Below, one piece after another: positions 1-64,000 of a stretch of 64,000 nucleotides of DNA (positions are counted from its first letter, which is position 1; each line of letters opens with the position of its first letter). Made by a program: the position numbers and the translations under genes. The notes beneath the pieces were generated by a model. It was not told the origin of the DNA, did no database searches, and worked only from the letters and a program-made list of their open reading frames with translations. This DNA is from Chlorobiaceae bacterium (GTDB lineage: Bacteria > Bacteroidota > Ignavibacteria > UBA10030 > SZUA-254): positions 53,415 to 117,414 of the forward strand of contig PNNN01000051.1 in the NCBI GenBank assembly GCA_013824245.1, read 5' to 3'.

Positions 1-246
1 TCCAAAAAGAATTACAGCCGGAATTCCCAAAGATTTAACTTCTTCACATTCCTTCACGATATTATCGATCGACATTTGATAAACACCCTGCATCGAAGAA
101 ATTTCTTTCTTTATATTTTTACCCGGAACGGAAAACAGGGGATAAATAAAATCGTTTTTCGAGAGTTCAGTCTCGCGAACCATCGAGCGGAGTAGCGGAG
201 TCATTCTGGTTCGTCTGTGCCGTGTAAATTTTACTGGAGTATTCAT
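1..246 (-). CDS. hemB: Porphobilinogen synthase (ALA dehydratase), 5' part; runs off the window edge
   Basis: Not in the ORF track. Manual translation from ATG at 246 gives MNTPVKFTRHRRTRMTPLLRSMVRETELSKNDFIYPLF...SMQGVYQMSID...LGIPAVILFG, a typical HemB N-terminus; heme gene context. Confidence 0.92.
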   Translation of the reverse strand, partial: MNTPVKFTRHRRTRMTPLLRSMVRETELSKNDFIYPLFSVPGKNIKKEISSMQGVYQMSIDNIVKECEEVKSLGIPAVILFG

Positions 247-278
247 TTTGTTTCCTTTGTTCAGAATATATTTCAAAA

Positions 279-1076
279 TTATTCAATTGACTTTAAAAAT
301 TTTCTAAGAATTTTATTAAATTCTTCAGGATTTTCAACATTCGACATATGTGCGGCATTCGGAATTATATGAAGCGCGGAATCGCTTATTTTTTCTTTCA
401 TTGAAATTGAACAAGATGGAGGTGTAAGTTCATCGAACTGTCCGACCATTATTAAAGTGGGAATTTTGATGCTCGGCAGGAACGCTGTTGAATTTGTGCG
501 TCCCGCTAACGCAATCATCATTCCAGCCATAGCATTTGCAGAATTTCTTTCGATGATATCGTGCAAATGTCTCCATACTTCTGTTTTTTTGTGAACATTA
601 TTTTCCGTGAGCACAGCCGGAAGAAACTTGTTTGCAAATTTCTTCATACCGTAGATTTTAACTTTTCTTGCGTCAGTAGCACGCTTGATTTTAACCTCAT
701 TTGAATCATCTTCACTTCGTGTATCACATAAAACAAGTCCTATGAAGCGATCTTGATTTCTCTCAACTGCGCGAAGCGCTATATAACCGCCCATCGATGA
801 TCCAACAATCACTGCTTTTGGGATGTGTAAAATATCGAGCAGACCGAACAGATCGTCAACGCAATACTCGATTGTATATTGCCCATTGCCAACGTCGCTC
901 AATCCGTGTCCTCTTACGTCGTATGATAAAACTGCATAATCTTTTTTAAATTCTGCGACCTGCGGTCTCCACATTTCTTTACTGAAAGGAAAACCGTGTA
1001 TAAAAATTACCGGTACACCCGTATTGGGTCCTTCAATTGAATAATCAATGCCAAAGCCATTAACTTTTACGTACAT
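279..1076 (-). CDS. Alpha/beta-fold hydrolase (enol-lactonase-like)
   Basis: HGFP oxyanion motif, DVRGHG, GSSMGG nucleophile elbow, GQFD acid and AAHMS histidine. Confidence 0.85.
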   Translation of the reverse strand: MYVKVNGFGIDYSIEGPNTGVPVIFIHGFPFSKEMWRPQVAEFKKDYAVLSYDVRGHGLSDVGNGQYTIEYCVDDLFGLLDILHIPKAVIVGSSMGGYIALRAVERNQDRFIGLVLCDTRSEDDSNEVKIKRATDARKVKIYGMKKFANKFLPAVLTENNVHKKTEVWRHLHDIIERNSANAMAGMMIALAGRTNSTAFLPSIKIPTLIMVGQFDELTPPSCSISMKEKISDSALHIIPNAAHMSNVENPEEFNKILRKFLKSIE

Positions 1077-1192
1077 ATTAACTTCTCCTGCTCGTCATAT
1101 ATCGATTAAGAAATTGATAAGATATAAAAATTGATTCCGATGATCGAGTTTCATACAGATAGTATATAAAAAATATTTTACCGCTATTAGAA

Positions 1193-2116
1193 CTATTTCG
1201 ATTTATCTTTTTTGTCGGGATGAAGAATTGATAGAACAATTGAAGTGGCAATTATAATAAATATAGCCGCAAGTGATGATAAAATAGGAACCTGATACCA
1301 CGGTTCAATAAGCATTTTTACTCCGATGAAACCAAGTACAATCGAAAGTCCATATTTGAGATAGCGGAATTCATTCATGAATCCCGCGAGAACGAAATAA
1401 AGAGCGCGTAATCCTAATATTGCAAAAATATTTGAAGTATAGATGATAAATGTATCTTGCGTAATCGAAAAAATAGCGGGAATTGAATCGGTAGCAAACG
1501 CAATGTCGGTGCTTTCTATCATTAGAAGGACTAATAAGAGCGGTGTCGCGAATCGTTTTCCCTCTTGCACAACGAAAAATTTTTCTCCGACATAATCTTT
1601 AGTCACAGGGAACAATTTTCTCGCAAATCGAACCAAAGGATTATTCTCGGGATGAATTTCAGTCTCTCTCTGTACAGCCAATTTTATTGCCGTGAATATT
1701 AAAAAGGCACCTAAGAGATAGAGTATCCAATGAAACTGTGAAATTAATGCCGCACCCGCAACAATAAATATTGCCCGAAAAACTATAGCGCTAAGGATGC
1801 CCCAAAAAAGTACTTTATGTTGCGCGCTCCGAGGAACAGAAAAATAAGAGAAAATAATAATAAAAACGAAAACATTGTCTACAGATAATGCTTTCTCTAC
1901 TACATATCCTGTGTAATATTCAAGCGCTTTTATAGGTCCACTCTCATACCAAATGAATAACCCGAATAGCAAAGCAAGTGCTACCCAAACAGCACTCCAT
2001 GCGAGCGCTTCCTTCATACTAGGAAAGTGTGCTTTCTTTTGGATTACCCCCAAATCCAAAATCAACATTAAAATAATAAAAACATTAAAAAGAAGTAGAA
2101 TCAGGTTTTCGTTCAA
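1193..2116 (-). CDS. TerC/Alx family membrane protein
   Basis: EKALSVDNVFVF, DIAFATDSIPA and TSNIFAILGLRALYF motifs; TTG start with GAGGGG Shine-Dalgarno. Confidence 0.93.
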   Translation of the reverse strand: MNENLILLLFNVFIILMLILDLGVIQKKAHFPSMKEALAWSAVWVALALLFGLFIWYESGPIKALEYYTGYVVEKALSVDNVFVFIIIFSYFSVPRSAQHKVLFWGILSAIVFRAIFIVAGAALISQFHWILYLLGAFLIFTAIKLAVQRETEIHPENNPLVRFARKLFPVTKDYVGEKFFVVQEGKRFATPLLLVLLMIESTDIAFATDSIPAIFSITQDTFIIYTSNIFAILGLRALYFVLAGFMNEFRYLKYGLSIVLGFIGVKMLIEPWYQVPILSSLAAIFIIIATSIVLSILHPDKKDKSK

Positions 2117-2120
2117 AGAA

Positions 2121-2276
2121 CCCCTCGAAATAAATTGTGATTGAATATTTCTCTGAAGAATTAATTGTTGCCGTTACTTATTTATGAAAACACCCGAATT
2201 AGTAATATCGTTCGGATGATCGATCCGTTTATGATGAAATTATTGTTTTGATCATTAAACGGGATCCCTATTCGAG
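2121..2276 (-). promoter_or_regulatory. Candidate structured 5' leader of terC
   Basis: Hairpins at 2222-2266 and 2191-2218; 5' CUCGAA (2271-2276) is complementary to UUCGAG overlapping the SD (2124-2129). Confidence 0.35.
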
Positions 2277-2316
2277 TTAAATAAATGTACTAATTTTGAA
2301 TAACAAATGCACATTA

Positions 2317-3729
2317 TCAAGAATGGTCACGGTTTAAATAATCAACGATTTTTTTACAAGTTTTGTCAGAATTCATAAAACAATCTCCAACCGCTATCCC
2401 GCCACGATAGTTGCTGGCAACGAATGTGCCTTGGAAATTGTCTTCAAATCGAGTTATCTTATCGAGGATTTTACCGTAACCTAAATTGTATTGCGGTATC
2501 GCTCTCTTCCAGCGTGCAATTTTTTGGTAAACCGGTTTACCTTCAATTTGCATCAACGCTTGTAAATCATCGAGCACGATTTTAAGAATCTCATCATCAT
2601 CGAATTCGGTAAGTTCCGGTTGCCGTGAGCCGCCGACAAAAGTTGTGAGAGCAATATGATCTCTTGGCGCTCGATTCGGAAAAAGTGAAGAGGACCAGAT
2701 GGTGCCCAATATATTTTTGTGCTCAACGGCAGGCACAAGAAAACCGAATCCGTCAAGATTGCGATTGATTTGCTTGTCTGCAAATCCGAGGAACACTTCA
2801 GCCACAGGAGGATAGTAAATTGACCGCAAAACTGAAGCTGTTTCGGGATCGATCTTTTCTATGATCGAAGCGGTGGCATCGGCAGGAGATGAGAGTACAA
2901 CCACTGGAGCTTCGAGCTTTAATCGTTCACCGTTTTGAATAAACGTTACAGTATAAATAGGTCTGTTGCCAACTTTCATCGGGATTACGCTTTCAACTGT
3001 TGATTCATTGATGATCGCGGTGCCGAGCGCTCTTGAAATATTTACCGGTAAACTCTGCATCCCGTCATGAAACGAAAATAATTTCGCACGGTCTTTTGCA
3101 ATTTCTTTACGTGCTTTGCGTTCTCTGCGCGATCCAATCATTCCTTTAATCAACCCGCCGTATTTTTCTTCTAACGCGTATAATTTGGGAAATGCGTGCT
3201 TAACCGACAATGTTTCAGGGTTGCCCGCATATACACCGGCAACAAACGGATTGATTGCATAATCTAAAAATTCTTTTCCAAGTCTTCGTTCAACAAACTG
3301 GGCAATTGTTTCTTCCGAATTGCCTCTGCCAATGAACGGTTCTTTTAACAATCGCAATTTGCCGCCTGCACTCCACAATTTTGTTCGAATGAAAGATAAT
3401 GGATCCATCGGCACAGGAAGCAATGTTCCGTTCTTTACAATATACCGTTTGGATGATTGCTCGTTTGCATAAATGCGTTGAGATTCAATTCCTAAGCTAC
3501 TGATGATTTCCCCAATCAATGGAGTGGTTTCGAGCGCGCTGTTAGGACCTGTTTCAATCAGCCATCCGTTATCGGGAACAGTCTTCATTGTGCCGCCAAC
3601 GGCGCTATCTTTTTCTAGGACTGTTACATCAATGTTTTGTTTCGAAAGCAAGTATGCTGTCAGCAATCCGGATATTCCGCCACCGATTACAATTACCGAA
3701 TTATTCATCTGTGAGTTTGCATGTTGCAT
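2317..3729 (-). CDS. hemY: Protoporphyrinogen oxidase, HemY type
   Basis: GGGISG FAD-binding motif, ETGPNS, GFGFLVP and WKRAIPQY; adjacent to hemH. Confidence 0.93.
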   Translation of the reverse strand: MQHANSQMNNSVIVIGGGISGLLTAYLLSKQNIDVTVLEKDSAVGGTMKTVPDNGWLIETGPNSALETTPLIGEIISSLGIESQRIYANEQSSKRYIVKNGTLLPVPMDPLSFIRTKLWSAGGKLRLLKEPFIGRGNSEETIAQFVERRLGKEFLDYAINPFVAGVYAGNPETLSVKHAFPKLYALEEKYGGLIKGMIGSRRERKARKEIAKDRAKLFSFHDGMQSLPVNISRALGTAIINESTVESVIPMKVGNRPIYTVTFIQNGERLKLEAPVVVLSSPADATASIIEKIDPETASVLRSIYYPPVAEVFLGFADKQINRNLDGFGFLVPAVEHKNILGTIWSSSLFPNRAPRDHIALTTFVGGSRQPELTEFDDDEILKIVLDDLQALMQIEGKPVYQKIARWKRAIPQYNLGYGKILDKITRFEDNFQGTFVASNYRGGIAVGDCFMNSDKTCKKIVDYLNRDHS

Positions 3730-3772
3730 TTTGATTGAATTGATATCTATAATTAATAAACAGTTGTACGGT

Positions 3773-4756
3773 TTAAATCTGTTCCAGCACTAACGCAGTC
3801 AAGCATGCAATGAAGTCAGCATCATTATTTAATGCCGGCATGATTTCAAATCTGCTCGCTCCGTTTTCCATTGCGTATTTTCTCATTTCGATTCCAATTT
3901 CATGAAGTGTTTCAATATGATCTGTTACGAACGAGATTGGAATGATAAGAAAATTTTTTCTGCCTCTCGCGGTCAGTTCCGTAATCGCATCATGCAGAGA
4001 TGGACCAAGCCATTTAATCGGCCCGACTTTACTTTGATAGCAAACTGTGTGTGGAGAATTCCATTTACCTTTTTGAAGAACAAGTTTAACCGTTTCAATA
4101 ATATGATTTTGATACGGGTCTCCTTTTTTTACATAACTTACAGGAATACTATGTGCGCTAAAAACCAGATCGATATCTGTCGGACCGATGTCAGTAAAAC
4201 TTGCCAACGCTGAATTTATATGATTTATAATTGCATTTATATATAATGAATGGGTGTAAAAAGATTCTATCGTTCCTAATTGAACGGGGTTGTAATTTAG
4301 AAGCGCGCATTGTTTCTTCCATTCCTTTATGCTTGAAAGAGTGGTTGCTTTTGAGTATTGTGGGTAGAGTGGGAGTAAAATTATTTTTGAAAACGTATCA
4401 TGTTTGATTTTTAGTATAACTTCTTCCGTGTTCGGATGCCAGTAACGCATTGCGACGAAAACTTCTGCATTAGTATGTTTATTTAAACTTTGCTCAAGCG
4501 CGACTGCCTGCGCCCGGGTTAAAGAGAGAATGGGAGACTTGCCGCCTATTGTACGGTAATTTTCTTTTACTTTCGTAGAGCGGCTTGCTGCAATTTTTCG
4601 CGCAATAAATCGACGGGCAAGAAAAGCGCCGGGGAAATTTATTATGTCAGGATCGGAAAAAAGGTTGTACAAAAATGGCTCAACTGAATCTAACGAATCA
4701 GGTCCTCCAAGCTGAAAAAGAATCACGGCTATTTTATTTGTTAAATTTTTCAACAT
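3773..4756 (-). CDS. hemH: Ferrochelatase
   Basis: QLGGPDS, GGKSPI, PLYPQYS, FSAHSIP, YQSKVGP and FVTDHIETLHEI motifs. Confidence 0.96.
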   Translation of the reverse strand: MLKNLTNKIAVILFQLGGPDSLDSVEPFLYNLFSDPDIINFPGAFLARRFIARKIAASRSTKVKENYRTIGGKSPILSLTRAQAVALEQSLNKHTNAEVFVAMRYWHPNTEEVILKIKHDTFSKIILLPLYPQYSKATTLSSIKEWKKQCALLNYNPVQLGTIESFYTHSLYINAIINHINSALASFTDIGPTDIDLVFSAHSIPVSYVKKGDPYQNHIIETVKLVLQKGKWNSPHTVCYQSKVGPIKWLGPSLHDAITELTARGRKNFLIIPISFVTDHIETLHEIGIEMRKYAMENGASRFEIMPALNNDADFIACLTALVLEQI

Positions 4757-4775
4757 TTGATTAAAAAGATTAAAA

Positions 4776-5600
4776 TTAATAGATGCATGTACTGATCACA
4801 TAATCTAAATCTTCACCTGTAACTGCATCCACATATACATCCCAACAATTCAAGGATATTTTCCATGCTTTTCTGTATTCAACATATCTTGTTTTCAAAT
4901 CTCTTGGATGAGACCAACGATATACAAGAGCCATCGTAAGATTCGTTGAGATAATGTCATCCTTTGATATGTTTATTTTTTTTATTAACGATTTCCATCC
5001 TCCGTACGAAATTTCTTTCCCAATAATAATTTCTTTTGCTTGATTTTCATTTATTGAAATATCCCCGGATGAAAACAATAAAGTTGGGACACAATTGGAA
5101 TGAAAATAATGTAAAACCCCAAGCTTTGAAAGCTGTACATTTACTTTGCCGCCCTTAGAAGGATCAGATACTTCTAATTGATACGGGAATCTTTTCTCGA
5201 ATTGAAAGTAATACAATTCTCCCCTAAGATCGTTTTGTTCACCTTGCGCTACCAAAATGAGTTCGGAAGATGAAACATTAAACAACTCTTTCCATTCATC
5301 AATGAATTTTAGAATAACCGCAAGAGCATACTCGCTGGTTATTGTATCTTTAAGAGAGGGTAAAATATTTATTTCATGATCGGTTCTTAGGTCAGGTGTG
5401 AGTAATAAGGTATCAATTTTTATTTTTGTATTATTAAATTTATACTTGTTGTTAAATTTAGTCCAAAGCTTATTAAATTTATTAATGCGTTCTTCTGAAA
5501 ATCGTAAAGTAGGTGGGTATCCGTCTGGGTTTTTAATGGTAATCTGAAAACAATTTAAAGATATAAAAAAAAATAGTCCAAATAAAAAAATATTCTTCAT
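4776..5600 (-). CDS. Exported hypothetical protein with a PepSY/propeptide-like C-terminus
   Basis: Hydrophobic N-terminal signal ending near a Cys; C-terminal AWKISL..VYVDAVTGE resembles PepSY; visibly AT-rich. Confidence 0.6.
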   Translation of the reverse strand: MKNIFLFGLFFFISLNCFQITIKNPDGYPPTLRFSEERINKFNKLWTKFNNKYKFNNTKIKIDTLLLTPDLRTDHEINILPSLKDTITSEYALAVILKFIDEWKELFNVSSSELILVAQGEQNDLRGELYYFQFEKRFPYQLEVSDPSKGGKVNVQLSKLGVLHYFHSNCVPTLLFSSGDISINENQAKEIIIGKEISYGGWKSLIKKINISKDDIISTNLTMALVYRWSHPRDLKTRYVEYRKAWKISLNCWDVYVDAVTGEDLDYVISTCIY

Positions 5601-5677
5601 ATTTTACTACTCCCGAAAATTATAAATTATAGACTGAGATATTTTCACAAATTATTTGTAGCAATTTTGCGTTTTAA

Positions 5678-6361
5678 TTAATCAACGAATTTATATTTGA
5701 ACAACGTCCAAATGGCTTCAATTCCGTCTTTCCATTTTATTTTCTTGCCTTCGTTTTTCGTTCGCGGATAATAATGAATCGGTAATTCAACTATCTTCTC
5801 ACCGCGCTTTAAAACCTTTGCAGTAACCTCGGGGCAGAATTCGAAACGAACGCATCGCAATTGTATTTTTTTTAATAGGTCTGCTCTGAAAACTTTATAA
5901 CAAGTCGGTTCATCTGTGATGTTGGAGTTGTAGAGGAAGTTTGTCAACCACGATAAAAATTTTCCTCCGATATAAAAACTGAAATAACTATGCTGATGTG
6001 TTGTGCCAAGTTCGCGCGAGCCGTAAACAACATTTGTTTTTCCATCGATGATCGGTTTCATAAGTTTCGGATAATCTTCCGGCTCGTACTCCAGATCGGC
6101 ATCTTGAATGATGACGATATCTCCTGTAACGTGCTCAATCCCGCTGCGGATTGCTTTCCCTTTTCCGTAATTTCTTTCGTGAAATACAACCTTCACACTC
6201 TCAAGCTTCGCGTATTCTCCGATGATTTCCCGCGACCGGTCGGTTGAATAATCATCAACGATAATAATTTCTTTTTCAACATTGACTTTTAAAACTTTAT
6301 CGAACAGTTGTCGGAGTGTTCGTTCTTCATTGTAAACAGGAATGATTACAGATAGTTTCAT
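5678..6361 (-). CDS. Family 2 glycosyltransferase (polyprenol-phosphate sugar synthase-like)
   Basis: SVIIPVYNEE, VDDYSTD, NYGKG and QDADLEY motifs. Confidence 0.92.
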   Translation of the reverse strand: MKLSVIIPVYNEERTLRQLFDKVLKVNVEKEIIIVDDYSTDRSREIIGEYAKLESVKVVFHERNYGKGKAIRSGIEHVTGDIVIIQDADLEYEPEDYPKLMKPIIDGKTNVVYGSRELGTTHQHSYFSFYIGGKFLSWLTNFLYNSNITDEPTCYKVFRADLLKKIQLRCVRFEFCPEVTAKVLKRGEKIVELPIHYYPRTKNEGKKIKWKDGIEAIWTLFKYKFVD

Positions 6362-6378
6362 TTTGTGAGATTATCCTT

Positions 6379-7932
6379 TTATTCTTTCAGCGATAAAGAA
6401 CGTTGAAGTCCAAATGCCGATACAGTTATTGATGAGGCGAGCAAAACAATTCCCACGATAATAATCCATCCCTGAATATTTGCGCTCAATCCGTAAGTGA
6501 ACCAAAAATCTATTGTATGAAGAAGTTTTGAACGATCTTCTTCTCCGATTGGCAATCTTTTATCGGGTGTATCCTGACTAATGCCAAGTCGTGGATAATT
6601 TCCTTCAAGATGTTCACCAATATTTCTTTTTAGCATTTTCCAATGTCCAATAATTGGAGAATAATTTGGGATGAAGTGTGCCTTTGAAAGAAATTCAGGG
6701 TCGTCGAAGTTTTTTTGATATGGATATTCGCCGATTTCTCTTAAGTACGCACCGGCATAAATTGAAATACCGCCGATTTGGACAATGAATCCGAGAACGG
6801 TAAGCGTAATTGCAAATTGTTTAACTATCTTTTGTGCTCGGTTGAGATAGAATGCAATCATTAAGAAGAAAAGCGGGAGAAATGGCGATAGATATCTGGG
6901 ACCCCAACTGCCATCGCCGCCCCATGCGATATATACACTCGATAAAATCAAATTGACGATAAACATTCCTCCGATTAAGTATGTTTCATCTCTATGGTGT
7001 TTGCGAAATTCATTGATTGTCGGAAAGATGAGTAACAAGAGAGGAGCAAACCAAAACATTCCTTTTCCCGGACTAAATAATAATCCGAACATTCCGACAT
7101 AAAAAGGAATGTTGAACGAAGTTCCTCCGGCATAACCAGTGTTTAACGGATTTGAGAATCGAATAAAATTATACAATCCCGTTCCCATAAATCCAATCAG
7201 GATAATCGGTATAGAAAATTTTAACAGGACAGAGAATTTCATGTCATTTTTGCCGGTGAATATTTTCCAGAAGATGTATAGACCAAGCGGCAGCAAATTT
7301 ATCACGAACGCCAACTTTGTGAGTATACCATATCCAATAAAAATCCCAGCGATGATTACATCTTTAGATTTTTTTTCCTTAAGCGCGCGGATTATATATC
7401 CCGTTCCACCTATCATACATAATGCAAGTATCGGTTCACGCATGAACATTTTTAGATATGGGAGAAGAAATGTTGTCAATATTAGCGCAATAGCCATGCC
7501 GACTGATAACCGACGAGTCACTCCATAATAACGTGAGAGCGAATAAAACATAATCGCTATCCACGCTCCAACAAAAGCACTTGTGAGTGAGACTGCGGCT
7601 TTGATTATTAATGTAGATAAGGATGGAGATATAGAGATGATCGATGTGATTCCATATCCTATCAGATACATCGGTATCCCCGCGATGATATTGCCTGCTT
7701 CGTACCATGTATATGATTTTCCATCGAGGGTGGTGCTGTTGGGTGCGTCTGGGAAGGGAATAGCAAAACTGCCGTTCTTAATAATGTTTTCTACAGTTAG
7801 ATACATCGAAACTTCATCGCTGGAAACAAGTCGTGCGCCGCTGATAAAAAATAGAATTGAAAGGATGAAGAGAAAAAGAAAAAATTTTACCTTCCGTTCC
7901 GAAAAAAATATCGATACTTTCTGATCCATCAT
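6379..7932 (-). CDS. Multi-pass membrane protein, probable GT-C fold glycosyltransferase
   Basis: SSDE acidic motif after TM1, many TM helices, WGGDGSWGPRYL motif; directly upstream of the GT2 gene. Confidence 0.7.
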   Translation of the reverse strand: MMDQKVSIFFSERKVKFFLFLFILSILFFISGARLVSSDEVSMYLTVENIIKNGSFAIPFPDAPNSTTLDGKSYTWYEAGNIIAGIPMYLIGYGITSIISISPSLSTLIIKAAVSLTSAFVGAWIAIMFYSLSRYYGVTRRLSVGMAIALILTTFLLPYLKMFMREPILALCMIGGTGYIIRALKEKKSKDVIIAGIFIGYGILTKLAFVINLLPLGLYIFWKIFTGKNDMKFSVLLKFSIPIILIGFMGTGLYNFIRFSNPLNTGYAGGTSFNIPFYVGMFGLLFSPGKGMFWFAPLLLLIFPTINEFRKHHRDETYLIGGMFIVNLILSSVYIAWGGDGSWGPRYLSPFLPLFFLMIAFYLNRAQKIVKQFAITLTVLGFIVQIGGISIYAGAYLREIGEYPYQKNFDDPEFLSKAHFIPNYSPIIGHWKMLKRNIGEHLEGNYPRLGISQDTPDKRLPIGEEDRSKLLHTIDFWFTYGLSANIQGWIIIVGIVLLASSITVSAFGLQRSLSLKE

Positions 7933-7996
7933 CCTTCTTTATTAGAATTTAGTTTTACGGAATAAAAAATCGTAAATGAAATTACAATATCAAGAG

Positions 7997-9040
7997 TTAC
8001 AAATGAAACGATACACTTTCTTCTTTAACCGCATTGATAAATTCCCTCGCATGTTCAACGGGGATGTCGGGCAGTATGCCATGCCCTAAGTTAAATATAT
8101 GTCCGTTACCTTTTCCGAATTTCTCTAAAATCATTTTCACTTCTTGCCGAATGCGTTCCGGTTTTGTGTAAAGGATTGTTGGATCCATATTTCCCTGAAG
8201 AGCGGTAGTACTGCCGATTAATTTTCGCACCATTCCAATGTCGTTTGACCAATCCAAACCAACAACGTCGCAGCCGGTAGCGGCAATTTTCTCAAGAGAG
8301 TGGCCGCAATCTTTACAGAAAACAATTATGGGTGCGCCTTTTGTTTTCGTTTCTTCTATGATTTGTCGGATGTAATATAATGAAAATTCCTGAAATGCAT
8401 CCTGCGTTAAAATACCCCCCCAGGTATCGAATATCTGGACTGCCTGCGCGCCGGCTTCGATCTGAGCGCTTAAATATGCCGCAACCGATTTTGCGAGTTT
8501 ATCAAGCAATTGATGAGCAAGTTTAGGTTCGTTGTAAATTAGTTCTTTAGCATATCGGAAATTTTTTGAACCGTGCCCCTCCACCATATATGCTGCGAGT
8601 GTCCATGGCGATCCGCTAAATCCGATGAGTGGAACACGATCGGAAAGAGATTTTCGGGTCAAACGCAAAGCATCCATTACAAACTTTAGTTTTTCATTCG
8701 GATCAGGAACCTGAATTTTGTTTATATCTTCTTTTGATCTCAACGGTGAAGGGAATCGTGGTCCCCCTTTTCCTTCTTCAACAATTAATTCCATTCCCAT
8801 TGCTTCGGGGATAACAAGTATGTCGGAAAAAATTATAGCGGCGTCAACTCTAAGGATATCGACCGGTTGAATTGTAACTTCTGTTGCAAGCTCAGGAGTT
8901 TTGCATAATGTTAGAAAGTCGGTTTTTGCACGAACCGCGCGGTACTCAGGCAAATACCTGCCTGCCTGGCGCATCATCCAAACAGGAGTTCGATTTGTGG
9001 GTTGACGTTTACAAGCTTTAAGAAAAATATCGTTGATCAT
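7997..9040 (-). CDS. hemE: Uroporphyrinogen decarboxylase
   Basis: PVWMMRQAGRYLPEY, FSDIL and FNLGHGI motifs. Confidence 0.97.
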   Translation of the reverse strand: MINDIFLKACKRQPTNRTPVWMMRQAGRYLPEYRAVRAKTDFLTLCKTPELATEVTIQPVDILRVDAAIIFSDILVIPEAMGMELIVEEGKGGPRFPSPLRSKEDINKIQVPDPNEKLKFVMDALRLTRKSLSDRVPLIGFSGSPWTLAAYMVEGHGSKNFRYAKELIYNEPKLAHQLLDKLAKSVAAYLSAQIEAGAQAVQIFDTWGGILTQDAFQEFSLYYIRQIIEETKTKGAPIIVFCKDCGHSLEKIAATGCDVVGLDWSNDIGMVRKLIGSTTALQGNMDPTILYTKPERIRQEVKMILEKFGKGNGHIFNLGHGILPDIPVEHAREFINAVKEESVSFHL

Positions 9041-9057
9041 TTGTAATAATTAAATTA

Positions 9058-9843
9058 TTATTGTTCATGTGTATTAAAATAACGAATTATAGATTCAATC
9101 ATCGCTTCGATCGAAGATTGAGATGGTAAAATGTCTGGCTCTAAATCGAATTCTACGAGAGCAGTGGCGGTGGTTGGACCAATTACAGCTATCCTGGGCT
9201 TTGCACTAAAATATTTATTTTTATCGTTTCCGATTATTTGGAAAAAATTTTTCACCGTTGATGGACTTGTGAAAGTTATTACATCTATTTTATTAGCTTC
9301 GAGCATTGCTCGAATTATTTCCACATTTTCTCCGCTCGGAGGCAATGTTCGATACACAATAACATCATCAACAGATGCCCCTAAATATTTTAACGTAGAT
9401 GGAATTGTATCTTTTGCCAAGTCTCCTTTCGGAAATAGGTAACACTTTCCGTTAAGGTTCTCTTCCCTCATCAATCGGGAAAGATCTAATGCGGTATGTT
9501 TCTCAGGAACAGAAATTGAAGTAACTCCTTGTTCAGTAAGAGCTTTCTTGGTTTTCTCACCAACGGCAAATATATTTTTTTTATTCAGCGTCGAAATCTC
9601 CGCATGAAGATATTTCATTCTTTCAAAGAAAAAAGAAACTCCATTCCAGCTTGTGAATATTATGCCATCGTACATATAAAGCTTTCCAAGAGCATGGTCT
9701 ACCGGGTCCCAATTTTCAGGTGGATGAATCTCTATCGTAGGAAAGCAGATAGCCACACCGCCGTTAGTGTTGATGAGGTCTATAATTTCAGCAGTCTGAT
9801 TGCCCGCTCTGGTTATTAAGATGGTTTTTCCCGAAAGATTCAT
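9058..9843 (-). CDS. hemD: Uroporphyrinogen-III synthase
   Basis: ILITR, IFTS.NGV, VGEKT, VYRT, FTSPSTV and IGPTTA motifs. Confidence 0.93.
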   Translation of the reverse strand: MNLSGKTILITRAGNQTAEIIDLINTNGGVAICFPTIEIHPPENWDPVDHALGKLYMYDGIIFTSWNGVSFFFERMKYLHAEISTLNKKNIFAVGEKTKKALTEQGVTSISVPEKHTALDLSRLMREENLNGKCYLFPKGDLAKDTIPSTLKYLGASVDDVIVYRTLPPSGENVEIIRAMLEANKIDVITFTSPSTVKNFFQIIGNDKNKYFSAKPRIAVIGPTTATALVEFDLEPDILPSQSSIEAMIESIIRYFNTHEQ

Positions 9844-9846
9844 GAA

Positions 9847-10785
9847 TTAAGCAATTCGGATGCTTTCTAGAATTTCTTTGCCGCCGCTTTCATAAAGCGA
9901 TTTAGCAAGTTCGTTCCCAATTGATTCGCACTTCGCGGGTTCACCGTGAATACTGCCGCGTAAAATTTTCTTGCCATCCAAACTGCCTATCATTCCGTCG
10001 AAAACAAGTTTATTTTCTTCCACTCGGGCATACGCTCCGATTGGTACTTGGCATCCGCCTTCGAGGGTTCGAAGAAAAGCTCGCTCGGCAAGCGCGGAAA
10101 ATGTTGTTGCCTCGCTGATAAGTGATTCGAGAATCGATTTTAGTTCGACATCTTCAGAGCGAATCTCGATCCCAAGCGCCCCCTGACCGACAGCCGGGAG
10201 AATTTTATTTGTCGGGATGATTTGTGTAATTCTGTTTGAAAATCCAAGCCGCATCACTCCGGCGTGGGCAAGAATCATTCCATCCCAATCGGATGAATCG
10301 AGTTTGGCAAAACGGGTGTTCAAATTTCCCCTGAGATCAATAATTTCAAGTTGAGGTTTCCAGTTTAAAAGCTGGCACTTACGGCGTAAACTGCCGGTCG
10401 CAATTTTTCCGCTCGAAGGAACGTCATCAAGATTTTTATATTTTTTTTCTGGATGAGATATGAAAACATCTCTAACATCTTCACGTTTTGGAATTGCACC
10501 AATCATCAAACCAGCGGGTAAATTTGTTGGCAAATCTTTTAAACTATGGACGGCTAAATCAACACGCTTATCGAGCAAAGCAGTTTCAATCTCTTTGGTG
10601 AATAAACCCTTGTCGCCGATCTTAGATAACGGAGAATCTAAAATCTTATCGCCGGTTGTTTTAATTATTTCCAATTCTATTTTAATAGATGGGTGTGATT
10701 TTTGAAGTTCACTTTTTACCCACTCGGCTTGCCAAAGAGCGAGTTGACTGCCGCGGGTGCCAATTCGTAGTGTCGAATATTTCAT
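9847..10785 (-). CDS. hemC: Hydroxymethylbilane synthase
   Basis: IGTRGSQLALWQA, KGLFTKEIE, VHSLKD and LEGGCQVPIG motifs. Confidence 0.97.
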   Translation of the reverse strand: MKYSTLRIGTRGSQLALWQAEWVKSELQKSHPSIKIELEIIKTTGDKILDSPLSKIGDKGLFTKEIETALLDKRVDLAVHSLKDLPTNLPAGLMIGAIPKREDVRDVFISHPEKKYKNLDDVPSSGKIATGSLRRKCQLLNWKPQLEIIDLRGNLNTRFAKLDSSDWDGMILAHAGVMRLGFSNRITQIIPTNKILPAVGQGALGIEIRSEDVELKSILESLISEATTFSALAERAFLRTLEGGCQVPIGAYARVEENKLVFDGMIGSLDGKKILRGSIHGEPAKCESIGNELAKSLYESGGKEILESIRIA

Positions 10786-12053
10786 TAACTTCCTTTTTTT
10801 TCTAAGCCGAAAAGATGTCTCAATATATGAACTTTAGTCTGCGTTTCGTGCGTTGATAATTCTTCTGAACCGTTTTTTAAATTTACCATAGGAGTATGCA
10901 ATATTTTATTTACAATGCGCTTCGTGAGAATTTCGATTTCCTCCCGCTTCTCGGCAGGAAAATGATGAATATGCTTTTTAACTTCTTCGGTGCGGATATT
11001 TTCGAACTGGTCGCGTAATTGTTGAATTGTTGGAGTTACCTCGAGCGCGTCGTACCACAATTTAAATTGAGATAATTCATCTAAAATAATTTGCTGAATT
11101 TTAGGAACCTCGGCTTTTCTGTGTGACAGATTAGCGTCGATAATTTGATTTAAATCGTCTATATCGTAAAGGAAAATATTTTCAATTCGATTTGCGGAAT
11201 GTTCAATATTCCGGGGAACACCGATATCGATAATGAACAGCGGCTTATTTCCTCTCTGTTTCATGGCGTTCCGAAGATCTTTTTCGGTTATGATATGACT
11301 CGGAGATTCCACGGAACTGATTACGATATCAACATGATGTAGTTCGTCAAGAATTTTATCAAAGTCGGTAACTTTACCTTCTAATTTTGCGGCAAGCTCC
11401 TCTGCCCGTGAGCGCGTCCGGTTTGCAATAATAAGATTTCCAAGATCCCGGCTCGTAAGATGCTTTGCGGTAAGCTCACCGGTTTCGCCGGCGCCTATCA
11501 ACAAAGCCGATCGTTTCGTTAAATCTTCGAAGATTTTAGATGCAAGTTCGGCGGCTGCATAACTTACAGAGACGGCGCCTTCTCCGATTTCAGTTTCTGT
11601 ACGCGCTCGTTTGCCGACATGAAATGCTGTGTTGAACAATCGGTTTATCAGCAATCCGGTTGTGCGACGCTCCTGTGCTACCGTGAATGCTTCTTTCATT
11701 TGATTGAGGATCTGGACGTCGCCCAATACCATTGAGTCGATTCCTGACGCGACGCCGAAAATATGCTTTACTGCATTGAGTGAAGAAAGAGAATAGAAAT
11801 TCTCGGCGCTAAGACCATCGGCTTTTTTTTGTATAGACAGGATTTTCCACAACGGTTCGTTATTTAGAAGTTCGTTACGAAAAGAATAGTAAAGCTCGGT
11901 GCGGTTGCATGTAGAAACCAGCACAAGTTCTTTTAGATTATTTTGCTGTAATGTCTCGAGTGCCGATACAATTTCATCGCGGGAAAACCAAAGTTTTTCC
12001 CTAATCTCAACCGGCGCTGTGCGGTGATTTATACCGAGACAGAATATATTCAT
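10785..12053 (-). CDS. hemA: Glutamyl-tRNA reductase
   Basis: STCNRTE catalytic Cys, DSMVLGDVQILNQ, GAGETG and DIGVPRNI motifs. Confidence 0.97.
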   Translation of the reverse strand: MNIFCLGINHRTAPVEIREKLWFSRDEIVSALETLQQNNLKELVLVSTCNRTELYYSFRNELLNNEPLWKILSIQKKADGLSAENFYSLSSLNAVKHIFGVASGIDSMVLGDVQILNQMKEAFTVAQERRTTGLLINRLFNTAFHVGKRARTETEIGEGAVSVSYAAAELASKIFEDLTKRSALLIGAGETGELTAKHLTSRDLGNLIIANRTRSRAEELAAKLEGKVTDFDKILDELHHVDIVISSVESPSHIITEKDLRNAMKQRGNKPLFIIDIGVPRNIEHSANRIENIFLYDIDDLNQIIDANLSHRKAEVPKIQQIILDELSQFKLWYDALEVTPTIQQLRDQFENIRTEEVKKHIHHFPAEKREEIEILTKRIVNKILHTPMVNLKNGSEELSTHETQTKVHILRHLFGLEKKGS

Positions 12054-12133
12054 AAGAACAATTTATATTTTGATAGATGTTATCGTTGTTCGTCCGCTTG
12101 ATTCTGCAAGCATGAACGGTTCAATCGATTTTC

Positions 12134-12961
12134 TTAAATAAATTTATGGAAACTACTGAAGAAAAAATTGATGATGGTCATCGAAAAAATCGTAATAATA
12201 AATCCGATGAGAGATAGCACCATAATTCTTCGTCCCTGCCAGCCGACAATTTTTTTTGCTGTCAAACCTGCCGCATAAATTAGCCAGACTATTATTGTAC
12301 TTAGAAGTTTGGGGTCTGCATATGAAAATTTTTCAATTGCGCGGGGCAGCCAGGCATATCCGATTGAGATTGAAATCGTGAGAAATATAAATCCGAGAAC
12401 TGTAGCTGTAAAGCTCATTCTTTCGAGCATTTCAAGATTTGGAAGACGTTTGTAGATGACAGTGAAATGACTTGATTTGATATCGTGATATAACATCAAA
12501 TATAGAAAACCGTAAACCGCAGAAATTGTAATGGCGGCATACCCAATAAGTGCGCTTCCAACATGAATACCAAGCAAATTGCTGCGCAAAACCTGCGGTA
12601 TTTCGGTCAGTTCTTTGATGAACAGGGATGAGATTAATTGGAAGAAAAACGGAAAAATTAAAATGAAATATCCGGTTGATCTGTTCTTTGTTTGAATTTC
12701 GATGTAAGCATATGCCAATGTTACCGTAAAGGCAATCAAAGAGAAAATCTCAAAAACCGTCGTTATCGGTGGATGGTTGAATCGTAACGTTCTTAAAACT
12801 ATATACACCCCGTGAATTATCAGCGTAGTCATAAGAAATCGCACCTTTAACGATTCAGCAAGCTTCGAATTCTTAAAAAAACTTTTTGAATATGTCCAGG
12901 TTGCAATAAAATAACAAACGGGGAGAATAATTTCGAGTAGATCAATCATCATGAGCATCAT
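12134..12961 (-). CDS. Cytochrome c assembly protein CcsA/HemX family (start probably one of the ATGs at or just below 12961)
   Basis: About 8 TM helices, GIHVG, LPNLEMLE, DPKL and WLIY motifs; directly upstream of hemA. Confidence 0.85.
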   Translation of the reverse strand: MMLMMIDLLEIILPVCYFIATWTYSKSFFKNSKLAESLKVRFLMTTLIIHGVYIVLRTLRFNHPPITTVFEIFSLIAFTVTLAYAYIEIQTKNRSTGYFILIFPFFFQLISSLFIKELTEIPQVLRSNLLGIHVGSALIGYAAITISAVYGFLYLMLYHDIKSSHFTVIYKRLPNLEMLERMSFTATVLGFIFLTISISIGYAWLPRAIEKFSYADPKLLSTIIVWLIYAAGLTAKKIVGWQGRRIMVLSLIGFIITIFSMTIINFFFSSFHKFI

Positions 12962-13051
12962 TTTTATCTGTTTTGTAATTAAGATAATCAAATCTTGTTT
13001 GATTTTCAAAAACACGAAAACATCTTTATTTTAGCATAATAGTTAAATTTC

Positions 13052-13080
13052 TTGCATGTACTGAGGGTCTTTCTTATATT
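13052..13080 (+). promoter_or_regulatory. Sigma70-type promoter of the M20 peptidase gene
   Basis: TTGCAT-17 nt-TATATT, about 50 nt upstream of the ATG at 13128. Confidence 0.55.
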
Positions 13081-13127
13081 GTTGATACTTTAACGCGTAA
13101 TCCGCTTGAATCATAACTGGTCTATCA

Positions 13128-14501
13128 ATGGAAAAAATTCTTCAATATATTAAAGAAAATCAAGAGCAATTTCTCTCAGAACTTAAAACACTTATAAGCT
13201 TTCCAAGCGTCAGTAATTCCAAAGATCATCAACCCGATATGGAACGATGTGCAAAATGGTTAGGTGATCATATCATCGGATTGGGAATGAAGAACGTTCA
13301 AATTTTTCCCACAGCCGGACATCCTATTGTTTACGGCGAGTGGCTTGAAGCTGCAGGTAAACCTACTGTGCTTATATACGGGCATTACGATGTTCAGCCA
13401 GCAGAACCGCTTGATCTTTGGAAGTCGCCACCATTCGAAGGCACTGTCCGGGATGGAAATTTTTATGCACGCGGAGCAACCGACGATAAAGGTCAGCTTT
13501 TCATACATTTAAAAAGTATCGAAGCGTTCATGAAGAATTACAACTCTTTGCCGGTCAATATAAAATTAATATTAGAAGGTGAAGAAGAAATAGGAAGTGA
13601 ACATCTTGAACCATTTCTTCGAGAACATAAAAACTTATTGAAAGCAGATCTGGTTCTAATCTCTGATACGTCGATGTTTGCACGCGGCGTTCCCTCGGTC
13701 TGTTACGGCTTGCGTGGATTAAGTTACATGCAGATTGATCTAATTGGTCCCGAAAAAGATTTGCATTCCGGTTCATACGGCGGATCAGTTCACAACCCGA
13801 TTCAAGCATTGACAGAGATAATATCATCGCTTCACGATAAGAATGGGAGAATAACAATTCCCGGTTTTTATGACGATGTGTTGAAGTTATCGAAAGAAGA
13901 ACGCGCCGCTTTTAAAAAATTACCGTGGAGCGACAAGAAATTTGCAAAAGAGTTAAGTGTAAAAGAATTATATGGCGAAAAAGGTTTTACAACACTCGAA
14001 CGTTTATGGGCAAGGCCAACGCTTGAATGCAACGGTATCTGGGGTGGCTTTACAGGCGAAGGTGCAAAAACAGTTCTCCCTTCCAAAGCATCGGCAAAAA
14101 TATCGATGCGCTTGGTTCCAAATCAAAAGCCAGATAAAATTGCTAAATTATTCGAAAAACATATCAAGAGTATCACCCCAAAAACTGTAAATGTATCCGT
14201 GAGAAATCTTCATGGCGGTGAACCCGCGATTACGCCTGTAGACAGCCCAGGTGTTCGAACAGCAATACTCGCCTTAGAGAAAGGTTTCGGTAAAAAACCG
14301 CTCTACCAGCGTGAGGGCGGATCGATTCCGATTGTGGTTCAGTTCAAAAAAATTCTCGGCACTGATTCTGTGCTGCTCGGTTTTGGTCTACCCGATGAAA
14401 ACGCTCACGCCCCCAACGAATTTATAAATCTCGACAATTTTTTTGGCGGCATCAGAACGGTTGCACATTTTTATAATGAATTGCCTAATTTTATGAAGTG
14501 A
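13128..14501 (+). CDS. M20 family dipeptidase
   Basis: YGHYDVQP, ARGATDDKGQ, EGEEEIGS, DLHSG and HAPNE motifs. Confidence 0.93.
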   Translation: MEKILQYIKENQEQFLSELKTLISFPSVSNSKDHQPDMERCAKWLGDHIIGLGMKNVQIFPTAGHPIVYGEWLEAAGKPTVLIYGHYDVQPAEPLDLWKSPPFEGTVRDGNFYARGATDDKGQLFIHLKSIEAFMKNYNSLPVNIKLILEGEEEIGSEHLEPFLREHKNLLKADLVLISDTSMFARGVPSVCYGLRGLSYMQIDLIGPEKDLHSGSYGGSVHNPIQALTEIISSLHDKNGRITIPGFYDDVLKLSKEERAAFKKLPWSDKKFAKELSVKELYGEKGFTTLERLWARPTLECNGIWGGFTGEGAKTVLPSKASAKISMRLVPNQKPDKIAKLFEKHIKSITPKTVNVSVRNLHGGEPAITPVDSPGVRTAILALEKGFGKKPLYQREGGSIPIVVQFKKILGTDSVLLGFGLPDENAHAPNEFINLDNFFGGIRTVAHFYNELPNFMK

Positions 14502-14511
14502 CATTTTTAGT

Positions 14512-15057
14512 GTGAAAATTTATACTAAAACCGGAGACAGGGGAGATACAGCGTTACTGGGCGGGAAACGCGTACAGAAGGATTCACTTCGAATAGAAAC
14601 ATACGGAACCATCGATGAGTTGAACAGCGTGATTGGCATCAGTCGCTCTTTGAATGAGCATCATGAAATTGATCTCCTGTTATTCAATCTTCAATCGGAG
14701 CTATTTACATTAGGTGCAGAACTTGCCACACCTGCGGGTGTGAAAAATTCTTCTACAAAATTTCTTTCAGATGAAAATATCATTCGTCTTGAAAAGCTCA
14801 TTGATGATATGGAAACCCGACTTCCACGTTTGAAAAATTTTATTCTTCCCGGAGGAAATAAATGTGCCGCAATGCTTCATTATGCACGGACGGTTTGTAG
14901 ACGCGCCGAACGATTGGCGGTCCGTTTAGCGCGGGATGAATCGATCCGCGATTTTCCCGTAATTTATCTCAATCGCTTGTCAGACTTTCTCTTTGTAATA
15001 GCACGCCTGTCCAATTCGCTATCGAATACTCCCGAAACAAAATGGTCGGCTGATTAA
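14512..15057 (+). CDS. ATP:cob(I)alamin adenosyltransferase, PduO type
   Basis: KIYTKTGDRG, GTIDELNS, FILPGG, RTVCRRAER and YLNRLSD motifs. Confidence 0.95.
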   Translation: MKIYTKTGDRGDTALLGGKRVQKDSLRIETYGTIDELNSVIGISRSLNEHHEIDLLLFNLQSELFTLGAELATPAGVKNSSTKFLSDENIIRLEKLIDDMETRLPRLKNFILPGGNKCAAMLHYARTVCRRAERLAVRLARDESIRDFPVIYLNRLSDFLFVIARLSNSLSNTPETKWSAD

Positions 15058-15125
15058 GCTTATCATTTTTTCAACTTCAGATTTTGAGTGAATTATTTTG
15101 GTTGGAAATCTATGCTTGGAATGAA

Positions 15126-15200
15126 ATAAAAAGAGCATTGGCAGGTGGGCATTCCAACTTGGGAGGCGAAGTCAGAAACCGTGGATCCTGCCTAATGCTC
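15126..15200 (-). ncRNA. Candidate independently transcribed ~70 nt hairpin sRNA
   Basis: Promoter TTGACT-17-TATAAT puts +1 at about 15200, the first base of a rod-like fold with loop CGCCUCCC that is followed by a U-tract. Confidence 0.65.
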
Positions 15201-15206
15201 GTTATC

Positions 15207-15235
15207 ATTATACAACACTTTTTTGAAAAAGTCAA
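15207..15235 (-). promoter_or_regulatory. Near-consensus sigma70 promoter of the candidate sRNA
   Basis: Minus strand TTGACT (15235-15230), 17 nt spacer, TATAAT (15212-15207). Confidence 0.75.
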
Positions 15236-15302
15236 GAAAAAATTTCTGCGAAGAAATGATGAATAACATCTGATATATTAAGGAAATATTTATCGATATA
15301 TT

Positions 15303-15330
15303 TTGACTTTCCATTAGATTTTTTTAAATT
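15303..15330 (+). promoter_or_regulatory. Probable nuo operon promoter
   Basis: TTGACT-16 nt-TAAATT, about 50 nt upstream of nuoA. Confidence 0.45.
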
Positions 15331-15378
15331 GTACAGTCTAATTCTATGATATTCATCAAACGCTCAACAATTTACTAA

Positions 15379-15807
15379 ATGCTTACAGATTTTGGCAAAG
15401 TTTTCATCTTTTTTCTGATTGGGGGATTGTTTGTTGCAGCTGGATTGATTGCAGCATGGGTTATTCGTCCGAAAAGGTGGTATCCGTCGAAACTTTCTAC
15501 ATATGAATGCGGTGAAATTCCGGTTGGCGATGCAATTGTTAAGTTTAATATTCGATTTTACGTAATTGCCTTGATCTTCTTAATTTTTGATGTTGAAGTT
15601 GTATTTTTATTCCCCTGGGCAGTGGTGTTTAAGAACCTTGGAATGTTTGCATTTATTGAAATGCTCGTTTTTCTATCCATTTTGTTCGTTGGTTATGCCT
15701 ATGTGTGGGTAAAGGGGGACCTTGAATGGGACAAGCCAGCACCGCAACTTCCATCTATAAATTCAAAACAACTAAAAATTTCAACTCCACAAACTACTCC
15801 GGATTAA
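15379..15807 (+). CDS. nuoA: NADH-quinone oxidoreductase subunit A
   Basis: YECGE and [15 protein letters not shown] motifs. Confidence 0.96.
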
Positions 15808-15822
15808 ATTTTAATATAGAAT

Positions 15823-16314
15823 ATGGGACTATTGGATAAAAAATTTGACAATAGTAATATTGTTATCACATCGATGGATAATCTATTAAACTGGGCTCGG
15901 TTGTCATCGATGTGGCCCGTTCAATTCGGGCTTGCTTGCTGTGCTATTGAGATGATGGCTACCGGCGCATCACATTACGATCTTGATAGATTCGGAATAT
16001 TTTTCCGTGCAACTCCAAGACAAGCAGATGTGATGATTATTTCCGGGACAGTTACTTTAAAAATGGCGCCTCGAATAAAATTATTATTCGATCAAATGTC
16101 TGAACCCCGATATGTAATCTCGATGGGAAGTTGCGCTAATTGCGGAGGTCCCTACTGGGAACACGGTTATCACGTTTTAAAAGGAGTTGATCGCGTAATC
16201 CCGGTTGATGTATATATTCCCGGATGTCCACCCAGACCGGAAGCATTGTTAGAGGGAATCATGAAGTTGCAAGAGAAAATTCGTTCCGAAAGTTTAGCAA
16301 AGAAGAGTGCCTAA
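15823..16314 (+). CDS. nuoB: NADH-quinone oxidoreductase subunit B
   Basis: [16 protein letters not shown] and IPGCPPRPE (cluster N2 ligands). Confidence 0.97.
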
Positions 16315-16317
16315 AAT

Positions 16318-16797
16318 ATGACTTCTCAAGAAATTCACGAAAAAATAAAATTACAATTTCCCGCCGCAGTTCTTGAATCAAAGACTGAAGGCGTGGTTGA
16401 TCCATTCATTAAAATCGCGCCTGAATATGTGGCTGATGTAGCATCTTTCATCAGAGACAATGAAGAACTTGGTTTTGATTTTTTAATGTGTCTGAGCGGA
16501 ATTGATTATGGCAAAGGAACTCTTGGGGTAATATATAATATTTTTTCGATGAAACATCGTCACAAGTTGAATCTGAAAGTAGAAGTTCCGAAAGATAAAG
16601 CTGAAGTGCCGTCGGTTTCCCTAATATGGAACACAGCTAACTGGCACGAGCGTGAGGCGTACGACTTGATGGGAATTATTTTCATCGGTCACCCTGATCC
16701 CCGTCGCATCTTAATGCCGTACGATTGGGAAGGTCATCCGCTCAGGAAAGATTATAAAACTCCGGAATTTTATCAAGGCATGAAAGTTCCTTATTGA
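16318..16797 (+). CDS. nuoC: NADH-quinone oxidoreductase subunit C
   Basis: [18 protein letters not shown] and GHPLRKDY motifs. Confidence 0.96.
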
Positions 16798-17966
16798 GTG
16801 ATATTATGGCTGAAATTTCAGAAGAAATAATTAAAACATCTACCGGAACAACTCTTCGCCACGAAGAGATGGTTATCAATATGGGACCGCAACATCCGTC
16901 CACTCACGGCGTTCTGCGACTTGAGGTTGTGGTCGACGGCGAAATAGTGATAGATGTAATCCCTCATATCGGATACCTGCATCGTTGTTTTGAAAAACAT
17001 GCTGAATCGATGACCAACTACCAGCAGGTTGTTCCATATGTTGATCGCATGGATTATTGTGCGGCAATGAATATGGATTTTGGTTACGTGCTTGCTGTTG
17101 AAAAACTTCTTGGCATTCAGGTGCCAGAACGTGTAGAATATATACGTGTCATCATGGCAGAGTTACAGAGGATCGCTTCACACCTGATTGCCGCCGGCAC
17201 TTATGGGTTAGATATCGGCGCCTTTACTCCATTTCTTTATATGTTCCGGGAACGTGAGCGCATTCTTGATCTATTCGAAATGACATGCGGCGCACGACTT
17301 CTATATAACTACATGTGGGTAGGTGGAGTTTCGCACGATCTTCCACCCGGATTCATAGACAAAGCTAAAGATTTTTGTCAATACTTCAGACCAAAAATAA
17401 AAGAATACAACGATCTCCTAAGCTACAACGAAATTTTTATCAAACGAACCGCTAATGTTGGAATTCTCCCAAAAGATGTTGCAATCTCTTATGGCATCTC
17501 AGGACCGGTGCTTCGCGGTTCAGGTGTTAACTTCGATCTTCGCCGCGATGATCCGTATTCAATTTATCATAAATTCGATTGGCAGCCGGAAATCGGTAAG
17601 GGTGAAGTTGGCACGGTTGGCGATTGCTGGGATAGATACATGGTGCGAATGCGTGAAATGGAACAGAGCATAAATATTGTAGAGCAAGCGCTCAACCAAA
17701 TTCCAGAGGGGAACATTGCCTCGGCAATACCTAAACGCATCAGACCAAATCCGGGCGATGTTTATGTGCGCACTGAGTCGGCAAGAGGTGAATTAGGATT
17801 TTATGTTATCAGCGACGGCAGCGGCAAACCGTACCGTATCAAAGCCCGGTCACCTTCGTTTGTAAACCTCAGCGTGATACCTGAAATTTCCCGCGGCGGT
17901 ATGATAGCAGACCTCGTTGCAATTGCCGGAAGTCTTGATATCGTGTTAGGAGAGGTCGACAGGTAA
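16794..17966 (+). CDS. nuoD: NADH-quinone oxidoreductase subunit D
   Basis: [23 protein letters not shown] and C-terminal DIVLGEVDR. Confidence 0.97.
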
Positions 17967-17971
17967 ATAGT

Positions 17972-18991
17972 ATGGAACAGATTCTTAGAAATATTCTCGA
18001 CAACGATTTTTTTGTTTACGGCATAATGGGTATTGTTCCGTTAGTATGGATAGTGCCGTATGCATTATTCGCAATCTGGCTTGAGCGCAAGATATCGGCG
18101 CATATGCAAGACCGACTTGGTCCTATGCGCACAGGCGGATGGCACGGATGGTCGCAAACCATTGCAGATATGCTAAAACTATTACAGAAAGAAGATATTA
18201 TTCCGGCGGCGGCAGATAAAACTCTTTTTAATATTGCGCCTTATATAATCTTTGTTTCCGCATACGCCGCGTATGCTGTTATTCCGTTTAGCAGTGGATT
18301 TATTGGAGCCGATATAAATGTTGGAATATTTTATATCATTGCAGTTACATCACTTGCAGTGGTCGGAATTTTGATGGGTGGGTGGGCATCCAATAATAAA
18401 TGGTCGTTGCTCGGAGCAATGCGTGCAACAGCCCAAATAGTGAGTTACGAAATTCCATCGGTGCTTGCTGTTCTTGCCGTCGTTATGATTGCCGGTACAT
18501 TATCGCTTCAGGAAATTAATAATTTACAAACCGGATGGTTTTGGAATTGGTTTGTGTTTCAGAAATTTCCGTTTGTGTTCGTTGCGTTTATAATTTATTT
18601 TGTCGCCTCACTTGCCGAGGTAAACCGTGTTCCTTTCGACATTCCCGAAGCCGAATCGGAGCTTGTTGCCGGATATGTAACCGAGTATAGCGGTATGAAA
18701 TTCGCAATGTTCATGTTTGCCGAGTTTGTCAACATGTTCGCTGTATCTGCCGTTGCGGCAACACTTTTCTTTGGCGGATGGAATAGTCCATTCGGTGAAT
18801 TCTTAAGCGGACCAATTTGGGGTGTGTTCTGGTTTTTATCTAAAGGAATGATGCTCGTATCTGTTCAAATGTGGCTGAGATGGACTTTACCCCGATTAAG
18901 GGTAGATCAATTGATGTATGTTTCGTGGAAAGTCTTAACACCATGGGCATTCGCCTGCGTGATTGCAGTCGGTTTCTGGATGATGTTGTAA
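17972..18991 (+). CDS. nuoH: NADH-quinone oxidoreductase subunit H
   Basis: [14 protein letters not shown] and [15 protein letters not shown] motifs. Confidence 0.97.
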
Positions 18992-19000
18992 GTTAGGATA

Positions 19001-19591
19001 ATGATGATGAGAAAATATTTCATTGATATTTATAAAACAATTTGGTCGATACTCATCGGAATGAGAATAACGTTTGGACATTTGTTCGTTCCGGCGGTAA
19101 CAATACAATATCCCGATGTAAAACCCAAGTTGCCCGAGCGCGCTCGAAATCGTTTGTATGTGAATATGGATGATTGCATCGGCTGTTTGCAATGCGAGAT
19201 GGCTTGCCCGGTTAATTGTATTGAAATTGAAACTGTAAAGTCGCTGCCGACAGACGATCTTGGAACCACATCAACCGGACAGAAGAAAAAACTCTGGGTC
19301 ACAAAATTTGACATTGATATTGCAAAATGTTGTTTCTGCGATCTTTGCGTTTACCCCTGTCCAACCGAGTGTATTAAGATGACTGATGTTTATGAATTTT
19401 CGGAATTCGACAGGAATAATTTGCTTTATAATTTTGTAACTTTAACCAAGCAAGAAGTTGAAACAGTGAAAGCCAAAGCGGCGGAATTTGAGAAAGAACA
19501 GGCGGCTAAGAAAGCTGCCGCTGCCGCGCAGGCAAAAGCAGCACCAGTTGTAGCGCCGGCGCAACAATCGCCTCCGGCTCAACCATCGTAA
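19001..19591 (+). CDS. nuoI: NADH-quinone oxidoreductase subunit I
   Basis: Two CxxCxxCxxxCP motifs; VTIQYP; Ala/Pro-rich tail. Confidence 0.95.
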   Translation: MMMRKYFIDIYKTIWSILIGMRITFGHLFVPAVTIQYPDVKPKLPERARNRLYVNMDDCIGCLQCEMACPVNCIEIETVKSLPTDDLGTTSTGQKKKLWVTKFDIDIAKCCFCDLCVYPCPTECIKMTDVYEFSEFDRNNLLYNFVTLTKQEVETVKAKAAEFEKEQAAKKAAAAAQAKAAPVVAPAQQSPPAQPS

Positions 19592-19601
19592 GGTATAATG
19601 T

Positions 19602-20117
19602 ATGAATCTTGTTGATATTATTTTTTACTTCTTCGCATTAATAACTCTTGTTTCTGCGGCTATAACGGTTTATTCCCGGAACATTATTTATTCAGCGTTC
19701 TCACTTTTATTTACTTTCTTTGGCGTTGCGGGTATTTATGTCCTTCTTAACGCCGATTTTATCGCTGTTGCACAGATATTGATCTATGTTGGCGGAATTC
19801 TTATGCTATTGGTATTCGGAGTGATGTTGACCCATAAAGTTATTAATGTAGAAATTAAAACAGGAATATTAAATGTCGTTCCCGGTTCCATCATCACTGC
19901 CATTATCGGGGGTACGTTGTGCGGTGTTTTCGTTGTAACAGATTGGTTCATCGTAGAAGGTGTGCCGCCAATAAAATCTACGACAACTGAAATTGGAACG
20001 ATGTTTATGACAAAATATTTACTGCCGTTTGAAATAGCTTCCGTTGTTTTACTGGTAGCATTGATCGGTGCCGCATACATCGCCCGGCGCGATAAATCAA
20101 AAAATCAATCTGCCTAA
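19602..20117 (+). CDS. nuoJ: NADH-quinone oxidoreductase subunit J
   Basis: QILIYVGGI and YLLPFEIASVVLLVALIGA motifs. Confidence 0.95.
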   Translation: MNLVDIIFYFFALITLVSAAITVYSRNIIYSAFSLLFTFFGVAGIYVLLNADFIAVAQILIYVGGILMLLVFGVMLTHKVINVEIKTGILNVVPGSIITAIIGGTLCGVFVVTDWFIVEGVPPIKSTTTEIGTMFMTKYLLPFEIASVVLLVALIGAAYIARRDKSKNQSA

Positions 20118-20147
20118 TGCTTATAAATATTTTTTATTGAAATCATC

Positions 20148-20456
20148 ATGCAAGTCGGATTATCACATTACCTTTTTTTGAGCGGGATACTATTCGCGCT
20201 CGGTCTTTATGGCGTAATTACGCGCCGTAATGCAATACTAGTTTTAATGGGAATCGAGTTGATACTTAATGCCGCTAATATCAACTTTATTGCGTTTGCC
20301 CGATATGGCGGTATGCAAATAGACGGACAAATGATGGCTGTCTTCGTAATCATTTTAGCCGCGGCAGAAGCGGCAATAGCGCTGGCAATCGTTTTGAATA
20401 TCTATAAACAATTCAAGACGGTGAATGTTGACGAAATTAATAAGTTGAAGGAGTAA
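20148..20456 (+). CDS. nuoK: NADH-quinone oxidoreductase subunit K
   Basis: RRNAILVLMGIELILNA and AAAEAAI motifs. Confidence 0.96.
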   Translation: MQVGLSHYLFLSGILFALGLYGVITRRNAILVLMGIELILNAANINFIAFARYGGMQIDGQMMAVFVIILAAAEAAIALAIVLNIYKQFKTVNVDEINKLKE

Positions 20457-20460
20457 CGAT

Positions 20461-22707
20461 TTGACACCGGAACTGCTTGTAAAATTATCACTCTTAGTAC
20501 TTTTTCTTCCTCTTTTCAGTTTCATCGTTCTCGTATTTTTCGGGAAACGGCTTTCAAGGCAAGGAGATTGGTTCGGGACATCCATCCTCTTTATAACTCT
20601 TGCATTTTCTTCTATTATTCTTTATAGCAAATTAACGAGCTTTCCGGAACCGATAAATTTTAACTTTCTCTGGGTTGACTTCGGGAATGTTCCGCTCCTC
20701 GGTACTTTGAAGATAACATTAGGATTGGTGCTGGATAATCTTTCTGCCATCATGCTGGTGGTTGTTGGCATTGTAAGTGCGCTTGTCCATCTTTTTTCAA
20801 TCGGTTACATGCATGGGGATGTACGATACTCGCGTTACTTTGCATATCTCGGTGTCTTTACGTTTTCGATGTTCATGATCGTTCTAACGAATAACTTTTT
20901 TACGATGTATGTTGGGTGGGAACTGGTCGGTTTAAGCTCATATCTTCTAATCGGTCATTGGTATGAAAAAAAATCGGCGTCGAATGCTGCAATGAAAGCG
21001 TTCATTGTAAACCGTGTTGGTGATATCGGTATGTTTGCCGGGATCTTGATTTTGTTTTATACATTTAAAACATTCGGATTCAACGAAATATTCTCGGCTA
21101 TCGGTTCTGGGAAAATTCCGATGGAAAGCGAAGGATGGCTGACGGCTTCAGGTATTCTGATATTCTGCGGAGCCATTGGTAAATCGGCGCAATTCCCACT
21201 GCATGTGTGGCTGCCCGATGCTATGGAAGGTCCCACTCCCGTTAGCGCATTGATCCATGCCGCAACTATGGTTGCCGCCGGCGTTTATCTCGTTGCGCGA
21301 ACATATCCAATCATGACTGCAGATACATTGATGGTGATAGCGTATATCGGTGCGATCACCGCATTCATTTCTGCCACTATTGCTATCGCTCAAAATGATA
21401 TTAAAAAAGTTCTCGCATACTCTACCATCTCTCAACTCGGATACATGGTGATGGGTCTGGGAGTTGGGGCTTACACTGCGGGTTTCTTTCATCTAACAAC
21501 TCATGCAATGTTCAAAGCCGGATTATTTCTTGGTTCCGGTTCAGTGATTCACGCGATGCACAACGCTCTTCATCATCAAAAAGATCATCACACAGATCCC
21601 CAAGATATTAGAAATATGGGCGGACTTGGCAAAAAGATGAAAATAACTTTTATCACTTTTTTAATCTATACACTTGCAATATCTGGCGTGCCTTTTACTT
21701 CAGGTTTTTTAAGCAAGGATGAGATTCTTGCCGGCACACTTGCCTATGGTGGTTTGACAGGGCATTATTTAATACCGATTGTCGGATTCTTTGTTGCCGG
21801 TTTAACTGCATTTTATATGTTCCGACTTGTGATTCTCACCTTTCTTGGCGCTCCGGTAGACAGTCAACGTTTAGAGCATGTACATGAATCTCCCAAAACG
21901 ATGACGATACCGTTAATAATTTTCGCTGTGTTTAGTTTCTTCATTTTCTTTTCGTTCAATCCTTTTGGTGCTTCTTCGGGTTGGTTCTTCCATGCGATTG
22001 AAAGACCAGAGGCAGTTGTTCCCATTGCAGTTCAGGCGGCTAATAATGTTACGTTTGAAGAAGCGCTCCATCATTCACACACACCTGCAATGATCTTGTC
22101 GTTGATTGTTGCCGGTATAGGAATATTACTTGCTTATGCAACATACAAATGGAAGAAGATCAATGCCGATGCTGTTGCTGAGAAATTAAATCCATTATAT
22201 AAGTTCCTTTTGAATAAATGGTATTTTGATGAACTATACGATAAGATGGTTATTGGCGCAACTCTTTCGTTTACGAAAATTCTTCGGTGGTTCGATAATA
22301 ATATTATCGACGGTATCGTGAATGGATCGGCAGGTTGGACAAAGGCGATTGTTTTTGGATATACGGATCATCGAAAAAATACTCGATATAGTTCACTGAT
22401 ATTTATTTTATTCGGAACTCTGCTTTCGATTCTTGTCGCATTTTTTACAGGTCAATGGTTTTGGGTACAAGGTGCTATTGGCACTGCAATCATTATGGCA
22501 TTGTTAAGCGGCGCCCTATCGTTCTTTTTCTTCTGGTCGGGCGCAGGCGGATTCGATAAGCATGTTGTAGATGGACTTGTGAACGGTATTGCCTATGTTT
22601 CAGGATTTTTCGGATTAATATTCCGTAAATTCCAAACCGGGCGTGTACAAACTTATATCGTGTTTGTACTCTTCGGCGTTATGGTGTTGTTCTATATTTT
22701 TCGTTAA
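20461..22707 (+). CDS. nuoL: NADH-quinone oxidoreductase subunit L (with C-terminal insertion)
   Basis: WELVGLSSYLLIG, GKSAQFPLHVWLPDAMEGPTPVSALIHAATMV and QTGRVQTY motifs. Confidence 0.96.
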   Translation: MTPELLVKLSLLVLFLPLFSFIVLVFFGKRLSRQGDWFGTSILFITLAFSSIILYSKLTSFPEPINFNFLWVDFGNVPLLGTLKITLGLVLDNLSAIMLVVVGIVSALVHLFSIGYMHGDVRYSRYFAYLGVFTFSMFMIVLTNNFFTMYVGWELVGLSSYLLIGHWYEKKSASNAAMKAFIVNRVGDIGMFAGILILFYTFKTFGFNEIFSAIGSGKIPMESEGWLTASGILIFCGAIGKSAQFPLHVWLPDAMEGPTPVSALIHAATMVAAGVYLVARTYPIMTADTLMVIAYIGAITAFISATIAIAQNDIKKVLAYSTISQLGYMVMGLGVGAYTAGFFHLTTHAMFKAGLFLGSGSVIHAMHNALHHQKDHHTDPQDIRNMGGLGKKMKITFITFLIYTLAISGVPFTSGFLSKDEILAGTLAYGGLTGHYLIPIVGFFVAGLTAFYMFRLVILTFLGAPVDSQRLEHVHESPKTMTIPLIIFAVFSFFIFFSFNPFGASSGWFFHAIERPEAVVPIAVQAANNVTFEEALHHSHTPAMILSLIVAGIGILLAYATYKWKKINADAVAEKLNPLYKFLLNKWYFDELYDKMVIGATLSFTKILRWFDNNIIDGIVNGSAGWTKAIVFGYTDHRKNTRYSSLIFILFGTLLSILVAFFTGQWFWVQGAIGTAIIMALLSGALSFFFFWSGAGGFDKHVVDGLVNGIAYVSGFFGLIFRKFQTGRVQTYIVFVLFGVMVLFYIFR

Positions 22708-22749
22708 TTAATTTTTTTTGAAAAAGTTTTTAATTATTAAAAAGGTTAA

Positions 22750-24360
22750 GTGCACATGAGTTTTCTTGGAGTCGGAATAATATCTTGGATAACATTCCTG
22801 CCAATTGTTGGAATGATTTTCGTTCTGCTTCTGCCGAAAGATAACAAGAAGGCGATACGTTGGACATCGGTGCTGTTTACTGCACTGCAAGTGATGTTAG
22901 CTGTATTCATTTATATGAATTTCAATCGCAGTCTTGCCGGGGTGAACTTGCCCGAAGGTTTTCAATATGTAGAAAAAGCGAGCTGGATCGACATTAAATC
23001 GGTTTCATGGATCGGCAGAATTCATATAGATTATTTTGTGGGAATAGATGGGTTGAGCGTATTGATGGTGATCCTCACCGCTATCATTTCATTCATCGCA
23101 GTGTTTGCTTCTTGGGGTATTGAAAAATCGTTGAAAGGTTATTTTGCTCTTCTCCTTCTTCTCGATGCCGGCATGATGGGTGTGTTCGTATCGCTCGATT
23201 TCTTTTTATTCTACGTCTTCTGGGAAGTAATGCTGCTGCCGATGTACTTCTTAATCGGTGTTTGGGGTGGACCGCGCCGTGAATATGCCGCAATAAAATT
23301 TTTCCTATATACATTGTTCGGAAGCGTACTTATGCTCCTTGCAATGTTGGCTCTTTATTTCAGTGTTTCGATTATTGATCCTGCTTCTGGAGAAAAGATT
23401 CATACATTTAATATGCTCGCTATGATGAACCCGACAAATTATGATCCCGGTTCCATACTTGCGGGTGTCGGAACATCTTGGCGTTATATGGCTTTCATTG
23501 CTTTATTCATTGGTTTCGCAATTAAAGTTCCAATTTTTCCGTTTCACACGTGGTTGCCCGATGCGCACGTTGAAGCGCCAACAGCTATCAGCGTTATTCT
23601 TGCCGGAGTTTTATTGAAGATGGGAACATACGGCATACTTCGAGTAAGTTTTCCTATGTTTCCCGATGCAACGCTCCATTATCAAGTGCCGCTCGCTATT
23701 CTCGGTTTCATCAACATAGTTTACGGCGCTCTTGTGGCGATGGCACAGGATGATTTCAAAAAACTTATCGCGTATTCCAGTATCAGTCACATGGGAATCG
23801 TGATACTCGGCATGTCGGCGTTGAACACTCAGGGTATAACGGGTGCAATACTTCAGATGTTCAATCACGGTACAATAACGGCGATGCTCTTCTTGATTGT
23901 GGGTGTACTTTATGATCGCGCGCATACCCGCGGACTGAACGACTTCGGCGGATTGATGAACCAGATGCCGAAATATTCTGGAATTATGACTATTGCCTTC
24001 TTTGCTGCGCTTGGCTTACCGGGTTTAAGCGGATTTATCAGCGAAGCATTCTCGTTCCTCGGCGCATTTCAGGTCGATTCGATTCGTTGGATCACAATCG
24101 CATCGTCAGTGGGAATTGTTCTCACCGCCGCTTATATGTTGTGGACTTTGCAGCGTGTATTTCTTGGAACACTTCCTGAAAAATGGAAATCATTACCCGA
24201 TATAAACGGGCGTGAATTGTTTACACTTATTCCGCTGGCAATAATTGTTATATTTCTCGGAATCTATCCGTCGCCGGCTATCAATCTTATGACTTCTGCC
24301 GTTAATAATCTGGTGAGCGTGTTAAACCAAAGCGGCGGAGCAATGTTACTCGGACAATAA
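22750..24360 (+). CDS. nuoM: NADH-quinone oxidoreductase subunit M
   Basis: FWEVMLLPMYFLIG, KVPIFPFHTWLPDAHVEAPT and AYSSISHMG motifs. Confidence 0.96.
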   Translation: MHMSFLGVGIISWITFLPIVGMIFVLLLPKDNKKAIRWTSVLFTALQVMLAVFIYMNFNRSLAGVNLPEGFQYVEKASWIDIKSVSWIGRIHIDYFVGIDGLSVLMVILTAIISFIAVFASWGIEKSLKGYFALLLLLDAGMMGVFVSLDFFLFYVFWEVMLLPMYFLIGVWGGPRREYAAIKFFLYTLFGSVLMLLAMLALYFSVSIIDPASGEKIHTFNMLAMMNPTNYDPGSILAGVGTSWRYMAFIALFIGFAIKVPIFPFHTWLPDAHVEAPTAISVILAGVLLKMGTYGILRVSFPMFPDATLHYQVPLAILGFINIVYGALVAMAQDDFKKLIAYSSISHMGIVILGMSALNTQGITGAILQMFNHGTITAMLFLIVGVLYDRAHTRGLNDFGGLMNQMPKYSGIMTIAFFAALGLPGLSGFISEAFSFLGAFQVDSIRWITIASSVGIVLTAAYMLWTLQRVFLGTLPEKWKSLPDINGRELFTLIPLAIIVIFLGIYPSPAINLMTSAVNNLVSVLNQSGGAMLLGQ

Positions 24361-24391
24361 TATTTTCCTATTCAAGGAATGGTATCGCTAA

Positions 24392-25891
24392 ATGCTTGAA
24401 CAAATATTACAAAGTATAAAATATTTTCAACCGGAAACAGCGCTGGTTGTTTCTTTCTGTTTAATAGTTATTGCTGATCTATTTTTGAAAAAACGCAATG
24501 AACTAACTTCTTATCTTGCGCTGATAGCAATACTGATAACCGCTTATTTTCTGGTACAGCAAGGAACGGTCGGAACACAATCGATTTTCTTCGACATGTT
24601 CGCCATCGATCCGTTTTCACTTTTCTTCAAGGCGATTATTTTAACAAGCTCGTTTTTTGTCATTCTTTTCTCAATCTACTCTAAAGAATTACAAGGACGA
24701 CCCAAAGGGATCGGAGAGTATAATGCTCTCATAATTGCGCTTACTCTGGGTATGTTTTTGATGACCGGTGCAACAAATTTGTTGATGATTTATCTCGCAC
24801 TTGAGTTATCAAGTTTAACCTCTTACATCCTTGCCGGATACACCAACGAAGCAAAAGATTCAAGCGAAGCATCTTTAAAATATATCATATATGGAGCGTT
24901 ATCATCCGGGATAATGCTTTACGGAATCTCGATAATCTATGGATTGACAGGTTCGCTCGATCTCAACACTGTTCACCAAGCATTGGTGCTGCAAAGCGTG
25001 AACCAAGCCGCATTGATAATTGCGGGTATTTTCATCGTGGTTGGTTTCGGTTATAAAATATCGGCAGTGCCTTTTCATTTTTGGACACCGGATGTGTACG
25101 AAGGTGCCCCTGTTACAATCACCGCTCTTCTCTCTGTCGCATCGAAAGCCGCCGGCTTTGCAATGCTGATTAGATTTATCAAAGTTACTTTCATCGATCC
25201 GGCAATCGGAAACCTTGGACCCGGCATGTGGGCTGTTCTTCGCGGATTTGATTGGAATTTTGTACTCGCTGTTTTATCTGTCCTTTCGATGACGATAGGA
25301 AATCTGGTCGCCCTTTCACAGAAAAACTTAAAACGACTTCTCGCATACTCAAGCATTGCGCATGCAGGATATATGTTGATGGGTTTAGTTGTCTTCAGTA
25401 ACGAAGGCATTGCGGCAGTGATGATTTATTTCATAATCTATCTCTTCATGAATTTGGGCGCGTTCTATGTAATAATGTTAGTCGCAGACCGCATAGGAAG
25501 CGAAAATATTGACGACTATCGTGGCTTAGGATACCGCACTCCTCTTATCGGCGTATCTATGACAATATTTTTACTATCGCTAACAGGTGTGCCTCCAACC
25601 GCTGGTTTCATTGGAAAGCTTTATCTTTTTTCTGCGCTCATAAGTGCAAAAGTATTTTGGCTTGCGATTGTCGGCGTTCTTAACAGTGTTGTTTCGTTAT
25701 ATTATTATGTGCGTGTACTCAGGAATATGTTTCTCCGCGATCCTCAGCCAAATGCTCAACCGCTGCACTTTTCTAATATGGAAATCTTAATATTATTACT
25801 TCTCGTCGTTCCCACTTTTCTTTTGGGTTTATATTTCACCCCGATCGTGGAATATGCACAAGCATCAATTGGAATGTTCGGTGTGCGATAG
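24392..25891 (+). CDS. nuoN: NADH-quinone oxidoreductase subunit N
   Basis: EASLKY, KISAVPFHFWTPDVYEGAP and AYSSIAHAGY motifs. Confidence 0.96.
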   Translation: MLEQILQSIKYFQPETALVVSFCLIVIADLFLKKRNELTSYLALIAILITAYFLVQQGTVGTQSIFFDMFAIDPFSLFFKAIILTSSFFVILFSIYSKELQGRPKGIGEYNALIIALTLGMFLMTGATNLLMIYLALELSSLTSYILAGYTNEAKDSSEASLKYIIYGALSSGIMLYGISIIYGLTGSLDLNTVHQALVLQSVNQAALIIAGIFIVVGFGYKISAVPFHFWTPDVYEGAPVTITALLSVASKAAGFAMLIRFIKVTFIDPAIGNLGPGMWAVLRGFDWNFVLAVLSVLSMTIGNLVALSQKNLKRLLAYSSIAHAGYMLMGLVVFSNEGIAAVMIYFIIYLFMNLGAFYVIMLVADRIGSENIDDYRGLGYRTPLIGVSMTIFLLSLTGVPPTAGFIGKLYLFSALISAKVFWLAIVGVLNSVVSLYYYVRVLRNMFLRDPQPNAQPLHFSNMEILILLLLVVPTFLLGLYFTPIVEYAQASIGMFGVR

Positions 25892-25917
25892 ATAAATAGG
25901 TTTAATTTGATTTTTTG

Positions 25918-25949
25918 AAGCATCTCAACCCTGGGATGCTTTTTTTTTA
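25918..25949 (+). terminator. Intrinsic terminator of the nuo operon
   Basis: AAGCATCTCA-ACCC-TGGGATGCTT followed by a T run. Confidence 0.8.
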
Positions 25950-26004
25950 TATTTCCTTGGTGTTTGGCAAAATATTTTGTAATTTCATAACCGAGAAAGA
26001 GATT

Positions 26005-26733
26005 ATGCCAAAACGAAGCCCGCAAAATAATGTTAACATTCGCTCTACGCCGGTAAAGCGAGTGCATGTTTTACTTGTCGAAGATGAGCGCCACCTTGCC
26101 GAATCGATTTCTAAACGGTTGAATGAGGAAGGATATCTTGTAGATGTTACCTACGATGGTGAAGAGGCAGTGAAACTTGGTATTTCAAAAAAGTACCAAT
26201 TAATTATTCTCGATCTTCTTCTACCCTTAAAGGATGGTCTGAGGGTTTTGAAAGAGCTTCGTGAAAATAAAGTGCAGAGCATGATAATCATTCTGACTGC
26301 GAAAAGCACTATAGAAGATAGAGTGGAAGGCCTAAAAGCCGGTGCCGATGATTATTTATCGAAGCCGTTCGCCGTTGCAGAATTGCTCGCACGAATAGAA
26401 TCGCTTTTGCGCCGGCAAGGAATCGGCAATGCTCCGATATTAAAAGTTGCTGACATCGAGCTTGACATTGAAACTCGGATGGTTCGCCGTGCATCACGGG
26501 AAATTCAACTGACCGCAAAAGAATTTCGCCTTCTTGAATTGTTAATGAGAAATAAAAATCGAGTGCTGACCCGACGTGAAATTGCCGAACAGGTTTGGGG
26601 ATACACTTTCGATACAGGGACAAATGTTGTTGATGTGTATATTACATATTTGCGTAAAGCGATCGACGAAGGTTTTGAAACCCGTCTTATCCAAACCGTC
26701 CGCGGTGTGGGCTTTATAATAAAGGAAGAATAG
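26005..26733 (+). CDS. OmpR/PhoB-family response regulator
   Basis: VEDE, ILDLLLP, LTAK and DDYLSKPF receiver motifs; winged helix NVVDVYITYLR/TVRGVG. Start moved to the ATG at 26005 because the longer ORF begins inside the nuo terminator. Confidence 0.92.
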   Translation: MPKRSPQNNVNIRSTPVKRVHVLLVEDERHLAESISKRLNEEGYLVDVTYDGEEAVKLGISKKYQLIILDLLLPLKDGLRVLKELRENKVQSMIIILTAKSTIEDRVEGLKAGADDYLSKPFAVAELLARIESLLRRQGIGNAPILKVADIELDIETRMVRRASREIQLTAKEFRLLELLMRNKNRVLTRREIAEQVWGYTFDTGTNVVDVYITYLRKAIDEGFETRLIQTVRGVGFIIKEE

Positions 26734-27804
26734 ATGTTTCGCTCATCCCCTTCCAAATTAATACTTTGGTGTACATCAATCGTCATTCTGACTGTTTTTT
26801 TGATTCCATTCACAGTCTATAAATATTTCAATCAAATTGTTAAGGAAGCGCCGGATAAATCGATTGCAGAAGTTTTAGAACCGATAAACAATCTTTTTAT
26901 CGGACTTGGTTTTGTAGCAGTATTAGTAATTATTGCCCTGTTAGTTGGTGGATATTTTATTTCGCGGAGTGCATTTTCAAAAATTAATCGAATAGTTGAT
27001 ACTATCAGCAAAATTAATGTAGATCGATTATTTGAACGAATACCTCATCAAAACGGTAAGGATGAATTGGGGAAAATTATTTCATCGTTGAATGAAATGA
27101 TTTCACGGCTCGACGTCTCATTCCAGCAAATGAAACAATTCTCTGCCGACGCATCGCACGAATTAAAAACACCGTTGGCGGTTATGAGAGCTCAGTTGGA
27201 AAACGGCATGAAGAGCAATGCTAACCTTACCGAACTTCGAGATACCATAGCGGAATGCCTTGATGAAACTCTGCGTATGAGCAATATCGTTGAGAGTCTC
27301 CTTCTTCTAGCGAAGAACGATGCAGGACAACCTATCATCAAGAGCGAAATTATCAATCTCAAAGACCTGATTGAACAAACATTTGAAGAGAGTAAAATGC
27401 TCGCATCTCAAAATTCTATTTTGGTTTCTCTCACCAATATCGAAGATGCAACCATTTCCGGCGATGTAGATCGTCTTCGTCAAATGCTTTTAAATTTGAT
27501 TGATAATGCAATAAAATATAATCACCCTAACGGTAAAATAGAAATCGGTCTTTGGAAGGAAAACAATCGTGCCAAGATCATCATCACTGATAACGGCATT
27601 GGCATACCAGAAGAAGATATTGTTCGTATCTTCGACAGGTTTTATAGAGTTGATAAGGCGCGATCGCGAGAGAGGGGAGGGACAGGACTTGGGTTAGCAA
27701 TTTCAAAGGCGATAGTAGAAGCACATTCAGGTTGCGTCTATGTTCGCAGTACACCCAAAAAAGGGACTGAATTTACAGTTATTATTCCGCTCTATTCAGT
27801 TTAA
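26734..27804 (+). CDS. Sensor histidine kinase (2 TM, HAMP, HisKA, HATPase)
   Basis: DASHELKTPL H-box, NLIDNAIKY, DNGIGI, FDRFYRVD and GTGLGL motifs. Confidence 0.94.
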   Translation: MFRSSPSKLILWCTSIVILTVFLIPFTVYKYFNQIVKEAPDKSIAEVLEPINNLFIGLGFVAVLVIIALLVGGYFISRSAFSKINRIVDTISKINVDRLFERIPHQNGKDELGKIISSLNEMISRLDVSFQQMKQFSADASHELKTPLAVMRAQLENGMKSNANLTELRDTIAECLDETLRMSNIVESLLLLAKNDAGQPIIKSEIINLKDLIEQTFEESKMLASQNSILVSLTNIEDATISGDVDRLRQMLLNLIDNAIKYNHPNGKIEIGLWKENNRAKIIITDNGIGIPEEDIVRIFDRFYRVDKARSRERGGTGLGLAISKAIVEAHSGCVYVRSTPKKGTEFTVIIPLYSV

Positions 27805-27928
27805 TGTTTTTTTTAGGAATATCTTTATTGATCCTAAAATACGTCGCCTTATCTATTGATTTTCACATTTAAATTTTTGATATTCAAAAACATCGTATTA
27901 ATTAAACAGGAAAGGTTGAATTTACAAT

Positions 27929-29239
27929 ATGAGACGGGTGTTCATGAAAAATAAGGTTCTCTTTTTCTTGCTTCTTTCTATCTTCTTGTTCGCCACACTT
28001 TCGGTTGCGCAAAATATAAACGGACGATTTTCAACCTCATTCTATACATGGGAGAAATTCGACACTGTGAACCAATCGAATATAATTACGCGCATTTTCC
28101 AAAATGCCGAGGTAAATGCTGCGTACGGAGATTTTTCTTTCCATACATATTTTAACGGCGCTACAGGTGGAGTAAAATCGTTGAGCGATAATGGACAGGT
28201 GAGAGTTTATAACGCTTATCTGCAATGGAAGAATATCGGCGGTATTCTTGAGGCGCGGTTAGGTCGGGTTCCGGTGTTCGCGGGTGTTGGCAACGGAATT
28301 ATCGATGGCGCTCTTTTCAAATCAGAAATAACACCTCAACTAACCATAACCGGATATGGCGGCGGAAATGTATCAACCGCCCTTCGTTCAAACGGATTCG
28401 ATAATATCAAAGATAATTATTTTGTAGGCGGACAGGTGGTAAGTAAATTTATCGAAGGAATTCGTTTGAGTTTAAGTTACATGAATCGTCAACGCGAAGT
28501 GAAATCATACTGGGCGATTCGTCCCGATTCTGCATATAATCCGATAAGCACACTCATCGAACCTCCAACCCGTAAGGAACAAATTGTCGGCGCAGATGTC
28601 AGCTATGGCATCGACAATAATTATTCTGTGTACGGTCGATTGGATTACGAGTTGAACCGAAATGAGATCTTGAAAGGAGAAATCGATGCCCGCGTGCATT
28701 TACTTTCCGATCTAACGATGACCGGAACGTTTATTCATCGGACACCGAAAATATTTTACAATACATTTTTTACACTCTTCCCAACGGAGTCGGTTGAAGA
28801 ATTCGAAGGAGGTATAGAATATGCGCTCTGTCCGTGGGCAAACGCAATTGGAAGAGTCGCGTATGTTCAGTATGAAGATGATCAAAGTATGAGGTATACA
28901 GCCGGTGTAAACACGAATTATGGATCTTTTCAATATGCAGGAACAAACGGTTTTGCAGGGGAATTAAGTTCCATCAGTTTGGATGCGGTGTATCCGTTTT
29001 TTGATCGGCTTATAACTCCGACAATAGGCACCACATATTCTGTTTATGAATTATCAGACGGCAGTGGAAAAAGTGAATCTATGATTGCCGCAGTCGCAGG
29101 TATTATTGTGCGTCCGATGAAAACGTTTTCGGTAGACTTTCAAACACAGTGGATTAAAAATAAGATCGTAGAAAATGATCTGCGTGTTTTTGGAAAAGTG
29201 AACTATTGGTTCAGTCATCAATTTTCTAATCCCCAATAA
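27929..29239 (+). CDS. Outer-membrane beta-barrel protein, probable porin of a porin-cytochrome complex
   Basis: Signal peptide; alternating aromatic/hydrophobic beta-strand pattern ending VFGKVNYWF; directly upstream of two multiheme cytochromes. Confidence 0.75.
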   Translation: MRRVFMKNKVLFFLLLSIFLFATLSVAQNINGRFSTSFYTWEKFDTVNQSNIITRIFQNAEVNAAYGDFSFHTYFNGATGGVKSLSDNGQVRVYNAYLQWKNIGGILEARLGRVPVFAGVGNGIIDGALFKSEITPQLTITGYGGGNVSTALRSNGFDNIKDNYFVGGQVVSKFIEGIRLSLSYMNRQREVKSYWAIRPDSAYNPISTLIEPPTRKEQIVGADVSYGIDNNYSVYGRLDYELNRNEILKGEIDARVHLLSDLTMTGTFIHRTPKIFYNTFFTLFPTESVEEFEGGIEYALCPWANAIGRVAYVQYEDDQSMRYTAGVNTNYGSFQYAGTNGFAGELSSISLDAVYPFFDRLITPTIGTTYSVYELSDGSGKSESMIAAVAGIIVRPMKTFSVDFQTQWIKNKIVENDLRVFGKVNYWFSHQFSNPQ

Positions 29240-29254
29240 AAAGGAGATATCACA

Positions 29255-30271
29255 ATGCGAATTGTCAGTTTAATCTTCATTATATCACTTCTCCTTTTTT
29301 TGTCACTCGCATGGGTTAGTGATAATCACGAGAAGCAAATAAAATTTTCGCACACTTTTCATGTAAAAGAAAGCGGAATAGAATGTAATGTATGCCATCA
29401 TAATGCATCGAACAGTAAACTCTCTTCGGATAATCTTATCGGCGATCATGAAAGTTGTAAATCTTGTCACGAAGAACCGTTGACAAACAACTGTATTTTC
29501 TGTCATATCGACCCCGATAATATTGAACCTATAAAAAATCCGGAGCGCGAAATTATTTTTTCACATTCACAGCATACTGAAAAATCAATCGAGTGCATAA
29601 CTTGCCACCGCGGACTTGATGAGGTCAAATATGCCTCGGCTGCCAATATGCCGCTCATGGATGATTGCATGAACTGCCATGCTAAAAAGAATGTTTCTAT
29701 CGAATGCGGCACATGCCATACAGATTTTGCAGCGTTGATACCGAAAAATCACCTAGAGGGTGAATTCAGAAAAGATCATAAACGACAAACTCGTATCGGC
29801 GGTATTGATGCCGGTTGTTCTAACTGCCATAATGAAAGCTTTTGCCAAAACTGCCATGCCGGTATTGAGTTGCAGCGTTTCGGGGGAATAAAAGATTTGA
29901 TGACCAGCCCATCAACGCGAACGCAATTAAAAGATTCGCCCAATGAATTAAAGCTTCAGCAAGTGCATAATTTGAATTTCAGATTTACCCACGGGATCGA
30001 TGCAAAATCGAAAAAAACAGATTGCTACTCATGCCACAACCAATCAACGTTTTGCGTGGAATGCCATCAATCGGGCGGGAATATTAATCAAATGAAAATC
30101 AAACCGCCGAATCATAACGAACCGGGATTTAAATTATTTGCTAAAGGAAGCGGAGGCGGACGCCACGCTCAACTTGCAAAACGAGACATTGAATATTGCG
30201 CTGCTTGTCACGATGTTGAAGGCGCCGATCCTGTATGTATGATGTGCCACACTGAGAAAATAGGAGATTGA
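29255..30271 (+). CDS. Periplasmic dodecaheme cytochrome c (c3-like)
   Basis: Signal peptide; 12 CxxCH motifs counted by eye; FSH..H distal-ligand motifs. Confidence 0.92.
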   Translation: MRIVSLIFIISLLLFLSLAWVSDNHEKQIKFSHTFHVKESGIECNVCHHNASNSKLSSDNLIGDHESCKSCHEEPLTNNCIFCHIDPDNIEPIKNPEREIIFSHSQHTEKSIECITCHRGLDEVKYASAANMPLMDDCMNCHAKKNVSIECGTCHTDFAALIPKNHLEGEFRKDHKRQTRIGGIDAGCSNCHNESFCQNCHAGIELQRFGGIKDLMTSPSTRTQLKDSPNELKLQQVHNLNFRFTHGIDAKSKKTDCYSCHNQSTFCVECHQSGGNINQMKIKPPNHNEPGFKLFAKGSGGGRHAQLAKRDIEYCAACHDVEGADPVCMMCHTEKIGD

Positions 30272-30273
30272 TT

Positions 30274-31500
30274 ATGAGAACAATTTCATTTTGGTTCGTT
30301 GCTCTCGCATTAATACTCATAAGTATAAGCTGCTCGGATTTAAAAAAGAACTTGCCTGTTGCCTCCACGGGCAGTTTAAAAATACACGATTCCGGATGGG
30401 GTCAAGAAGATTCACCGAATTTCCACGGGAAATATTTAAAAGTTGATGATTATGATTTCAACGATTGCAAACCTTGCCACGGCTCAAATCTTGCAGGCGG
30501 AACAAGCGACATATCTTGCACCAAGTGTCATTCATCATTCCCTCATGTGAACGGATGGAATATCGATACGGCAAGTGTCGGTTTCCACGGAAAATATTTA
30601 CAAACTAAAGATTGGTCTGCAACCGAATGTAAAGCTTGTCATGGTTCCGGTTTTGACGGTGGCACGAGCGGAAAGACATGTTTTACATGCCATGCTTCTT
30701 TCCCGCACGAAGCGAAATTTACCGATGGACACGAAAATTATATGGAAAACAATAACTATCCATTGCCCGAATGTAAAACATGTCATGGTACTAATTTAAC
30801 CGGTGGTGAGCGCGTCAATATTTCCTGTTCGCAATCGGGTTGCCATCGCGACGCATCAAGTAATCCAAAATCACCGGAAGCATGCAATACATGTCACGGA
30901 CTTTTCAGTGCTCCTACCGATAGCGTTATTACTTGGGCGCCACCTCAATCACTTGCAGGTGATACCGCGATAACAGTGCGCGGAGTTGGCGCGCATCAAA
31001 AACATCTTGCAATTGGAACGTTAGGTAAAAATGTACAATGCAGGGAATGTCATACTGTACCGTCGACTGTTTCTGATCCAGGTCATATCGATTTGCCTAA
31101 ACAAGTTACGGTTGCATTTCACGATACATTAGCGAATTTGGTTACGGCAAATGGAATTATAAATCCTGCTTATCAATCATCATCGTTAACTTGTAACAAT
31201 ACATTCTGTCATGGAAATTGGAAATTGAGAAAGTCGGCATCCGGCAGTCAATTTGCTTACGCCGATTCGATCATGATTGGAAGCAACTATTCTCCGGTAT
31301 GGACAGGAGGTTCTCCTCAATCTGCATGCGGAACTACATGCCATTCATTACCGCCGGTTGGTCATATCGCATCGACAATCAGTGGTTGCTCTGGCTGTCA
31401 CTCCGGTGTAGTTGATAACACCGGTGCAATTATAAACCGCAGCAAGCATATTAATGGGAAGATAAATGTTTTCGGAAGCGAGAAAGTGTTCCCGCAGTAA
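30274..31500 (+). CDS. Lipoprotein multiheme cytochrome c of CxxxxCH/CxxCH type
   Basis: Lipobox ISISC; 8 CxxCH, 2 Cx4CH (CSQSGCH, CNNTFCH) and 1 Cx3CH (CGTTCH); GAHQKH and HING motifs. Confidence 0.9.
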   Translation: MRTISFWFVALALILISISCSDLKKNLPVASTGSLKIHDSGWGQEDSPNFHGKYLKVDDYDFNDCKPCHGSNLAGGTSDISCTKCHSSFPHVNGWNIDTASVGFHGKYLQTKDWSATECKACHGSGFDGGTSGKTCFTCHASFPHEAKFTDGHENYMENNNYPLPECKTCHGTNLTGGERVNISCSQSGCHRDASSNPKSPEACNTCHGLFSAPTDSVITWAPPQSLAGDTAITVRGVGAHQKHLAIGTLGKNVQCRECHTVPSTVSDPGHIDLPKQVTVAFHDTLANLVTANGIINPAYQSSSLTCNNTFCHGNWKLRKSASGSQFAYADSIMIGSNYSPVWTGGSPQSACGTTCHSLPPVGHIASTISGCSGCHSGVVDNTGAIINRSKHINGKINVFGSEKVFPQ

Positions 31501-31532
31501 ACATTTCAAAGCATTGAAGTTTTAAACATAAT

Positions 31533-31568
31533 AAGGTGATGTCTGTTTGCATCACCTTTTCTTTTTTC
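31533..31568 (+). terminator. Intrinsic terminator of the porin-cytochrome operon
   Basis: AAGGTGATG-loop-CATCACCTT followed by TTCTTTTTT. Confidence 0.85.
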
Positions 31569-31660
31569 TGTAAGCGGCATAATTCGATTGATTTTTTCTT
31601 AAAGAGGGAATTTCTTATATTCATTTCATTATTTGAATTCTTTTTGTCGCTTCCGACTAA

Positions 31661-31948
31661 TTGGTTGAAATATATGGAGTTATAGAATATAAAACGAAAG
31701 AATGGTCGAATAAATTGAAGACATCAGCGGAAAAAGAAATTGTAATTAACATATCGCTTGAAGAGTGCAATCTCTTGATATCGCTTCTTTCAAATGCGAT
31801 AAGTGAATTGCGTGAAGATTTAATAAATTCAACCAATAATAAATTGTCGAAAGAGTTGAAATCGGAAGTTATTGAAATGGAAAAACTATTAACATCAATT
31901 ATTGCAACATCATTGGTTGATGAGAGAAAACCAATTTCGATTCATTGA
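31661..31948 (+). CDS. Small helical hypothetical protein (start uncertain)
   Basis: Non-overlapping ORF in the intergenic gap; amphipathic ISLEECNLLISLLSNAISELRE pattern. Confidence 0.45.
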   Translation: MVEIYGVIEYKTKEWSNKLKTSAEKEIVINISLEECNLLISLLSNAISELREDLINSTNNKLSKELKSEVIEMEKLLTSIIATSLVDERKPISIH

Positions 31949-32005
31949 GAAAATTAACCGCTTTATTATTATTACAATATTTTTAAAAGATTAGGATAAA
32001 TAATC

Positions 32006-33124
32006 ATGGCAAAATATAAGATAGCATGGCTCCCTGGCGACGGGATTGGCATCGAAGTTCTCGAAGCCGCAAAAATTGTTTTAGATAAACTCAAGCTCGA
32101 TGCCGAATATATCCATGGCGATATCGGGTGGGAATTCTGGTGTAAAGAAGGAGATGCATTTCCTCAGCGTACAATCGATCTTCTGAAGAATGTCAATGCG
32201 GCAATGTTCGGGGCGATCACTTCAAAACCAATTAAAGAAGCTGAAGCAGAACTTATCCCCGGATTGAGAGGAAAAGGTTTAATTTATCGTTCACCAATCG
32301 TTCGTATGCGACAGCAATTCGACCTTTACAATTGCCTGCGACCATGTAAAGGTTATCCTGGCAATCCTTTGAACTACAAAGAGAATATTGATCTTGTGGT
32401 GTTCCGCGAAAACACAGAAGACCTCTATTGTGGTGTGGAATTTTCACCCGTTCCACCCGAGCTTGCCGAAACATTGTTACGTATCTCTAAACCGTTTATC
32501 GCTTTCAAAGATTTTGGAAGAGATCAATACGCGATTTCCTGTAAAATTAATACACGCAAAGGTTCGGAACGGATAGTTCGTGCTGCATTCGATTTTGCAA
32601 AGAAATTTAACAGAAAAAAGGTAACCATTGTTCACAAGGCAAACGTTGTGCGTGCAACCGACGGTTTGTTTCTTGAAACGGCAAAAGAAGTTGCCATGAA
32701 TTATCCCGGTATCGAAGTGGATGATGCCAACATCGACGCGATGACAATGTGGCTGCTGAAGAATCCTTTTAACTACGATGTATTGGTTGCACCGAATCTT
32801 TATGGCGATATCATCTCCGATCTCTGTGCGCAAATGGTCGGTGGTTTGGGCTTCGGATGCTCAGGCAACATCGGGGAGAAATTAGCGGTATTCGAACCGA
32901 CGCACGGTTCCGCTCCAAAGTATGCAGGCCAATATAAAGTAAATCCGATTGCAACAATTCTTGCAGCAAAGATGATGTTGGATTGGCTCGGCGAAAAAGA
33001 GATGGGAACAAAATTAGAAAATGCCACCGCCGCCGTCATCAAAGAAGGCAAAATTCGCACGTACGATATGGGAGGAAACAGCAAGACGCTCGATATGGCA
33101 AAGGCAATAGCGGATAAACTTTAA
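32006..33124 (+). CDS. Isocitrate/isopropylmalate/homoisocitrate dehydrogenase family protein
   Basis: PGDGIG.EV, RENTEDLY, HKANV, NLYGDIISD and EPTHGSAP motifs. Confidence 0.93.
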   Translation: MAKYKIAWLPGDGIGIEVLEAAKIVLDKLKLDAEYIHGDIGWEFWCKEGDAFPQRTIDLLKNVNAAMFGAITSKPIKEAEAELIPGLRGKGLIYRSPIVRMRQQFDLYNCLRPCKGYPGNPLNYKENIDLVVFRENTEDLYCGVEFSPVPPELAETLLRISKPFIAFKDFGRDQYAISCKINTRKGSERIVRAAFDFAKKFNRKKVTIVHKANVVRATDGLFLETAKEVAMNYPGIEVDDANIDAMTMWLLKNPFNYDVLVAPNLYGDIISDLCAQMVGGLGFGCSGNIGEKLAVFEPTHGSAPKYAGQYKVNPIATILAAKMMLDWLGEKEMGTKLENATAAVIKEGKIRTYDMGGNSKTLDMAKAIADKL

Positions 33125-33596
33125 ATACGAAATTCGAATTTCGAAATCCGAAACAAACACAAATGTCCGAAAACCAAAAACCTAAACAATATGATTTAGA
33201 AGATCGAACATTTCAGTTTGCCAAAGATGTTCGAGAATTTATTCGTAAACTGCCTAAACCTGTGGCAAACATTGATGACGTTCACCAATTGGTACGATCG
33301 TCAGGTTCTGTAGGTGCGAATTATATCGAAGCAAACGAGGCACTTAGTAAAAAAGATTTTGTTCACAGAGCAAAAATATGCCGAAAAGAAGCTAAGGAAA
33401 GCAGATATTGGCTGAGGTTGATTTATATTGAAAAGGATGAAACTCTAGAACAAAATCGTTCACGATTAATTCAAGAATCAACGGAACTGATGAATATCTT
33501 TGGAGCAATAATTCACAAAAGCGAATAAATGTTTTTGTCATTCGTATTTAGAATTTTTGATTTGTTTCGAGTTTCGATATTCGTGCTTCGAATTTA
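33122..33596. mobile_element. Four-helix-bundle gene cassette bounded by heptamer-periodic imperfect inverted repeats
   Basis: Left arm AATACGA-AATTCGA-ATTTCGA-AATCCGA-AACAAA (33124-33157); right arm TTTGTT-TCGAGTT-TCGATAT-TCGTGCT-TCGAATT (33561-33594). Mobility is inferred, not shown. Confidence 0.55.
33163..33528 (+). CDS. Four helix bundle protein (23S rRNA intervening-sequence protein family)
   Basis: DLEDRT..FA, QLVRSSGSVGANYIEA, SKKDF and KEAKESRYWL motifs. Confidence 0.92.
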   Translation: MSENQKPKQYDLEDRTFQFAKDVREFIRKLPKPVANIDDVHQLVRSSGSVGANYIEANEALSKKDFVHRAKICRKEAKESRYWLRLIYIEKDETLEQNRSRLIQESTELMNIFGAIIHKSE

Positions 33597-33624
33597 TCCA
33601 TTAGATTAAGCGAGAAATTCATTT

Positions 33625-34530
33625 ATGCATAAAATCATAATTCACGAAGTCGGTCTCCGCGACGGCTTGCAGATGGAAAAGCAAGTCGTTCCGACCGAGC
33701 AAAAGCTTAAATGGATTAGTGGATTGATGGATGCTGGAGTTGACATTATTCAGATTGGCTCTTTCGTTCATCCGGAAAAAGTGCCTCAAATGGCTGACAC
33801 TGATAAACTATTTTCGCAGCATACAAAGAACAAGACAGGCAAAACAATTCTTTCCGGACTTGTCCTCAACGAAAAAGGATTGGAACGCGGTGAGAAGTGC
33901 GGTGTCGAGATGTACTGCATGGGAGTTTCGGCAAGCGAAACACACAGTATGAAGAACACCGGAATGAGTACAACTGAAGCTACCGAGCGGATTATTTCAA
34001 CAGCAAAGCAAGCGTTGTCAGCCGGAAAAAAAGTTCAGGTTTCAGTCCAGTCAGCTTTCGGTTGCGGTTTCGAAGGACCAATTTCATCTGAAAGGGTATT
34101 GGAGATCGTAGATAAATATCTCAACGCCGGTTTGAAAAATATTAGTCTGGCGGACACGGCTGGCCACGCAATTCCTGACAATGTAGAAAAGTTGTACGAA
34201 GCAATCTTTAAACTCGATAGCTCTGTTGAAGCCGCCTGCCATTTCCATAATACATATGGGATGGGACTTGCAAATGTTTATGCCGCAATGAAGATCGGTG
34301 TGCAGAATTACGAGTCTTCAATTGCTGGTCTCGGCGGTTGTCCATTTACAAAAGTTGCGGCAGGAAATGTTTGTACGGAAGATTTTATTCATGCTCTTCA
34401 GAGGATGGGATTTCGAAAAGAAATAAACCTGATGAAGCTTATCGATCTTGCGAAAGAATTCTCTGTGTTTTTCAATCGCGAAATGCCGGGGCTGATTTAT
34501 AAAACAGGCCCCTTAATTGATAGACCGTGA
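33625..34530 (+). CDS. HMG-CoA lyase family (DRE-TIM) protein
   Basis: EVGLRDGLQ, LADTAG, HFHNTYG and GLGGCPF motifs. Confidence 0.92.
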   Translation: MHKIIIHEVGLRDGLQMEKQVVPTEQKLKWISGLMDAGVDIIQIGSFVHPEKVPQMADTDKLFSQHTKNKTGKTILSGLVLNEKGLERGEKCGVEMYCMGVSASETHSMKNTGMSTTEATERIISTAKQALSAGKKVQVSVQSAFGCGFEGPISSERVLEIVDKYLNAGLKNISLADTAGHAIPDNVEKLYEAIFKLDSSVEAACHFHNTYGMGLANVYAAMKIGVQNYESSIAGLGGCPFTKVAAGNVCTEDFIHALQRMGFRKEINLMKLIDLAKEFSVFFNREMPGLIYKTGPLIDRP

Positions 34531-34564
34531 TTTTAATGAATAATTATTGTTGTTAGAAATCAAA

Positions 34565-35764
34565 ATGCCTCAAAAACTTCTATCCAATATACGTGTCCTC
34601 GACCTGACAAACGTCTTATCAGGACCATTTGCAACATTACACCTCGCACTTCTAGGTGCTGAGGTCATCAAAATCGAAAATCCGATAGGCGGCGATCTTG
34701 CGCGTGCATTAGGCTGTCTTCCCGAGTTGAACAAGAAACAAATGGGGACGAGCTTCCTTGCGCAAAATGCTAACAAGAAATCAGTTACGCTCAATCTTAA
34801 ATTTCCGGAGGGGAAAGAAATTTTCAAAAAATTGGTGAAGACTGCCGACGTGGTTGTGGAAAATTTCCGCCCGGATGTAATGGGCCGGCTGGGAGTCGGG
34901 TATAATGCACTGAAGGAAATCAATCCAAAAATTATTTACTGCGGAATATCAGGATTCGGGAAAGACGGACCCGACGCGATGAAGCCGGCGTACGATCAGA
35001 TCATCCAGGGGCTTAGTGGTGAAATGGCAATCAACGGTGATGAACGATTAAGTCCGCTTCGCGCCGGCTTTCCTGTTTGCGATACTGTTGGCGGATTGAA
35101 CGCGGCGTTTGCAATTATGGCTGCATTGTATTATCGGGAGAAGACGGGTGAAGGGCAGTTTATCGATATCGCATTACTCGATTCAGTTATGCCGTTAATG
35201 GGATGGGTTGCTGCGAATTTGTTGATTGGAGGTCAACAGCCGGTATTGATGGGTAACGATAATTTTACTGCGGCACCATCCGGAGTTTTTAAAACAAAAG
35301 ATGGCTACATTAACATCGCAGCCAACAAACAAGAGCAGTGGGAATCGGTTGCGGATGTTCTTGGAGTTCCAGAGTTGAAAACGGATTCGCGCTTTCAGGA
35401 ACGGGATACGAGAAAGAAAAACCGAAAACTTCTCACACCGTTACTCGAAGAAAAATTGACTCAAAAGGAAACAAAGTATTGGGTGGAGAAGCTAAATGAA
35501 AACGATGTACCGTCAGGTGAAATCCTCAGTTTGGAAGATGCACTGAATCAACCGCAAATTAAACATCGCGAGACTATCAAGTCTATTCACAGTGAAGGCA
35601 TTGGTGATTTGAAGTTATTCAATTTAACAGCTAAATTTAGTAAAACACCGGGTAACATAGATGCACCGCCGCCGAAATTATCTGAACATACAACGGAAAT
35701 ACTGAAGAGTATTGGATACACTGAAGAAGAAATAAAAAGTTTTAAAGAAAAGAAAATCACTTAA
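34565..35764 (+). CDS. Family III CoA-transferase (CaiB/BaiF)
   Basis: RVLDLT.VLSGP, GAEVIKIE, NKKS, ENFRP and D-GG active-site region; ATG at 34565 preferred over the upstream TTG. Confidence 0.93.
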   Translation: MPQKLLSNIRVLDLTNVLSGPFATLHLALLGAEVIKIENPIGGDLARALGCLPELNKKQMGTSFLAQNANKKSVTLNLKFPEGKEIFKKLVKTADVVVENFRPDVMGRLGVGYNALKEINPKIIYCGISGFGKDGPDAMKPAYDQIIQGLSGEMAINGDERLSPLRAGFPVCDTVGGLNAAFAIMAALYYREKTGEGQFIDIALLDSVMPLMGWVAANLLIGGQQPVLMGNDNFTAAPSGVFKTKDGYINIAANKQEQWESVADVLGVPELKTDSRFQERDTRKKNRKLLTPLLEEKLTQKETKYWVEKLNENDVPSGEILSLEDALNQPQIKHRETIKSIHSEGIGDLKLFNLTAKFSKTPGNIDAPPPKLSEHTTEILKSIGYTEEEIKSFKEKKIT

Positions 35765-35772
35765 TAAAAAAT

Positions 35773-35831
35773 TTCTCGCCAAGACGCCAAGTACGCAAAG
35801 AATTTTGGCGATCTTTGCGACTTTAAGAGAG
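35773..35831. repeat. Short imperfect palindromic element between the CoA-transferase and aconitase genes
   Basis: TCTCGCCAAGACGCCAAGTACGCAAAG ... TTTTGGCGATCTTTGCGACTTTAAGAGA, with internal CGCC/AAAG unit repeats. Confidence 0.5.
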
Positions 35832-35853
35832 ACAAATAGGAGCTATATAATTT

Positions 35854-37143
35854 ATGTCAATGACACTTGTAGAAAAAATTCTTGCAAGGGCAACTGGTCA
35901 ATCAGCGGTGAAAGCCGGTGATGTTCTGGAGCCAAAGGTTGATCTTGCGATGTCGCATGAGAATGCGGCATTAGTGATCAATCAATTTTCTGAAATTTAT
36001 AAAGATACCGGTATTCCGCTGAAGGTTTGGGATCCATCGAAGATCGCAATTATATTCGACCATCGTGTGCCGGCAGAGAGTGCAAAGACAGCCACGAATC
36101 AAAAGAAGATCCGCGACTTTGTGGGTAAACAAGGTGTAACAAAATTTCACGACATCCGCGGTGATGAAGGCGGTATTTGTCATCAGGTCTTACCTGAAAA
36201 TGGATATGTGATACCGGGATCGGTCATCGTTGGAACAGACAGTCATACAACCAGTCATGGTGCGCTTGGAACGTTTGCATTTGGTATCGGTGCAACTGAA
36301 ATGGCAAGTGTATGGACTCTCGGCACGGTTCTGAATGTTGAAGTCCCAGGTACAATCAAAGTGAATGTCAATGGAAAATTCCCTGTTGGTGTTTATCCAA
36401 AAGATTTAATTTTATATCTAATCGGAAAACTCACTGCCGAAGGTGCGAACTTCAAGGTACTCGAATTCCACGGCGAGGCGATCAAAAATATGAGCACATC
36501 CGGTCGCTTAACGCTTTCCAACATGTCGGTAGAAGCGGGCGCAACATCCGGCATTGTGCCGCCCGACGAAGAAACAGTTCGTTATTTAAAAGAAGAAGCT
36601 GGAATTGATTTCAAAGGAGAACTGCTGAAACCCGATCTGGATGCGAAGTACGACCAGGTTATTGAAATTAATGTGGCAACACTTGCACCGCAGATAGCCA
36701 AACCGCATACTGTCGATAACGTCAAACCGATAAGCGAAGTAACAAATGTTAAGCTGAACCAGATCGTTATCGGATCGTGCACGAACGGACGGCTCGATGA
36801 TCTGGAGGTGGCAGCAAAAATATTGAAGGGGAAAAAAGTTGCAAAAGGTGTTCGCATGTTAGTATTCCCGGCATCGTGGAGAATTTACAAGGAAGCGCTC
36901 AAGCGCGGTTACATCGCCGATTTGATGGATGCAGGCGCTGTTATCATGAATTCAAATTGCGGATGCTGTCTCGGTGTTCATCAAGGAGCGCTGGCAGATG
37001 GCGATGTTTCGCTCTCAACAACTAATCGAAACTTTAAAGGCAGACAGGGCAATCCGAATTCCGAAGTCTATCTTTGCTCTGCCGCCGTTGCAGCCGCAAG
37101 CGCAATCACAGGTGTAATCACAGATCCGAGAGGAGCAAATTAA
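35854..37143 (+). CDS. Isopropylmalate isomerase/homoaconitase large subunit family
   Basis: MTLVEKIL, FDH, GICHQ, DSHT, GSCTNGR, CGCCLG and STTNRNF motifs. Confidence 0.93.
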   Translation: MSMTLVEKILARATGQSAVKAGDVLEPKVDLAMSHENAALVINQFSEIYKDTGIPLKVWDPSKIAIIFDHRVPAESAKTATNQKKIRDFVGKQGVTKFHDIRGDEGGICHQVLPENGYVIPGSVIVGTDSHTTSHGALGTFAFGIGATEMASVWTLGTVLNVEVPGTIKVNVNGKFPVGVYPKDLILYLIGKLTAEGANFKVLEFHGEAIKNMSTSGRLTLSNMSVEAGATSGIVPPDEETVRYLKEEAGIDFKGELLKPDLDAKYDQVIEINVATLAPQIAKPHTVDNVKPISEVTNVKLNQIVIGSCTNGRLDDLEVAAKILKGKKVAKGVRMLVFPASWRIYKEALKRGYIADLMDAGAVIMNSNCGCCLGVHQGALADGDVSLSTTNRNFKGRQGNPNSEVYLCSAAVAAASAITGVITDPRGAN

Positions 37144-37144
37144 T

Positions 37145-37657
37145 ATGTCACATCATACATCAAAAGTTGTTGCGATAATGACAAACGATATTTCAACCGA
37201 TATAATTTATCCTGGCAGATTCATGGCGACAGTTCTTCCAACCGAAACGCCGCAATATTGTTTTGCAGATATGACTGAACTGAACAAACGGTTGAAGAAC
37301 AAGGAAATCCCACCAAACAGCGCGATAGTTGCAGGTGCTAATTTCGGATGCGGATCATCGCGTGAGCAAGCCGTCTCAACCATCAAAGGTCATGAAATTG
37401 TTATCGTTGCAAAGGGATTTGCGCGAATCTTTCTCCAGAATTCAGTAAATCTTGGATTGAAAACTGTTGTTTGTCCAACAATCGAAGCGGCTGAAGGAGA
37501 TGAGTTAGAAATCCTATCAGATAAAGTCGTGAATGTAACAAAGGGGAAATCATTTCCAATTGAACCCCTGCCCCAAGCCCGGCAAGCGATAGTAGATGCA
37601 GGCGGTTTGATTGCATATACAAGAAAAAGATTATTAGAGAAGACGGAAAAAAAGTAA
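37145..37657 (+). CDS. Isopropylmalate isomerase/homoaconitase small subunit family
   Basis: DISTDIIYP, NFGCGSSREQA, FARIF..N and AGGL motifs. Confidence 0.92.
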   Translation: MSHHTSKVVAIMTNDISTDIIYPGRFMATVLPTETPQYCFADMTELNKRLKNKEIPPNSAIVAGANFGCGSSREQAVSTIKGHEIVIVAKGFARIFLQNSVNLGLKTVVCPTIEAAEGDELEILSDKVVNVTKGKSFPIEPLPQARQAIVDAGGLIAYTRKRLLEKTEKK

Positions 37658-37708
37658 ACAATCTTTCTCTAAAAGCCGGATTATATAAAAGGAGAATTTG
37701 CTAAAACG

Positions 37709-39643
37709 ATGTTCAGATTATTTGTCATAGGAATTCTCCTTTGTTATTCAAAACCATCCATCGGACAAGATAAAGAATTATTTCAATCCGAAATAAACCA
37801 GCACGAAAAACATCTTTCATTTCAAAAGCAAAACAGTATTGCAAGTTCATGGTTTGATGTTACATACTACGGTTTGAATCTTACAGTAACCACAAGCCCA
37901 CAGCATCTCAACGGTGTAGTTACAATCGAAGGTATATGTCGTGAGCCGGTTTCTACAATATTAACATTCGATCTAATGAACTCTATGCATGTAGATTCGG
38001 TAAAGGTTGATGGAGCGTTATGTACATTCGTTCAACAGCCCGCATCGTTAGATGTTAGTTTGGATGTCATATATCCGGCTGACAGGAAATTAAAAATTGA
38101 AATATATTATCAAGGATTACCGGTTGGAACAGGTTTTGGAAGTTTCATGTTCGGTATGCACTCAGATGTTCCCTGGGTTTGGTCGCTGAGCGAACCTTAT
38201 GGTGCACGCGATTGGTTCCCATGCAAAGATCATCCATCCGACAAAGTAGACTCGGCAGATATAACGGTTACTTGTGATTCTTCATTCAAAGTGGGATCGA
38301 ATGGAAACCTTGTCGCGGTGATAAATAACGGAGATGGAACGAAAACGCATTACTGGCAAGAACGTTATCCGATTGCTTCGTATCTTATTTCAATTGCAAT
38401 TACAAATTATCAGCAATTCTCTGATTGGTTTCATTACAGTCCTACAGACTCAATGGAGATACTGAATTATGTCATTCCAGAGCGTCTTTCTTCTGCACAG
38501 TCTGAACTTCCGAAAACGATAGATATGTTAAAAATCTTCTCTGACTTGTTTGGTTTATATCCGTTCATCAAAGAAAAATACGGTCATGCCGATTTTGGAA
38601 GAGGCGGTGCGATGGAGCATCAAACGATGACATCAACAACAACTTATGAGGAGAACACGATTGCCCACGAGCTTGCTCATCAGTGGTTTGGAGATATGAT
38701 CACCTGTAGAACATGGCCCGATCTTTGGCTTAACGAGGGGTTCGCGCAGTATGCAACGGCATTGTATCTGGAAAGAAAATACGGGCAATCGTCGTATCGG
38801 GACTATATGCAAAATCAATTGAGCAACGCTCGGCTTGCCGTCGGTTCGCTTTATGTCGAAGACACATCAACCGTGAGAAATTTGTTCGATGTTAACCGTG
38901 TTTATGCCAAAGGGGCATCTGTATTGCATATGCTGCGTCATGTATTAAGCGACTCGATATTTTTCAGATCTCTATTTAGTTATGCAAATCATCCTCAATT
39001 AAAATACTCCACAGCATCGACAGAAGATTTTAAAAATGTTTGTGAACAAATCAGCGGAACGGATTTAACTTATTTCTTCAACGAATGGATTTATGGAGAA
39101 GGTTATCCGCGCTATTCTATATATTGGAATTTAAAAGATTCATCAAGCGGTTACGTTGTTGAACTTATGCTGAAACAGATTTCCGGAGAAATTCAGTCGA
39201 ACATATTTACGATGCCCATAGATTTTAAGTTAATCGCTTCGGCGTGGGATACAGTGGTTACAGTGTTCAATAATACATCTGAGCAAATATATCATATTCC
39301 TGTTAATCGAATTATCAAAAACATTCAATTGGATCCCGATGGATGGATCCTAAAAGTTATATCCGAGGATTTTAATCGTAACTTCATTCTATATCAAAAT
39401 TATCCAAACCCATGTGGAACATACACATGGATCAGTTACGCGCTTCCGTCACAGATGCACGTGAAACTGACTCTGTACGACCTACTCGGTCGGGAAATTA
39501 AAACGCTCGTAAATGAAACTAAGCCGATCGGTGTTCACGAAGTGAATATAGCAGAGATTGCCGAATACCCTTCCGGTGTTTATTATTATCGACTGACCGG
39601 ATTGAATCTTGCAATCACCAAGAAATTGCTTATCCTTCATTGA
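37709..39643 (+). CDS. M1 family aminopeptidase with T9SS C-terminal sorting domain
   Basis: Signal peptide, GGAMEH, HELAHQWFG..WLNEGFA and YAKG motifs; C-terminal LYQNYPNP...YDLLGREI...SGVYYYRL...KKLLIL. Confidence 0.92.
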   Translation: MFRLFVIGILLCYSKPSIGQDKELFQSEINQHEKHLSFQKQNSIASSWFDVTYYGLNLTVTTSPQHLNGVVTIEGICREPVSTILTFDLMNSMHVDSVKVDGALCTFVQQPASLDVSLDVIYPADRKLKIEIYYQGLPVGTGFGSFMFGMHSDVPWVWSLSEPYGARDWFPCKDHPSDKVDSADITVTCDSSFKVGSNGNLVAVINNGDGTKTHYWQERYPIASYLISIAITNYQQFSDWFHYSPTDSMEILNYVIPERLSSAQSELPKTIDMLKIFSDLFGLYPFIKEKYGHADFGRGGAMEHQTMTSTTTYEENTIAHELAHQWFGDMITCRTWPDLWLNEGFAQYATALYLERKYGQSSYRDYMQNQLSNARLAVGSLYVEDTSTVRNLFDVNRVYAKGASVLHMLRHVLSDSIFFRSLFSYANHPQLKYSTASTEDFKNVCEQISGTDLTYFFNEWIYGEGYPRYSIYWNLKDSSSGYVVELMLKQISGEIQSNIFTMPIDFKLIASAWDTVVTVFNNTSEQIYHIPVNRIIKNIQLDPDGWILKVISEDFNRNFILYQNYPNPCGTYTWISYALPSQMHVKLTLYDLLGREIKTLVNETKPIGVHEVNIAEIAEYPSGVYYYRLTGLNLAITKKLLILH

Positions 39644-39824
39644 TTGAATTGTTCATTGAGGATTAATTTTATACCGTTCTCATGCGTGAGAGTAAAAACT
39701 CTGTATATTTTTCATGAGTGAGAAGTTTAACTCGATCTGAACAATTGTATCTAACCAAACTTTTCTTTTTTTTATAAAAAATGATACTCGGTGAAATTAG
39801 TTAAAAAGGTGGTTTATATTATGC

Positions 39825-39840
39825 TGGCATACCAATTGAT
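39825..39840 (+). promoter_or_regulatory. Candidate sigma54 promoter (GA variant at -12)
   Basis: TGGCAT-ACCAA-TTGAT, about 35 nt upstream of the ATG at 39875; paired TCATG(C/A)GTGAGA repeats at 39680 and 39712. Confidence 0.45.
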
Positions 39841-39874
39841 ATATAAGCATGTCTGTGGAGCATATGGTTTAAAT

Positions 39875-40459
39875 ATGAAATCAACTACTGTTATTAAAAG
39901 TAAAAAAGAAACAATTAATAGTCACAATAAGTCGGAATTAATAAAAAACAGAATTCCCGTGCAATTGATGGATCCAATTGATATATTGATGAAGGAACAC
40001 GAGATGGGATTGGAACAACTTGAGATTATAGCTCGTGCTGCAGAATCTATACAAATGCATGGGTTTTCCGGCAAAGCATTTCTAGAAATTGCTCATTCAA
40101 CTCGTGTAATAGATACTGAGATGCGGTGGCACAATGAGAAAGAAGAAAAATACCTTTTCACCCTTTTGGATAAACATGTATTTGAATCGCCTCATGTATT
40201 AAGACATAACCGCCGTGAGATGTGGCAGGCTTTCAATGAACTGATGATGTCGGTTAAGGATGTCGAGGAAGGACGGATCCACGGAACAACTATACACGAA
40301 TTAATTCATTCGGCTGAGATGGTTGTTGAGCGATTTCGAAAGCAAATAGAAAAAGAAAACACAATTATTTTTCCTATAGTGAGGCGGGTACTGACCAACG
40401 ACGAATATGAACAGCTTCGACACGATATATGCGGTGTGGTTCAGGATCATCAAAGATAA
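39875..40459 (+). CDS. Hemerythrin-like (HHE) domain protein with a partly degenerate metal site
   Basis: PIDILMKEH, WHNEKEEKYLF and IEKENTIIFP motifs; start moved to the ATG at 39875. Confidence 0.75.
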   Translation: MKSTTVIKSKKETINSHNKSELIKNRIPVQLMDPIDILMKEHEMGLEQLEIIARAAESIQMHGFSGKAFLEIAHSTRVIDTEMRWHNEKEEKYLFTLLDKHVFESPHVLRHNRREMWQAFNELMMSVKDVEEGRIHGTTIHELIHSAEMVVERFRKQIEKENTIIFPIVRRVLTNDEYEQLRHDICGVVQDHQR

Positions 40460-40523
40460 AACTCGAAGTTGTATATAATAAATTTTTTTTGTAATACTAA
40501 CGTTAATAATAATTGGAGAACCT

Positions 40524-41381
40524 ATGTATCCGATAGTAGCGAAGGAAATTCTTTCACCTACAATCACAAAATACGAAATAAAAGCACCGTTCATTGCAAA
40601 GAAGCGCAAAGCCGGAAACTTTGTCATGCTTCGCATTGTTGAAGATGGTGAACGTATCCCAATCACGCTGGTCGATAGCGATTCGAATGCAGGCACTATA
40701 ACATTAATTGTTCAAGCCATCGGAAAAACAACCAAGCTGCTTGCAACCAAAAATGTTGGCGATAGCATTTTGGATGTTGTTGGACCTTTGGGCGTTCCGA
40801 CACCGATTGAATTACACGGACAAGTCGTTTGTATCGGCGGTGGTGTAGGAACAGCAGAAGTATATCCAATAGCACGCGCATTGAAAGATGCTGGCAATAC
40901 AATCTTCAGCATTGTTGGCGCAAGATCTAAGGACTTGATTATACTAGAAAAAGAAATGGGACAGATATCAAAAGAAATTTATGTTACAACCGACGACGGT
41001 TCTTATGGCAGGAAGGGTATCGTTACCGATCCATTGAAAGATTTGCTTGATGCAAATAAAGATATTCATGCCGTTTATGCGATTGGTCCACTGCCGATGA
41101 TGAAAGCAGTTGCAAATCTAACAAAGACATACGGCACTAAAACTTTAGTCAGCTTGAATGCTATCATGGTAGATGGAACCGGTATGTGCGGTGGGTGCCG
41201 TGTTTCGATTGGTGGGAAAATGAAATTTGCTTGTGTTGATGGACCTGAATTCGATGCTCACCTTGTTGATTTTGATGAATTAATAATGAGAAACAGAACA
41301 TATGTTGATCTTGAAAAAATTGCAGATGAACGTTGTAAACTCACACCATCCATCGTTGCGTTGGCAGGAGGTGTGAAATGA
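40524..41381 (+). CDS. nfnA: Electron-bifurcating transhydrogenase small subunit (NfnA/SudB)
   Basis: GERIPITL, GPLG.P, GGGVG, TTDDGSYG and MVDGTGMCGGCRV...CVDGPEF motifs. Confidence 0.92.
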   Translation: MYPIVAKEILSPTITKYEIKAPFIAKKRKAGNFVMLRIVEDGERIPITLVDSDSNAGTITLIVQAIGKTTKLLATKNVGDSILDVVGPLGVPTPIELHGQVVCIGGGVGTAEVYPIARALKDAGNTIFSIVGARSKDLIILEKEMGQISKEIYVTTDDGSYGRKGIVTDPLKDLLDANKDIHAVYAIGPLPMMKAVANLTKTYGTKTLVSLNAIMVDGTGMCGGCRVSIGGKMKFACVDGPEFDAHLVDFDELIMRNRTYVDLEKIADERCKLTPSIVALAGGVK

Positions 41382-42823
41382 ATTACGTCAATCCAATGAA
41401 ACCATCCGAGAGGATGAAGCTACCACGCCAAGCTTCAATCGAACAGATAGCAGAAGAAAGAAATAAAAATTTCAACGAGGTATCGGCAGGGTTAGATGAA
41501 GCACGAGCTTTGATAGAAGCTGCCCGCTGCCTCGAATGTAAAAATCCAGTTTGCATCGAAGGTTGTCCGGTTACTATCGACATTCGCACTTTCATCCAGT
41601 TAATATATAAAAAAGATTATATTGGTGCGGCAAATAAAATTCGTGAAGCAAACTATTTGCCGGCAATATGCGGACGCGTTTGCCCGCAGGAAACTCAATG
41701 TGAAATTGTTTGTACACTTGGAAAAAAATACGAACCTGTTGCCATCGGTAAGTTAGAACGCTTCGTTGCTGATTATGAGATAACTCATAACCTATTTGTT
41801 CCACCGGTAATAACAAACCATATTGATAAGAAGGTTGCCGTAGTGGGTTCTGGACCTGCTGGTATAACTTGCGCTGCCGAACTTGCAAAGATAGGTTATA
41901 AAGTTACAATCTTCGAAGCACTGCATGGTCTTGGTGGTGTATTGCGATACGGTATCCCCGAATTTCGTTTACCACGAGAAATTCTTGATACCGAAATGGA
42001 GCGTGTACGTCAATTGGGTGTCGAGATTTATAAAAATTTTGTCGTTGGTCGGACAGCATCAATTGACGAATTATTCAACGAATGGGGTTTCGAAGCGATA
42101 TTTCTTGGCACTGGAGCGGGTACTCCAACATTTATGGGTATCCCCGGTGAAAGTTTAAGTGGTGTCTATTCGGCGAATGAATACCTTACTCGTATAAATC
42201 TAATGAAAGCTTATCAATTTCCTGATTCTGATACCCCAATTAAAGTTGGTAAAGAAGTTGCCGTTATTGGTGGTGGAAATACAGCAATGGATGCTGTTAG
42301 AACCTCGCTCCGACTTGGTGCTAAGAAGGCATATCTGATTTATCGCCGTTCACGAAAAGAAATGCCTGCGCGCGAAGAGGAAGTTCACCATGCAGAACAA
42401 GAAGGTGTTGAATTTATGATGCTTACAAATCCAACCCGCATTATTGCAGATGGAAATAATTGGGTTTCAGGTATTGAATGCCAGAAGATGGAATTAGGTG
42501 AGCCAGATGAATCAGGAAGACGGAAGCCAATAGCTATCAAAGGATCTGAGTTTATCGTGCCGGTTCAAACTGTAATCGAGGCAGTTGGTCAAAAACCCAA
42601 TCCAATCATCCAAACAACTACCGATGGTCTCAATGTCAGCAAATGGGGAACAATCGTAGTAAATGATGTACAGCTAACGAGTCGGGAAGGAATTTTTGCT
42701 GGGGGTGATTTGACCCGTGGCGGAGCGACAGTTATTCTTGCTATGCGTGATGGTAAAATCGCTGCCGAAGCAATTCATAAATATCTTTCTGAAAAACCAG
42801 ATGCCGATACTAAAGTGAAATAA
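41378..42823 (+). CDS. nfnB: Electron-bifurcating transhydrogenase large subunit (NfnB/SudA, GltD-like)
   Basis: EAARCLECKNPVCIEGCPV, CGRVCPQETQCE, GSGPAG, GGGNTAMD and YRRS motifs; overlaps the nfnA stop. Confidence 0.92.
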   Translation: MNYVNPMKPSERMKLPRQASIEQIAEERNKNFNEVSAGLDEARALIEAARCLECKNPVCIEGCPVTIDIRTFIQLIYKKDYIGAANKIREANYLPAICGRVCPQETQCEIVCTLGKKYEPVAIGKLERFVADYEITHNLFVPPVITNHIDKKVAVVGSGPAGITCAAELAKIGYKVTIFEALHGLGGVLRYGIPEFRLPREILDTEMERVRQLGVEIYKNFVVGRTASIDELFNEWGFEAIFLGTGAGTPTFMGIPGESLSGVYSANEYLTRINLMKAYQFPDSDTPIKVGKEVAVIGGGNTAMDAVRTSLRLGAKKAYLIYRRSRKEMPAREEEVHHAEQEGVEFMMLTNPTRIIADGNNWVSGIECQKMELGEPDESGRRKPIAIKGSEFIVPVQTVIEAVGQKPNPIIQTTTDGLNVSKWGTIVVNDVQLTSREGIFAGGDLTRGGATVILAMRDGKIAAEAIHKYLSEKPDADTKVK

Positions 42824-42833
42824 AGAACTGTTT

Positions 42834-43895
42834 ATGTCTGAGCAGCATTCGATTCTAATTATTAACCCAGGTTCAACTTCCACGAAGATTGCACACAGCA
42901 TCGATGGAACAATAGTTGAAAGAGACACGATACAACACACGGTAGAGGAGATTCGTAAATATAAAACACTATGGGATCAATTCCCATATCGGCTTAAGTT
43001 GTGTGAACAGTGGGCGACTGAACGAATTACGGAATGTTCGGCAGTCGTCTCGATGGGCGGGCTGCTGCGTTCGGTAGAAGGGGGTACTTACCTTGTAAAC
43101 GAAAAGATGCTTAACGATGCACGCGCAAATCTTCAAGGAGAACATGCTTCCAATTTAGGGTGCGCACTTGCACAAACTATATCATCGAAGTATAATTGTC
43201 CCGCATATATTGTCGATCCTGTTTCAGTAGATGAGTTTGAACCACTTGCATATTATTCGGGTCATCCGAAAATCAAGCGAAGAAGCTTATCGCACGCACT
43301 AAATATTCATGCAGCAGCAAGACGTGCAGCAGAAGAATTAAAGTTGCCGTTGAGTCATTCGTCATTTGTCATTTGTCATTTGGGCGGCGGAATTTCTATT
43401 GCCCCTGTTCGGTCGGGGAAAATAATCGATGTCAATGATGCATCAAGTGATGGTCCATTTTCACCTGAGCGGACCGGTGGTTTACCTCTTCAACCGTTTA
43501 TTTCCCTTTGCTTCTCTAAAGAATTCAATGAGACAGACATCAGAAAATTGGTAATGGGTAAAGGCGGACTTGTTGCTTACCTTGGTACGAATTCAGTTGT
43601 TGAAGTTGAAAAGCGTATTGAGAATGGAGACATGGAAGCATTGAATGTGTACCAGGCAATGGCGTATCAGATTTCGAAAGAGATTGGTGCAATGGCAGCG
43701 GTTCTTTCAGGCAAGATGAATGCAATAGTGTTAACGGGTGGTATCGCGCATTCAAAAATTCTTATATCATGGATAATCGACCGAGTGCAATTCATCAGTC
43801 GGGTGCTCGTTTTCCCCGGCGAAGATGAAATGCTGGCGTTGGCTCAGGCAGGTCTGCGGGTCTTGAATCAATTGGAACAAGCAAAGGAGTATTAG
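42834..43895 (+). CDS. buk: Butyrate/branched-chain carboxylate kinase
   Basis: INPGSTSTK, HASNLG, DPVSVDE, HALN, HLGGGIS, GPFSPER and PGEDEM motifs. Confidence 0.95.
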   Translation: MSEQHSILIINPGSTSTKIAHSIDGTIVERDTIQHTVEEIRKYKTLWDQFPYRLKLCEQWATERITECSAVVSMGGLLRSVEGGTYLVNEKMLNDARANLQGEHASNLGCALAQTISSKYNCPAYIVDPVSVDEFEPLAYYSGHPKIKRRSLSHALNIHAAARRAAEELKLPLSHSSFVICHLGGGISIAPVRSGKIIDVNDASSDGPFSPERTGGLPLQPFISLCFSKEFNETDIRKLVMGKGGLVAYLGTNSVVEVEKRIENGDMEALNVYQAMAYQISKEIGAMAAVLSGKMNAIVLTGGIAHSKILISWIIDRVQFISRVLVFPGEDEMLALAQAGLRVLNQLEQAKEY

Positions 43896-43897
43896 TT

Positions 43898-44812
43898 ATG
43901 ATAAAAAACTTTGAAGAACTAATTAATGCCGCACAACAAATTAAAAACAAAAAAGTTGTTGTTGTGTTTCCCAATAACGAAGAAACTTTATCGGCTGTAA
44001 ATCAAGCATGTGAAGAAGGAATAGCGAATTTTATTCTTGTAGGTAATGAAGAAATTATTCGTAAGAAATTCTTGAGCCGTGTACCGAAGGGTGTTGAAAT
44101 AATTAATGATCCGGAAGTTAACCGGGCGCTTGAAAAATCGATTGAATTAATTCGCCGTGGAGAAGGTGATATTCTACTGAAGGGTGGAGTCGATACGGGA
44201 ACGCTAATGAAAGCTGTATTGCAAGATGAATCTGGAATCCGATCCGGACGGCTGCTATCAGATGTTTTCATTTTTGAATATCCCTCACGAATTGGAAACA
44301 AACTAATCATGATCACTGATGGGGGATTGACGCTTGTCCCTAATTTAAAAGAAAAAGTTGAGTTGATAAATAATGCTGTGGAAGTTGCACACGCTTTGGG
44401 CAACGCAAATCCCAAAGTTGCAGTTCTCTCAGCAACAGAGTTTGTGAATCCTAAGCTTCAATCTACGGTTGATGCGGCAGAGCTTACAAGAATGAATGAA
44501 AGCGGTCAAATTAAAGGATGTACAGTGCACGGACCGCTCGCCCTAGACAACGCTGTTTCTGTTGAAGCTGCCGAAGAAAAGGGGATTAAGTCACCGGTTG
44601 CCGGGAATGCCGAAATTCTCATCCTACCGAACATCGAAGCGGCAAACATATTCGCCAAAGGTACAACATATTTTGCGGGTTATCGGCTGGCGCATGTGAT
44701 AATTGGAGGGAGAATACCGATATTAATTCCATCGCGAGCCGACAAAAGCGATGCAAAAATGCTTTCCATTGCTCTTGGAAAGATTATGTGTGAATATTAT
44801 ACTCGCAAATAA
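43898..44812 (+). CDS. ptb: Phosphate butyryltransferase
   Basis: LLKG.VDT, ITDGG, PKVAVLSA.E, GPLALDNA and SRAD motifs; adjacent to buk. Confidence 0.92.
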   Translation: MIKNFEELINAAQQIKNKKVVVVFPNNEETLSAVNQACEEGIANFILVGNEEIIRKKFLSRVPKGVEIINDPEVNRALEKSIELIRRGEGDILLKGGVDTGTLMKAVLQDESGIRSGRLLSDVFIFEYPSRIGNKLIMITDGGLTLVPNLKEKVELINNAVEVAHALGNANPKVAVLSATEFVNPKLQSTVDAAELTRMNESGQIKGCTVHGPLALDNAVSVEAAEEKGIKSPVAGNAEILILPNIEAANIFAKGTTYFAGYRLAHVIIGGRIPILIPSRADKSDAKMLSIALGKIMCEYYTRK

Positions 44813-44818
44813 TTTTCG

Positions 44819-44847
44819 TTGACTTTCATCCAACTCCTTCTTATCTT
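44819..44847 (+). promoter_or_regulatory. Sigma70-type promoter
   Basis: TTGACT-17 nt-TATCTT. Confidence 0.6.
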
Positions 44848-44854
44848 TAATTAA

Positions 44855-45012
44855 AGAATCTCGTGATCGACATAGACAGAATTCCTGAACTTATGCGGCG
44901 CGCGAGATAATACCCCGGAACGAAAACAGCAGCGCCAGCGCTCAATTTCGCTCATTCTTCAAATCTCAATTCCTGTTCAGGTATCCTTTCTATCTATAAT
45001 TCGATTGCGGAA
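44855..45012 (+). ncRNA. Candidate ~155 nt rod-shaped structured RNA (6S-like or 5' leader)
   Basis: Ends pair over an extended interrupted stem (UCGUGAUCGA/UCGAUUGCGG, AUAGA/UCUAU, AGAA/UUCU, CCUGAAC/GUUCAGG), then a bubble and an inner GCGAGAU/AUUUCGC stem; has its own promoter. Confidence 0.5.
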
Positions 45013-45059
45013 AAATATTATTCAAGGTTAACGGTGTTTTCATTTATATGGAGGGTGTT

Positions 45060-45251
45060 ATGGTAAAAAGGGATATACATAAAGGACAAAATAGGTTGGT
45101 AACTCAACCCAACATTTTTCGGTCTCTTCAGAAATTGGAGAAAAATATTCCTGAAACGGTTTTGCAAAAGAAAATCGATCGTTTACAGCGTTCACTTGCC
45201 CAGCGTGAGAGTGAAGTATGGACACTGAGACAACTTCTGCTTTACCGTTAG
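45060..45251 (+). CDS. Small coiled-coil hypothetical protein
   Basis: GGAGGG SD before the ATG at 45060; heptad pattern LQKKIDRLQRSLAQRESEVWTLRQLL. Confidence 0.55.
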   Translation: MVKRDIHKGQNRLVTQPNIFRSLQKLEKNIPETVLQKKIDRLQRSLAQRESEVWTLRQLLLYR

Positions 45252-45364
45252 CGGTTTGTTGAAATAAATTTTATTATCACATTATGGAATAATGATTTTT
45301 CCGATATCGTGGGAGATATTTTTATAATTTACAGCTATAATACTAATTTTTATCATCCAATCAG

Positions 45365-46120
45365 TTAAGGTTTTTCTGCGATTAACACAATATCCCGCGA
45401 ACTATTAGCGCGATATCCCAACAGATCGATTCCACCATAAGATTGTTGTTTTATGAAGCCCGACTTCGAAGCGATATCCATTAATTTCTCTTGATATATA
45501 GGATAATGAATTATAGAATTGAATATGTGTGATGATGCTTTATTCGCGGGATGGTGAATTGTCAATATGTTAAAGCGGAATGTCTTTTTATAAAAATCGT
45601 AATAACGAATGCTGGTAAATTCTTTAGAATTTCTGACATTCTGAATCCTTTCACCTTCATGTAAAATTCGGTTGTAATTTAATATTTGAAATACAATTAT
45701 TCCACCTGGGTGTAACATCTGGAAAAATATTTTAAATGTATTATGCAACGATTTAGGTGGTATGTGAGGCAATGAGTTACCCAAACAAAAGATAGCATCA
45801 AATTTACATTCAATCAATTTGTGAATTGAAAGAAAATCCGATTGAACGGTTTTTATTTTAAGGTGCATTTCGCGTGCATGTTTCCGGGCTTGCTTAAGCA
45901 TTTTAGGGGAAATATCGACCGCGGTAACATCAATACCAAGTGAAGCGAGCAAGAGCGAATGGAAACCTGTGCCGGCACCGGCGTCGAGTGCAGATGAGAT
46001 TTTATATTTTTCTATAATCGATTTAAAATATTTTTCTTCTTTCTTAAATCGCTCATCAAACGATGTCATTCCATCGTACGAGGATGCTAAGTTATCGTAA
46101 AATTGCTTAATTGCTTTCAT
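45365..46120 (-). CDS. Class I SAM-dependent methyltransferase
   Basis: LDAGAGTG, VDISPKML, FDAIFCLGNSLPH and LHPGG motifs. Confidence 0.92.
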   Translation of the reverse strand: MKAIKQFYDNLASSYDGMTSFDERFKKEEKYFKSIIEKYKISSALDAGAGTGFHSLLLASLGIDVTAVDISPKMLKQARKHAREMHLKIKTVQSDFLSIHKLIECKFDAIFCLGNSLPHIPPKSLHNTFKIFFQMLHPGGIIVFQILNYNRILHEGERIQNVRNSKEFTSIRYYDFYKKTFRFNILTIHHPANKASSHIFNSIIHYPIYQEKLMDIASKSGFIKQQSYGGIDLLGYRANSSRDIVLIAEKP

Positions 46121-46126
46121 AATAAA

Positions 46127-46921
46127 TCAATATATATCAATCTTACGCGTGCTGATAATATTTCCGCTGATTCCAAAGACTGAAATTTCAACTGGAATTT
46201 GTGCATTAGTAGCGAGGACCGCTTGTTTCGTTATCTGCAGTAACCCTGAACAGCAAGGAACTTCCATTACTAAAATTTTAATGCTGCGAGGATTCGATTG
46301 TTCGATTATCTTTTTAATTTTTTCAAAATATAAATGAGTATCATCAAGTTTGGGACAACCCACCGCGATTGGAAATTTGCTAAGATAATCATTGTGGAAA
46401 TTTCCGTATGCAAATGGAACACAATCGGCGACTAATGCAATATCTGCATTTTTGAAATATTGCGCATTTGGTGAAACAAGGTGAAGTTGTATGGGCCATT
46501 GCCGAAGTTGAGACTCGATGGAGTTGCTCGTTTGTGCACTGATTGGTTTTTGAATTACCATAGTTCGGCTTGAGGGACAACCGACAGGATGATGTTGATG
46601 GTTTGTATGTATCGCTTGTAACTTATCGTCATCCATATTAAGATGCAGGATGTGAGCATCTAATTTCTCCGGTGAATGTTGCCTGAGGTGCTCGATAACT
46701 CCTGTTTCATCGTATGCATCCGTTTCTGTTTCAATTATTGATAAGGCGTCACGTGGACATTCGCCAATGCAGGCACCAAGTCCATCGCAGAAGCTTTCTT
46801 TCACGATTTTCGCTTTACCATCTATTATTCGTAAGGCGCCTTCCGGACAAGATGTTATACATACAGCACATCCATCGCAAAGTGATTCATCGATTTGTAT
46901 AATTTTTCGTTTTACCATCAT
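46127..46921 (-). CDS. 4Fe-4S dicluster protein with an additional Cys-rich C-terminal domain
   Basis: CDGCAVCITSCPEGA, CDGLGACIGECP, GCPS, LRQWPIQL, ADC, GCPKLD and MEVPCCSG motifs. Confidence 0.88.
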   Translation of the reverse strand: MMVKRKIIQIDESLCDGCAVCITSCPEGALRIIDGKAKIVKESFCDGLGACIGECPRDALSIIETETDAYDETGVIEHLRQHSPEKLDAHILHLNMDDDKLQAIHTNHQHHPVGCPSSRTMVIQKPISAQTSNSIESQLRQWPIQLHLVSPNAQYFKNADIALVADCVPFAYGNFHNDYLSKFPIAVGCPKLDDTHLYFEKIKKIIEQSNPRSIKILVMEVPCCSGLLQITKQAVLATNAQIPVEISVFGISGNIISTRKIDIY

Positions 46922-46954
46922 AGTTCTTTCAATCTATTAAATATTTTTAAATTT

Positions 46955-48190
46955 TCAATCATTTGGTTGATACTCAGGTACTTGACCTCGATTGTGTTGA
47001 TAAAGCGGTGTATCGAGTTCCTTGAATCGTTTCTGATATTCAGCTTTCAAAATTTGATTATGCCAATTATTTGTGAGCATCGCAAGTCCGGTGATCGCCA
47101 CAAAAACGCCGATAATTAATATGCCAAAGATCCAGTTTGGTACATGTGTTTTGGTAATCGGTGTGCGGATATCAAGCGTATTTTTCACGGGGCAAACTTG
47201 CACGCAAGCGAGGCAGTTCATGCATTCATCGCTCCACACCTTATTAACTTTGTGTACTTTGATGTTCGAAGGGCATGCTTTGGTGCAAAGTTCGCAATCG
47301 ACACACGAAGTTTTGTTTCGAGTTATCTTTGTAGGACTTAACCAACTTAACGCGCCAAGCAGTGCACCGTATGGGCAGAGGTAGCGGCACCAAAAATTCT
47401 TAATGAAAAGTGAAAACATCATCAATATAATAATTGTCCAGAGCGAGAATGATGAGATGTTGGCGAAAAATAGAAACATTTTAATGTCAGCTACTTTATT
47501 ATATGGACTATAGATAAATTCCATAAGCGATTCGGTGTTCATTTGCCAGATCCAGTAAGCAAAGAAGAATAGAAGCAGATATTTAATTGACCGGAGAGGA
47601 TAATCGAGCCAGCGGTTCAAATTCAAATTTTTACCAAATATTTTCCTGCCCAGCATCCACAAGCTTTCGCTTAATGTGCCAACAGGACACAACCAGCCAC
47701 AAAAACTTTTTTTAAGGAGTATACTGATTGCGATAATAGCGATGAATATGAATAAACCGGACGGATGTACGTTATTGATTACTCCGGTTTGGAGCCAATA
47801 TTTTAAACTGATTAATGCGCTGATTGGTAAAAATCCTTCAACACCCGGTGGTCTTTCATAAAATGCCAGTTGGTTTTGGCTTAATCCCCATTTCATGAAC
47901 AAATAAAATTCGATCCCGATCCAAATACAGAGAAGTAAAAAAACTATTTGAACGGTTGATCGAAGAAATTGTGAGTCGGTTTTAAGTCTCAAAGCAAATC
48001 TTTTGTATATATTTTTTTCATCTCTGTAATTATATTTTTCTTTCCTCAGCTTAGGGTCTATTTTTTTTACACTAAAAATATTTGTATCGGGATCAATGGA
48101 TAATTCGTCTAATGAATTGGTGAGCATAAGACTGTCGGCAGGCGATTCACTTCTACCGTTGGTAATTGTTCGTTGTAATTCCATAGTCAA
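46955..48190 (-). CDS. Membrane 4Fe-4S protein (NapH/MauN/YccM-like)
   Basis: TM helices; FCGWLCPVG and WCRYLCPYG; two CxxCxxCxxxCP motifs. Start uncertain. Confidence 0.88.
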   Translation of the reverse strand: MTMELQRTITNGRSESPADSLMLTNSLDELSIDPDTNIFSVKKIDPKLRKEKYNYRDEKNIYKRFALRLKTDSQFLRSTVQIVFLLLCIWIGIEFYLFMKWGLSQNQLAFYERPPGVEGFLPISALISLKYWLQTGVINNVHPSGLFIFIAIIAISILLKKSFCGWLCPVGTLSESLWMLGRKIFGKNLNLNRWLDYPLRSIKYLLLFFFAYWIWQMNTESLMEFIYSPYNKVADIKMFLFFANISSFSLWTIIILMMFSLFIKNFWCRYLCPYGALLGALSWLSPTKITRNKTSCVDCELCTKACPSNIKVHKVNKVWSDECMNCLACVQVCPVKNTLDIRTPITKTHVPNWIFGILIIGVFVAITGLAMLTNNWHNQILKAEYQKRFKELDTPLYQHNRGQVPEYQPND

Positions 48191-48251
48191 TTTTTCTGGT
48201 GATATATTCAGAGTATTTAGTCTGATTATTAATTAAAAAAAGGTGTGGTTG

Positions 48252-48689
48252 TTAGATGGTCAAACTGTATTGTGGCTTTTTATTGTCGTCTGCCATTTCG
48301 AGTATATTTTTTGAAGCAAGCATATGATGAATTCTTTCGCGGATTATTTCCCACTGATCGTGGACAGCACAATGATCGTCATGGGTACAATTTGGAAAGC
48401 CCAAAACGCAACTATTTATTAAGGAGAGACCATCTATAGCTTCAACTATCTGAAGTATAGTGATATCTTTTGCAGGTACTGCTAAACCAAATCCACCCGC
48501 GGGACCCTTATGTGAAACCAAAAATCCTTTGCGTGTGAGGTCTTGGAGTATTTTCGCTACAAAATGGTAAGGAATATCAATACGTTTAGTTAACTCTCGT
48601 ATTGAAGTCATCTCATTTTGTGGTTTCAATGCCAGATACAGCACGGCTTGTAGTGCATATTCGCATTGCCTGCTAAAAAGTATACTCAT
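48252..48689 (-). CDS. Rrf2 family transcriptional regulator with Fe-S cysteines
   Basis: EYALQA, KILQDL, S.KGPAGGF and C-x6-C-x5-C motifs. Confidence 0.93.
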   Translation of the reverse strand: MSILFSRQCEYALQAVLYLALKPQNEMTSIRELTKRIDIPYHFVAKILQDLTRKGFLVSHKGPAGGFGLAVPAKDITILQIVEAIDGLSLINSCVLGFPNCTHDDHCAVHDQWEIIRERIHHMLASKNILEMADDNKKPQYSLTI

Positions 48690-48720
48690 TTTAAATTATC
48701 GGACTATTTAATAAAGTCTA

Positions 48721-49722
48721 TTATTTGTAGCTGTGAAGAGATTTCATATAATTCGCACGTTCAAATGCTGCCGGATCAGCCACAGATTTCTGGCTCATGC
48801 TTCCTTTAAGTTGTTGCACCGACACATATTCGTGTTCATCCATCCATCGTTCAACTTCGGTAAGGGTTTTTTTAATATGTTCTGGTCCATATTTAAGAAG
48901 GGCAGAGCACATCATTGTAACATCAGCTCCTGCCATTAACATCTTTAATACATCATCACCATTATGGATTCCGCTCGATGCGGCAAGGTTAGCTTTAATT
49001 TGTCCGTGCAATATTGCAATCCATCGCATCGGCAATCGCAATGCTTGCGGTGAACTTAAGATTACATTCGGTTCAATTTCAAGAGTCTCCAAATCAATAT
49101 CGGGCTGATAGAAACGATTAAAGAGAACTAATCCATCAATACCGATATTGTCGAATTTCCGTGCCATATTTGCCATAGTTGTAAAAAAGGCACTTAGTTT
49201 CACTGCTACTGGTATCGTAACGCTTTTCTTCACTGTCTTGACTACTTCTAAATATTTATTCTCGAGTTCTGTTGATGAAACATCTGGATTGGTTGGGATG
49301 TAATAGATGTTCAGTTCCAGTGCGTCGGCGCCGGCATCCTGAATTTTTTTTGCATACTCGATCCACCCGCCAACCGAAACTCCGTTTAGACTGCCGATGA
49401 TAGGAATCCCGAGCGTTTTTTTTGCTTTTTGTATATGTTCAAGATATTCTTCGGGTCCGGTATTATATTGCTGAATTTCAGGAAAATAAGTCAGCGCCTC
49501 GGCATAACTTTCGGTGCCATGCGATAAATAATGTAGAAGTTCTGAACGCTCGTGCGCAATCTGTTCTTCGAAAAGTGAGTACATTACGATTGCTGAGGCA
49601 CCCGCATCTTCAAGTTGTTTCATGCTGTCGAGTGAGTAAGAAAGCGGCGATGCTGATGGAACTATCGGGTTTTTTAGTTTTTTCCCTAGGTATGTTGTGG
49701 TCAGATCCATTTTTATTTCCAT
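48721..49722 (-). CDS. Dihydroorotate dehydrogenase-like flavoprotein
   Basis: [40 protein letters not shown] and FERANY motifs. Confidence 0.88.
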
Positions 49723-49762
49723 TCCTTCAATCTATAATATTATATTATTATCTAACGTAAAT

Positions 49763-52700
49763 TTATTTTTGTGCGGAGTTGTCGTTGCCACGAGCAAGAT
49801 GTTCATACATCTTCCAGCGTGTTTCTATGTCGCTTTGAGCGAGAGCGCCTAATTCCTTTGCTCTCTCAGGATAACTTTTTTCGAGCATTTTAAATCGGGT
49901 TTCTAAATCTGTAAATTCTTTTAACTTCCGGCTTGGGGCTTTCGAATCGAGTTTGAAAGGATTTTTTCCCTCAAGTGTCAGCATTGGATTATATCTATAA
50001 AGAGGAAAATAACCAGTCTCCACAGCAAGTTTTTGATTTTGCATTCCGCGCGTCATATTTATACCGTGTGCTATGCAATGGCTATATGCTATGATAATCG
50101 AAGGACCATTATATGCTTCTGCCTCAATGAATACGCGGAGTGTTTGTAGATCGTTCGAGCCCATTGCAACTGTTGCTACATATACATTTCCATACGCCAT
50201 CGCCAAGAGACCTAAATCTTTTTTTGCCGTCGGTTTTCCGTTCGCGGCAAATTTTGCTATCGCTGAACGGGATGTAGCTTTCGACATTTGTCCGCCCGTG
50301 TTAGAATACACTTCGGTATCTAAGACAAGGATATTTACATTTTTGCCAGTAGCAATCACATGATCTAATCCGCCATATCCTATATCATAAGCCCAGCCAT
50401 CTCCACCGATAATCCAAACACTGCGTTTCACGAGATTATCACAAAGACTTAGCAAGCTCTTAGCTTCCGGGGAAGAGATGTTCTTTAATTTATCTTTAAG
50501 AATCTGTACTCTCTCGCGCTGTGTATAAATACCGGCTTCATCTTTTTGATCGGCAGTCAATAACTCGTTTGCAAGTGTTTCGCCGATCTGAGATTTTAAT
50601 TTCTCAACCAACTCTTTTGCCATCTCGGTATGTTTATCGACAGTGAGACGCATTCCAAGACCAAATTCTGCATTGTCTTCAAAAAGTGAATTCGACCATG
50701 TTGGTCCACGACCGTTAATATCTACACAATATGGGGTTGTTGGCAAATTACCGCCATAGATCGATGAACATCCGGTTGCGTTGGCAATGATTGTTCTGTC
50801 GCCAAAAAGTTGTGTAACTAACTTAATATACGGCGTTTCTCCGCATCCGGCACATGCACCTGAATATTCAAACAAGGGACGTAAAAATTGTGAACCTTTA
50901 ATGGTATCTACCTTAACAGTTCGTCTGTCTATATCCGGTATATTCAAAAAGAAATCGTAGTTTAACCGCTCGGATTCACGGATGGGTGGCTGCGGTTTCA
51001 TATTGATAGCTTTCACTTTTGTTTCCGATTTACTCTTTGCCGGACAAATGTCAACGCAAAGACCGCATTCTGTGCAATCTTCAGGTGCGATTTGTATTGT
51101 GTACTTCATTCCTTTGTATTCTGTACCTTTAAAATCGATCGACTTAAATGTGGCAGGAGCTTTATCGAGGAATTTCGAGTCATAAACTTTTGCACGAATT
51201 GCGGCATGAGGACATACCATAACGCACTTATTGCACTGGATGCAAATCTCTGATTCCCAAACCGGAATTTCCAATGCGATGTTTCTCTTTTCCCATTGAG
51301 CTGTGGCTGTTGGGAACGTTCCATCTATCGGCATTGCGCTGACGGGGAGTTCATCACCGTTACCTGCGACTATTTTACCAAGAACATTTTTAACATAATC
51401 GGGGGCTTGGAGCGACACTATCGGAGGCATTTCAATATTGCTTGTAACTTTATCAGGTATCTTCACTTCGAATAGGTTAGCAAGAGTTTGATCAACCGCC
51501 TCGAAATTTTGTGTTACAATATCAGCGCCCTTTTTACCGTAAGTTTTTTCTATTGAATGTTTGATTGCCGCTATCGCGTCATCTTTCGGTAATACACCCG
51601 ATATGGCAAAGAAGCAGGTTTGCATGATTGTATTTATGCGTGTTCCCATGCCGGTTTGTCGTCCGACATTATACGCATCTATTACATAAAGTTTGATCTT
51701 TTTATCAATGATCTGTTTTTGTATATGTCGCGGAAGTTTATCCCACACTTCATTCGGTCCGTATAAACTATTTAAAAGAAATGTTGCGCCTTTAATTGCG
51801 GTTTTAAGTACATCATATTTCTCAAGAAAGAACCATTGATGACATGCGATAAAACTTGCTTTATCGATCAAATATGTTGAGTGAATCGGTCGTGGTCCAA
51901 AACGTAAATGCGATATTGTTGTTGAACCCGATTTTTTTGAATCGTACACGAAATATCCTTGCGCATAAAAATCTGTATCTTCACCGATGATCTTGATCGA
52001 GTTTTTATTGGCGCTAACAGTTCCATCTGCCCCGAGACCAAAGAAAATTGCTCTCACCACATCGTCGGATTCGGTTGTGAATGATAGGTCGTATTCTAAA
52101 CTTGTTTTTGTTACATCATCGTTGATGCCGACATTGAAATGATTTTTGGGTTGTGTTTTTTTCATTTCGTCAAAAACAGTTTTTACCATAGCAGGTGTAA
52201 ATTCTTTTGATGAAAGACCATATCTGCCGCCGATAATTTTAGGATATGAGAATGGCAAATTGTTATTTATGAATGCTTCACTGATTGTAGTTACAACATC
52301 CTGATACAGCGGTTCACCGGTTGCTCCGGGTTCTTTCGTTCGATCTAAAACCGCGATATTCTTAACCGATTTCGGTATTGCTTTTAAGAAATGTTCCATC
52401 GAGAATGGTCGAAATAGACGAACTTTCAACAGCCCGATCTTTTCCCCTTTTTGATTGAGATGTTCTACCGTTTCGTGTGCCGCTTCTGCGCCCGAACCCA
52501 TCATTATAATAATTCGCTCCGCATCAGGCGATCCCACGTATTGAAATAATTCATATTTGCGCCCGACCATTTGTTCGAACTTTCGCATCGTTTTCTCAAT
52601 GATCGCAGGGCAAGCATCGTAAAATGGATTTACGGTTTCTCTTGCCTGAAAGTAGACATCAGGATTTTGGGCGGTGCCGCGAAGAACAGGTCTATCGGGA

Positions 52701-53332
52701 GACATAGCTCTTGAACGATGAGCGCGGATTAATTCATCGTTGATCATTGTCCGCATATCGTCTTCTGTCAGTTGTTCTATCTTCATTACTTCATGAGACG
52801 ACCGAAAACCATCAAAAAAGTGTATGAACGGAATACGCGATTCCAAAGTTGCCGCCTGAGCGATTAATGCGAAGTCCATTATTTCCTGCAGCGAATTTGA
52901 TGACAGCATTGCCCATCCGGTTGATCGCGCAGCCATCACATCGCTGTGTTCTCCAAAAATTGAAAGGGCATGGGTTGCAACAGTTCGCGCGGCGATATGA
53001 AACACTGTCGACGTTAACTCGCCCGCAATCTTGAACATATTCGGTATCATCAACAATAATCCCTGCGCCGATGTGAAAGTCGTTGATAATGCTCCTGTTT
53101 GAAGTGCGCCGTGCACCGCACCAGCCGCTCCTCCTTCACTTTGCATCTCGATCACTTGCGGTATCGTTCCCCACAAATTTCTTTTCCCGAGAGCCGACCA
53201 CTCATCGGACCATTCACCCATATTGGAAGAAGGTGTTATTGGATAGATAGCAATTACTTCATTTGTTTTGTGCGCGACATATGCGGCAGCTTCGTTACCG
53301 TCTATAGTGACCATTGTTCGATTTTGTTTCAT
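49763..53332 (-). CDS. nifJ: Pyruvate:ferredoxin (flavodoxin) oxidoreductase
   Basis: YPITPS, MQSEGGAAG, GLGADGTV, two ferredoxin motifs, GACAGCGE, GGDGWAYDIG and YSNTGGQ. Confidence 0.97.
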   Translation of the reverse strand: MKQNRTMVTIDGNEAAAYVAHKTNEVIAIYPITPSSNMGEWSDEWSALGKRNLWGTIPQVIEMQSEGGAAGAVHGALQTGALSTTFTSAQGLLLMIPNMFKIAGELTSTVFHIAARTVATHALSIFGEHSDVMAARSTGWAMLSSNSLQEIMDFALIAQAATLESRIPFIHFFDGFRSSHEVMKIEQLTEDDMRTMINDELIRAHRSRAMSPDRPVLRGTAQNPDVYFQARETVNPFYDACPAIIEKTMRKFEQMVGRKYELFQYVGSPDAERIIIMMGSGAEAAHETVEHLNQKGEKIGLLKVRLFRPFSMEHFLKAIPKSVKNIAVLDRTKEPGATGEPLYQDVVTTISEAFINNNLPFSYPKIIGGRYGLSSKEFTPAMVKTVFDEMKKTQPKNHFNVGINDDVTKTSLEYDLSFTTESDDVVRAIFFGLGADGTVSANKNSIKIIGEDTDFYAQGYFVYDSKKSGSTTISHLRFGPRPIHSTYLIDKASFIACHQWFFLEKYDVLKTAIKGATFLLNSLYGPNEVWDKLPRHIQKQIIDKKIKLYVIDAYNVGRQTGMGTRINTIMQTCFFAISGVLPKDDAIAAIKHSIEKTYGKKGADIVTQNFEAVDQTLANLFEVKIPDKVTSNIEMPPIVSLQAPDYVKNVLGKIVAGNGDELPVSAMPIDGTFPTATAQWEKRNIALEIPVWESEICIQCNKCVMVCPHAAIRAKVYDSKFLDKAPATFKSIDFKGTEYKGMKYTIQIAPEDCTECGLCVDICPAKSKSETKVKAINMKPQPPIRESERLNYDFFLNIPDIDRRTVKVDTIKGSQFLRPLFEYSGACAGCGETPYIKLVTQLFGDRTIIANATGCSSIYGGNLPTTPYCVDINGRGPTWSNSLFEDNAEFGLGMRLTVDKHTEMAKELVEKLKSQIGETLANELLTADQKDEAGIYTQRERVQILKDKLKNISSPEAKSLLSLCDNLVKRSVWIIGGDGWAYDIGYGGLDHVIATGKNVNILVLDTEVYSNTGGQMSKATSRSAIAKFAANGKPTAKKDLGLLAMAYGNVYVATVAMGSNDLQTLRVFIEAEAYNGPSIIIAYSHCIAHGINMTRGMQNQKLAVETGYFPLYRYNPMLTLEGKNPFKLDSKAPSRKLKEFTDLETRFKMLEKSYPERAKELGALAQSDIETRWKMYEHLARGNDNSAQK

Positions 53333-53390
53333 ATCTGTTAAATCTTGTAGTATTATGTAAGTTTTTTATGATTTGATTGGCTCAGATTAT

Positions 53391-53406
53391 TGCAATAATC
53401 GTTCCA
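53391..53406 (-). promoter_or_regulatory. Sigma54 promoter upstream of nifJ
   Basis: Minus strand TGGAAC-GATTA-TTGCA (GG-N10-GC), about 60 nt upstream of the ATG. Confidence 0.65.
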
Positions 53407-53518
53407 GAGTTATATTGATTTATCTTTAAAATTGCGGGAATAAATAGTAATTTCAGACCTATATTTCTCATTTCTGAAACCAATTAGAACCAATTTTGCA
53501 GTATTGAAATTGAATAAG

Positions 53519-53677
53519 AGAGACTTCTGAATTATTCTTTTTGTCATGTTGAGCGGAGCGAAACATCTCGATTTTAAAGTATTTGAGACCCTTCACTTCC
53601 TGCCCGCCGTCCGATATGGCGGACATTGGCAGGCGGGCGTTCAGGGTGACAGTCGGAGAGATTTTTCAGAAGTCTCT
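53519..53677. repeat. Nested palindromic (REP/MITE-like) element
   Basis: Perfect 13-bp outer inverted repeat AGAGACTTCTGAA/TTCAGAAGTCTCT; inner TGTCATGTTGAGCGGAGCGAAACATCTC...GAGACCCTTCACTTC[insert]GTTCAGGGTGACA; GC-rich hairpin insert at 53599-53638. Confidence 0.75.
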
Positions 53678-53792
53678 AAGAATTAATTCAATAAAATATT
53701 TATTGATCAGCGGTGAACGCAAAATCTGACTTAGCAATTGTTTAATCCGCTTTAGAGTTACGTTTTGGCGGAGGAGAAGTGTGGGTACAATT

Positions 53793-53828
53793 CCCCGCCG
53801 CTCGTCTACGATTCGTGGAGCGGCGAGG
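53793..53828. repeat. GC-rich hairpin (REP-like or terminator)
   Basis: CCCCGCCGCTC ... GAGCGGCGAGG. Confidence 0.5.
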
Positions 53829-53910
53829 CAGTACATTGGTTATTATCTTAGGACGGCCTATTAAGCTCCATAAATCCCAAAGATTAAAAGAGAATGAAAA
53901 TAGATTATCG

Positions 53911-55074
53911 TTATCTTACAAAATATTCTGCAATCACCTTCTGCCAACTCACATCGGAAAGTTCTTCAAGTTGCCCGATATAAATCTGACCCTCTTCTAT
54001 ATATTCACCTTCTCGTTTTTCGGATTTCAATATATCCTTTATTAATATTTTGCAATTTTCAATATCATTCTGGAATAAAGCAACAGCAGATTTACCGATG
54101 TACATTCCTTTAATTTCGTCATCTATTTTATCCGTATCAAGAGCGCAAATCCAATTTCTTTCATAAGGGGTCATCTCTAGTGCCACAAGATTTCTCAGCA
54201 AAACTGTATTTACCTGTGATACTTTTCCGGTAATTGGAGAATTAAAAGTAACGCTTCTGCCTCCTTGCTTCACCGTAAATAGCGGCTGACCAGCTTTTAT
54301 GTTCATACCAAGATTTGGAAGTTCAATCGAATCTATTTTGCCAATTAATTTTTTAGCAAAGTCATCTATGCCAATTTTTGTAATTCCTTCTTGATTGATG
54401 CTAAACCATGTATGATTCTTAGCTATGAATACACCGCCGGGAATTGAAAACTCTCCTTTGATAAAATCATGCGAGGCTGGAAGATGAGTGATATGCACAT
54501 TAGGTTTGAGTTGCTTCTGGATTTTATCCTGTCTTTTAATTAATATTTTCTTCACGAAGGCAAGAAGCTCGTCTTCGGTAAATGGTTTTTGGACATAATC
54601 CATTACACCATATTTCATCGTTTCAACAGCAGTTTCCACAGAAGCGTATCCTGTAATAATAATTACATCTATGTCGGGGCGTAAATGTTTTACCGACTTT
54701 GTCACTTCAACTCCATCCATGAGTGGCATTTTGAGATCGGTAAAAACAAAATCGTAATGACGTTTTTGTATCAAACCGAGAGCTTCCTGACCTGTTTCTA
54801 CAGTATCTATAGAGTAACCGTCAAGCACAAGAATTTTTCTGAAGCTGCCAAGAATAACTTCCTCATCATCAACACAAAGAATTTTAGCTTTTGGATTTCC
54901 GACTTCAGCACGTTTTAATGTTTTTGCCTCGCTGGTAAAATCTAGCTTAAGACTTTCCTGTAAAACAATTTCACGCTCTTTCTTTAACTTATTTTCGGTT
55001 AAGCGCTTGCTAATCATACGGATCAAGATATCAGCAATGATGAATATAATTACTGCAAGTATTAATAATGCCAT
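53911..55074 (-). CDS. Membrane-anchored response regulator: TM + receiver + GcvH-like domain
   Basis: N-terminal hydrophobic helix; CVDDE/TDLKMP/TGY/QKPF receiver motifs; HTW...IGIDDFA...SPITGKV...N...PYERNWI H-protein fold. Confidence 0.88.
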   Translation of the reverse strand: MALLILAVIIFIIADILIRMISKRLTENKLKKEREIVLQESLKLDFTSEAKTLKRAEVGNPKAKILCVDDEEVILGSFRKILVLDGYSIDTVETGQEALGLIQKRHYDFVFTDLKMPLMDGVEVTKSVKHLRPDIDVIIITGYASVETAVETMKYGVMDYVQKPFTEDELLAFVKKILIKRQDKIQKQLKPNVHITHLPASHDFIKGEFSIPGGVFIAKNHTWFSINQEGITKIGIDDFAKKLIGKIDSIELPNLGMNIKAGQPLFTVKQGGRSVTFNSPITGKVSQVNTVLLRNLVALEMTPYERNWICALDTDKIDDEIKGMYIGKSAVALFQNDIENCKILIKDILKSEKREGEYIEEGQIYIGQLEELSDVSWQKVIAEYFVR

Positions 55075-55112
55075 GGCGTTTCTCCTAAAAAGAATAATTT
55101 GTTAAACTTTTA

Positions 55113-55934
55113 TTAAGTACGAATCTGCATTCTATCTGAACTGCAAGGAACTAAATTTTTAATTTCATAACCAAGGTCATGAGGTATAACGCGATATACC
55201 CATCCTTCAAAGTAAGGATCTTTTTCGATCAGGTTAGAAACTAATTTAAGATTTTTATTCACATCAATTATTCTGCCTGAAACGGGAGAATGAATTTTAT
55301 GTATTCTCTCATCCCTTGATTTGATTGTAAGACAACTAATGCCTTGTGCGACCTCATTTTCAAGATCGAGAAATTCGATTTCTGCAACTGAATCAATTGT
55401 TGCAAGAAAAAAATCGCAAACACCTATTAAAACCGATCCATCCCTTTCTTCAAACAGCCAGCTTGAATGACCGAGACGATAATATTTTGCTGGGCAGTCA
55501 ACATAATATAATTCATTTTTTTGATCTTTTATTAACGATTGTTTTTGCTTCTTGTTAATTTGCTGATATTTGTTCGCGCGATAAATTGAACTCAGCAATT
55601 CGTCCACGGTAAATGGTTTGGGAATAAAATCTATTGCACCCCGGTAAAGTGAATTAACAGCGTTTTCAACAGTTGAATAGCCTGTCATCATTATTAAAGC
55701 GCTGTCGATATTTCTCTTTTGAAGCTCATTTAAAATCTGGAAACCATCACCATCGGGCATCATAATATCGCAGATGATAATAGAGTAATATTTTTTTGAG
55801 ATTTTATCAATTGCAGCCGTTACATTTAAAGCAGTATCAATTGAATAATTTTCGAGTGAGCAGATTTTAACCACTCCATCTATTATTACACTCTCATCAT
55901 CAATGACCAATATGTTCGATTGTTTATTCATCAA
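55113..55934 (-). CDS. Response regulator: receiver + GcvH-like domain
   Basis: VIDDE/CDIMMP/TGY/PKPF receiver motifs; HSSW...IGVCDFF...SPVSGRI..VN...DPYFEGWV H-protein fold. Confidence 0.88.
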   Translation of the reverse strand: MMNKQSNILVIDDESVIIDGVVKICSLENYSIDTALNVTAAIDKISKKYYSIIICDIMMPDGDGFQILNELQKRNIDSALIMMTGYSTVENAVNSLYRGAIDFIPKPFTVDELLSSIYRANKYQQINKKQKQSLIKDQKNELYYVDCPAKYYRLGHSSWLFEERDGSVLIGVCDFFLATIDSVAEIEFLDLENEVAQGISCLTIKSRDERIHKIHSPVSGRIIDVNKNLKLVSNLIEKDPYFEGWVYRVIPHDLGYEIKNLVPCSSDRMQIRT

Positions 55935-55940
55935 TCAAAC

Positions 55941-57812
55941 TTACTTCTGCTGTGTAAGTGGAAGCCGGATAATAAAAGTAGTACCTTTTTCTTCTTCGCT
56001 TTCAACGCTTATAGTTCCATTATGATTATCGATTATTCCCCAGATTACAGCCAAACCAAGTCCTGTACCTTTTTGTCCTTTAGTTGAGAAAAATGGCTCA
56101 AAGATTTTTGGAAGATCATCTTTACTAATTCCGCAACCCGTATCGCTGATTCTTATTTCTATATACTCTTTTAATCCCGAAGAATCAACAAAATCCCATT
56201 TCTCCCAGTTACTGTTTTCAGAAGAACATACTTCGTAAACACCCTGCCCGCTTATCTCGAATGCAAGAACAGGCGCGCCGCATTGGGGGCAGGATTTATC
56301 GGGCTGAACAAGCGATGTATCGCAATCCGGGCAAACAAATTTGGTCTCTTTATCTATTTTAACTCCGGGATAATAATGGTTACGATGTTTTCCGTAAACA
56401 GGATCAAGATGAATTATTCCCCCATTGCCGGCAGAAACAACTTTTACTTTCAATGCCGGTAGCCCGTCAATCTTAAAATCGTTATCAATTAGACTGTGAC
56501 GTTTTGGACATGATGCTTTCTTTATCTGAGCAACTCCAAATGGGGAAAGAGAAATTTGTTTTTTAACTATTGTTATTGTTCCACCGTCTTTGCCAATTGC
56601 ATCTGACGCATTTACAAAAAGGTTGATGAATACTTGTTGAATTTGATTTGAATCGACAGTTATTGGGGGAAGATTGTTTTCCGACTTTCTGATAATTTTT
56701 ATTTTTTTTACCGACAACTGTTTTTCAACTACAATGATTGCTTTGTCAATAATTTCATTCAAATTTGCATTGCTTTTTCTGGGAACGGACTGCCGAGCAA
56801 AATCCAATAAGCTTTTTACAATTTCCCGGCTTCGTATAGTTTCTCTGACGATAATATTCAGATCTTCCTGAAGTTCGGGGTTATCCTTTGTTCTCTTTAA
56901 AAGAAAGCTGCTGTAAGTCAGGACTCCGGTCAGGGGGTTATTTATTTCGTGAGCAACGCCTGCGGCAAGGCGTCCCAGCGAAGCCATTTTGTCCGATTGA
57001 AAAAGCTGCATGCGTGCTTCTGCGAGCTTCTTTGTCATATTGTTAAATGAAGAACCAAGTTTTCCTATTTCATCATCGCTGAGATCTTTAATGGCATAAT
57101 TCAAATTCCCCTGACTAACCTGTAATGTCGCATTCAACAAATCATTAACGGGATTAGATACCCAGCGTCTTACGAAGAAAGCGATCAATAATCCAACTGC
57201 GATTATTGCAACAATTGCAAAGATCACAATTTCCAATTCTCGTGTAATAATCGCGTTATCAACCTCTGCAAGGGAGATTGAAACATCCAGAACACCAAGA
57301 ACTTTTTGATTTTTCGGATGAGCATGACAGTTCGCCTGCCAACACGATGTTTCGTTGTAAATCGGGGTAATTATTCCAAGAACACGGTTGGAGTCTGGAT
57401 GAATCTTGAATATTCGGGTTCGCTCGGTGATAGAGATCTGCTCTAAAGGTTGATCTTCCGAGTGGCATGCATAACAACTCTCAGCACGCTTATCAACCAT
57501 TTTATTTATGTTTTTAGAATCGGATGAATAAATAATCTCACCGATTTTATTTATGATTCTCACATCTCTTATTTGCGGCTGCGTTCCAATTGAATTAATT
57601 GTCTGTTGAATTCTATCTCTTTGATTTAACATCATATCAAACCGGGTGCTGGATATAACCGTTTCACCAAGCTGATTTGCATGTCGTTCAACTTCAGAAA
57701 TCAAGCTGCTGCTCTGCGATGTAATATTGAAGTATGCAAATACGCCAATTATTACAAGCGATGTTAATGCAACAGCGAATATTAACCGAAATCCAATCTT
57801 CTTAAAAAGCAT
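55941..57812 (-). CDS. Histidine kinase with a periplasmic heme-c sensor, HAMP domain and Cys-rich insertion in the ATPase domain
   Basis: CYACH and CWQANCH between TM1 and TM2; GVAHEINNPL H-box; about 120 aa insertion with CPKRH/CPDC/CPQC between the N-box and DTGCGI; FEPFFSTK and GTGLGL. Confidence 0.92.
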   Translation of the reverse strand: MLFKKIGFRLIFAVALTSLVIIGVFAYFNITSQSSSLISEVERHANQLGETVISSTRFDMMLNQRDRIQQTINSIGTQPQIRDVRIINKIGEIIYSSDSKNINKMVDKRAESCYACHSEDQPLEQISITERTRIFKIHPDSNRVLGIITPIYNETSCWQANCHAHPKNQKVLGVLDVSISLAEVDNAIITRELEIVIFAIVAIIAVGLLIAFFVRRWVSNPVNDLLNATLQVSQGNLNYAIKDLSDDEIGKLGSSFNNMTKKLAEARMQLFQSDKMASLGRLAAGVAHEINNPLTGVLTYSSFLLKRTKDNPELQEDLNIIVRETIRSREIVKSLLDFARQSVPRKSNANLNEIIDKAIIVVEKQLSVKKIKIIRKSENNLPPITVDSNQIQQVFINLFVNASDAIGKDGGTITIVKKQISLSPFGVAQIKKASCPKRHSLIDNDFKIDGLPALKVKVVSAGNGGIIHLDPVYGKHRNHYYPGVKIDKETKFVCPDCDTSLVQPDKSCPQCGAPVLAFEISGQGVYEVCSSENSNWEKWDFVDSSGLKEYIEIRISDTGCGISKDDLPKIFEPFFSTKGQKGTGLGLAVIWGIIDNHNGTISVESEEEKGTTFIIRLPLTQQK

Positions 57813-57843
57813 ATTACGAAATTATTATTCAATTCAAATTTAA

Positions 57844-58983
57844 TTATTTACCAACTAATATCCCTGGTTTTTGCTTTGGATATACAAAGTTTTCGTGGCA
57901 ACCATTGCAGCCGGGTTTAACAGAATAATCATTACCGGCATGGCAATCTTCGCAGCCAAGTTCTGAATGTGGCTCGGTAAGCCGCAAGCCGGTTACATAA
58001 TGCTTAAAGGTTTCTTTTTTCCAGTTCTTATGGCAACTTACACATTGATTATTAAGTTTTTGATATGGCCGCTTTGATCCATGACAATTAATACAAGAAA
58101 GATTAATGTGATGTTTTTTCAGCGCCCACCCAGTTCTCTTCTCATGATTAAATTGTTCAACTTGTTTATCAAGATGACATTTTGCACAGTCATCTTTTGC
58201 GTGACAACTAAAGCATTTTTTATGGTGGTCTTCTAATGATTTTTTCTCCTTTACTAATTTTAATTTATCACTCGATGGATTATTCACATCATGGCATTTC
58301 GTGCAGCTTTCCTGTGCATGGCAGTCAATACAATTTAATTTGAAATTTTTTACGTGGTCGTCATGATAGTAAGTTACAAACTTTCCTTTTTCATAATTTG
58401 TTTCGTAGACAATTTTAGTTGGTTCAGTAACGGGTGGATGAACTTTACCTGCTAATTGTTTTTTCGACTCCTCTTTATGTGATCCTTTTACTTCGCTTAT
58501 TGGAATGTGGCAAGATTTGCAACCTGTTTCATGACTCCACTCTCGATGGCACTCCATACATTGTCTGTGATAAGCGCCTTTCAGATCAAGAATGGCGATA
58601 TTCTCTCGTTGTCTTGAGGGTTCATGACATTTGCTACATTTTAAAATTTGTTCTAAAGTATTGTGATGATGGCAATTCCCACAGCCACCAAGCATTACGG
58701 ACATCTGTGCATGGATCCTGTGTGAAAAATAAACAGGACCAAACCTCTCATTCGCTTGATCAATAATAACAAGTTCATCGGTTTGTTCGGCTTTGAGATA
58801 AACCGTAATCATTTTTTCACGAGGACAAGCTACCCAGCAAGGTTCATCTTTTGTTGGGAGACCACAAGTATGACATGATACACAATTAATGTGCAGCTTC
58901 GCGTGATCTTTACCGGGGCTCTGCTGTGCATAAGTTCCAACTGTAAAAAATAATACAAATATAACGGCAAAAATCTTTTTCAT
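57844..58983 (-). CDS. Periplasmic multiheme cytochrome c3-like protein (13 CxxCH)
   Basis: Signal peptide; 13 CxxCH motifs counted; FSH..H and LKGAYHRQC c3-type motifs. Confidence 0.92.
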   Translation of the reverse strand: MKKIFAVIFVLFFTVGTYAQQSPGKDHAKLHINCVSCHTCGLPTKDEPCWVACPREKMITVYLKAEQTDELVIIDQANERFGPVYFSHRIHAQMSVMLGGCGNCHHHNTLEQILKCSKCHEPSRQRENIAILDLKGAYHRQCMECHREWSHETGCKSCHIPISEVKGSHKEESKKQLAGKVHPPVTEPTKIVYETNYEKGKFVTYYHDDHVKNFKLNCIDCHAQESCTKCHDVNNPSSDKLKLVKEKKSLEDHHKKCFSCHAKDDCAKCHLDKQVEQFNHEKRTGWALKKHHINLSCINCHGSKRPYQKLNNQCVSCHKNWKKETFKHYVTGLRLTEPHSELGCEDCHAGNDYSVKPGCNGCHENFVYPKQKPGILVGK

Positions 58984-60227
58984 TTTTCCACTCCTCTGAT
59001 TGTATATTTTTTGGGTTGGGCAGTTTGTTGACCGGGTAAGCTTATGACAGGAAAATTCATGACAATAAATCTGTACGCGAGAACCAACAGTGCCACAAAT
59101 CCCACAGTTACCGAAATTTCACCGAATGATGGAAAATACGATTCGGTTGAATAAGGTGGCGTATATGCAACAACAAAATTATTTATTCGGTTCAACAATA
59201 CTCCGAAAACAACAAGTGCCGATGCTGTAAAAAGAAGCGGAGGTGATTTCAAAACTTTTGGTGATAAGAACATTCTTAATGGAATAATTACGCCCAAAAC
59301 AACTTCGATTGAAAACATTACGCTCGCAGTTGTAAATTCATTTAAATAAACAAACGTTTCTCTGATGAACATATCACCGATCTTAAACGCAAGATATATT
59401 CCCAGCAATGGTGCGATCATCGAACCTAATCTTGAAAGAATGTGCATTTCAGGTTTTAACTTTAGTGAACGCGAAGCTATCAGAGATTCAAAAATCACCA
59501 TCGGGAAACCAACAGAAACCGCAGATAGTAAAAATAACAACGGGAGAACAGGGGTTTGCCAGAGCGGATGCATCTTTGGTCCGGCAATAACCATTAATGT
59601 GCCGAGTGAAGACTGATGAAGTGTTGAGAGAACAACTCCTGCAATTATAAATATGAACATGGTTTTTGAAAGTCCGCGATCAAGTAATCTCAATATTTTA
59701 TCGGCGGGTTTGTTTAAGGCAGTGAGTAATCCGGGTAGATTAACTTTTCCGATAAATCGTTCTGTAACAATCGGAAGAAATTCAATGTAGAGAACCGTCA
59801 TATAAATCATAACGCAGATGCCGACTTCAAACAAAGCCGAATTTCCATTCCACATAATTAATGGATGCCAGATGAAGTACCATCTTCCTATATCAACAAA
59901 AACTCCTACTGCAACAAAAGTATAGCCGAGCATAGCCGTTAACAATGCGGGGCGTACAATGGCATGATATTCTTCTTTGTGCATAACATGGCCGAAAGCT
60001 GCGGTTGTAAATCCACCAGCGGCAAGCGCAACACCGGCAGCAACATCAACTCCAATCCATAATCCCCATGGGTATTGATCGTTAAGATTCGTTACCGCAC
60101 CCAAGCCAAAGAAAAATCTTCCCATCAGGAAAACTAAACCATTGAGGGCAATTACGATGAGTACATAAACACCGGGTGTAAAAAATTTATGTTTGATTGG
60201 AACGGGATTAACTAATTCGTGGCTCAT
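58980..60227 (-). CDS. NrfD/HybB/HmcC family integral membrane quinol-interacting subunit
   Basis: GLGAVTNLNDQYPWGLWIG.DV..GVALAAGG, DIGR, SALFEV and LSTLHQSSLG motifs. Confidence 0.92.
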   Translation of the reverse strand: MSHELVNPVPIKHKFFTPGVYVLIVIALNGLVFLMGRFFFGLGAVTNLNDQYPWGLWIGVDVAAGVALAAGGFTTAAFGHVMHKEEYHAIVRPALLTAMLGYTFVAVGVFVDIGRWYFIWHPLIMWNGNSALFEVGICVMIYMTVLYIEFLPIVTERFIGKVNLPGLLTALNKPADKILRLLDRGLSKTMFIFIIAGVVLSTLHQSSLGTLMVIAGPKMHPLWQTPVLPLLFLLSAVSVGFPMVIFESLIASRSLKLKPEMHILSRLGSMIAPLLGIYLAFKIGDMFIRETFVYLNEFTTASVMFSIEVVLGVIIPLRMFLSPKVLKSPPLLFTASALVVFGVLLNRINNFVVAYTPPYSTESYFPSFGEISVTVGFVALLVLAYRFIVMNFPVISLPGQQTAQPKKYTIRGVEK

Positions 60228-61138
60228 ATTTTTTCTTCCTCTTCTAATTCTTTACGACGTTTTGTAATCCACATGATTCCGCCCAGCAGTGCATATAAAG
60301 AAACAGGCGGAACGAAGTAAGCGAAAATTCCATGCTGGATAGATTCGGAAACACCGGGGGCAGGATTTTTTCCCAAATCGGGAAAATCAAGTTCCTTAAA
60401 TTCTTTAGAAGCAAGGTACATCCATGAAGTGCCTCCAACCTCATATTCACCCAAAATATGATTAACATAACGATTAGGATTTCGTTTAATACGATTACGT
60501 GCAATTTTAATTAGTTCATGTCTGGGTCCACATGTAAGTGCTTCAACCGGACAAATGTTAACACAGGCGGGAAGTTTTCCATCTTTTGTTCTATTAAAAC
60601 AAAAATCGCATTTCATGATTAATGGATTAATTGCTTTGTCGTACTCGAATGCCGGAATCTGGAACGGGCACGCAGCCATACAATAACGGCAGCCGATGCA
60701 CATATCTGTATCCCAGATAACCGATCCGTTTTCTTGTTTAGAAAAAGCGCCAACAATGCAGGCAGAGACACAAGCCGGATGATCGCAATGCATACACTGT
60801 ACTTTCACATCAACGGGAAGATTTGAATTTTTACCGTGAGGATATTCATTAACAACTGTAAGTGCTGTTTGATCAGGTCTTCTTTTAGTTTCTAGAATTT
60901 TTCTGTCTTCATAGGAATCTAAATTACCGGCAGGTAAATTATGAGCATCTTTGCAAGCCCATTCACAATTTCGACAGCCGACACAGGCAGTTGTATCAAC
61001 TAAAACTCCCATCCTGTCTTCTGATAAAATATTTTTAGGTCCTGCTTTTGCTGTTGATGCCGAAAGTCCTGTAGCCACAGACCCTATTGCTACAGATTTT
61101 TTTAGAAAATCGCGACGGCTTTTGCCAGACATTTTCAT
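60224..61138 (-). CDS. Tat-exported 4x[4Fe-4S] subunit, HybA/HmcB/NrfC family
   Basis: SRRDFLK Tat motif; CVGCRNCEWAC, QCMHCDHPACVSAC, CIGCRYCMAACP and KCDFC...PAC..ICP; C-terminal TM helix. Start at ATG 61138 or 61132. Confidence 0.93.
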   Translation of the reverse strand: MKMSGKSRRDFLKKSVAIGSVATGLSASTAKAGPKNILSEDRMGVLVDTTACVGCRNCEWACKDAHNLPAGNLDSYEDRKILETKRRPDQTALTVVNEYPHGKNSNLPVDVKVQCMHCDHPACVSACIVGAFSKQENGSVIWDTDMCIGCRYCMAACPFQIPAFEYDKAINPLIMKCDFCFNRTKDGKLPACVNICPVEALTCGPRHELIKIARNRIKRNPNRYVNHILGEYEVGGTSWMYLASKEFKELDFPDLGKNPAPGVSESIQHGIFAYFVPPVSLYALLGGIMWITKRRKELEEEEKI

Positions 61139-61352
61139 ACCTTTCAAAAAGGATTAAGACAATTTAACGATAAATACAGCGGGCTGTCCATCTTATTCTA
61201 AAATTATGCCAATATTATACTGAAAACATTTAAAATAAGAAAGTTTGAATTTATTGATTACGTTTAGATTTGCGGGCTTTAGATTTAACTTTGTTAGATT
61301 ACCACTTTAATAGAATTCTCAATATTGACAATTTAATTTTAAACAGTGATAA

Positions 61353-61387
61353 ATAAAAACCCCAGTAAGAATGACCGGGGTTTTTAT
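61353..61387 (-). terminator. Intrinsic (possibly bidirectional) terminator after the octaheme cytochrome gene
   Basis: ATAAAAACCCC ... GGGGTTTTTAT inverted repeat. Confidence 0.75.
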
Positions 61388-61407
61388 ATTGAGACTGCAA
61401 TTTCAAC

Positions 61408-62823
61408 TTATTTCATCAATAACATTTTTCTGGAGAATGTCATATTGTTGGTCTCGAGCTTGTAGAAATATAAACCGCTCGGTAAATTAGCCGGTGAAAA
61501 TGTTGCAGTATGAATTCCGGCGGGGAGCGATTGATTTTTTAATATTTTTCCTACTTCATGCCCGATCACATCATACACAGTTAATGTAACAAGTGATGCT
61601 TTTGGCAAATGAAATTCGATCGACGTCGATGGATTAAATGGATTCGGATAATTTTGGAGAAGTTCAAATTTCTCAGGGACTTGATTGCCCTGTTTAGATC
61701 GAACATCAGTTGTTAAAGTTGTATCGAATCCTAACTTTGACATCTGGTATTTTGTTAACGGTGTTGCGAAAAACATCTGATGACCATCCGGTGAGCTCTT
61801 ACCAATCGGCGACCAATTTTTTGATGGAACAACTGGATCTGTCGGAGCGCCGTTGTACGTTAGATAGTCCATCTTAAGAGAACGTTGATAATCTGCCGGA
61901 ATAGGAACTATTCCTGTTTTGGCTGTGATTGTGCTGTCGAGTGCATTCCACTTTGCAAAGTAGATTTCACCTGTAGCATTATACTCTGCGATTGCCGGAA
62001 TGTTACCGCCAAAGTTTTGATGACAGTCGACGCATTTGCGTCCAGTTGAATCGATTGTATGCGATGTAAAAGGTCCGAATGCTGCCCAGGCATTTCCCTG
62101 AAATGTGAGGGACTGGAATGTTGCCGGATAAACTTTGTTATCTTTCGTTCGATTAACGAGCATAACAAAATTATGAAGAGTTTGTTTTGCGCGTTTCTTT
62201 CCAACAATCTGACTTTCGAGATGGCAGCTATAGCATGATGCGACTGTTTTTGCATGGCAGGCAGTGCAATGTATCTTTCCTCCGTGTGGATCATAACTAG
62301 AATGATCCGGAAGAGTTGCTGGTGAATTATGACAATTATCACAATCGACAGTTATCGCTCCCGGTTCAAGCATTGAATTATAAACTGTCGAAGTTCCGTG
62401 CATATCGGCTGATGTGTGGCAATCCCAACATTTAAAACCGGCTGTGCGATGTACATCAGTATATCCAAGCGTAACTGCTTCAGTTTTTTGGCGACTGTGG
62501 CAACCGAGACATTGGTCAACTTTAATAGAATCTGGATTGAATGCAGAGTTTGTTGGATGACAATCGACGCATCCGGGAGTATAGTCGACTGGGTAAGCAA
62601 CTCCATCTGCGTCTAAAGGTCCGTGGCACTTCGTGCAACCCATACCTCCGCTGTCGATAGCGACGTTGGTCAACTGTTCAAATCCTCCATTTGCTTTACC
62701 ATACCAGAAGTTTTTGCCTGCTCGAGTTTTATGTAAGCTCGTATTGAAATCAGCTTGTGAAAAAATCGTACCATACACGAAAAAGCAGAGTATTGCTATC
62801 AATAATGGTCTAAAATTTTTCAT
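61408..62823 (-). CDS. Octaheme cytochrome c with T9SS C-terminal sorting domain
   Basis: AGGAG SD before the ATG at 62823; signal peptide; 8 CxxCH motifs; C-terminal LLQNYPNPFNPST.IEF...VYD..G...PSGLYFYKL...RKMLLMK. Confidence 0.92.
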   Translation of the reverse strand: MKNFRPLLIAILCFFVYGTIFSQADFNTSLHKTRAGKNFWYGKANGGFEQLTNVAIDSGGMGCTKCHGPLDADGVAYPVDYTPGCVDCHPTNSAFNPDSIKVDQCLGCHSRQKTEAVTLGYTDVHRTAGFKCWDCHTSADMHGTSTVYNSMLEPGAITVDCDNCHNSPATLPDHSSYDPHGGKIHCTACHAKTVASCYSCHLESQIVGKKRAKQTLHNFVMLVNRTKDNKVYPATFQSLTFQGNAWAAFGPFTSHTIDSTGRKCVDCHQNFGGNIPAIAEYNATGEIYFAKWNALDSTITAKTGIVPIPADYQRSLKMDYLTYNGAPTDPVVPSKNWSPIGKSSPDGHQMFFATPLTKYQMSKLGFDTTLTTDVRSKQGNQVPEKFELLQNYPNPFNPSTSIEFHLPKASLVTLTVYDVIGHEVGKILKNQSLPAGIHTATFSPANLPSGLYFYKLETNNMTFSRKMLLMK

Positions 62824-62929
62824 ATGAATAGCTCCTATATTAATTGATACATGCGGTGATTTAATATTAGTATTGATTTTATATTTCATTGATCATTGTT
62901 ATAAGCACAAATTGATGCAAAATAATCTT

Positions 62930-63388
62930 CTACCCAATTGTCCATTTTTTCATTGCCTGATGTAATTTCTCCATTGCAAAAATAACCGACTCGTCTGCGC
63001 CCGGTGGAAGTAAATCAAGAATATCCCTGTGTGCTTTTATATAAATTTGATCTATGGCGTGTTGTATTTTTTTCCCTGCATTTGTTATTGTTATCTTCAT
63101 AGTTCTGCGATCATTAACACCCAGCTCCCGCATAACAAATTTCTTTTCTACCAGACCATCAAGTATTCTGGTAAGTCGACTGCTTGAAAGCTCCATACGC
63201 TTAGCAAGGTCGCCTACGGAAAGAGAACTATCATCACGGAAACTTAGGAACAATTTAAATTCAGCAACTGTCAATCCTAAATTATTTGCCATCTGTTCTT
63301 GTTTTTGTTGGCATTGTTCAAGCAAGGCAAAAGTTAAATCTGCCATTTTCTCGGCTTGTTTATTTTTTTCTATTTCAGTGTTCTTCAT
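62930..63388 (-). CDS. MarR family transcriptional regulator
   Basis: GLTVAEF, LSVGDLAKRM.LSSSRLTRILDGL and DRR..KI.IT.AG motifs; start moved to the ATG at 63388, downstream of the promoter. Confidence 0.92.
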   Translation of the reverse strand: MKNTEIEKNKQAEKMADLTFALLEQCQQKQEQMANNLGLTVAEFKLFLSFRDDSSLSVGDLAKRMELSSSRLTRILDGLVEKKFVMRELGVNDRRTMKITITNAGKKIQHAIDQIYIKAHRDILDLLPPGADESVIFAMEKLHQAMKKWTIG

Positions 63389-63419
63389 TTCTCGATTGCT
63401 ATCAATATTTGCTACTAAC

Positions 63420-63448
63420 AATATATGACAATGCGATATAAAAATCAA
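63420..63448 (-). promoter_or_regulatory. Sigma70-type promoter of the marR-family gene
   Basis: Minus strand TTGATT-17 nt-TATATT. Confidence 0.6.
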
Positions 63449-64000
63449 GAAAAAATTTAGAAAATATTGAAAATAGAATAAAATGCTGAATTATACCATG
63501 TTTGTCATATCTGATCGTTATTATTGTCTATTTAATTTCGTATCCTCCTCATTCACCAACCCAAATATGGTTGTTCTACTGCGTTGTGTCGGTGCACCAA
63601 ATCATAGTTCAAATTGTACGTTGCCGTCAGTCTTGTCTGATTGACTATCTCTGAAATTCAGAAGAATTTTGAAACAAGTTATTTCCATTGCGGCGCCAAG
63701 ATGGGAGACACCGATATTTTATGATGAAAAGGTATCTGTTGCAACGGATATAAAGCTGTCCATGATATAATCAATGGCAACCAACTATATATGTATCATG
63801 ATTTTTTCCGGCATTCAGGGATTACACTGTCAATTCAAATGAATGCAAAATATGTTTTTCTCAACGACTCACAAGTATGTAATAAATTCATCGATTTTTC
63901 TGACTGTAAGCTTGCAATCGTTAATTTTCGTATTCACCTGATGGATTGCAACATCCGATTTGATGACGCGCGACGCAGAGGGTGAGCATTAACTTGAAAA

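Follow-up and report, generated by a model that had tools for sequence, protein, structure and literature searches.

A predicted small RNA with an anti-Shine-Dalgarno loop, encoded beside nuoA, and its sibling hairpins in a family of Ignavibacteria

Introduction

The window, as we call the whole 64,000-nucleotide stretch of DNA analyzed here, contains a short GC-rich element in the spacer upstream of nuoA that has the look of a gene but codes for no obvious protein. The initial annotation of this element (15126..15235) read it as a stand-alone, uncharacterized small RNA (sRNA) gene on the minus strand, whose product would either pair in trans with GGAGG ribosome-binding sites or bind a protein. 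Is the element a gene, to which class of RNA does it belong, and what might its product do? These questions have a wider setting. Ignavibacteria are known almost entirely from metagenome bins, and our search of open-access papers and preprints found no report of sRNAs or RNA motifs in Ignavibacteria. The sRNA gene described below, from uncultured Ignavibacteria, is previously undescribed and represents a family that is new, though of a familiar type.

Results

A promoter, a hairpin and a U-tract on the minus strand

Direct reading of the minus strand reproduced the annotated letters exactly. A -35 hexamer, TTGACT (15235..15230), is separated by a 17-nt spacer from a -10 hexamer, TATAAT (15212..15207), and both were also recovered by a promoter scan. 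After a further 6 nt the predicted RNA begins, in the order GAGCAUUAGGCAGG AUCCAC GGU UUCUGACUU CGCCUCCC AAGUUGGAA U GCC CA CCUGCC AAUGCUC, followed by UUUUUAUUU. The predicted sRNA is about 73 nt long (15200..15128, minus strand), with its 5′ end placed from the -10 hexamer and its 3′ end from the U-tract (15132..15128), and it is richer in GC than the genome (0.49 versus 0.40). An A/T-rich tract, AGAAAUUUUUUC, lies 5′ of the -35 hexamer on the same strand (15236..15250). Its A-run and T-run recur at the same place in aligned relatives, and it looks like an UP element and may act as one.

The promoter scan scored the region upstream of the sRNA at 11 of 12 matches. This score is weak alone, because the surrounding 1.5-kb region holds seven promoter-like sites where 4.6 ± 2.5 are expected, and conservation is what carries the argument. 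All 30 distinct homologous loci show a TTGnnn-17-TAnnnT arrangement whose position relative to a CCACG motif is constant (-48 to -53); the spacer is exactly 17 nt every time. A T-run of at least four residues follows in all 30, at 17–28 nt past the core. The terminator scan called nothing at the sRNA locus, presumably because a hairpin of this length, with its interruptions, falls outside the tool's definition. All 30 loci thus share the arrangement expected of a trans-acting sRNA, namely its own promoter, its own intrinsic terminator and no same-strand gene downstream.

The spacer between the two hexamers holds a palindrome, ACTTTTTCAAAAAAGT (15216-15231, minus strand). Similar T-run/A-run inverted repeats are present in close relatives and absent from distant ones; the palindrome could be an operator or a mere effect of composition. 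A Fur box or a Rex box at the promoter was considered and dismissed by eye, the stretch from -10 to +1 and the spacer palindrome being conserved in close relatives only.

The minus-strand RNA folds into one long hairpin at -30.0 kcal/mol (z = -4.96), a value equaled by none of 200 shuffled sequences, and the plus-strand fold is weaker (-28.6 kcal/mol, z = -3.27). The hairpin is interrupted and spans 68 nt (15200..15133) before running into UUUUUAUUU. At its base, the 5′ half of the stem, GAGCAUUAGGCAGG (15187..15200), pairs with the 3′ half, CCUGCCAAUGCUC (15133..15145), as GAGCAUU.GGCAGG against CCUGCCAAUGCUC; this basal stem doubles as the predicted terminator stem, and compensatory changes in 9 of its 11 pairs support both halves alongside the fold. 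Above it an asymmetric internal loop sets AUCCAC (15181..15186) opposite CA (15147..15146), and within this second C-rich unpaired motif CCAC is invariant in the type-A alignment (we use type A for the element of the window and its close homologues). A GG/CC step with a bulged U leads to an inner helix of 9 bp that includes two G-U pairs. The helix is capped by an 8-nt apical loop, CGCCUCCC (15161..15168), containing CCUCC, the core of the anti-Shine-Dalgarno (anti-SD) sequence of 16S rRNA. All 26 type-A sequences in the alignment have the loop unchanged.

The element proved to be conserved in relatives. When the 26 distinct sequences were aligned with MAFFT alone, the 40 nt from CCAC to GCC were almost invariant and the basal stem varied, with indels of 1–3 nt. 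RNAalifold recovered the hairpin from this alignment and showed compensatory change at 8 of 22 pairs. In an alignment of 31 sequences fitted to the covariance model, which is biased toward the model's structure by construction, both partners had changed at 15 of 22 pairs; 96.9% of its cells were paired, against 86.3% after shuffling (a level that 0 of 500 shuffles reached) and 30–46% with slid partners. Among the 675 pair cells of the same alignment there are 73 G-U pairs; read from the plus strand they would turn into A-C mismatches. The two G-U pairs of the inner helix are kept in 22 and 25 of the 31 sequences. These cells bear out the annotated preference for the minus strand. The plus strand has no T-tract after the hairpin. 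The G-U pairs, the promoter and the T-tract together fix the strand as minus, and the combination of a conserved single-stranded seed with covarying structural elements is the one expected of a trans-acting sRNA.

The further claim that the element encodes no open reading frame (ORF) needs rewording. Mechanical ORFs of 41 aa (minus strand) and 60 aa (plus strand) do overlap it, but no frame is conserved, because relatives differ by indels of 1–3 nt. A small protein or a type I toxin-antitoxin module was ruled out by those indels among relatives whose length is not a multiple of three.

Type A is confined to one family in the genomes searched

BLAST found one copy of the sRNA in its own genome (76 contigs, scored 100% complete), and many other genomes of the family gave clear homologues. 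An exact search for the core in 185,579 species genomes (one genome per species) returned 27 records, all of them metagenome bins labeled Ignavibacteria, Ignavibacteriales, Bacteroidota or "uncultured Chlorobiaceae." A covariance model of type A, R1, matched 25 of the 32 genomes sampled from the window's family; the window's own element has a covariance-model match of 97.2 bits. None was found with R1 in 118 genomes from eight other families of the order, nor in a class-wide sample of 149 genomes outside the family. These samples were searched with strict filters, and absence here means not found in the genomes searched. The samples were drawn by tool, and related genomes within them are not independent.

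The neighborhood is largely constant. On the plus strand, nuoA (15379..15807; Pfam PF00507) is the divergent neighbor at 27 of 30 loci, a set in which one genome is counted twice; of the three others, one is truncated at a contig end and two have other neighbors. A cobalamin adenosyltransferase gene (14512..15057, plus strand; Pfam PF01923) is the convergent neighbor in the window and is adjacent in 25 of 30 loci. Five genomes of the family without type A keep nuoA with a TTGAC-type promoter of its own. We note that the nuo cluster (15379-25891) seemingly consists of 11 consecutive genes without room for nuoE, nuoF and nuoG, an impression based on Pfam matches for nuoA–D and on ORF sizes for the remainder.

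Conserved promoter and terminator signals, covarying stems seen both by RNAalifold and in the model-fitted alignment, and the Rfam result given below strongly support the view that the element is a conserved gene for an independently transcribed sRNA, with transcription deduced from these signals. This agrees with the initial annotation. A search of sequencing runs found no RNA run that covers the locus; the one run containing part of the stretch is of groundwater DNA.

A family of sibling hairpins

R1 also returned weak matches away from nuoA, in which CCACG and CUUCGCCUCCCAAG are kept and the inner helix is changed by compensation. The syntenic ortholog in a related genome (G007) has the loop CAUCACCUCCCAGG and carries AUCACCUCC, a run of 9 nt identical to the 16S rRNA tail. 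A metagenome scan for CCACG-N7/8-CUUCGCCUCCCAAG yielded 60 loci, 33 of them with the type-A core. Among the 27 with other spacers, about seven are true siblings with a hairpin and a U-tract; most of the 27 do not fold into a hairpin and were rejected as apparent chance matches in GC-rich coding DNA.

A second covariance model, R2, was built from six siblings. It matched 39 of 41 sampled genomes of the family at E ≤ 0.01; full-length matches at E ≤ 3e-6 were obtained in 36 of the 41, with one to eight per genome, and these included genera without type A. In the order-wide sample, R2 matched 30 of 32 genomes of the family and 1 of 118 outside it, the latter a short, weak match. Across the sibling alignment (56 matches, 54 distinct) the CCUCCC apical loop is nearly invariant, the variants being CCCUCC, CUCCC, AUCCC and CCCCCC. 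The 5′ internal loop is likewise C-rich, with equivalents such as CCCAC, CCCCC and CCUCC. Both helices covary: 24 of 25 pairs are changed on both sides, and 91.9% of cells are paired against 67.3% after shuffling, counts that include two rows which are short, plain terminators. A fixed loop on free stems is the opposite of what a repetitive extragenic palindrome (REP) or a mere terminator would show. The sequence comparisons thus identify the predicted sRNA of the window as the nuoA-linked type-A member of a lineage-specific family of sibling hairpins in one family of Ignavibacteria.

The window's own genome (G000) holds a second member, at G000:C15:54074-54155 on the plus strand (locus L241, 1501-1582; R2, 30.3 bits), with the apical loop GCCCUCCCA and a U-tract; BLAST had not picked up this divergent member. 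What precedes the hairpin differs from sibling to sibling, and some have a TTGACT- or TTGGAA-type promoter 25–35 nt before it. Several details of individual siblings were recorded. Two (L175 and L206) have an extra CCUCCCA in the leader 5′ of the hairpin. Paired siblings lie a few hundred bases apart in two genomes, in tandem at G013:C24:2234-2879 (L183) and on opposite strands at G291:C228:9271-9799 (L201). The sibling at L091/L171 (G009:C13) is divergent from a gene for a [2Fe-2S]-binding oxidoreductase subunit, echoing the nuoA arrangement, and other siblings adjoin response-regulator genes.

The element matches no known RNA class

The Rfam search that the initial annotation had proposed gave no match. 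Rfam includes the SRP, 6S, RsaE, alpha-r14 and Chlorobi-1 families; cmscan against Rfam 15 found nothing overlapping 15126..15235 at E ≤ 10 and no gathering-score match in the whole window. Seven sibling loci scanned at E ≤ 1 were equally blank, except for a chance Spot 42 match elsewhere. The exclusion of SRP and 6S RNA in the initial annotation also stands. The bacterial small SRP RNA (RF00169) of this genome was found on another contig (G000:C10:52649-52749, 74.6 bits), and the element itself did not match the family. 6S RNA (RF00013) is about 180 nt long with a central bubble; the element, at about 73 nt, did not match it either. Elsewhere in the genome a 6S-like match, at G000:C2:105195-105393 on the plus strand, reached 36.3 bits (gathering score 46.4; E = 1.2e-5), and it may be a divergent 6S RNA of the lineage.

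Three further candidates were rejected on structure and sequence. A CsrA sponge of the CsrB/RsmZ type would carry repeated GGA motifs in loops, but the GGA of the basal stem is not conserved here (GAGA and AAGA variants keep the pairing); moreover, neither CsrA nor Hfq has a Pfam match in the window's genome, which was scored 100% complete. The alpha-r14/NfeR1 type consists of three hairpins, each with an unpaired CCUCCUCCC, and here there is one hairpin with the motif CCUCCC. A REP or MITE palindrome, which would come in many near-identical copies per genome with constant stems and a variable loop, was set aside on the one BLAST copy in G000 plus one distant sibling, with covarying stems and a fixed loop. 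The many dispersed copies that the initial annotation had named as evidence against an sRNA gene were not seen: relatives carry one to eight siblings, with covarying stems and conserved loops.

The apical loop resembles the anti-SD sequence

The 16S rRNA of the same genome ends in GGAUCACCUCCUUUCU, which means that the apical loop carries the CCUCC core of the anti-SD sequence. The loop stretch UCGCCUCC resembles UCACCUCC of the 16S tail, the shared form being UC(G/A)CCUCC. This CCUCCC-type loop, noted in the initial annotation, is the most conserved element of the RNA, also in the divergent siblings, and this conservation fits an anti-SD seed.

What such a seed could pair with is limited by the genome. 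SD-like motifs occur in a minority of genes: GGAG at -14 to -9 in 259 of 2,113 first-ATG contexts and AGGA at -15 to -10 in 358 of 2,113. The median duplex of a start region with the 16S tail is -6 kcal/mol. Most genes therefore lack an SD sequence, and a broad SD-masking role would have few substrates.

The target scans did not discriminate. Against 2,642 start regions, the 14-nt loop seed showed no enrichment, with 1.1% of regions at or below -14 kcal/mol compared with 0.45–2.1% for six shuffled seeds. The top eight targets of the energy scan have no common theme (VWA/BatA, an ABC-2 permease, a GT4 glycosyltransferase, CHASE3, PlsX, SMC, LptC and one unknown protein). Perfect complements of at least 10 nt to any part of the sRNA were 10–14-mers at chance level in G000, none of them at a start codon, and 8–18-mers of the loop complement gave no convincing ribosome-binding site in that genome. 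Of 391 GGGAGG sites, 7 are placed before an ORF start as a ribosome-binding site would be; the genes are those for PHP, MraY and small unknown proteins, again with no common theme. Within the nuo operon, the scan found no ribosome-binding site complementary to the loop; the best site is inside the nuoD coding sequence. As to the annotated role of a trans-acting sRNA that pairs with GGAGG ribosome-binding sites, the conservation of the loop fits an anti-SD seed, but target prediction performed no better than shuffled seeds.

One gene escaped these scans. The set of start regions omitted ORFs shorter than 80 aa, and for this reason rpsU, which encodes bS21, was missed. In G000:C34 (locus L246) its ATG is at 1492 and its SD sequence at about 1474-1487, in the leader GGAAGGAGGUGAAUCGA-AUG. 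This SD is "perfect," offering 12–14 bp (GGAAGGAGGUGA). Its initiation region forms a predicted duplex of -22.3 kcal/mol with the 16S tail and ranks first, the best of the 2,642 other start regions reaching -17.8 kcal/mol. With the sRNA loop, the leader forms a predicted 9 bp at -15.5 kcal/mol and ranks 12th. The rpsU SD is kept in 30 of 30 rpsU loci of the family, with a mean loop duplex of -16.5 kcal/mol over 8–10 bp. The energies of the loop duplex and of the 16S-tail duplex are correlated (r = 0.67), and the complementarity between rpsU and the loop exists because the rpsU SD is perfect; any anti-SD look-alike would score similarly. The SD is also kept in two genomes (G006 and G036) in which we found no member of the sRNA family. 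From sequence complementarity, rpsU is the best-motivated candidate target.

Discussion

A model for translational control

The sRNA probably controls the translation of other genes. The mechanism we favor, to which we would give an even chance, is that of an independent sRNA gene whose loop masks G-rich, SD-type sites in trans without Hfq; trans action, pairing and target are all read from the features described above. A strong sigma-70-type promoter (A/T tract, TTGACT, 17 nt, TATAAT) would start transcription at the first base of the hairpin, and the basal stem with the U-tract would serve as the sRNA's own intrinsic terminator. The apical loop, CGCCUCCC, with its anti-SD CCUCC core would be the functional element, probably assisted by the second C-rich loop, AUCCAC. 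It would pair, without Hfq, with G-rich SD-type sequences in the initiation regions of a few mRNAs and block access of the ribosome. For rpsU (bS21), whose SD is stronger than any other in this genome, the case as a candidate is best motivated. Hfq-independent SD pairing in trans is favored because the anti-SD core sits in the loop, because neither Hfq nor CsrA was found in the genome, and because alpha-r14/NfeR1 and RsaE/RoxS provide precedents.

The loops might instead be read by a protein, which the sRNA would titrate or deliver. Possible partners are a KH-type or other binder of C-rich RNA, or the proteins that hold the 16S tail, bS21, bS18 and bS6. In type A, the inner helix (on both of its strands) and the asymmetric internal loop hardly change from genus to genus. 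For the helix this exceeds what a pure seed model needs, and a protein partner may be the reason. All siblings keep two distinct C-rich motifs in unpaired regions, the loop resembles the 16S tail (identically over 9 nt, AUCACCUCC, in the G007 ortholog), that tail is bound by bS21, bS18 and bS6 in Flavobacterium (PMC7797042), and the target scan produced no enriched set of mRNAs. Yet the inner stems vary freely among siblings, so any protein partner must read mostly the loops; across 30 loci no protein gene is consistently linked except nuoA and the adenosyltransferase gene, Hfq and CsrA were not found, and the GGA is not conserved. On balance a protein-binding or decoy RNA seems to us rather doubtful.

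Position suggests another reading, in which nuoA–N would be regulated in cis, at the level of transcription or translation, by the strong divergent promoter or by the RNA. The two promoters might compete or share an operator, or the RNA might pair with nuo mRNA. At 27 of 30 loci the element and nuoA stand back to back, and the gene on the other side differs in 5 of 30; this arrangement speaks for such a link, as does the likewise divergent [2Fe-2S] oxidoreductase gene at sibling L091. We nevertheless think a cis-acting nuo regulator quite improbable: no nuo ribosome-binding site is complementary to the loop (the best site being within nuoD), the window's nuoA leader lacks any G-rich run, five genomes of the family dispense with type A and retain nuoA with its own TTGAC-type promoter, and most siblings lie in unrelated contexts. 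Least credible of all, in our estimation very improbable indeed, is a purely structural element with no function in trans, whether a REP-like dispersed palindrome or a device that ends transcription from the convergent adenosyltransferase gene or insulates the nuo promoter from it. A hairpin with a U-tract between two genes, and several similar hairpins in relatives, is what such an element would look like. Against it stand a dedicated promoter conserved in 30 of 30 loci, an invariant loop on covarying stems where a terminator or REP would show the reverse, the plus strand without a T-tract after the hairpin, the persistence of the element in 5 of 30 loci without an adjacent adenosyltransferase gene, and a single copy by BLAST in its own genome.

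Pairing in trans with SD-type sites thus remains our preferred reading, and a bolder reading deserves mention although we consider it a long shot. The family could consist of mimics of the 16S anti-SD tail that set the SD-reading state of the ribosome in an SD-poor lineage of the FCB group, either by masking the uniquely perfect rpsU SD or by binding the proteins responsible for occluding the tail. In both cases less bS21 would be loaded, which would shift the cell between SD-blind and SD-responsive translation, and the nuoA-linked copy would tie this switch to the respiratory state.

Whatever the mechanism, the result is a well-defined, testable sRNA family, described by two covariance models and about 80 members, in which the signature loop is fixed and the stems are free. 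Its setting is a lineage in which most genes lack an SD and rpsU has an exceptional one, the arrangement that in Bacteroidetes has been proposed to underlie autoregulation of bS21. An abundant RNA with an anti-SD loop would, in such a cell, offer a handle on the control of SD-dependent translation. If the RNA represses a few mRNAs only, it would be an ordinary, though new, regulator.

Comparison with known systems

RepG of Helicobacter pylori has its seed in a C/U-rich terminator loop, and the LhrC siblings of Listeria are several sRNAs that share UCCC loop motifs. We found no sequence relation of either to the present sRNA.

A close functional parallel is with the alpha-r14/NfeR1 sRNAs of rhizobia. 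These carry an ultraconserved anti-SD motif, CCUCCUCCC, in hairpin loops on divergent stems and act by occluding ribosome-binding sites (PMC10746234). Like them, the present family displays a C-rich anti-SD motif (here CCUCCC) in the loops of divergent stems and occurs in several copies. The rhizobial RNAs, however, have three motif hairpins each (PMC10746234), whereas here each gene has one hairpin, which is also the terminator. They belong to another phylum, and no homology was detected (no Rfam match at E ≤ 10).

RsaE/RoxS of Firmicutes has C-rich unpaired motifs that are proposed to bind SD sequences, and it is linked to respiration and redox metabolism (PMC6158497). The present sRNA shares a C-rich unpaired motif, and its link to respiration is one of position next to nuo only. 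Its sequence and fold are unrelated to those of RsaE/RoxS (no Rfam match); RoxS is controlled by Rex and ResDE (PMC6158497), and no such operator was recognized at the sRNA here.

A likeness of another kind is with the ribosome itself. The loop (UC(G/A)CCUCC) resembles the 16S tail (UCACCUCC); unlike the tail, it belongs to a separate small transcript that is not ribosomal. In Bacteroidetes ribosomes the 16S tail is occluded, with bS21, bS18 and bS6 bound to it in Flavobacterium; the paper does not mention Ignavibacteria (PMC7797042). Like the Flavobacteriia described there (PMC7797042), the Ignavibacteria genome studied here has an exceptional rpsU SD.

Follow-up and report, generated by a model that had tools for sequence, protein, structure and literature searches.

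Gene content of the locus

We analysed a window of 64,000 nucleotides, the whole stretch of contig PNNN01000051.1 under study, which contains a unit of six genes on the minus strand. It runs from a HybA/HmcB-like Fe-S protein through an NrfD/HmcC-like membrane protein and a 13-heme cytochrome to a sensor histidine kinase and the response regulators RR2 and RR1, the kinase and both regulators being the last three genes. Junctions within the unit are tight: neighboring genes overlap by up to 4 bases or lie at most 38 bases apart. A terminator-like hairpin (61355..61385, minus strand) was seen by eye 3’ of the upstream cytochrome gene and is missing from the site list of the consensus scan; about 200 AT-rich bases separate it from the first gene of the unit. 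A gene for an Rrf2-family regulator is located 5 kb downstream, within the window.

The first gene (60224..61147, minus strand; Pfam Fer4_11, E 3.7e-19) encodes the Fe-S subunit, whose twin-arginine signal reads SRRDFLK and whose C-terminus forms a membrane tail (residues 274–292). Its NCBIfam scores are 332 bits for HmcB (cut-off 420) and 240 bits for HybA (cut-off 263). The quinone-interacting membrane subunit of the NrfD family, HybB/HmcC-like (58980..60227, minus strand; Pfam NrfD, E 1.5e-20), shows nine hydrophobic segments and shares 4 bases with each neighboring gene. It scores 356 bits for PRK10881, a Ni/Fe-hydrogenase cytochrome b (cut-off 450), and 279 bits for HmcC (cut-off 550). 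The periplasmic multiheme cytochrome c (57844..58983, minus strand; Pfam Cytochrom_CIII and Cytochrome_C7) has a signal-like segment at its N-terminus followed by 13 CxxCH motifs.

The kinase (55941..57812, minus strand) is composed of a transmembrane (TM) segment, a periplasmic domain, a second TM segment, HAMP (E 1.4e-11), HisKA (E 4e-15) and HATPase_c (E 1.1e-23), with hydrophobic segments at residues 3–21 and 186–204. Between these two segments lies the presumed c-type heme sensor (57258..57749, minus strand), carrying a CxxCH motif (CYACH, residues 113–117, nt 57462–57476) and a Cx4CH motif (CWQANCH, residues 157–163, nt 57324–57344). An initial sequence-only reading of the DNA had placed a kinase with putative heme-c motifs beside the regulators, and both motifs are indeed conserved across 35 orthologs. 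The sensor resembles Pfam Mcp40H-20_sensor weakly (E 0.0011, under the family cut-off), as it does PDB 3b42 (E 0.23). The ATPase domain is interrupted by a zinc-ribbon-like insertion of about 120 residues (56178..56540, minus strand) with conserved CPxxH, CPxC and CPxC motifs, matching Pfam Zn_Ribbon_1/DZR weakly (E 0.004–0.01).

The six-gene order was found at loci from Ignavibacteria and Calditrichia. Among loci with enough flank it is intact in 59 of 72 by a strict ORF test, and split ORFs account for most of the 13 loci that fail. RR1 immediately follows RR2 in 85/87 loci and the kinase immediately precedes RR2 in 79/80. Divergent members of the class, in which RR2 identity is 36–53%, show the order in 12/12 cases. 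The linkage of homologs to the redox module on which the sequence-only reading relied is thus borne out.

Two response regulators with a lysine-less GcvH-like domain

Both regulators are encoded as that reading had described, and the peptides it quoted match the translations. RR1 (53911..55074, minus strand) is a membrane-anchored protein of 387 aa, defined by its ORF, Pfam, alignments and an AF2 model, and consists of a TM helix, a conserved charged linker, a receiver, a GcvH-like domain lacking the lipoyl lysine and a helical extension. Among the best 120 database clusters its sequence identity is 79% or higher over 386–387 aa. The predicted anchor (residues 1–19, 55018..55074, minus strand) has a mean Kyte-Doolittle hydropathy of 2.79, in agreement with the earlier suggestion that one regulator is anchored at its N-terminus. 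Within it D15 and R19 are invariant in 36 sequences, as expected of a helix packing against other membrane helices. In the receiver (residues 65–174, 54553..54882, minus strand; Response_reg, E 1.1e-29) D69, D70, D113, T141, K163 and P164 are invariant in the ortholog alignment, and dN/dS is about 0.02. The GcvH-like domain (residues 218–320, 54115..54423, minus strand) matches Pfam GCV_H with E 4.3e-17 and 62.6 bits (cut-off 22.2 bits). The C-terminal extension (residues 321–387, 53914..54114, minus strand) is modelled as helices at 132–156 and 173–189 in model numbering; according to a full-length alignment it is common to membrane-anchored GcvH-like proteins without a receiver (REC-less), both TM-GcvH-like and PBP-TM-GcvH-like.

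RR2 (55113..55934, minus strand; ORF and Pfam) is soluble, comprises 273 aa and joins a receiver to a lysine-less GcvH-like domain. Its true start may be the ATG one codon past the annotated TTG; the Atlas entry begins at residue 2. D13, D56, K106 and P107 of the receiver (residues 8–117, 55584..55913, minus strand; Response_reg, E 7.6e-25) are conserved among orthologs, so that the DD, phospho-Asp, T and K-P motifs read earlier as intact are invariant or nearly so across the two regulators. The GcvH-like domain (residues 151–255, 55170..55484, minus strand) scores 56.1 bits for GCV_H (E 4.3e-15). Residues of this region conserved among orthologs are C147, Q197-G198, C201, H212, H215 and C263.

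The GcvH fold proposed for the C-terminal domains is supported by GCV_H in both proteins and by structure in RR1. The AF2 model of the RR1 domain (pLDDT 87.8) matches GcvH structures in Foldseek with E about 1e-10 and TM 0.85–0.92; against pea H-protein 1dxm we obtained a Z of 18.7 (rmsd 1.5 over 131 residues, VIA) and against GcvH-L 5a35 a Z of 12.3. HMMER E-values of the regulators to solved H-proteins range from 1e-14 to 1e-9. In these alignments RR1 has Gly and RR2 has Glu in place of the lipoyl lysine, confirming its reported absence. The lysine of ESVKA in pea 1dxm falls over the second G of KQGG in RR1 (E 1.9e-11, locally gapless), that of the M. tuberculosis H-protein over R. For RR2, both T. 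thermophilus 1onl (E 4.9e-14) and E. coli 3a8i place it over the E of SRDE. All 38 distinct aligned relatives are likewise without lysine at this position, and across 152 domain sequences including the canonical GcvH of the same genome the column holds G 78, E 21, D 11 and K 10 times. The domains retain the H-protein structural motifs SPxSG, N, DPY and GW and are under purifying selection, with dN/dS of 0.06–0.14 in RR1 and 0.08–0.13 in RR2. Pfam and NCBIfam searches of RR1 and RR2 found no HTH, AAA+ or other output or DNA-binding family, as had been claimed. We found no published description of a receiver-GcvH combination in the literature.

Lysine-less GcvH-like domains in other contexts

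The sequence-only reading had asked whether lysine-less GcvH domains co-occur with HybA/HybB-type genes. Such pairing recurs: of the 29 divergent HybA-like genes in 92 loci, 24 are immediately preceded on the same strand by a membrane-anchored REC-less GcvH-like gene. Three loci (L005, L006 and L060) have an RR1 paralog instead, with a small cytochrome gene, Pfam-checked in L005, between it and the HybA-like gene. Receiver-free counterparts of RR1 in relatives are located directly upstream of NrfC/NrfD-type pairs. The RR1 GcvH-like domain and extension can be aligned over their whole length with the TM-anchored REC-less type, and the domain clusters with it in the domain tree (SH-like support 0.89). 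A split into ‘free’ and ‘tethered’ regulators appears in the tree of receiver plus GcvH-like domain and is not reproduced in single-domain trees, so an ancient paired design is not established.

Among 24 metagenome loci from a distant clade, 17 have the domain fused to HdrC, as REC-GcvH-like-HdrC. In 14 the next gene downstream is HdrB, and HdrA-like and MvhD genes come after it. In two loci, identical in these genes, a REC-GcvH-like gene is paired with a REC-Fer4_22 fusion and adjoined by FAD/NAD and NiFe-hydrogenase genes. Four further loci (two near-identical pairs) carry two tandem REC-GcvH-like genes next to a WD40/HEAT protein. The kinases of this clade are of the Cache type, not the heme-c type.

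In a third group, the REC-less cluster, the GcvH-like gene directly precedes a homologous kinase and an NtrC-type regulator in 13/14 loci. The kinase sensor has the same CxxCH and Cx4CH motifs. The ATPase insertion is absent from the one kinase of this cluster that was read, and the others are 33–88 residues shorter than the window kinase. In 3 of the 14 loci the GcvH-like genes still lie by the kinase while the HybA/NrfD pair is missing. An NtrC-type regulator also accompanies GcvH-like genes in part of the Hdr-linked clade.

Possible role of the module

We tentatively favor the view that the system is a phosphorylation-controlled GcvH-like docking module acting post-translationally on the redox complex, although our confidence in it stays a little short of even. 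Through its periplasmic c-type-heme sensor the kinase would monitor how reduced the periplasmic cytochrome pool is, and it would then phosphorylate the receivers of RR1 and RR2, whose only output is a GcvH fold unable to carry lipoate. We suppose that this domain is a protein-docking module accompanying Fe-S subunits of redox complexes. RR1 would represent a membrane-anchored GcvH-like accessory protein with an inserted receiver, whereas RR2 belongs to the soluble receiver-GcvH-like proteins, which in other phyla are encoded beside HdrC and fused to it. Phosphorylation may alter docking of the domains, either mutually or onto the HybA/NrfD/cytochrome complex from its cytoplasmic side, and could thereby adjust how electrons pass between the quinone pool and the periplasmic cytochrome with no transcription step. 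The two regulators may form a heterodimer that gates or assembles the complex, as suggested at the outset.

That earlier interpretation is supported in part: the fold, the loss of lysine, the lack of a DNA-binding output and the redox linkage speak for it, while the three REC-less loci with only the kinase run partly counter to it. A further point against docking on the complex is that the Fe-S protein and the cytochrome are periplasmic; the cytoplasmic side offers only NrfD loops and the Fe-S tail as docking sites. The same three of 14 loci would fit a partner in the signalling chain equally well. At the four WD40/HEAT loci of the distant clade there are no redox genes within the stretch.

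The domains may address the kinase rather than the complex, as co-sensors or feedback modulators binding its cytoplasmic part, perhaps at the zinc-ribbon-like insertion. In RR1 and RR2 this function would have been fused to receivers, which could double as phosphate sinks. The gene order in the REC-less cluster and the insertion carried by the window-type kinase agree with such a role. We nevertheless consider it unlikely, because it leaves unexplained the HdrC fusion, the REC-Fer4_22 pairing and the position of TM-anchored GcvH-like genes upstream of HybA-like genes, and because distant-clade kinases are not of the heme-c type. We attach just as little probability to an ordinary cascade, in which the phosphorylated domain binds or releases a target encoded elsewhere, be it a metabolic enzyme, an anti-sigma factor, a sigma-54 activator or another transcription factor. 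Several response regulators act through outputs that bind proteins (CheY, RssB, PhyR), and the NtrC-type regulators beside GcvH-like genes and the Rrf2-family gene of the window also speak for this reading. However, no DNA-binding gene is conserved within the six-gene unit, PFOR/Rrf2 neighbors recur at few loci only, RR1 is fixed to the membrane and the HdrC fusion argues for action at the enzyme.

It is quite improbable that the domains are H-protein decoys, coupling glycine cleavage or protein lipoylation to the redox signal by binding GcvP, GcvT, GcvL or enzymes that handle lipoate. The retained fold and motifs speak for it, but the canonical GcvH (EAVKAVSD) is encoded on a separate contig next to gcvP, with no receiver or kinase in the 3.4 kb read there, gcv and lipoate genes were not found among annotated neighbors at the loci examined, and the recurring neighbors are Fe-S redox subunits. 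Lipoylation of another lysine, present a few residues ahead of the hairpin tip in RR1 and RR2 (−11 or −12 from the SPxSG proline), can practically be dismissed, since relatives have T, V, D, E or others there, only 10/152 sequences have K at the canonical position, one being the canonical protein itself, and lipoyl ligases require a lysine at the exact hairpin tip.

For the docking module, the constant grouping of the regulator genes with those of a presumed heme-sensing kinase and of a small respiratory complex points to phosphorylation control of electron transport. If correct, electron transport would be controlled directly by phosphorylation, a route not described so far.

Comparison with known systems

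RR1 and RR2 share fold and the SPxSG, N, DPY and GW motifs with GcvH, including GcvH-L of Streptococcus and Staphylococcus. In contrast to GcvH they lack lysine at the lipoylation site, are fused to a receiver and are not encoded with gcvP/T; RR1 additionally has a membrane anchor and the helical extension. A GcvH-like protein outside glycine cleavage is LbpA, the lipoate-binding protein of the sulfur-oxidising Hdr-like system, whose genes, according to one report, always accompany heterodisulfide-reductase-like genes (PMC6067878). Relatives of RR1 and RR2 similarly adjoin or fuse to HdrC/HdrB. LbpA acts through lipoate, whereas RR1 and RR2 have receivers and no lysine, and the module in the window is HybA/NrfD/cytochrome, not Hdr.

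The redox subunits resemble Hmc/Nhc-type cytochrome:quinone complexes of sulfate reducers: both have an NrfD-type membrane protein, a Tat-type Fe-S protein anchored by its tail and a multiheme cytochrome in the periplasm. They differ in that HmcD, E and F are absent, the cytochrome has 13 instead of 16 hemes and the HmcB and HmcC scores stay under their cut-offs. In Desulfovibrio vulgaris rrf1-rrf2 lie downstream of hmc, and the response regulator gene rrf1 affects hmc expression, as stated in two sources (10.1101/2023.11.02.564894; PMC13344952); Rrf1 was compared with a single-domain receiver in a 2026 preprint. The kinase sensor is similar to the Geobacter chemoreceptor heme sensor 3b42, being periplasmic, located between two membrane helices and equipped with a CxxCH-type motif; its Cx4CH lines up with the 3b42 heme motif in the weak match (E 0.23). 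Unlike 3b42, it contains two motifs and is part of a histidine kinase, not of a chemoreceptor.

Finally, with phosphorylation residues intact and a DNA-binding domain absent, RR1 and RR2 are comparable to CheY, RssB, PhyR and PorX, response regulators with protein-binding, non-DNA outputs, and their output must likewise work via protein contacts. To our knowledge the H-protein fold is not among the known outputs of this class, whereas here it is found in both regulators, one of them anchored to the membrane.

Composition of the six-gene unit

The signalling genes are the last three members (kinase, RR2 and RR1) of a six-gene unit on the reverse strand. The unit opens with the ORF of an Fe-S protein (60224-61147) and continues with the ORFs of a NrfD-family membrane protein (58980-60227), a cytochrome (57844-58983), a histidine kinase (55941-57812), RR2, a soluble regulator consisting of a receiver and a GcvH-like domain (55113-55934), and RR1, its membrane-anchored counterpart (53911-55074). 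Adjacent genes overlap by up to 4 bases or lie at most 38 bases apart. The Fe-S protein carries a twin-arginine motif (SRRDFLK) and a hydrophobic C-terminal tail, the same layout as the tail-anchored Tat type that parts of one source describe for HmcB and HybA (10.1101/2023.11.02.564894). Fer4_11 in the Fe-S protein and NrfD in the membrane protein exceed the Pfam cut-offs, and the two genes overlap by 4 bases. With a four-cluster ferredoxin-like subunit bearing a Tat signal encoded together with a NrfD-family subunit, the pair, judged by its sequence, constitutes a NrfC/NrfD-type (HybA/HybB-like) quinone module. The top NCBIfam models were HmcB and HybA for the Fe-S protein, and the Ni/Fe-hydrogenase cytochrome b (HybB type) and HmcC for the NrfD protein, all scoring below their equivalog cut-offs (HmcB 332.4 bits against 420, HmcC 278.8 bits against 550). 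The cytochrome has 13 CxxCH motifs. No hmcDEF genes occur in the unit; the place behind the cytochrome where they would be is taken by the kinase and regulator genes.

A scan for promoter and terminator consensus sequences gave a result at chance level. A terminator-like hairpin and about 200 AT-rich bases lie between the upstream cytochrome gene and the first gene of the unit. One groundwater metatranscriptome run contained contigs 90–97% like parts of the unit, including pieces spanning the RR2/kinase and cytochrome/NrfD junctions; these contigs come from a relative, possibly include DNA and do not establish a single transcript.

The product of the upstream gene (61408-62889, same strand), a cytochrome of 493 residues, has 8 CxxCH motifs and, at its C-terminus, a sorting domain for type IX secretion, and is therefore probably located at the cell surface. 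A MarR-family regulator (62930-63448) comes next. Searching with both proteins by tblastn, we found no match of at least half length beside the unit in the other 80 loci. On the other side, a pyruvate:ferredoxin oxidoreductase (49763-53332) and a dihydroorotate-dehydrogenase-like gene (48721-49722) separate RR1 from an Rrf2-family transcription regulator (48252-48689; Pfam E 5e-31), 5 kb downstream of RR1. The Rrf2 family takes its name from a Desulfovibrio gene that follows hmc and rrf1. The neighbors on this side recur in few loci only (L005, L006 and L084 among the loci collected from relatives).

Receivers and GcvH-like domains of the two regulators

Response_reg (PF00072) matched RR1 with 103.2 bits and RR2 with 87.7 bits (Pfam cut-off 30.2). 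D69, D70, D113, T141 and K163 are invariant among 36 RR1 sequences, and D13, D56 and K106 are kept at 90% or more among 86 RR2-type sequences. Both are true receivers and, as read from these alignments, look active, in line with the intact motifs described in the sequence-only reading. That reading had also proposed a GcvH fold as the only output, without HTH or AAA+ domain, and Pfam indeed found no domain of weight in RR1 and RR2 besides Response_reg and GCV_H, both far above their cut-offs (GCV_H, PF01597: 62.6 bits for RR1 and 56.1 bits for RR2, cut-off 22.2). The DNA-binding regulator families of NCBIfam match in the receiver part only. RR1 begins with a strongly hydrophobic segment, the expected N-terminal anchor, in which an Asp and an Arg are invariant.

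We modelled residues 196-387 of RR1 from 48 aligned sequences (pLDDT 87.8, pTM 0.84). The model matched H-protein structures in Foldseek (E about 1e-10, target TM 0.85–0.92, rmsd 1.4–1.8) and 1dxm in VIA-align (Z 18.7, rmsd 1.5 over 131 residues). Past the H-protein fold it continues with a long helix and two shorter helices, which are unmatched. A single-sequence AlphaFold model of RR2 reached a pLDDT of 34, and the same fold is assigned to RR2 from its sequence matches. Both C-terminal domains accordingly bear out the proposed GcvH fold, by structure for RR1 and as a prediction for RR2.

The lipoylated lysine, which in GcvH stands at the hairpin tip (E-x-V-K-A/S context), is gone from both regulators, as had been read by eye. 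Alignment to the canonical GcvH of the same genome and to solved H-proteins places Glu of RR2 at its site and, for RR1, Gly or, with another alignment, Arg; the lysine is likewise missing in all 38 distinct relatives. The genome has three GCV_H matches: RR1, RR2 and a canonical 129-residue GcvH, which adjoins gcvP on another contig (C17). The NCBIfam naming model for GcvH (PRK01202) gave 62.7 and 55.6 bits for RR1 and RR2 against a cut-off of 117. Without the lysine that defines GcvH, below the naming score and not beside gcvP or gcvT, neither regulator counts as a glycine-cleavage H-protein. With dN/dS at 0.06–0.14, the GcvH-like domains represent a non-lipoylatable H-protein fold under purifying selection. 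A role as decoy in glycine cleavage, or a hidden lipoylation, is unlikely.

RR2 orthologs keep C147, C201 and C263 as well as H212 and H215 around the former lipoyl hairpin (RR2 residues 147-263, 55170-55484), and these residues may form a metal or redox site. RR1 lacks them. A His at +3 from the lipoyl position is present in 92 of 152 family members.

Conservation of the gene order

Among 1600 candidates scored against RR2, at least 1101 database clusters reach E 1e-5 or better, and both domains are present in all of the best 120. The best 120 RR1 clusters show 79–100% identity over 386–387 residues, and a search with the RR1 C-terminal part gave close orthologs only among the matches listed. 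Using the RR2 C-terminal domain to scan one genome per species, we found 459 relatives, from which 80 loci were retained; their labels are Ignavibacteria, Bacteroidota MAGs and Calditrichia. To these, 12 loci from class members (RR2 identity 36–53%) were added. In tblastn the same six genes appear in the same order wherever the flank permits. Of the 72 loci whose flanks are long enough, 59 have the exact order under a strict ORF test; split ORFs account for most of the remaining 13, the true variants being L005, L006, L060 and L086. RR1 immediately follows RR2 in 85 of 87 loci, and the kinase immediately precedes RR2 in 79 of 80. The proposed linkage of the regulators to the redox module was thus recovered in the neighborhood survey: they hold a fixed place behind the cytochrome/Fe-S/NrfD module and a kinase with heme motifs. 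The RR2 type was found in 25 of 401 sampled genomes of the phylum, 25 of 25 in the window's class, with a patchy distribution across families.

In L086 the NrfD and cytochrome genes form a single ORF of 795 residues (L086:5173-7560), with the gene of an anchored GcvH-like protein immediately ahead of the main Fe-S gene.

The kinase and its sensor

The kinase has two hydrophobic segments, between which CYACH and CWQANCH are kept in 35 orthologs. Of the heme-c kinase put forward earlier, the heme motifs stand as conserved features, and heme binding itself is predicted from them. The periplasmic sensor scored 19.7 bits with PF21563, the Geobacter chemoreceptor type (Pfam cut-off 27), and matched PDB 3b42 weakly (E 0.23); for the kinase of a relative the match was at E 1.2e-6. 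The same CxxCH and Cx4CH sensor motifs are kept in the kinase of a second gene cluster of relatives, whose GcvH-like genes lack a receiver (REC-less cluster).

In the ATPase domain an insertion of about 120 residues (about 425-545; 56178-56540, reverse strand) separates the N box from the G1 box. Its conserved CPxxH, CPxC and CPxC motifs have a zinc-ribbon-like look. The homologous REC-less-cluster kinase that we read (L138) has no such insertion.

GcvH-like domains in other proteins and loci

With the RR2 C-terminal domain as query, 1231 matches at E 1e-3 or better were obtained from 1.84 billion cluster representatives. Among the best 150 matches together with RR1, RR2 and the canonical GcvH, the lipoyl column holds G in 78, E in 21, D in 11 and K in 10 cases. 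The majority architecture is a receiver plus GcvH-like domain. Others add an HdrC-type Fe-S domain to these two, place three GcvH-like domains with an FAD oxidase, an Fe-S and two CCG domains, or join the domain to a DGC; further types consist of a membrane anchor, GcvH-like domain and extension, of the same preceded by a weak PBP-like periplasmic domain, or of a Cys-rich N-terminus and GcvH-like domain. In one protein (P0258, 1391 aa) three tandem GcvH-like domains stand ahead of the FAD-linked oxidase, the Fe-S domain and the two CCG domains. CCG-domain proteins also occur elsewhere in the genome of the window, from which nothing specific follows.

The GcvH-like domain and extension of RR1 align end to end with the anchored types without receiver. 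Another 29 HybA-like genes, divergent in sequence, were counted in the 92 Ignavibacteria/Calditrichia loci. Immediately ahead of 24 of these 29, in the same orientation, stands an anchored GcvH-like gene, and 22 of the 24 are followed by a NrfD gene. In L005, L006 and L060 an RR1 paralog holds the place of the anchored gene; in L005 a small cytochrome gene (checked with Pfam) lies between the paralog and the HybA-like gene.

The REC-less cluster (e.g. L138:774-8070) is a second conserved cluster, found in relatives without the RR2 system. We sampled 14 loci (L132-L145) from class members with best matches to the anchored type. The order is anchored GcvH-like protein, HybA-like protein without Tat signal, NrfD, Cys-rich GcvH-like protein, kinase, NtrC-type sigma-54 regulator and M54-like peptidase. 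The Cys-rich N-terminus (C..WM..G....KLCD....CE.C) matched no Pfam family. A GcvH-like gene directly precedes the kinase and regulator in 13 of the 14 loci, 10 of which also have a NrfD gene and 3 of which are without the HybA/NrfD pair; the fourteenth, L140, has the NrfD gene only.

A distant clade was represented by 24 loci from a metagenome scan. In 17 of them receiver and GcvH-like domain are fused to HdrC. HdrB follows directly in 14 of these 17; in two the contig breaks off, and one is without HdrB. After HdrB we found HdrA-like/NfnB-like giants (1000–1500 residues), MvhD, OsmC and 2Fe-2S proteins. Directly upstream of the fusion lies a second receiver-GcvH-like gene (6 loci) or a double-receiver protein (7 loci), and a Cache kinase and NtrC-type regulator are upstream in 3 of the 17. 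In the fusion loci (L096-L112, e.g. L098:8727-17945) the receiver is N-terminal in HdrC, and the GcvH-like domain is without the lysine. In L114:2039-7501 and in L115, identical in these genes, a receiver-GcvH-like gene is directly followed by that of a receiver-Fer4_22 protein (485 aa), with an FAD/NAD protein and the large subunit of a NiFe hydrogenase next. With the receiver-Fer4_22 protein, a receiver is incorporated into a subunit of a second kind of redox enzyme. Multiheme cytochromes adjoin the GcvH-like gene in one locus. Four loci (two near-identical pairs) have two tandem receiver-GcvH-like genes beside a WD40/HEAT protein, with no redox genes in view. Across these loci the GcvH-like domain is repeatedly associated with Fe-S redox subunits, up to physical fusion.

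Proposed origin of the regulators

In a maximum likelihood tree of receiver plus GcvH-like domain (44 rows), soluble and tethered regulators fell into separate groups with support 95/96. The split was not repeated in the single-domain FastTrees, and we dropped the idea of an ancient free/tethered pair. In the FastTree of the GcvH-like domain, RR1 grouped with the anchored, PBP-anchored and Cys-rich types (SH-like support 0.89), and RR2 with the soluble receiver-fused and HdrC-fused types (0.755); the receiver-only tree was weakly supported. From these groupings RR1 is therefore read as derived from an anchored GcvH-like protein by acquisition of a receiver.

Possible mechanism and alternatives

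The function proposed in the sequence-only reading, a phosphorylation-controlled interaction module at the quinol:cytochrome complex, is plausible, and the comparison of relatives now speaks for it. In the most likely reading, the kinase would sense the periplasmic redox poise via heme and phosphorylate both receivers. The GcvH-like domains would serve as docking surfaces, and phosphorylation would shift their contacts, either with one another or with the complex at its cytoplasmic face. The outcome would be post-translational control of electron flow. A complex prediction of RR1 55-387 with RR2, both as alignments and without controls, gave ipSAE 0.00 and 0.00 and counts neither way.

The main rival is that the GcvH-like domain addresses the kinase instead of the redox complex. 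It draws on the three REC-less-cluster loci without HybA/NrfD pair and on the ATPase insertion as a candidate target, missing from the one REC-less-cluster kinase read; on the side of docking to the redox complex stand the fusions with HdrC and the anchored genes ahead of HybA-like genes. A remote target encoded outside the unit is possible.

Going further, lysine-less GcvH-like proteins might be regulatory subunits, widespread and so far unrecognised, with the ferredoxin-like Fe-S subunits of respiratory and electron-bifurcating complexes (NrfC/NrfD, Hdr and hydrogenase type) as their docking site; when fitted with receivers, they would let a kinase switch the electron flow of the enzyme directly by phosphorylation. 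We offer this generalisation tentatively and consider it less likely than not. If true, it would mean two-component post-translational control of respiration with the regulator as part of the enzyme.

Two-component systems are nearly always read as transcription switches. Here, in contrast, neither regulator has a DNA-binding part, and both bear the fold of a cofactor carrier that has lost the site for its cofactor. RR1 is anchored in the membrane next to a quinone-linked cytochrome complex, and relatives occur as fusions with a subunit of heterodisulfide reductase. Should docking hold, the redox state of the periplasm could act directly and quickly on how active respiratory and bifurcating enzymes are, and at least several hundred clusters with the automatic names 'response regulator' or 'glycine cleavage H protein' would gain a role. 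Tests are feasible, since the Ignavibacteria include a cultured species and the unit is present in a genome labelled Ignavibacterium album (L051).

Comparison with known systems

A literature search of main texts returned nothing relevant on the receiver-GcvH combination; a mention in reviews of regulator outputs or in the hmc paper is possible. JGI automatic names were found for several clusters, the sole organism name being Aerophobetes. Since automatic annotation sees both domains, the architecture is on database record, uncharacterised.

Hmc (HmcABCDEF) has a 16-heme HmcA and HmcD, E and F, whereas the unit of the window has a cytochrome with 13 CxxCH motifs and lacks D, E and F. Together with the Hmc scores below cut-off, this means that the unit is therefore a Hmc/Nhc-like cytochrome:quinone unit and not Hmc itself. 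Rrf1, the regulator encoded downstream of hmc in Desulfovibrio vulgaris, might itself be of the receiver-GcvH kind. A passage of a preprint likens Rrf1 homologs to a single-domain receiver.

LbpA of the sHdr system has the lipoyl lysine and is linked to sHdr and lipoate ligase genes, whereas RR1 and RR2 have no such lysine and their six-gene unit holds no Hdr or ligase genes. The distant receiver-GcvH relatives resemble LbpA in their linkage to HdrC and HdrB, yet they too are without the lysine. In kind, RR1 and RR2 are response regulators with a protein-binding output, whose output fold we did not find described. The signalling design is real, strongly conserved and, as far as we found, undescribed.
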